The position numbers were made by a program, and so were the translations under genes. Source: Rhynchobatus australiae (taxonomy: Eukaryota). Taken from it: 64,000 nucleotides of DNA. The stretch spans positions 15,267,397-15,331,396 of the forward strand of contig JAUZTB010000069.1 in assembly GCA_034780895.1 (NCBI GenBank), read 5' to 3'. The notes under the pieces are model-generated. The model did no database searches. It was not told where the DNA came from and saw only the letters and a program-made list of their open reading frames with translations. Positions 1 to 64,000 of the stretch are shown here, one piece after another; position 1 is the first letter of the stretch, and each line of letters opens with the position of its first letter.

Positions 1-150
1 GAATTTTACTGATTATAGGTTTAAATTAGTTCAATGTTCTCAAACATTTAAGGCAATTGTATAATTAACAACCATAAAATTCAGTGAGAAATCTAGATCC
101 CTCCCTCCCCCCCACCCCTCCTTTTAGGATGATGCACAATGATCTCTGAC

Positions 151-35442
<35,292 letters not shown>

Positions 35443-35780
35443 CTTGCAGAACTTTGATCCTGTAACAAAAATTGTAGCTATTAAGAGTAGAAAATGTGCA
35501 TAGATTTATAAGCAGTCACATTATTGATAACAGATATTAGGTAAAACATTGACTTAAATCGACCTCACCTCAGCCAGTTCATTAAATATAGACCTTGCTC
35601 CATGAAACAAGATGTCATGTTTCCTTTTACCCCATCCAGTAATATATATTTGGTGACCAATACTGGATTTGTGCTACTGCATGGAGATAAAGGAGGCACT
35701 CACTGGATGCACATCTTAACTAATTGGCTGATCTGGTAATTCTCAAGAAAAATAACTGTAGAATTTAGCAAACTGATAGT

Positions 35781-36378
35781 TCTCATTGAAATTAAGAGGC
35801 TTGAAAGGATGGATGAAGAATTGAGGTTCCCCTGGCTGTGGTGTATACAGATGATCTCATTGAAATTCTTAAGAGGCTTGAAAGGGTGGATACAGAATTG
35901 AGGTTCCCCTGGCTGTGGTGTATACAATCAGAGATAAGTCATTCAAGATTGAGAAAAGAACAAATGTCATCATTCAAAGGCTAGTAAATGTTTTAAATAC
36001 TCTATTGAAGAGAATTGTGAAGGGTCAATAGAATTTTGGATATTAAGGGAGCCCAGAAATACGGTGTTAGTAAAGAAACCGCATATGTCTTGGCTCCCTC
36101 AATATCCACAAATCTATCGACCTCAGCCCTTATTACATTAAACCCTCATAACCCTCTTCAATTGAGAATTCCAAACATTCACTACCCTTTGGATGAATAA
36201 ATTTAATCTTTACTCAATTCTGAATGCCTGATTCTATGCACCTCATTCAGGGGAACATTATTTTGTAATAGAAACTGGCACTGAGGTGAAAGATCAGCAA
36301 AGATCTTTTTGAATGGCAGGGCAGACACGAGCAACCAAATGCATTACTCCTGCTTCGATTAATTGACTTCTTATGTTA
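35781..36378 (+). mobile_element. Rearranged CR1 3' fragment with a tandem duplication and an inverted duplication
   Basis: CR1-like body and tail; see findings. Confidence 0.65.
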
Positions 36379-36949
36379 GTTCTCTGTTAACTCTTCCTAC
36401 TTCATATATACCAATGTGCCGAACTAAAGTTTGAGCACGATGACAATGATTTAATATGCAAGTAAAGGCAGCTTTCAGGTGACTGCATTGCTGTAACCTC
36501 CAATCTGACAGCTTGTAATATAGTTACAAAATTGTTATTTTCTTTACACTAGTTCAAAAATTATATTTGAATAACAGTTAAAATGGAGAGACAATATTGC
36601 TTCCAAGGTCCAGATGCCAGGCTGATCCGAGCTGTTATTGGGGAGGGTGGGGTAAGAAACACACTGATTATAGCCTGAGATTTCTTCATAAAAATTCCCA
36701 CTCAAAAGAAAAAGAAAATCTGACCCCTGGTTGGACTGACATTGTACGTATTAAAGAGACTGTAGTTCTGGTTACCATACAGCAGAAAGAATCCTGTACA
36801 AGCATCCTCATATGGAGTAAGGGCACTGCTGATATTAGACAGCCACAATTAACCAAGTTGTTACGCAGGTTGGAAATCATACCCATCTCATTCATTCTCA
36901 ATGACTTCTCCACCCCAGCCTCCACTGCAACTGAATTCAGAAGGTGGGC

Positions 36950-37420
36950 GTTCCGGGTTCATTGGTTTAGTTTCGGACAGGAATTCACAGCGACGTTTAA
37001 TGGGTGTCGAAATCAGAACGAACACGAAGAACTTGTGATGCCGGGTGTGGCGAAGGAGAAAGCGACCGCAAACCCTGAGCCCAGCAGCTGTCAGAACCCA
37101 GGGCTCCCGGGGGCAGGCACCGAACAAAAGACGCGCTCAGCAGATGCATCGCCGATTACTTTAAACGCAAGACATCTATCATCATAAAACAGACCCAACC
37201 TCCAGCAGTTACCTGGTCTCGCCTGCCCGCTGTAACCGCCGTCGCCCCTTTCCCTCGCCCTCCTTTATTATTTTCTTTTAACGATGCACAAGTCGCACCT
37301 CCGCCATGTTGGGAAAGCTCACACTCCGCGGTGCGCTCTGGGAATTGTAGTTCCCCCGGATGCCGAGCGGACTACAACCGACCTCAGGGCGCGAAGGGCT
37401 CTGGGAGCCGAGAAGCAAAA
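36950..37420 (-). promoter_or_regulatory. USP20 CpG-rich promoter with ZNF143/Staf-type ACTACAATTCCCAG site (37338-37352) and YY1-like AACATGGCGG (37301-37310)
   Basis: Local CpG enrichment against a CpG-poor background; motifs read directly on the minus strand. Confidence 0.75.
37213..37320 (-). other. USP20: Probable non-coding first exon of USP20 (5' end approximate)
   Basis: CAG|gtaact donor at 37213/37212 inside a CpG-rich stretch, directly downstream of promoter motifs. Confidence 0.7.
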
Positions 37421-37540
37421 TACCGCAGATGCTGGAGGCCTGAAATAAAACACAGAAAGTATTGGGCATACTCAGTAGGTCAGGCAGCATCTGCGGAGGG
37501 GGAAACGTTTCAGCTCGATGAGCCTTCATCAGAACTAAGA
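37410..37540 (-). repeat. Penelope-like terminal repeat with hammerhead-like core; family copies at ~3868-3962, 21545-21645, 25250-25390, 30540-30635, 31425-31560, 41690-41790, 47849-48047 and 50686-50830
   Basis: Shared consensus CTGATGA.AGGTCAT.GACCTGAAAC.TTAACT...CCACAGATGCTGCCTGACCTGCTGAGT. Confidence 0.65.
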
Positions 37541-38084
37541 CTAAGTGAGAAATGAGGCAGGTTTTTGGATGCAAGGAAGGGGGTGGAATGCCAAGAACAA
37601 GGTTCTGTTTTCACTTCTGGAAGGCTCCAACACTGGATGGCTTAGATATAAGTTAAGTCATTAATAAATTCCATCAGATTTTCAGAAATAAAGTTGGAAA
37701 AAAAAGGAGGACAGCTAGTTCAAATGGAATGAGTCACAAGAAAAGGTGCTGATGGTTTGGTAGAGTTCATGTACCCTGAGCAAGGTGAAGATGAGGAGCT
37801 GGAATATTAGAGAAACAGTGGTGTTAAGGATTATTGCGTGAAAAAATTCAGAAAGGTTCATGTAGACCATCTGCTGCTCGTGGATGATACCCAGGGGATT
37901 GTTGGATGGACATGAAAATGAAACCACCAATTCGACTGCTGTGGTCTATGCTCTTTCCGTTGCCCTTTTCCAGGGTCTCTGGGTTCCCTCTAAGCTACTC
38001 CCAATGCTTGCAGCCTGAGCACCCAGATTCACCTTTTGCTGCAACAGGCCTCAATTGCTCAACTAATCACATTCCTGGAGATTG

Positions 38085-40260
38085 CGGCAAAGAGCCAAGA
38101 GAAGCACTGAGAAAATGATTAGCTATTAACCCATTAAAAATCTCCACAGACATTGACTGAAAGATTTAATTATGCAGTCTACATTTTGCTTCCTTTTAAG
38201 AGTTGCAACACATTACTTCGATGTGTACAGTAGGGCAGTTATAATGCACGAAGTATGGCAAAATTGCAAAACCTGCTAAACGTATCAGTGCTTCACAATG
38301 CACAATGCATTTATTTTGTGTAACCTGTAATAAGACACCAGACCATATTCATAAGTGATGTGTTGATATTCATTTCAAATCAAATTACCATCAAAATGTC
38401 GAACACAAAGGTAATCTGATCTGACTTCAATTGTATCCATGTTTCATTGTAGGACTAAGTCCTGACACTTAATATGCGGCATATTTTGCACTTATTGAAG
38501 CTATCTCAAGCACAAACATACCAGAGGAGAAACCAGGTAACATTTATTAAGAGACCGCAATCCAAAGCAGATTCCTATCAAAAATGCTCTACTTTTCGAT
38601 GTCTAACTTTTCAGGATTACTTACCCAATGTACTTGAAGTACATTATAAGGAACCAACAAGATAAATTAAAATAAAATATGATTCTGTACCCACTGTGTT
38701 TAACAAGTGAACACATAACTATGTACATAACTATGTACTGCATGCTGATGCTGTTCCCTAAATGGGTGGGCGACAAAGTTGCAGTTATTTCTTTGAATTG
38801 TGCTATTTTTAAAATTGTGTATAATTCAACAAAGTCACAAGCTTTCATCAAATGTCTGACAAATTTTGAAACAGAATTTGCTAAGGTGTCCAGGATTGTG
38901 ACTGGCAAAGCCACTGTACTCGAGCATATAATATAGTTTTCAGGGATTATTTTGTAACTTGGTGCACTTACCATGTGTGGTAAAAGTCTGATTACCTGGC
39001 AATTTACTAAGTGCAACACAGCAGTGATTGGCACTTCAGAGGGAATGGTTAAACCAGTGCAAGGACAGTATGAAGAGAGCATTCAGGTTGGCAACCAGAT
39101 TGCACTGAACAAGGACCCAAGCCAATTAAGGATAATCCTGAAGGAGTGCTTGGAATAGAAGTCCAGACAGTGTTGAGGGACAACTTGGGCTGACATTGGG
39201 ATAGCACTTGGGGAGTGCTTGCACTCATGCTGAGGGAGTACTGGTGGAGTTCCCAGGCCATCACCTGGTTAATACGGATATTCGATTAAGCAGCACCTTT
39301 CAAGCCTGGCATGTGTTGCATGATAGAGCTTTTAGTGTAATGTGCATACTGTAAACTTGGCTATCAATCAGTAGCACATTTATTTCTCTCAACCTGACAA
39401 ATTTGCTGCTGCAGTGAAAAATGCGTAGACTGCCCAGTACCCAAGCTGTGTTTGAAAGTTTTCTTTGCAGAGAAACAACAGGTTAATCCTTATAAAGTGG
39501 TTCTGTGGCCACACCAAGTAGTGAATAGGAGGAATTTGTGGTTTGAAGCAACTCTTTACCAAACTGAACAAGTCAACACCGACTGCAAGTCCACTAATTG
39601 CGTGTTACCGCTTTGCATTTAAGTTATGGACGCATTGAACTCTCTGTAAAATGATACAAATATTCCACATGACTTTGACGTCATTGCTCTCAAAGCCAAA
39701 CAATAGATTGAAATTATCAAGTTTTTCAAGATGTGCTCTGTTTCCATTCATCAACAATGCAACACAGTAATGGATTTGACAGATGGGGCAGTAGACAATA
39801 CAAAACAAATTCACGGCAGAGAAGCAAACTAGAATGGATTTCTTCAAGGAGAGTTGGGGAAAACAACAGACTGACTTCGAGAACACTACTGAAAAAGTGA
39901 GGGAAACGTTGCAGACCAGTTCAATGAGGGCCAAAGTTCACTCAGCCAAAATTGCTATTTTTGAAGGTTGTTTGCATATTTGACCCGAAACAAAACCAAA
40001 CATCAGCGAAACAAGCACTTCCTCTGTATTTGAATCCTAACTTTGGCCACGCTGCTAAAGGAAGGCTTGCATCATACAACTTTTATTTTAACAGGTGAAT
40101 CAGTTTCCAGAATGAAAAACCTGTTTTCCTGAAGCAAAAATATTAGTAGGTATCAAATGTCTGAAAAAAACTATTACGATGATTTTCCATCTCACAAATG
40201 TTTGCAATCTTTTGAAATTTACAATAATTAACAAGAGGTAAATATTACTATTCTTCAATT
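38085..40260 (+). mobile_element. Decayed hAT-superfamily DNA transposon with CGGBP1-like transposase (copy 1)
   Basis: Ordered relic motifs across frameshifts and stops: LFCVTCNKTPDHIHK*CVDIHFKSNYH (38311-38391), STNIPEEK, DYLPNV, NSTKSQAFIKCL...VTGKAT, GLFCNLVHLPC, QPKLLFLKVVCIFDPKQ (39943-39993). A homologous copy lies at ~61 kb. Confidence 0.75.
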
Positions 40261-40329
40261 GTGTCTGCCTTGTCTGCAACTTAGCTCCAATGTTTTTTTT
40301 AGTTTGACCTGCAATTTTGTTAGGGCTTT

Positions 40330-40630
40330 CCTGAACACACAACTTACAGCCGGAGGTACCATTTTTTTCAGATAAAGCATTAAATGCTAATTCCTTCCTC
40401 GGATGAGAGAAAATATCCCGTGATACTGCTTTGACAAACAGTAGGAGGGACCGAGATTCCCAGCAATATTTATCCCTCATTCAGTAAAAAAACAGCTTAC
40501 ATGGTATTGCTGATTGTGAGACCTTGCTGTGCATCAATTGGTGCAGTGTTTTCTCCATTGCATCAGTAATTACATTTCAAAAGTATTGTCTTATTAAAAG
40601 CTTCATGTTTCCCTCAGAAAAGTGTGAAGA
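40330..40630 (+). mobile_element. Deu-domain SINE immediately upstream of the C9orf78 promoter
   Basis: CAATATTTATCCCTCA...TGTGAGACCTTGCTGTGCATCAATTGG...TACATTTCAAAAGTA. Confidence 0.6.
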
Positions 40631-40669
40631 CTGTGTACAGCCACAAGTCCAATGCTCTTGGGACCATCG

Positions 40670-41040
40670 CACCCAGTGTTTTGTGGGTAATGTAGTTCAG
40701 CAGCTGCCGGAAGTTCTTTGCGCAGAGCGGAAACTTGTCCGTCTGCCGGAGCTTTCCCGTTGTAAATACGCAGCGTAGCCCGGAGTAGGAAGACGAGAAG
40801 TTTGTGCCGGGTGGTCCCAATAAAACATCAACCGTGAAGAAAAGAAGAAGCTGTGAGGAATGCCAGCGGGGAAAAGTTACAGGAAGAGAAGAGAGGAGGA
40901 GTCGGACGAGGAAGATGAGCAGCGGGTGGTGGAGGTCAGGTGAGAGCCGAAGCCTGGGTCAACAGCGGCCGGGCTGGTAGCTGGACCACTGTTAACGCAC
41001 GTAGGCCCAGGTGTGGGCGGGCTCGCTGGGCACAACACAC
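40670..41040 (+). promoter_or_regulatory. C9orf78 CpG-rich promoter with ZNF143-type ACTACATTACCCACA site (minus, 40682-40697) and ETS/GABP CCGGAAGT (40707-40714)
   Basis: CpG enrichment and motifs 150-180 bp upstream of the ATG at 40860. Confidence 0.75.
40860..40939 (+). CDS. C9orf78: C9orf78 exon 1 (MPAGKSYRKRREEESDEEDEQRVVEV)
   Basis: ATG at 40860, gtgaga donor. Confidence 0.9.
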
Positions 41041-44000
41041 GGGGGATCTGTCCTATACCAAAGCTTCTAGGCACCTAAAATAGCCTTTGATTTAAATGTA
41101 GCTGCCCCTTACTTCATCCTCCATTAAAATGTCCTTCCACTTGGAAAAGGCACCTGATTTTCCTTCTAAATTTTCCTCAACGTTGATAATCCTGTCATTG
41201 TTTATTGGTTATTTAGATGTGGGAAGTATGGGGACATATTTGCTGTGTACTCATTAATATTTTGCCCCCGCCCCCGACTTCTTGTCGATTGTTTTTGTTG
41301 GGGGAAAAACACTTTGTAGTTTCTCAGCGGCACTTGCATTTATTGGTGATGCCAAACTAGATCCCTTCAAAGGAGTGGCTGAGAGTCAAGAATGCAATCA
41401 CATTTAGGCCTCATCAGTGCGACAAGTTTCTTTTACATTCGCACCTGCAGTTTTGCTTTTTCTAATGTTCACAGAAAGTGACAGGTTCGAACCAGCATCA
41501 ACACTTGTGTTAAATTAGTGTAATTTAAAAAAAAATGAAATGATGTAAATATAGATAAAGCATTTGTATTATCTTAAATTATGTCTAGCGGATGTAGGCA
41601 GGATCTTTTAAGTGTAGCAATGGTGCTCTTTTAAAAAAATAAAGCTATAGTGCCACATGGTGTAACATTGAGAAAATGAAAGCAGTCAAGAAGCATTAAC
41701 TGTCCATTTCCCTCCATGGATGCTGCCTGACCCACTGAGTTCCTCCAGCAGATTGTTGCTCCAGATTCTAAAGTCTCTTGTGTGTCATAGAACAGTACAG
41801 TACACACAGAACAGGCCCTTCAGCCCACAATGTTGTCCATAACGTTTAAAGCCTTCTGTTCCAAGCACAAGCCATAAGCTCAATTCCACATCAGTCTCCT
41901 GGAAAATGTCTGTGAATAAGTTATGCTATTTGCAAACCTGGTGTTATAAATGACCCCAGAATGAGCTTTGGACTCTGCTGCCCATGCCCTAATTTGTAGC
42001 CAATGCTGTCTGCACTTTGCTTCTATTTTTCCTGACTAGCATTGGCTCTCAGAGTCATAAAGCAACACAGTACAGATAGAACAAGTCCATACTGACCATG
42101 GTTCCCATCCAGCTAGTCCCAATTTCCTGCGTTTGGCCCATATCCCTTTAAGCCCTGCCCTAGCATGTATCTGTCTAAGTGCTTCTTAAATGCTACTATT
42201 GTACCTGCCTCAACCACTTCCACTGGTAGCTCGTTCCATATACATAAAATCTTTTTTGCACTCTTTCCAGTTTAACCACATCTTTCCTATAACAAGGTGA
42301 CCAAAACCGTACACAGTACTCTAAGTTCAGCCTCACCAATTACTGCAGCATAATGTCCCAACTCCTATACTCATTACCCTGACTGATGAAGGCCAGAATG
42401 CTAAACACTTTTTTCGCCACCGTCTACCTATGGTGCTGCTTTCAACGAACTATGCACTTGTACTCCTAGCTCCCTCCGTTGCATTACACTCCCTAGCGCC
42501 CTACCATTCATAGTATAAGTCCTATGCTGGCTTGACTTTCCAAAATGCGTGACCTCGCACTTATCTGGATTGAGATCCATTTGCCATTCCTCAGCACACC
42601 ACTAGTCACTGGCCTCCATTCCGAAGAACAAACTTCAACCACCCCCCGATGTTTCCTACCTTCGAGCCAATTTTGAATCCACCTAGCTAGCTCTCCCTGG
42701 ATTCCGTGGGACTGAACCTTCCACGCCAGCCTACCATGCAGCCCTTGTTCAAGGCTTTGCTGACGTCCAAACAGACAACATCCACTGCCCTACTCTCATG
42801 TCATCTGCCCTACTTTTGGGGTGGCAGGGTAGCATAGTAGTTAGTGCAACGCTATTACAGCGCCAATGATCGTGGTTCGATTCCCGTTGCTGTCTGTGAG
42901 GAGTTTGTACGTTCTCCCGTGTCTGCGTGGGTTTCCTCCAGGTGCTCCGGTTTCCTCCCACATTCTAAAGACTTACGGGTAGGTTAATACGGGTTTAAAT
43001 AAAAATGGGCAGTGTAGACTTGTTGGGCCGGAAGGGCCTGTTACCACACTGTAAATAAAATTTAATTTAAAAAATAATAATTTAATATTGGTTAGACCTC
43101 AGCTCAAGTACTGCATGTAGTTCTGGTCACCACACAATAGGAAGAGTATGATAGCATTACAGAGAAGAGTCGCCAGGATGAGACTAGAAAAGCTAAGTCC
43201 GTTTCCCCTGGAGCAGAGAAGGTTAAGAGGGAGAATTAACTGGGGTATATAAAATTAAGAGGGGTAAACATAGGGTAGAACTTCAGGAAACTGTTCCCCA
43301 TATCTGAGGTAGACAAAACTAGAGGATATAGATTTAGGCTGAGGCATAAGGGATTTAGAGGGGATCTGAGGGGGATCCTTTTTACCCAAAGAGTGGTGAG
43401 TATCTGGACTACAGTGCATGAGAGGGTGGTGGAAGCAGAGTTGCTGACAGCATTTAAGAAGGAACTAGATGAATACTTGAGTTGCCTAGGCATAGAAGGC
43501 TACAGGCCAACTTCTGGAAAACGGGGTTAATGCGGATGAACTCCCACTGGTCAACACGGTTTTAGTAGTCTGAATGGCACATTTTTGCGCTGTCTGGCTC
43601 TGTGACTCAATGACTCTGTGACTCTCTAAGACTTGAATTTATATTTATATAGAGGAAGGGGAAGTCGGGAGAACACACAGCAGTCCTCAGCAGTGGAAAG
43701 GATGAGCAGCTTCAAGATCCTGGGCATTAACATCTCAGACGATTTATCCTGGCCCCAACACATTGATATAATCATGAACAAGACACGCCAGCAGCTCTGC
43801 TTCAAGGACTTTGAGGAGATTTGGTATGCCACCAAAGATTCTTGCAAATTTCTACAGATGTACAGTGGAGAGCATTCTGACTGGTTGCATCACTGCCTGG
43901 TGTGGAAGCTCCAATGTGCAGGATCAAAAGAGGCTGCAGAGGGTTGCAGACTCAGNNNNNNNNNNNNNNNNNNNNNNNNNNNNNNNNNNNNNNNNNNNNN

Positions 44001-47000
44001 NNNNNNNNNNNNNNNNNNNNNNNNNNNNNNNNNNNNNNNNNNNNNNNNNNNNNNNTACCTCTTCAAACAGACTCTATGTATTCAAATGCTGGTAGATCCT
44101 GTCCCTCAGAATTCCCTCCAGTAACTTCCCCACTACTGATGTCAGGCTGACGGCCTGTAGTTCCCTGGTTCCTGGCTCTTGGTTTTTAAACTCCACCATT
44201 TATTTTGATCCCAGTATATCCCCACTTTTCCACAACCCTTTGTGTTATCTGCATTTATAGACAGTCAGTAAGGGTTGTCAAATTACTGCTCTCTCCTGCT
44301 TTGTTGTGAATTAGCTACTGGAAATATAATAGGCCACATTATATCACCTGTGCTTATGTTTTTCCCTGTACCTTTTCTAGTACCTCAAGCTTGATGGACT
44401 GATATGAAACTTCAGTAATAATTCTGATTGATATACAGAGAAAATAATTATGCTTCCTTCACAATTTGTGCACCTTTTGATATTTTTTTCATCTTTTGTC
44501 AAAGAAAACACTGTTCCTAATCAATTATGGTCAACTTTCTTGTTTCCTAGGTCAAAACTAGATGAACTGAAGGAAATTCAGAGTTTGAGGAAAAGACAAA
44601 ATGGAGTGAGGTAGGTGTAAAAAGAGCACTTGAACATTACATACAAGGTGTGTGTACCAAATTACACCCTGGTTCTACAAACTATTTTGTTTGGTGGGAT
44701 CAGTGAAAACCACCTTTCAGAGGAGCCACATTAGTGTGTTGTATCTGTGCCAACATAGTTCCTTATTGGCTCTGAACACAAGGGTGGGCGAGGCTTTAAG
44801 TGCATGTGACTATAATATGATTACATTTGAAATTTTAAAAAAAGAGGTTACTAAACCCAGAATAAATGGCCTGATTTTAAGAGAGCAGTTTTCAACTATT
44901 TGCTAAGTCTTAGCAAAGTGGGCCTGTGAAGTTGGAATATGGCCGGGTGAATGGAGAAACTCTGGACTTCCAGGAGGTGAATACATTGGATCAACAAGCA
45001 TCTATTTAAACAAAAAGATACCAAGTTTAAAGGCTCTCTTATCTCATAAAATAAGACTATCAACCCATTCATTAAAAAATGGGGAAAATAGCTAGTAGGA
45101 TCTTTAAATAAAATGGTTCAGAATTAATACTGATTCCTACTAAAAGGCATACTTGGAGCATTTGTATCTCTTTACCACAATTTCTTTGAATTGACCTCTT
45201 TGACCAAGCTATCTCCATATCAGATTGATGTCAAATTTTGCCCAGTTATTTTACTCTTGGATATTTTGCCACGTTAAAGGTGTTATCCAAATACAATTTG
45301 TAATTTTTGTTGAATTTAAAAGGTTATCAAAATGGCAAAATAAAAATCCAAATTTAAACATGATGAGTGGGGATAATTTTTCCAATTGTATTAAGATAAA
45401 CTAGGGAATGGGGAATGGAGAATGATCATTGAATGCAGAATCAGATATGGAAATGACATCTGATTCTGTGCAGCCTGCAAATGTTAAATGTTTTTGCTGA
45501 ATATTCACTGAGGGTTACTTGTTCGATCTGGAGAAGGAATTAAAAGATGTTAATTCAGATACTCTGGTGCAAATTAGCCAGTAATTACTAGCTACTAGTC
45601 AGTGCCAGGGCAATGGAGAAAGGGCCAGTGTTTTCCCTCTTTTTCAAAAAGTAACAAAACAGACCAATGAGTGTAATGTCCTAAGATTGATTATTAGGTT
45701 AAGATTATTAAGTACCTGTATGGAAGTAAAACCATAAAAGCAGACATGGAGTTCATGAAGGGAAGGTCTTGCCAAATTAACTCTTTGAAGGCATGATAAA
45801 GGAACTGGCTGGAAGGAAATTGCTTTAAATGACAACACGGAGCTCATGCGGATCACCCAGGAAACAAGATTCGAAAGATTCCATGATTCTGAATGCTATA
45901 GTGAGTTTCCAGTTTTTGTGGTTTCCACCAAAAGTGAGCCCCAAGAAGAAATAAAATGGCCATTGTGGGGGGGAAAAAAAGCCAGTCTGCCTTAAGTGAA
46001 CTCTCTTCCTTTGCCTGTTACAGTGCTGCCGCCCTGCTGGTTGGGGAGCAAGTACCGGAAGAAACTTCAAATGTAGTAAGTTGTTGCAGTGTTTGTCATT
46101 GTCAGTGTAGCTAATTGGAGTGGGGTCTTGTGTGTTCAGAACATGAAGCAAAATATAAATTACAAGCCTTGGAGATGACCAGCAGTTTAGTCAATGCTAC
46201 CAAAGATGCTGTGCTACAGTTCTTATTTTGCTGTATAATCATAGTTATAGTGCACAGAGGAAGGGCATTGTCCCTGCGTCAGCTCTTTTGACAGTCATCC
46301 AGCTAAAGCCATCACTGTTCTTTCTTTCCTCACAGTTGTGAAAATTTTAGTCCTTGAAATAATCGTCTAATTTACTTGTGGGAGTTATTGGACAGTAATT
46401 TTCAGTTGAAATAATACCAAGGCGAATGCCATCGGGATTCTCTTGTTATGCTACAGTAACTTCAGCCAAGGGCAGATACATCAAGCACTTCACCCACTGC
46501 TACACTTCATTTATAAATACATCATCACATTTAGTTGTTTATACAGCTGGCAAAAGGTCTGCCTGAAGCTGAACAGTTGCTCGTGAACTGTTCCACCAAC
46601 TGCCTGGATAACTATAATGTGTAGCAAATAAATATGTGGGTTTCTTTTTTCATCCATACCTTAAAATTCTCCTTAAAACCTAATCCTTCATCCATGCCTG
46701 CAATTCCTCGCCAAATCTGTCTTTTGGCACTATTGTCTCCCTCTTGTATGTCACATTTGCCCTTTTACGTGAGTAATGTGTAGAAATGCATATGTTGTAA
46801 TGTCTCACTGAGCTAGGAGGTTAACTTTGTCTGATTGCTATGAAGGAAACTTGCAAGAGAATATTATTATTTGGAAATTGTTTTGCAGCATTTTTGTTTC
46901 TTCTGGACAGGATGACCCTTTCAAACTGAAGACAGGTGGTATGATTGATATGAAGATAATAAAAGATCGAAAGCGAGAAAGGTGGGTAATCAGAAAATCC

Positions 47001-50000
47001 ATTTTTGTTCAGTTCATTATTACAGAAGCAATACAGCACGGAAGTAAACCCTTCAGCCCATTGTGCTTGTACCTTGCATTTTTTAAAAAGTAAATCTATA
47101 CTTCGGGTCCAAATAGAGCCGGTTACAGTTTTTGGAATGCCAAATAGCAGCCACACAACTGTTCTTTGTGATGCTCAGCTGTACATTTATATACGTGGAT
47201 CTGTGTTGTTTTTGTGGTATAAAAGAATATGCAGTCTTACTTATTGTTTATATTTCTCATTTCTTTCATTCACCCAAATGGCAAAAAAAATGCAAAGTGC
47301 ACAAAGTAAAGTTTTGTTCACTTGAATTACATCTGAGAAAAGAATGAAAGTACGTAGACTAAAACTCTGACAATCTGCTATCTGAATGTTTGGTTCAGCG
47401 TTTGGCTCACCTGGTTCTGTTTGCCACACTCCCTTTAAAATCACAGGGGCCCGCCCCATTTGCCCTCTTCCAAAACTTTGGAGAATTGCAAGAATGAAGA
47501 GTAATCAATCAACCAGTCCATGGTATAAGGTGCAGGCATTGTTACCATTATAAACTCTCCACAGTCTTGGTACTGTGCCAATGAGGTGAAGAAATTCCAA
47601 TGCAACCCTCAAGCAGAACCTTGATTAATCTGTTGGGGAGTAATAGTGTTTCAGCAGTATTTGATTCCTGGAAACTGACTGAATTGCGTACTTCCTTTTT
47701 CTTTTCCAGAATTGAGGAGGAAGACACAGACTTGAACTTGGGCACGTCATTTTCAGTGGAGACAAATAGACGTGATGAGGATGCTGACATGTATGTTTGG
47801 CTTTGTGTGGCACTTTTGGAAATGCAAAAGTTGCTTTTTGTTTTCTCAAAGCAAAAAGTGCAGGTGCAGAAAATTTGAAATATTAAACAGAAAATGCTGG
47901 AAATAACCCAGGTTAGGAAGCATCTGTGGAGGGAAACAGTGCTTTATTGTTGCAGGTGGATGACTTTGCATCATCCTGAGATGTTAACTGTTTCTGACTC
48001 CACAGATATTTCCTGACCCACTGAGTATTTCAGCATTTTCTGCTTTGTGCACATATTAAATTTAGTACCATGTGTTGGTTTACTCTGACGGTTACCTGAC
48101 CCTTGTGTTGGCCTGTGGCTCATGCAGTATCATCCTGAATTTGCCTTCTAGTTCAAGGCTTGTTTGTTTCAGGGTAAAACAACTGCTCAGAACATGCTTA
48201 TTTGGAGTGTTTGGTGCACTACCTGTTGAACAAGATGATGTTCATCTCCTCTATAATGTGTATTGCTTTTATGGTGAGGAATTCCAGGAGTCTGCTTTTT
48301 TTGATCTGATTGTGAATTAAACAAACCTACACTCACTTTGAGGGAGTTAAATTTGAGGGGCAATTGCAAAAAGCTGGTCAGAATGATTGTTTATAGATTG
48401 CATTGCTCTTTAACTTGCACAAAGCATTTGCACCAATGTTGTCACTGAGTACACTAAGAAATGTTGTCCTTTGAGCTTCAAAACAACTGGAGAGAGTTGA
48501 GGCTGCAACATTGAAACAAACTGATTTGGGGAATGAAAATAATACCCCATGATCTTTCATTATAAAATTATCATGCCTTCGTCTGGTGTTCTTTCACCAT
48601 AGTCCTGCAATCTATTCCAAATCATAACCTCTAGTTTTTAAAAGAAAACAAAATTACCTTAAATCCCTGTCTTCAGGTTATTGACACTCTGGTGGAAAGT
48701 TTTTTCACTATATCAAAACCCTCCATAGTTTTGAACCTCTTAAATTTCATCATCATCTTTGTTGTAATGAGAACGACCTCAGCTGCCTAGTCTCTCCACA
48801 ATGCCAAAGTTTGTTGTATTAATCTAGTAAATCTCCAATGTCTTGATATCATGTAATATTAAAAATAATGAGGACAGATACATTGCTTGACATATTGACA
48901 GTAGATGGAACTAATTTCCTTTTAACTCCCTATCAGCTATCGTAGTTCAGAACAGTAAGAACCTTAAGTTCTTAACCTGTCATTTCTTACTAAGCATCCT
49001 CATTCACTAATATATTGACCACTTGTTCTGTCTTAGGATGAAGTATATTGAGACAGAATTGAAGAGGAGGAAGGGAATCCTGGAGAATGAGGAACAGAAG
49101 ACAAAGGTCAAAAATCCAGAAGATCAGCTCTATGAATTGCCTGACAATATTAACATCTCTTCCGCCAAGCGGACAGAAGAAATGTTATCCAATCAGATGC
49201 TAANNNNNNNNNNNNNAGAAAGGACAGTCATTGAGTAAGTGTTTAATTTATCTCTTTGGTTCAACATTTGAAGAAGCTCCTGAAAATTCTGGTTAGCATG
49301 GTTCCAACTGCACAATGCTCTTAATCTGGAAAATCACTCCATCTCATTGACCTGCATGGTTAGCTATAATAATCATAACAGATGAAGAACTACAGAATTT
49401 ATCTCACTTTATCCAGCAAGTTCCAAAGAGTGGGTAAAATTTCACCATTTAATAAACATATATTGCAGATGCTGGATTGTAAGTCCCTTTTGAGTATGGA
49501 AATGAATAGGTAGATCTCTATCACTGTCTATCACTGTAACAGGGATGAATTTCACACACACAATTTGTATTATGTACTTAGCCTCCATTCACTGCATTTT
49601 GATGGGGAAAAAAAGTAATTGAGAGACTTTTCTGTAGTTTGATCACTGCTGTGGTTTACAGATATTCTATTTCAATAGACATATTAAGTTAACTCTTGCC
49701 CACTGTAAATTCTGCCTGAACTCAATGACTGGCAATAATCATGAGAAATTTAACTTTTGCACTCTGTTTTGAGACTGGAGTTCAGTATTCTGCTAATATG
49801 AGATTCCCTGTAAACATTCATTTGTATAGCAGTGCAGCACAGTCTTCAAAAAGGAATAGATTATCTACCCACTCTGTCCATTCAGTTACCCACAACATTG
49901 TTTTGATGCATTTCTTAAAACAAAATAATCCTGAATTCTTCTCGTTGATGGGGATGTTACCAGTCCTCTTTTGAACCTGACATATTTCTGGGTACTACCA

Positions 50001-53000
50001 TCCTTTCAGATGGTAACTGTGGAACAGACTACTGTTTTAAATTCTTGGCTGAATTTTCACTAGATTATGTTATTCTTAATTTGAAATGTGATCCTTTTTG
50101 ATAAAAGATTTTCAGTGTACTTTTTCAAGAGAAAAATATATCAATACACCAGGAATATTTGGTTGTAGCTATACCTACAAAGAATGTCTACAACGTATCT
50201 GCTGTAGCACAAATGGGAGATCATTCAAGCTGTTATGTATGCTCAGGCAGTCAGAATTTACTTGTTCCATTGCTTCATTGTGCTTTCCTTTATAGTCCTG
50301 AAAATGTTTCCACTTCAAGCATCTATCCAATTCCCTTTTTGAAATTGCTTCTACCATTCTTTAGGCAGTGCATTTCAGATCTTCATCTACTGCATGACTT
50401 TTTCACAAGTTGTCAAAGATTTCCTTTTTTTTAAGTGCAAAAATAAAGAATATTATCAGCACCGAAGAGGCAAAAGCCCAGCTCTTGGCTGAACAACGCA
50501 ATAAAAAGAAGGATAACTGCACCTCCTTTGTGCCCACGAATATTGCAGTCAATTATGTCCAGCATAACCGGTGTAAGTACCATAAAGGACACATTTCGTG
50601 GCTGGTTGCTGTAAATGTTATAATTTTGTGAGTGTTGTTTCCTGTGCAAGTATCTCCCGGGGACAAGCATCTTCAGTTTAGATATAAAAGCAAGAATACT
50701 ATGGATACTGGAAAACTAAAATAAAAACAGAAATGATGGGAAACACTCAACAGGTCAGATGACATCTGTGAAGAGCGAGGAAGAGTTTGTTTTGGGGCAC
50801 TGGCTTTCAGTGACCTTGAGAGAATTATGTTTTTATTATGGAAATGCAGAGGCATGGAAAAGGGAAAGAATAATGTAGAAAGTCAGTGAGGGTGTGGAAA
50901 GGATGAATGACTCAAAGGATGGTGGTATTAGACAGAAGTGGTGGTTTGAGTCCTGGCCTTAAACAGTATTTGTNNNNNNNNNNNNNNNNNNNNNNNNAGG
51001 GAGATACTTTTTTTGTTGTTCGTGACAGCAGGAACCTAGGAAGAGAGCTGAAAGGTGTATAATGATGAAATTACTTTGACCTTTTGATTGAAAGAAGCTA
51101 AAGCAAGATGTGTGTTGTGAATTTGTTCTAATCCCTGTACAATTCCAGCACTTCTTCATTTTGAGAAACAAGTAGAAGAGGTAGTATTAGAACTCAATAT
51201 GTTAATTCTGGTGAACTATGGCAGGCTTATATACAAGGACTGCCACGTTGCTTTAGTTTGTATTTTCTGACTCAGCAGTGAGATTACCCCACAGTGGAGC
51301 TGCCCCTGTGTCTGTGGCTTCAAACCCTTCCTGCATGATTGAAGCTACTGGAATTGACTAACACTCTTCCGCAGTGCTAGTTCTGAAACATCAAAGACTG
51401 TTGGAACAATTACTCATTTTGGGTGAAAGGTCAAATATTTCATGCTGGAGTGTGAAAAGCAGGGAATCTTCTTGTTAGCCTAGCCAACAATCTCCTCACC
51501 ACTGTTATTTGTGGGACCTTGCTGTGTACACAGTGTCTTGTTGCATTCAGTGAAGCTGCTGTATTTCCAAGCTATTTCTTACACTTTTTTGAGATGCAGG
51601 AGAAAGTACCACAATGTTCAGTTGCAGTCCAAAGATGCAACTATTTTATCTGACTGAAACTGAACTCGTATGTAGCCCAATGCATGGAAGGGTGCTGCTA
51701 ATACCAACCACTCCCTCAGAATGCTCTATTTTTCGCAATGCAGTTGTTGTAATGTGTAATTCCAGATTCAAAGGAATTCTGAAAACCCAAAGATAAACCT
51801 GAGTGTAATAGATTGTGTTCTTGCCTGTTATGAATTGACTGCGTGGAAGGAGAGGGAGTAAGGTGTTTATCCAGTTCCTTGCAGAGATGTTATCTTAACC
51901 ATTTGATATCCTCCAAACCTGAACCTCAGGTCACATGCTATTACCCCATAGTAGAGCTGCCACTGTATTTCTACTGCTGCTACCTATATGAAAGTAGCTA
52001 CTTCCTCAGAGGGAATTGGAGAGGAAATTTTTTGAGTTGGTTTTTCCTTTTGTTTTTCTGTCTCTCCCAGGAGATTACAAGACTGTGGGGAATGAGGGAG
52101 GTGTTTAGTTAACAATGTTCCAGTTATCAGTGCTGTGAGACAAGCATAATGGACCAGCATAACTTTTCGTGCTTGCCAATTTCATTGGTCCAACATAACT
52201 AAACACAACTTCATGCAATTGGTATTTGGCAGTCATGGAATAAGAACCTTAGCTGTGGAAAAATTAAGTTTTCTTTACTGCTGTGGAAAGAAATTGCTTT
52301 CCATGGTTACTGAGTAGAGATATGTGGGTCTCAGGGTCATTACAGATACAATTGATTGGCATTTTCATACCAAGTACAAGTTTTAAAAATTTTATGAAAT
52401 TGCTCTTGGCCAAGTGATGCATTTTGTTCTTTTGTAGTCTACCGTGAGGAATTGCATGCACCTGCAAAGCGGAATAAAGAGGAAGCCAAACCTCGGCCGT
52501 TGAGAGTAGGAGACACTGATAAACCAGAACCTGAACGTAAGTAACATCTGTCTTAGTAACAGCCTACTATAAGATCACAACAAGATGTTAAAAAATTCTA
52601 ATTGCTTGCAAGTTAACATCACAGTTAACTACTTGTAATTAATTCAGGGAATGGTCACCTAGAGTGTCCTTAATTGCTCTCTGTGGTTTGTCATACTGTT
52701 GCTGCTCCTAACCTTCAGGATGGGAGAGGGTCCAGTTAGAAGCCATTTGCCTGGATTCGTGCAGCTCCAACAACCAAACAAGTTTGATTGGAATCCTAAA
52801 TATTTACTTCTCCATCTCTGCCACCCAGGGATACAGTGTATACCATTTGCAAAGTACACGCAGTAGTTCAAAGTCTTGGGGTCTTTTCCCAAGCCTGCTC
52901 TGCCGTTCTTCATGATTAAAGCTAATCTGCTATTCCAGCACTATTTTCTTGCACTTTCCCATATTCCTTTATTCCATTTAATATCCCAAAATCTATTAAT

Positions 53001-54976
53001 CTCTGTTCTGTATGAACTGCCTCCTGTCAGGACATGATCACCATGTAAGTTTCTTCTTAAATTAGTCAGAATGTACGTTGCTGTTTCCTCATTCTCTGAG
53101 GAGCTTACAATAGTAAGAGTAGCTTCCTGAGAGAGGGCAACAGTTCCAAAGGCAACTCTTCATCACATACTTGTGGGCAATTAGGAATGGGCAACAAATG
53201 TTTACATTGCTAACAATGTTCACATCCTATAAATGATGTCTCCAACGGGCCCACATTCTATTTTCCTACTTCCCCTCCTAGGATATATAGAACATCTATA
53301 TTGGCATTAACATCCCATTTATGTCCCTTTCTCATACCTCTCACTTTTTGTTCTCTTCATTGCTTGTTATAGCTGTACCACTTCACTGGATTTCCACTTT
53401 TGGATTTGATTTTATTTCTGCCTTATTTTTAGCATGGATGCTTAAGTAAAAAAAAGTATTTCCTCTATCTTTTAGGGTTTGTATTGTCCAAAAAGCTGTT
53501 TTAACATTTGCTTTTTTTTTTAGCNNNNNNNNNNNNCTATTTTCTTATCGTCCCTTTTCAGGTTTATTTGATCTAAATGTTAAACTTCTCCTAGGATTCT
53601 CCCTTATCCCCATCAAATCTAGTAAATTAATTATGGTCACTTAATTTATTCCACTATTGTCATATTGTTAACTAATTCAGGTTATACTGAGAATATTTGA
53701 TTTCTAATCATGCTTAGGTTGTAGCCAGATGTCTAATGATACCCACTGAGCTGTATTTGTAATATTTTGTTCTGTGCACAAAAAAAGTGTAACCCCATCT
53801 TGCCCATCTGTCCTGGGGTTTTCTCCCACATCCATTCTTGCCAATGCTCTCTGGGTTGATAAATAAGCAATTTAGTATGTTCTGAATTTTCAGACAGTTT
53901 GTGTTATTTTTGATGTTTCTTTTGTTGTTGCCTCTTCAAACCTATTCTATCCCTGGAGAATTGGTTATCTATCACTTTTTCTGTGCTGAACTTTGCTCTT
54001 TCCATTTCTTTAAACTACCATTGTAAAAAGCACAAGCCACCATCATGCAGTTTACCTGACTAAGAACTCATTGAGAGGAACACAACTAGATTCTCAGCAA
54101 TAAGGACCTGCACAAAGACAGACTTGTGCAACAAAAATGGCCACGCATTGGGGAACAGGATGCTGGTGGGGATGGAAAGATCTGCCCACAAAACAGCTGG
54201 AGAAAATTAACAACAGGGAGAGCTGTACCAATATCTTGGGTAGCTGTCAGAACTGTCAAATATGGTACGTTTCTGACACAAACATTGAAAAACGAGACTG
54301 TTCAAACTATTAAATTAACATTTAATGTTTTAAATTGTCTCCTCCATTGAAAACAATGGAAAAAAGCTTCCTACACTAGGTCTAACTTGATGGGTTGTTC
54401 AAGCAAATTCTCCACCACAAATGGCAAATAGGCATTGCTGCAATGCTCACCAGAATCTGAGTTCTCCAACACTGGAGAGTTGGGGAAAACAACCAAAAAC
54501 TACTGACATTGCATGAATGTATGCTGACATTTCCCAGCAAAAAATTGACCCATTATTTACACCCAGATCTTCTCCTTCGATGGTTTAAATCCCTTTTTGA
54601 AATGTATCCTCTTGTACTGCATCCTACTGGCTATTATAGTAAGTACTTTTTGGTGTATATTAAAATGCAAATGGGTTAAGCCAACATGAAATTTTTTGAT
54701 TCTTTTGAGTTTTTTCCCCACATTAAATAGCATGAGTACTTGAAAGTACATCACTCAAAAGCTGATGTTTACATGTTTGATCTTCTTCAAGAGTAACTAT
54801 GGGTCAACTGTATTGACATTTTTAAATTCTGGATTTTGTGTTAAGACAACAAAGCTATTAAAAATATTGCTTTTGCATATGCAGAATCTCCTCCAAATCG
54901 CAAACGTCCTTCAAATGAAAAGGCAACTGATGACTACCATTACGAAAAGTTCAAGAAAATGAGCAGAAGATACTGA
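40860..54976 (+). CDS. C9orf78: Splicing factor C9orf78 (TLS1 homologue), complete spliced CDS, 9 exons, 289 aa
   Basis: Exons of 80+60+52+71+81+198+137+99+92 = 870 nt with all phases consistent. Motifs include DDPFKLKTGG, FSVETNRRDEDADMMKYIETEL, AKIKNIISTEEAK, FVPTNIAVNYVQHNR and EKATDDYHYEKFKK. Confidence 0.95.
42050..42815 (-). mobile_element. CR1 LINE ORF2 fragment
   Basis: Reverse strand gives DVSKALNK..HGRL.WK, W...WQM..NPDKCEV.HFG, E.R.LGVQVH..LK, LV..NLEYCVRFWSP. Confidence 0.82.
42820..43065 (+). mobile_element. V-type SINE, same head as the copy at 1999
   Basis: AACGCTATTACAG...GGTTCGATTCCC, V-domain, AATAAA tail. Confidence 0.8.
43085..43628 (+). mobile_element. CR1 LINE 3' fragment
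   Basis: LVRPQLKYCM.FWSP, PLEQRRLRG, FFTQRVV.IW relics; (CTCTGTGA)n tail. Confidence 0.8.
43650..43955 (+). mobile_element. Rex1/Babar-type LINE ORF fragment
   Basis: VERMSSFKILGINISDDLSW..H and LRRFGMPPKILANFYRCTVESILTGCITAWCG...KRLQRV. Confidence 0.8.
44551..44610 (+). CDS. C9orf78: C9orf78 exon 2 (SKLDELKEIQSLRKRQNGV)
   Basis: tag acceptor, gtaggt donor, 60 nt. Confidence 0.92.
46024..46075 (+). CDS. C9orf78: C9orf78 exon 3 (AAALLVGEQVPEETSNV)
   Basis: cag acceptor, gtaagt donor, 52 nt. Confidence 0.92.
46911..46981 (+). CDS. C9orf78: C9orf78 exon 4 (DDPFKLKTGGMIDMKIIKDRKRE)
   Basis: cag acceptor, gtgggt donor, 71 nt. Confidence 0.93.
47710..47790 (+). CDS. C9orf78: C9orf78 exon 5 (IEEEDTDLNLGTSFSVETNRRDEDAD)
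   Basis: cag acceptor, gtatgt donor, 81 nt. Confidence 0.94.
49037..49234 (+). CDS. C9orf78: C9orf78 exon 6 (MKYIETELKRRKG...EEMLSNQML..), contains a 13-N gap
   Basis: tag acceptor, gtaagt donor, 198 nt, frame kept; bases after the gap look unreliable. Confidence 0.88.
50436..50572 (+). CDS. C9orf78: C9orf78 exon 7 (AKIKNIISTEEAKAQLL...FVPTNIAVNYVQHNR)
   Basis: aag acceptor after a T-run, gtaagt donor, 137 nt. Confidence 0.93.
52438..52536 (+). CDS. C9orf78: C9orf78 exon 8 (YREELHAPAKRNKEEAKPRPLRVGDTDKPEPE)
   Basis: tag acceptor, gtaagt donor, 99 nt. Confidence 0.93.
54885..54976 (+). CDS. C9orf78: C9orf78 exon 9 coding part (SPPNRKRPSNEKATDDYHYEKFKKMSRRY*)
   Basis: cag acceptor, TGA at 54974-54976. 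Confidence 0.94.
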
Positions 54977-55899
54977 TGGGTGGTACAAACTATTCCAGCT
55001 GTTAATGCATTTTAAATGGCTCAAGTGACAATGTAACTGCAGAGGTATTCTCTTGCAAGAGTAAACCTATAATTCTATCCAATGTTCGTCAAAGAAAGTT
55101 GAAAACCACAGAACACTGCGGTAGGATAATGGGCACAAAACCACAAATGCCGAGAGAAGGTCCTTCCTTCACACTGTTTTGAACTATTTTCATTGCTTTG
55201 TATCTGAGCTGAATGGTATGGAAAATGTTTAAAACAAACTGAATAGAACAGGGAAAATTTGAAGCAAGATGACTCTATTTTAAGTGACCTACTCTGGTTC
55301 ATGTGTCAATTTTCATATCAGAATTTTGGGTCAAAGTTGAATTGAAGGAATCTGATGGCTCTCAACAATCAGAAGAAGCCATTGTGACCTGTTCCAGTGC
55401 TTCTGTCAATCTGACAGTGATATCTTAAAAATGCACTGTGTCACATGTGTTCCATGGGTGGCACTGCTGTTGTTGAAGCTAGTTAATCTCATCTCTTTAA
55501 ATGGGATTTGAATTCCCTTATTTCATTCATCTGCAAATAGGCAAATTACTATAGATTAAGTTGGAGATTATTATTATAGACTGTATCTTTGTGTTTGTAA
55601 ATGTATCCAAGATAAATTTCTTGTTCAATGATTTTCTATAAATGCTTTTCTAATTTATTGTTTGGCCTTCTGTTTGCAATTGGTACTGCATTTGGGGGAA
55701 ATGTATATTAGAGATGATATGTAGAGTTCCCAACATTCATAAAGATATATTGGGTAAAGCAATGTAAGAGGATGAAATACAGCACTAGGTCACAAGGCTC
55801 TTCCCATCTCTGTCATTCATTAAGACCACAGCTGATCAAGTCTACGTTCTTACCTGATACCCATATCCTTTCTAAGATGGAACACTGAACAAAAATTTC

Positions 55900-56760
55900 T
55901 GTCCAAATAACCCAAGAGTTTGTTAGTATTGGAAAGGGAAAGACAATTGATATGTACTTCCAAAATGCTTTTGATAAAGTGCCAAATAATAGGCTTACCA
56001 TCAGAATCAGGTTTATTATCACTGACATATGTCATGAAATTTGTTTTGTGGCAGCAGTACAGTGCAAGACATAAAGATTACTATGTTATGAAAATTAATA
56101 AATAGTGCAAAGTTTCAAGTTTGAAAGCTGTGAAATGAAATGGCCTGTAGTAGGATGGATAGAAAATTGGCTAAGAGGTGGAAATAGTAGTGATGGGTTG
56201 TTTTTTGAAATGGAGGGAAGTTTACTGTGAAATTCCCCAGGAGTTGGTATGCTGACATCTAAAGTCATTAATGATTTGAAATTGGGTATACATAGCATAA
56301 TCTCCAAATTTGCAGAGGACAAAATCTAGAGGCATAGTGAGGGGCATAGATTAGGTGAATGAACAGTCNNNNNNNNNNNNNNNNNNNNNNNNNNNNNNNN
56401 NNNNNNNNNNNNNNNNNNNNNNNNNNNNNNNNNNNNNNNNNNNNNNNNNNNNNNNNNNNNNNNNNNNNCTTCCCCCAGGGAAGGGAATCAAAAACTAGAG
56501 GGCATAGATTTAAGGTAAGGGGGAAAGATTTAAAAGGGACTGGAGGGACAACTTCATGCAGAGGGTGGTGCATATTATGGAATGAGCTGCCAGAGAAACT
56601 GGTTGAGGCAGGTACAATAACAACATTTAAAAGACACTTGGACAAATATATGGCTGGGAAAAGTTTAGAGGGAAAATGGACCCAGCTCAGATGGGCATCT
56701 TGTTTGGCGTGGACGTTGGGCTGAATGGCCTGTTTCCATGCTGTATTAATCTGATTATGA
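55900..56760 (+). mobile_element. CR1 LINE fragments, with a Rex/Babar-like 3' tail inserted on the minus strand at ~55998-56105
   Basis: YFQNAFDKVP, GWIENWL, ISKFAED, ESKTRGHRFKVRG, WNELPE.LVEAGTITTFKRHLDKY. Confidence 0.78.
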
Positions 56761-59729
56761 CACAGAATTAAAGTGACAACAGGAAAAAATATTTTGCACA
56801 GCAAAATATCTGGGGTAGTGGTGGAGGCAAATTCAGTTAGTGTTCAGAGGAAGCTGGATAGATATCTAACATGAAGTGTTAGGGCTACATGACAGGAAGG
56901 GAAAAATGGGGGCCTGCTGAACTCCTACTGCTCCAGTAGGAGCTTGATGGGCTGGATGACCATGCTGTAACTACATGACTAGTCCTTTGACTGTACTCCA
57001 AGTCCCAATTCTCCAGCCTGTGAAATTGGCCTCTTTGCATCTACCTTGTCAGTCCTTCTCAAAATCCTGCATGTCTCCTTGAAATCATACATAATACAAC
57101 TATATTAGCAGACAATTCAAGAATGCAGACATGACATTGTCAGAGACCAGTGGGTTGTCATAGAAATGCAATTAATAGTTACAGCCTCTGTGGCTAAATT
57201 AAAATAAGTAAACTAATGGATACCATTTCTATTCATAACTAGTATAAAGCCTAGTCCAAGGTAATTTCCAATTAGGCTAACTGATTTCTCAAACTGGATT
57301 TCAATAACATTTTCTCATTTGTTTCCTTCAAGTTCCCTGTACCGTCTGGTGACCATTCCCAATGCTGTGAGTCTCTTAAGCTATAAATATTAATTGGTAC
57401 CAAGTCCCACTCAGGGGACAAAACAATATGGTGACAGTGTAGAACTATGGAAGTGCTCCACAATCTTGCTTGCTGAATATTTTCAACATTCAAAACAAAC
57501 CATTTTGGTTTATTGAGTGCAACTACAGGCTGCAAGTCTTCAATAATAAGTTGTGTGGATGGAGATAGTCAGATGTGACCCAAAAGCCAAAGTTCTGAGT
57601 GAGCAATAAACTATGTAGNNNNNNNNNNNNNNNNNNNNNNNNNNNNNNNNNNNNNNNNNNNNNNNNNNNNNNNNNNNNNNNNNNNNNNNNNNNNNNNNNN
57701 NNNNNNNNNNNNNNNNNNCAATAAACTATGTAGTGACATGGTATGGATAACATAGATGTAAGCATATCAATTTTTAATAACAAGAATAGAGGGCAGAAGT
57801 AGAAGGCCACAGCAAGAACCAAAGCATTTTTTCCACATTATGCATGTGTAAAATATTATTATGGATTATCTCTCCAGTTGTTTCCCATCAAATGTAGACA
57901 ATCGAATGTTATTTAATGCCTTCAGAATGGAGTTCCACAAGTCCTAGGATGGTCGTGGTATATGGAAAGTATTTTCGTCCATCAAGTCCATGCCAGCTCC
58001 TAGTAGTGTGATCCCATCAGTCTTATTCTCCCACTCTTTCCCCATAGCCCTGTAAATTATTCTTTCCCAAGGGCTTATCAAATTCCCCTTTTAAAGCTCT
58101 GATGGACTTGGTTTCTGATACTATCTAGTTTTTAAAACTGCCAAGGCTTTGGGAACAAGAGAGGATGAAGAAATAGCAGGAGTCAGAACTCCAGCCTTCT
58201 TGGTTTCAGAGGAATCTTTCTTTCAGGGAACACAAATATTAGGTCAAATAATGCAGCCTGAACTTTGTATGTTAGTATGGGCCATTGNNNNNNNNNNNNN
58301 NNNNNNNNNNNNNNNNNNNNNNNNNNNNNNNNNNNNNNNNNNNNNNNNNNNNNNNNNNNNNNNNNNNNNNNNNNNNNNNNNNNNNNNNNNNNNNNNNNNN
58401 NNNNNNNNNNNNNNNNNNNNNNNNNNNNNNNNNNNNAGGATAAAGGTTCAAGATTTTCATAATATTTTCCACAATGTCTTTTATTGTAGTCAATATCACT
58501 TCCATTCATATGTGGCAGTTTTCCAGATTTATACTATACACTGAAAAATAACTTGCACATTATCACTGAATTCCATGATGGGATTGTATTATTATTCCAC
58601 TTCAAAATATGTTTTTAAAAACAAAACACAGGACTTTGTTTTGTACAGATTCTATTTCCCTTCCCTCCCAAATTCATTGATGGATTGGCTAAACTTTTGT
58701 GAATTGACGCATTTTTTTTCCAAAAGAGTCTTCATTAATTTTTTTGAATAATTCAGTCCCATTGGCCTGTCATATCGACTTGTGATCCTGCAATATTTTT
58801 CCTTAACAGGTAAACACAATGCCAATGCTTTTTAGACCTTTGTGATAGCCTTTCAATGTGGGCCACATTGCTGCAGTGGGGTATTTTGTTGGGCATCACT
58901 CCTTTAAATGAGTTAACTTCTAATATCTAAAACTACGAACCCATTTGTCCTACAATAAGTGCAAAACAGAAAATCCATTTCTCATAATCACACAGCATTT
59001 GAACTCCTTATGCATCATGACAAGAAAAGTGAAAAGGTACCTTGCATAAAAAAAACCTTTCACCCTACCAAAAATCTCTTCAACTTTACATAAACCCAGA
59101 ATTGTTTAAATTCAATATCTCTATGTCAAAGAGAGCACCGAGAGATTGAGATGCATGCCAGGATTCGTTTTGGATTCATCGTCTTAAGGGCAAGAAGGGT
59201 TCAGTATCTGAGATTTCACTTCATGCATCACCAGCTGTTATAATTGCCATTTAGATGGGTGCTCTAAAGCAAAGTCTTTGATTCATTGTGTTGTCTCTTT
59301 ATAGAATTTAACTCAATCTTCAAGCTCTTGAGCCTGATTGAGTTGCAGTGAATGTGCTTTAATTTCATAGCTCTAACTCAAGAATGACAGGACCTGTTAA
59401 TACAACCTGCTAAATATTCCTATACTTGACAAACTATTTTATAAGGATGAGTAATTTTAATAATATAGCCAAAATCACACCTTATTTTGATATATTTAAT
59501 TGCATTGATCATCTGTTGTTGCTTCTTTAGCTTCAGTGGCATCTTTTGTTGGTCTTATTTTAGCTAGTGTGACCAAAATGTTAGTTAGATTTAGTGTCAA
59601 TTAAGCTGCACTGATCTTTCTCATTGATGTTAAATTGGCTGTAATTTAGTAATGATGACCATTATAGGATTGTCATGAAAACCCATCTGCATTAGTAATG
59701 TCCTTCAGGAGATAAAATTTGCCATTCTT

Positions 59730-60030
59730 ATTCCCAGATATAGACAGACTGTTGGAATGGGTGGATAGGTAGCAGATTAAAATTAAAGCTGAGAAAACTG
59801 GGGTTACATTTTGGTAAGAAGAATAGGATGAGGCAATGTAAAGCAGAGGGACATTCCTAAGACAGGTACAAGAACAGAGAAATAAAAGACCATAGTTCAT
59901 TGAAAGTGGTAGAGCAGATTCCAAAAGTGTTTAAGGGAAAGCGTGAGGGATCTGGGCTATATAAACAGAGGTATAGCATAGATGAGCAAAGAAGCCACAA
60001 TGAACCTTTATAAAAACACTGCTTCAGCCA
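59730..60030 (+). mobile_element. Old CR1 fragment
   Basis: LEWVDR.QIK, HFGKKNR.RQ relics. Confidence 0.6.
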
Positions 60031-60544
60031 CTTGTATTTTACATGACAAACATGTTACTCCCAGAACTTTGTACAGAAGCAAACTCCCAATAATTTCATT
60101 ACATGGAATTACAATTAGTGATATAATCCTGCATTGCTTCAGTATACAATAAGGTGCTGTCAGTTTTCCAATGTGGACCTGACATACTGCATTTGCTGCT
60201 CACAGCGTGTTCTGCTCCTCATTGGAGAAGCCAAACACAGATTGAGGGACAACTTTATGGAGCACCTGCGTTCAGTCCACAGGGAGTGGCTCTGAGCTTC
60301 CAGTTGCCTATCACTTTAATTCCCCATCCCACTCCTGCTTAGTTTGACTGTGGCTTCCTGCATGAGCACTTAGTCTTCTTCTGTCTGAGCACCTTCCAGA
60401 CTTCACATTGAATTCAGCAACTTCAATTAATTCACTTTTTCTGTTTGTATCAGAACCAGCCAGTCCTACTAAAGGTCATCCATTGATGATAATTGCACAT
60501 TTCTTCTCTCCAACAGCACTACATTTCACAACTTTCCCATTCTT

Positions 60545-60812
60545 TTCAGGAAAGAGATGAGGAGGAATTTCTTTAGCCAGTTGGTGGTGAATCTGTGGAA
60601 TTCGTTGCCATAGATGGTGGCGGAGGCCAAGTCATTGGGTATATTTAACGTGGAGGTTGATAGGTTCTTGGTTAGTAAGGGTGCCAAAACGTTACGGGGA
60701 GAAGGCAGGAGAATGGGGTTGAGAGGGAAAAAATAAGTCAGCCATGATCGAATGGCAGAGCAGACGCAATGGGCTGAATGCCCTAATTCTGTTCCTATGC
60801 ATTATGGTCTTT
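60545..60812 (+). mobile_element. Comparatively intact CR1 3' end
   Basis: RRNFFSQ.VVNLWNSLP...GIF..EVDRFL..KG; tail GGGCTGAATGCCCTAATTCTGTTCCTATG. Confidence 0.85.
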
Positions 60813-60844
60813 CCCTGGTTATTCTTTTGTCCTTAATATACTTA

Positions 60845-62270
60845 CTAAGGACACCAAAGGTTCTGCATTGAAAATAAAACATGTGTTATTGAGTTAAAAT
60901 ACTCTACAGACAATTTGAATCAATGAATTATTTAATTAGAATTACAGTCAAGAATTTTGATTCTACTTTTAGACCTCCGACCCATAATAGGTTAATTATT
61001 GGACAGTGCAGTTATAGTACATGAAGTGCCATAAAATGGCAATAGCTGCTAAATGTTGGTGCTTTAGATCACACAAGGCAACATGCTGAAGAAGGAAAAT
61101 TCTTGTCGAATTGTAATTAAAGATCTTATCTTACTCAAGTTGTGCATTGATGTTCACATAAAATCAGATTATCTGTGATGTCACAAGATGTCAGGTGCAA
61201 AACTGAATCAATATGACATCAGAAGCAAAATGTCAAACAACAATTGCATCCAATCTTCATTGCAACACTCAAGAGTTAAAATGTGGTTTGAAGTTGCTAA
61301 TTATTCAAGTGTCACAAATTTTCATCAAATAACTGAAAAACTTTGAAAAATAATATGACAGGGTCTGGCATATCAGCATAAATTTAAGTTTTAAGGGGGA
61401 GGCTGCATTATAATTTGTAACAGATGCTGTCCAGCAATCAGTGGAGTGTTCATATCTCTCAGGTTTTCTTTACAAAGAAGAGATCAATCCTGATGAAGTG
61501 ATTCTTACAGCACAACTATTAGTGACAAGACGGAATTTGAAGTTTAAAGCAATTCTTTACCACACAGTAGTCATTGACATGCTCAATGTTTTCAATGAGG
61601 GTAGGAAATCTCACCTACACATAAGTAGTGGTCACACCTTTAAATGATGCAAATCTGCCAAAAGGCAGGAAATTCATACCACAATGGCAAACCATTGATG
61701 GAAACAGTCAAGTCTTTGAAATATGGTCTGTTTCCATTCACCAACCATAAAGCACAGTGAAGGATTTCACACACTGGGGAGAAGACAAGTGCAAAATAAA
61801 CATACAGTGAAGATGCAGACCAGATGTATTTTTAAGGAGAGTTCAGGGAAACAGCAGACAGACCTCAAGAGTACCATTGCAACAGTGAGAGAGATGCAAG
61901 ACTACCTCACAAAGTGCCATCATTTACGAAGGCAGTTTGAGTATTTTTATATGAAGCAAAAGCAAACACAAGCAGAACACACACTCTTTTTGAAACTAAT
62001 CCCTAACACTGGTCCTGATACAACTTTGCCCTTGCAATTTTGTTGCAAATGAATATGAAATTCATGATTGAAGAAGTTCTGATATTCACCCTAACTTGTA
62101 TAGGAATTTGCAGAGTTTTAAGCTGGGCTCTCTTCAGAGGTGAATATGCTTTTGTCTTTTCAAATGACTATTGTCAATAAGCTGAATCATTTTATCTCGA
62201 TTTGCTACAAAAATGTTTAGTTATCAAAAATATTAGGAAGTTATAAACATTTATATAAAATTCATTTTTT
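60845..62270 (+). mobile_element. Decayed, internally deleted copy 2 of the same CGGBP1-like hAT element
   Basis: Nucleotide blocks alignable by eye to 38085-40000; relic peptides HAEEGKFLSNCN, CIDVHIKSDY and TRRNLKFKAILYHT. Confidence 0.72.
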
Positions 62271-63877
62271 AAAAAAAACATAGCTTAAGCCAGTTTTCTC
62301 CAATAATTAACATGCCTGGTGACTTTAATAAGTTATTGCCATTAATAGAAATAAATATATTCAGCAATTTTGTCTGTTTTGTCCACAAATTAGCCACTTA
62401 AAAAACTTAATTCTACAATATAGNNNNNNNNNNNNNNNNNNNNNNNNNNNNNNNNNNNNNNNNNNNNNNNNNNNNNNNNNNNNNNNNNNNNNNNNNNNNN
62501 NNNNNNNNNNNNNNNNNNNNNNNNNNNNNNNNNNNNNNNNNNNNNNNNNNNNNNNNNNNNNNNNNNNNNNNNNNNNNNNNNNNNNNNNNNNNNNNNNNNN
62601 NNNNNNNNNNNATTTGCCTCCCAACTGCCAGTGTCATTCCAAGTTTAAAACCACAATTATTATTAAATTTAACTTCTGCATTAAAACTTTTAAATAGAAA
62701 AAAAACTTCATTAGCTTTATTATAAAACCAACAACTCTGATCTTAAATCCTTTATTTCTGAAGTGAGATTTGAACCCACAACCTTTTAACTTAGCAGTGT
62801 GACAAATTATGCCACAGATATACATTATTTATATACATTACTTATGAAATACAAATAGACTTTCCTGTGGGTTTGTGGAATGATGTCCAATCTGTTGCAT
62901 TAAAATTGATTGAAGTTTTGCCACCCCGCAATCATTTTAGATACAAATTCCACTGGAAATGCAATTCACAAAAATGTCCAATTAAAAACAATCTGGGGAA
63001 AAAAAACATGTATTTTCACATGTTGAAATTTAATTTTTTAAAACAAAACTTCTGTTTACAGTGGAAAAAGTTTAGTTTAAAAATAAATCACACTTTTCAA
63101 GTTTTACTAAATAACACTTTATAATGAGCTAGTCACACAACTGGACACGACAATATGGCAACAAGATTATTCAGGTATCAGCAGGAAATATGTTGTATTA
63201 CAAAAGTAACTGCTCAAATACGCACACGATTTGCCTTTTTTGTGTATAATTAACTGGCCTTAGTAAAAAGAAAACAATGGAATTTTTATACAATTTATAT
63301 GATCTGACCTATAAAAAATGCTGACACAAAAGCATCACTGAATGTAAAGGCAAAACTGAGAAATTCAGTAATCAAAAGGCTCATGTACTCAACCATGTTT
63401 GCTTCTAAGGTAGAAAAGCTGAGTACCTTGTGCATGGAAGTCATTAGTTCATTGCAAAAAGAAATTAACCTCTCTTGCTGTAATTTCTTTAAGTGGGATG
63501 GTGGGAATGAAACTCGAACACAATACATCATTGATTTCAAAGCAAGGTACTTGCATCAAGGGTATTTACTCAAGATTTTAAATTTCATCATAAAGCTGTA
63601 TTTTTCAAAGAACTGCAGCCCCATCACTGATACTTTGCAATCATTTTCAACAAATTACTTCACCATTATTTGCATGTAAACTAAGTGTGATATTCGATTT
63701 GCAAATAGCAGTTTAAAATCACCACATGAACAACTGTGACACATTGGGAGAGATTCAAATCCCCAGGAAAACAGATTTTCAAATCCATCAACTGCTGAAA
63801 ACAATGCCCTCTTCAATATTTTTTTTAAAAAGTGTCCTGTGTTGAAAAAAATATTTAATTAAAAAAACATACACATT

Positions 63878-64000
63878 CTACAAGTAAAAGTCCACCTTGG
63901 TGGCCACAGTTTTGCAGCCTTTGTGTGAATAGATCTTTTCATTCTCAGGAAAGTATGTCATTTCATCAGCTACACTGATAATGATGTCCTCATCCTCCTG
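63878..64000 (-). CDS. Torsin-1 family AAA+ ATPase, C-terminal 40 aa of last exon ([40 protein letters not shown]); gene continues past the right edge
   Basis: Matches the torsin-1 C-terminus pattern DEDI..VA.EMT.FP..E...S.KGCKTV, including the GCK sensor-2 motif (63911-63919); syntenic with C9orf78. TOR1A versus TOR1B cannot be assigned. Confidence 0.9.

Follow-up and report, generated by a model that had tools for sequence, protein, structure and literature searches.

The window analysed here was the whole 64-kb stretch (64,000 nucleotides) of Rhynchobatus australiae DNA. USP20 was placed on the minus strand, with a coding start at 35442 (tBLASTn with the best named match) and a non-coding first exon ending near 37213, and C9orf78 on the plus strand, where it spans 40861 to about 54970 (Pfam Hep_59, E = 7e-7; exon motifs). 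The last TOR1 exon was located at 63881-64000 on the minus strand (E = 7e-18). The Pfam scan of this gene context matched 3 of 85 pieces, one of the three being unrelated. USP20 and C9orf78 had been named as the flanking genes in the initial annotation, and both were recovered, each with its own CpG-rich promoter region:

37213-37400, minus strand: USP20 promoter and non-coding first exon (exon boundary set by eye).
40684-40940, plus strand: C9orf78 promoter and first coding exon, the latter from 40861 (gene identity via a downstream exon).

In mammals, the USP20/C9orf78 pair has one compact shared promoter. The two head-to-head promoters of the window are separated by a gap of 3.3 kb, about 1.1 kb of which is sequence other than the element described below, and a common repeat (37414-37535) sits between the USP20 promoter and that element. 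Observed/expected CpG was 0.79-1.13 at 36900-37500 (USP20 side), 0.68-1.00 at 40700-41100 (C9orf78 side) and 0.11-0.60 in the element, which is thus CpG-depleted against both flanking promoter regions. Each promoter holds a ZNF143/Staf-like site, at 37339-37351 (USP20) and 40684-40696 (C9orf78, one mismatch). Both lie on the same strand; the window has 5 matches to the pattern where 1.17 would be expected, and a lone site with one mismatch therefore carries little weight. As described in PMC3460957, the gene order USP20-C9orf78-TOR1 is kept in coelacanth and tetrapods, and the C9orf78-USP20 adjacency is conserved from mammals to coelacanth.

The element between the promoters (copy 1) was delimited by local alignment with a second copy (copy 2, below), and the shared span is about 2.2 kb (about 38104-40285). 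Some 140 nt at its 5' end are followed by the broken transposase region, which counts about 548 codons (insertion and 12-nt duplication discounted), and by a short 3' tail. Its parts were assigned as follows:

38104-40285, plus strand: copy 1, decayed transposon body, very probably hAT-type (span common to copy 2 by local alignment).
38311-38391, plus strand: putative relic of a BED-type zinc finger (L-x-C-x2-C-x14-H-x5-H), interrupted by one stop (translation, shuffle test).
38497-38638, plus strand: putative Hermes-type DNA-binding/dimerisation relic, an NIP.EK piece and a YLP piece in different frames (label from CGGBP1 motifs and PMC8097297).
38696-38915, plus strand: putative RNase H-like core relic (translation; spacing of Asp sites).
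38944-38976, plus strand: GLFCNLVHLPC segment, up to the Cys of the CxxH motif (translation).
38977-39338, no strand assigned: 362-nt foreign insertion that cuts the CxxH motif in two (GC content and junctions).
39336-39580, plus strand: resumed transposase with C-x-x-H, then a frameshift, then the candidate conserved Trp site (translation).
39943-39993, plus strand: QP...FDP segment of the putative insertion domain (translation, shuffle test).
40116-40265, plus strand: putative C-terminal relic, end of the reading region (by eye, hAT motif).

A six-frame translation of 37900-40500 was made, and each peptide piece quoted in the initial annotation was rechecked; all were present in place on the plus strand. 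The TFIKR piece translates at 38540, the VFNK*T and HNYVLH pieces at 38696-38743, the piece ending in TGKAT stops at 38915, and the QP...FDP piece, translated from 39943-39993, reads QPKLLFLKVVCIFDPKQ. The pieces are spread over three plus-strand frames with 29, 35 and 45 stops across 38240-40270. The longest ATG-initiated ORF of copy 1 (85 codons) lies outside the zinc finger, and at this length an intact hidden ORF was ruled out. Two other candidates were rejected: a spliced gene entered through the acceptor at 38199, for which all three frames stop within 25 codons, and the ORF at 38958-39155 as part of the transposase, which falls mostly inside the 362-nt insertion.

In the finger relic, the Leu was found at 38311, the two Cys at 38317 and 38326 and the two His at 38371 and 38389, so that copy 1 has the Leu two residues ahead of the finger and the Cys and His pairs that go with a CGGBP domain in PMC8097297. 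Directly upstream of the finger copy 1 has a short deletion of about 12 nt relative to copy 2, which retains roughly four codons immediately 5' of the finger that are gone from copy 1; these codons are in line with the CGGBP pattern and offer a partly independent check. NIP was located at 38515 and DYLP at 38615-38626, both on the plus strand. Each of these two pieces of copy 1 holds a proline, candidates for the two conserved prolines of the Hermes-type part of a CGGBP domain. The Hermes-type region (38497-38638) is missing from copy 2.

The order of a Leu-x-Cys-x2-Cys...His...His finger, NIP and YLP is the same in copy 1 as in CGGBP1 and the non-amniote CGGBP genes. Short motif patterns were counted in all six reading frames of the window and of 1000 local shuffles of it. 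The window holds a single match to the exact pattern L-x-C-x2-C-x14-H-x5-H, which also turned up in 22 of 1000 shuffles; the general BED pattern (C-x2-C ... H-x3-5-H) is common, with 8 matches in the window and a match in 965 of 1000 shuffles. Two ordered chains, BED>NIP>YLP and BED>YLP>HxC>FDP, were each seen once in the window, at copy 1, and in 0 of 1000 shuffles, BED>YLP alone being reached in 31 of 1000; as the motifs were picked after inspection of the sequence, all of these figures overstate significance. The motif order supports a hAT/CGGBP identity of copy 1 without proving it.

Candidate DDE sites in copy 1 were placed by eye. The first Asp site (38702) reads AAC/Asn and the second (38904) GGC/Gly, and the two are 63 codons apart once the 12-nt tandem duplication at 38713-38736 in the core relic is removed; the literal catalytic motifs DE.TD and TDNA that the initial annotation had invoked are absent. 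C-x-x-H was found at 39336-39347 (His at 39345), 26 codons past the second Asp site if the 362-nt insertion, which splits the motif, is accepted. The insertion has a GC content of 0.47 against 0.35-0.38 and carries TGT at both junctions; no second copy of it was found within the 64-kb window. At the candidate site of the conserved Trp (39530), 62 codons beyond the His in copy 1, the two copies have the Arg codons AGG and CGG, either of which a single base separates from TGG. The site near 40174, assigned by eye, reads Leu followed by R*FS and is the probable position of the catalytic Glu. The order and approximate spacing of the candidate Asp, Asp, CxxH, Trp and C-terminal Glu sites agree with those given for Hermes and Kat1 in PMC4763223: 67 residues between D310 and D377 of Kat1 against 63 codons, 28 from the second Asp to the His of Kat1 against 26, and 51 between H268 and W319 of Hermes against 62. 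Unlike in Hermes and Kat1, every recognisable catalytic position of copy 1 is substituted or split, and no PDB chain was matched. The initial annotation had called the element a near full-length transposase, now dead, and the length of the coding region together with the state of these positions upholds this description.

A second member of the family and a probable third were found in the window:

60865-62394, plus strand: copy 2, same family, internally deleted (self-search and local alignment).
54303-54493, plus strand: probable third fragment, within the final intron of C9orf78 (exact 20-mer shared with 39848-39867).

Copy 2 was first seen in a self-search of the window (best blastn E = 2e-26). 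Local alignment of 38104-40285 with 60865-62394 scored 388, against maxima of 47.75 in 30 shuffles and 54 in 34 control comparisons. The two copies are on the same strand, 22.8 kb apart, and co-terminal within the resolution of the alignment; their homology begins about 140 nt 5' of the coding region and ends a few tens of nt 3' of it. Wider flanks were compared as well and showed no homology (flank scores were attained by 12 of 100 and 52 of 100 shuffles). Copy 2 occupies a promoter-free gap bounded by the 3' ends of C9orf78 and TOR1, and its right end meets an N gap at 62424. Large internal blocks are lacking from it, and copy 1 is the more complete of the two. What appears by eye to be a LINE-like 3' end adjoins copy 2 on the left. 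The third fragment scored 56 against copy 1 (0 of 200 shuffles as high; nhmmer E = 0.023) and only 30 against copy 2, a score equalled by 9 of 200 shuffles. The number of copies given here is that of a single 64-kb window. Copy 2, the probable third fragment and the 362-nt insertion in the CxxH motif did not figure in the initial annotation.

Divergence between the copies was measured over 10 gap-free blocks, a subset of the 1228 aligned positions; 25.7% of 499 sites were mismatched (K2P 0.32). Mismatches per codon position numbered 37 of 167, 40 of 168 and 51 of 164 (22/24/31%), with chi-square p = 0.14 and p = 0.063 for third against first plus second positions, in a test that was limited to a paralogue comparison of these blocks with frames assigned by eye. 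The copy-to-copy divergence would thus be close to neutral decay, and the slight excess at third positions may leave room for some selection. Terminal inverted repeats were sought by end-against-end comparison, with 0 of 6 comparisons exceeding shuffles (45-157 of 200 as high); the ends are decayed and one lies beside the N gap. As to target site duplications, copy 1 offered a single exact 8-mer pair, where 0.39 would arise by chance, and copy 2 none; neither search gave anything above chance.

Family searches were carried out with protein and structure resources, using queries that were short or mostly out of frame and so of low power. Pfam was blank for the six read-through frames of copy 1 (best E = 0.24, unrelated) and for 44 stop-free pieces of both copies (best E = 0.019, unrelated). 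One whole plus-strand frame gave 0 matches at E <= 1e-3 by phmmer against 1.84 billion representatives. Word-seeded protein searches, in which a 5.8-billion set was also covered, returned matches for 0 of 18 candidates with 38676-38933 and 0 of 12 with the two-copy alignment. PDB sequence searches gave no hAT or CGGBP match (best E = 0.47, unrelated), and Atlas feature searches with two stop-free pieces gave no usable match. Rfam returned 0 matches at gathering score in the window and two chance-level ones around the locus (E = 2.4 and 4.9). Single-sequence AlphaFold2 modelling of 38757-38933 predicted two helices (pLDDT 60.5, pTM 0.34) and was uninformative.

As a control, the variable USP20 exon was used as a 92-residue query and gave 66 matches among 265 candidates in the protein search. 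Named USP20 proteins of sharks and a chimaera matched the query along its whole length at 82-91% identity, as expected of a window from a cartilaginous fish, probably an elasmobranch, and the amniote USP20 matches went as low as about 49%. No intact close relative of the element was found, with two pieces of about 50 in-frame residues each, in the protein set that holds the shark and chimaera proteomes. CGGBP1 itself goes undetected by Pfam, as stated in PMC8097297, and the Pfam blanks were for this reason expected; with short or out-of-frame queries in addition, the blanks are weak evidence against a distant hAT19 kinship. Since the USP20 query found shark proteins and relatives as distant as about 49% identity, the negative results are more informative against a close, intact and annotated orthologue, and an unannotated gene would escape them.

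On this evidence, copy 1 is read as a dead, dispersed, multi-copy hAT transposon fossil and ordinary debris of an elasmobranch genome (probability about 0.85). Its hAT identity is very probable, and this reading is supported by copy 2, which independently keeps residues lost from copy 1. Membership in the hAT19/CGGBP subgroup, which draws on the CGGBP motifs, is likely and not proven, no database search having confirmed the family; of the CGGBP-type hAT identity proposed initially, the motif order, active-site spacing and residues of copy 2 spoke in favour, but no significant profile or database match was obtained. The proposal of a plain transposon fossil agreed with the further decayed copies, the near-neutral divergence and the failure to find an intact relative. 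The element today encodes no protein and most likely has no function, and a tolerated insertion is the best account of its place between the USP20 and C9orf78 promoters.

In this reading, a hAT cut-and-paste transposon that could move autonomously would once have been active in this elasmobranch lineage; most likely it belonged to hAT19, the group with the CGGBP domain as its N-terminus. The BED finger and Hermes-type domain of its transposase would have bound the element ends, and the DDE core would have excised the element and then inserted it elsewhere; binding, excision and insertion are established steps of hAT biochemistry. At least two near-complete copies would have landed within 23 kb, through local hopping or at high copy number, copy 1 between the USP20 and C9orf78 promoters and copy 2 in the promoter-free gap. 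Each would afterwards have decayed on its own, with no selection on the encoded protein, copy 1 losing all recognisable catalytic residues and gaining stops, frameshifts, the 12-nt duplication and the 362-nt insertion, and copy 2 losing large internal blocks.

The rival explanation that leaves the element a repeat and changes only its class, namely another hAT subgroup or another DDE superfamily with CxxH and an over-read CGGBP likeness, is unlikely, though it has some claim on the data: no database search gave a family match, the motifs were chosen post hoc, and CxxH is common to several transposase superfamilies according to PMC4763223. It is answered by the Leu two residues before the finger and the Cys and His pairs, which fit the CGGBP description in PMC8097297, by the Pfam blank that the same source leads one to expect for CGGBP1, and by the pre-finger codons of copy 2, which the CGGBP pattern predicts. 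Spread of the copies by transposition rather than local duplication is inferred from the confinement of homology to the element footprint, with none in the wider flanks, a comparison that is partial where the N gap covers the sequence to the right of copy 2 and where its left flank contains a LINE-like 3' end, and from the third fragment in an intron. An origin of copy 2 by segmental duplication, to which the shared strand, the distance of only 22.8 kb and the lack of visible terminal repeats or target site duplications would point, is accordingly given a low probability. It is lower still, and very low, for the fossil having been exapted as non-coding regulatory DNA, or for its insertion having split one bidirectional promoter into two with their own ZNF143-like sites. 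The position of the element between two CpG-rich promoters with a ZNF143-like site in each on the same strand would suit this, as would the adjacency of C9orf78 and USP20 from mammals to coelacanth (PMC3460957) and the non-coding exaptation of hAT19 fragments elsewhere (PMC9004415). Against it, the element is poor in CpG and has put up with deletions and the 362-nt insertion, the promoters are kept apart by about 1.1 kb of other sequence as well, and the ZNF143 pattern (5 matches against 1.17 expected) gives single one-mismatch sites little weight.

There is a slim chance that copy 1 is a former domesticated CGGBP-like gene, comprising the whole transposase or its DNA-binding part, that was driven by divergent output of the USP20 promoter, spliced at 38199, lost here and kept in relatives. 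The USP20 promoter lies about 0.7 kb 5' of the element, which points away from it; the common repeat at 37414-37535, however, separates the two, and copy 2 shows that insertion was independent of promoter context. A pyrimidine-tract AG (38199) precedes the coding start, but the same site is found in copy 2 too and thus belongs to the element. Although copy 1 is more complete than copy 2, and its third-position mismatches are slightly higher, no intact ORF covers the finger and Hermes-type domain, stops and frameshifts occur throughout, and the DNA-binding part is equally broken (a stop in the finger, a deletion before it and a frameshift between NIP and YLP). Independent, non-syntenic domestications of CGGBPs are common, with 62 in coelacanth according to PMC8097297, and the presence of several copies in 64 kb is still compatible with domestication of one family member; no intact relative was found among annotated proteins, with the USP20 control positive. 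The initial annotation had raised a once-domesticated gene under the USP20 promoter, to be abandoned if many similarly decayed copies were found and no intact orthologue. Further decayed copies, and no intact orthologue, were found within the reach of one window and the protein databases, and together with the promoter-free setting of the equally old copy 2, the intronic probable third fragment, the near-neutral divergence and the CpG depletion they count against that idea. Only a remote prospect attaches to its widest form, an elasmobranch-specific CGGBP-type domestication or non-coding exaptation in which a hAT19 element landed in and split the USP20/C9orf78 promoter and was kept intact and under selection in relatives, its annotation there having been missed.

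The fossil was compared with known systems. The hAT19 transposons hAT-13_LCh, hAT-19_Crp and hAT-39_LCh (PMC8097297, PMC9004415) share with it the apparent layout of an N-terminal BED finger and Hermes-type domain followed by a DDE core with CxxH, and both are present as dispersed decayed copies; the Repbase hAT19 models are drawn on axes of 2-2.5 kb in the supplement of PMC8097297, against the span of about 2.2 kb here. Unlike these elements, copy 1 is fully dead with unrecognisable ends. As reported in PMC8097297, 13 of 16 hAT-19 families match the CGGBP1 model. The CGGBPs described there are intact, expressed and mostly truncated (<200 aa) or intron-containing, whereas copy 1 has no ATG ORF above 85 codons, still carries all of the catalytic region in ruined form and belongs to a multi-copy family. 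It is not a CGGBP gene, and its closest conceivable tie to the CGGBPs is kinship with the transposon from which they arose. The hAT19 protein fossils of PMC9004415, known also in human, are likewise frameshifted, stop-laden relics in non-coding DNA. Those highlighted in that paper are short and some are anciently conserved, whereas copy 1 has nearly its full length and gave no sign of being conserved.

As found, the element matters little, vertebrate genomes holding hundreds of thousands of transposase fossils according to PMC9004415. If the hAT19 assignment holds, the group would be extended to elasmobranchs, the hAT-19 species table of PMC8097297 (2018 library) listing no cartilaginous fish; no paper on hAT19 or CGGBP in sharks was found by title or start of abstract, and current Repbase or Dfam releases may hold the family. 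Should other sharks carry an intact ORF in the orthologous interval, the origin and loss of a CGGBP-type gene could be dated here, and the locus would exemplify how a transposon uncouples a bidirectional promoter; a true domestication would be the first CGGBP-type gene from cartilaginous fishes. hAT elements have been reported in the whale shark genome (PMC8455134), and for a chimaera 105,995 transposable-element protein fossils of all kinds are given in PMC9004415.

USP20 (minus strand) and C9orf78 (plus strand) lie head-to-head with a spacing of 3.3 kb in the window; in mammals this arrangement is much more compact. USP20 exon 1 (37213-37330) is non-coding and starts within the CpG-rich region, and the coding sequence begins in exon 2, at 35442. 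Both promoters carry a ZNF143/Staf-like site, in the same strand orientation, and the USP20 promoter is adjoined on its upstream side by a short interspersed repeat:

37339-37351, ZNF143/Staf-like site, USP20 promoter
37414-37535, short interspersed repeat
40684-40696, ZNF143/Staf-like site, C9orf78 promoter

At least six further copies of this repeat were found within the window. Its minus strand was predicted by RNA folding to form a long hairpin (z=-4.8) and contains CUGAUGA...GAAA, which resembles a minimal hammerhead ribozyme of Penelope-like elements. The repeat was not matched in an Rfam scan of the window and locus. Motifs of the minimal hammerhead ribozyme/Penelope-like element kind are described in PMC6155905.

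The CxxH transposase motif of copy 1, the decayed hAT-type transposon between the two promoters, is interrupted by one insertion:

38977-39338, 362-nt insertion

The insertion has a GC content of 0.47, with TGT at both junctions and TAAAAG/CTTTTA close to its ends; no second copy was found within the window.

The second decayed copy, copy 2, lies between the 3' ends of C9orf78 and TOR1, with these neighbors:

60550-60810, CR1/L2-like LINE 3' end, identified by eye, immediately left of copy 2
63881-64000, minus strand, torsin-1 gene, last exon (Pfam TOR1A_C, E=7e-18)

The 5' end of copy 2 may have been displaced by this LINE 3' end, which has lookalikes at 43279-43530 and 56469-56720. The window contains 19 N runs (2462 bases in total), and one of them, at 62424-62611, hides the right end of copy 2. 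Given the torsin-1 exon, the USP20-C9orf78-TOR1 order therefore extends to this cartilaginous fish.
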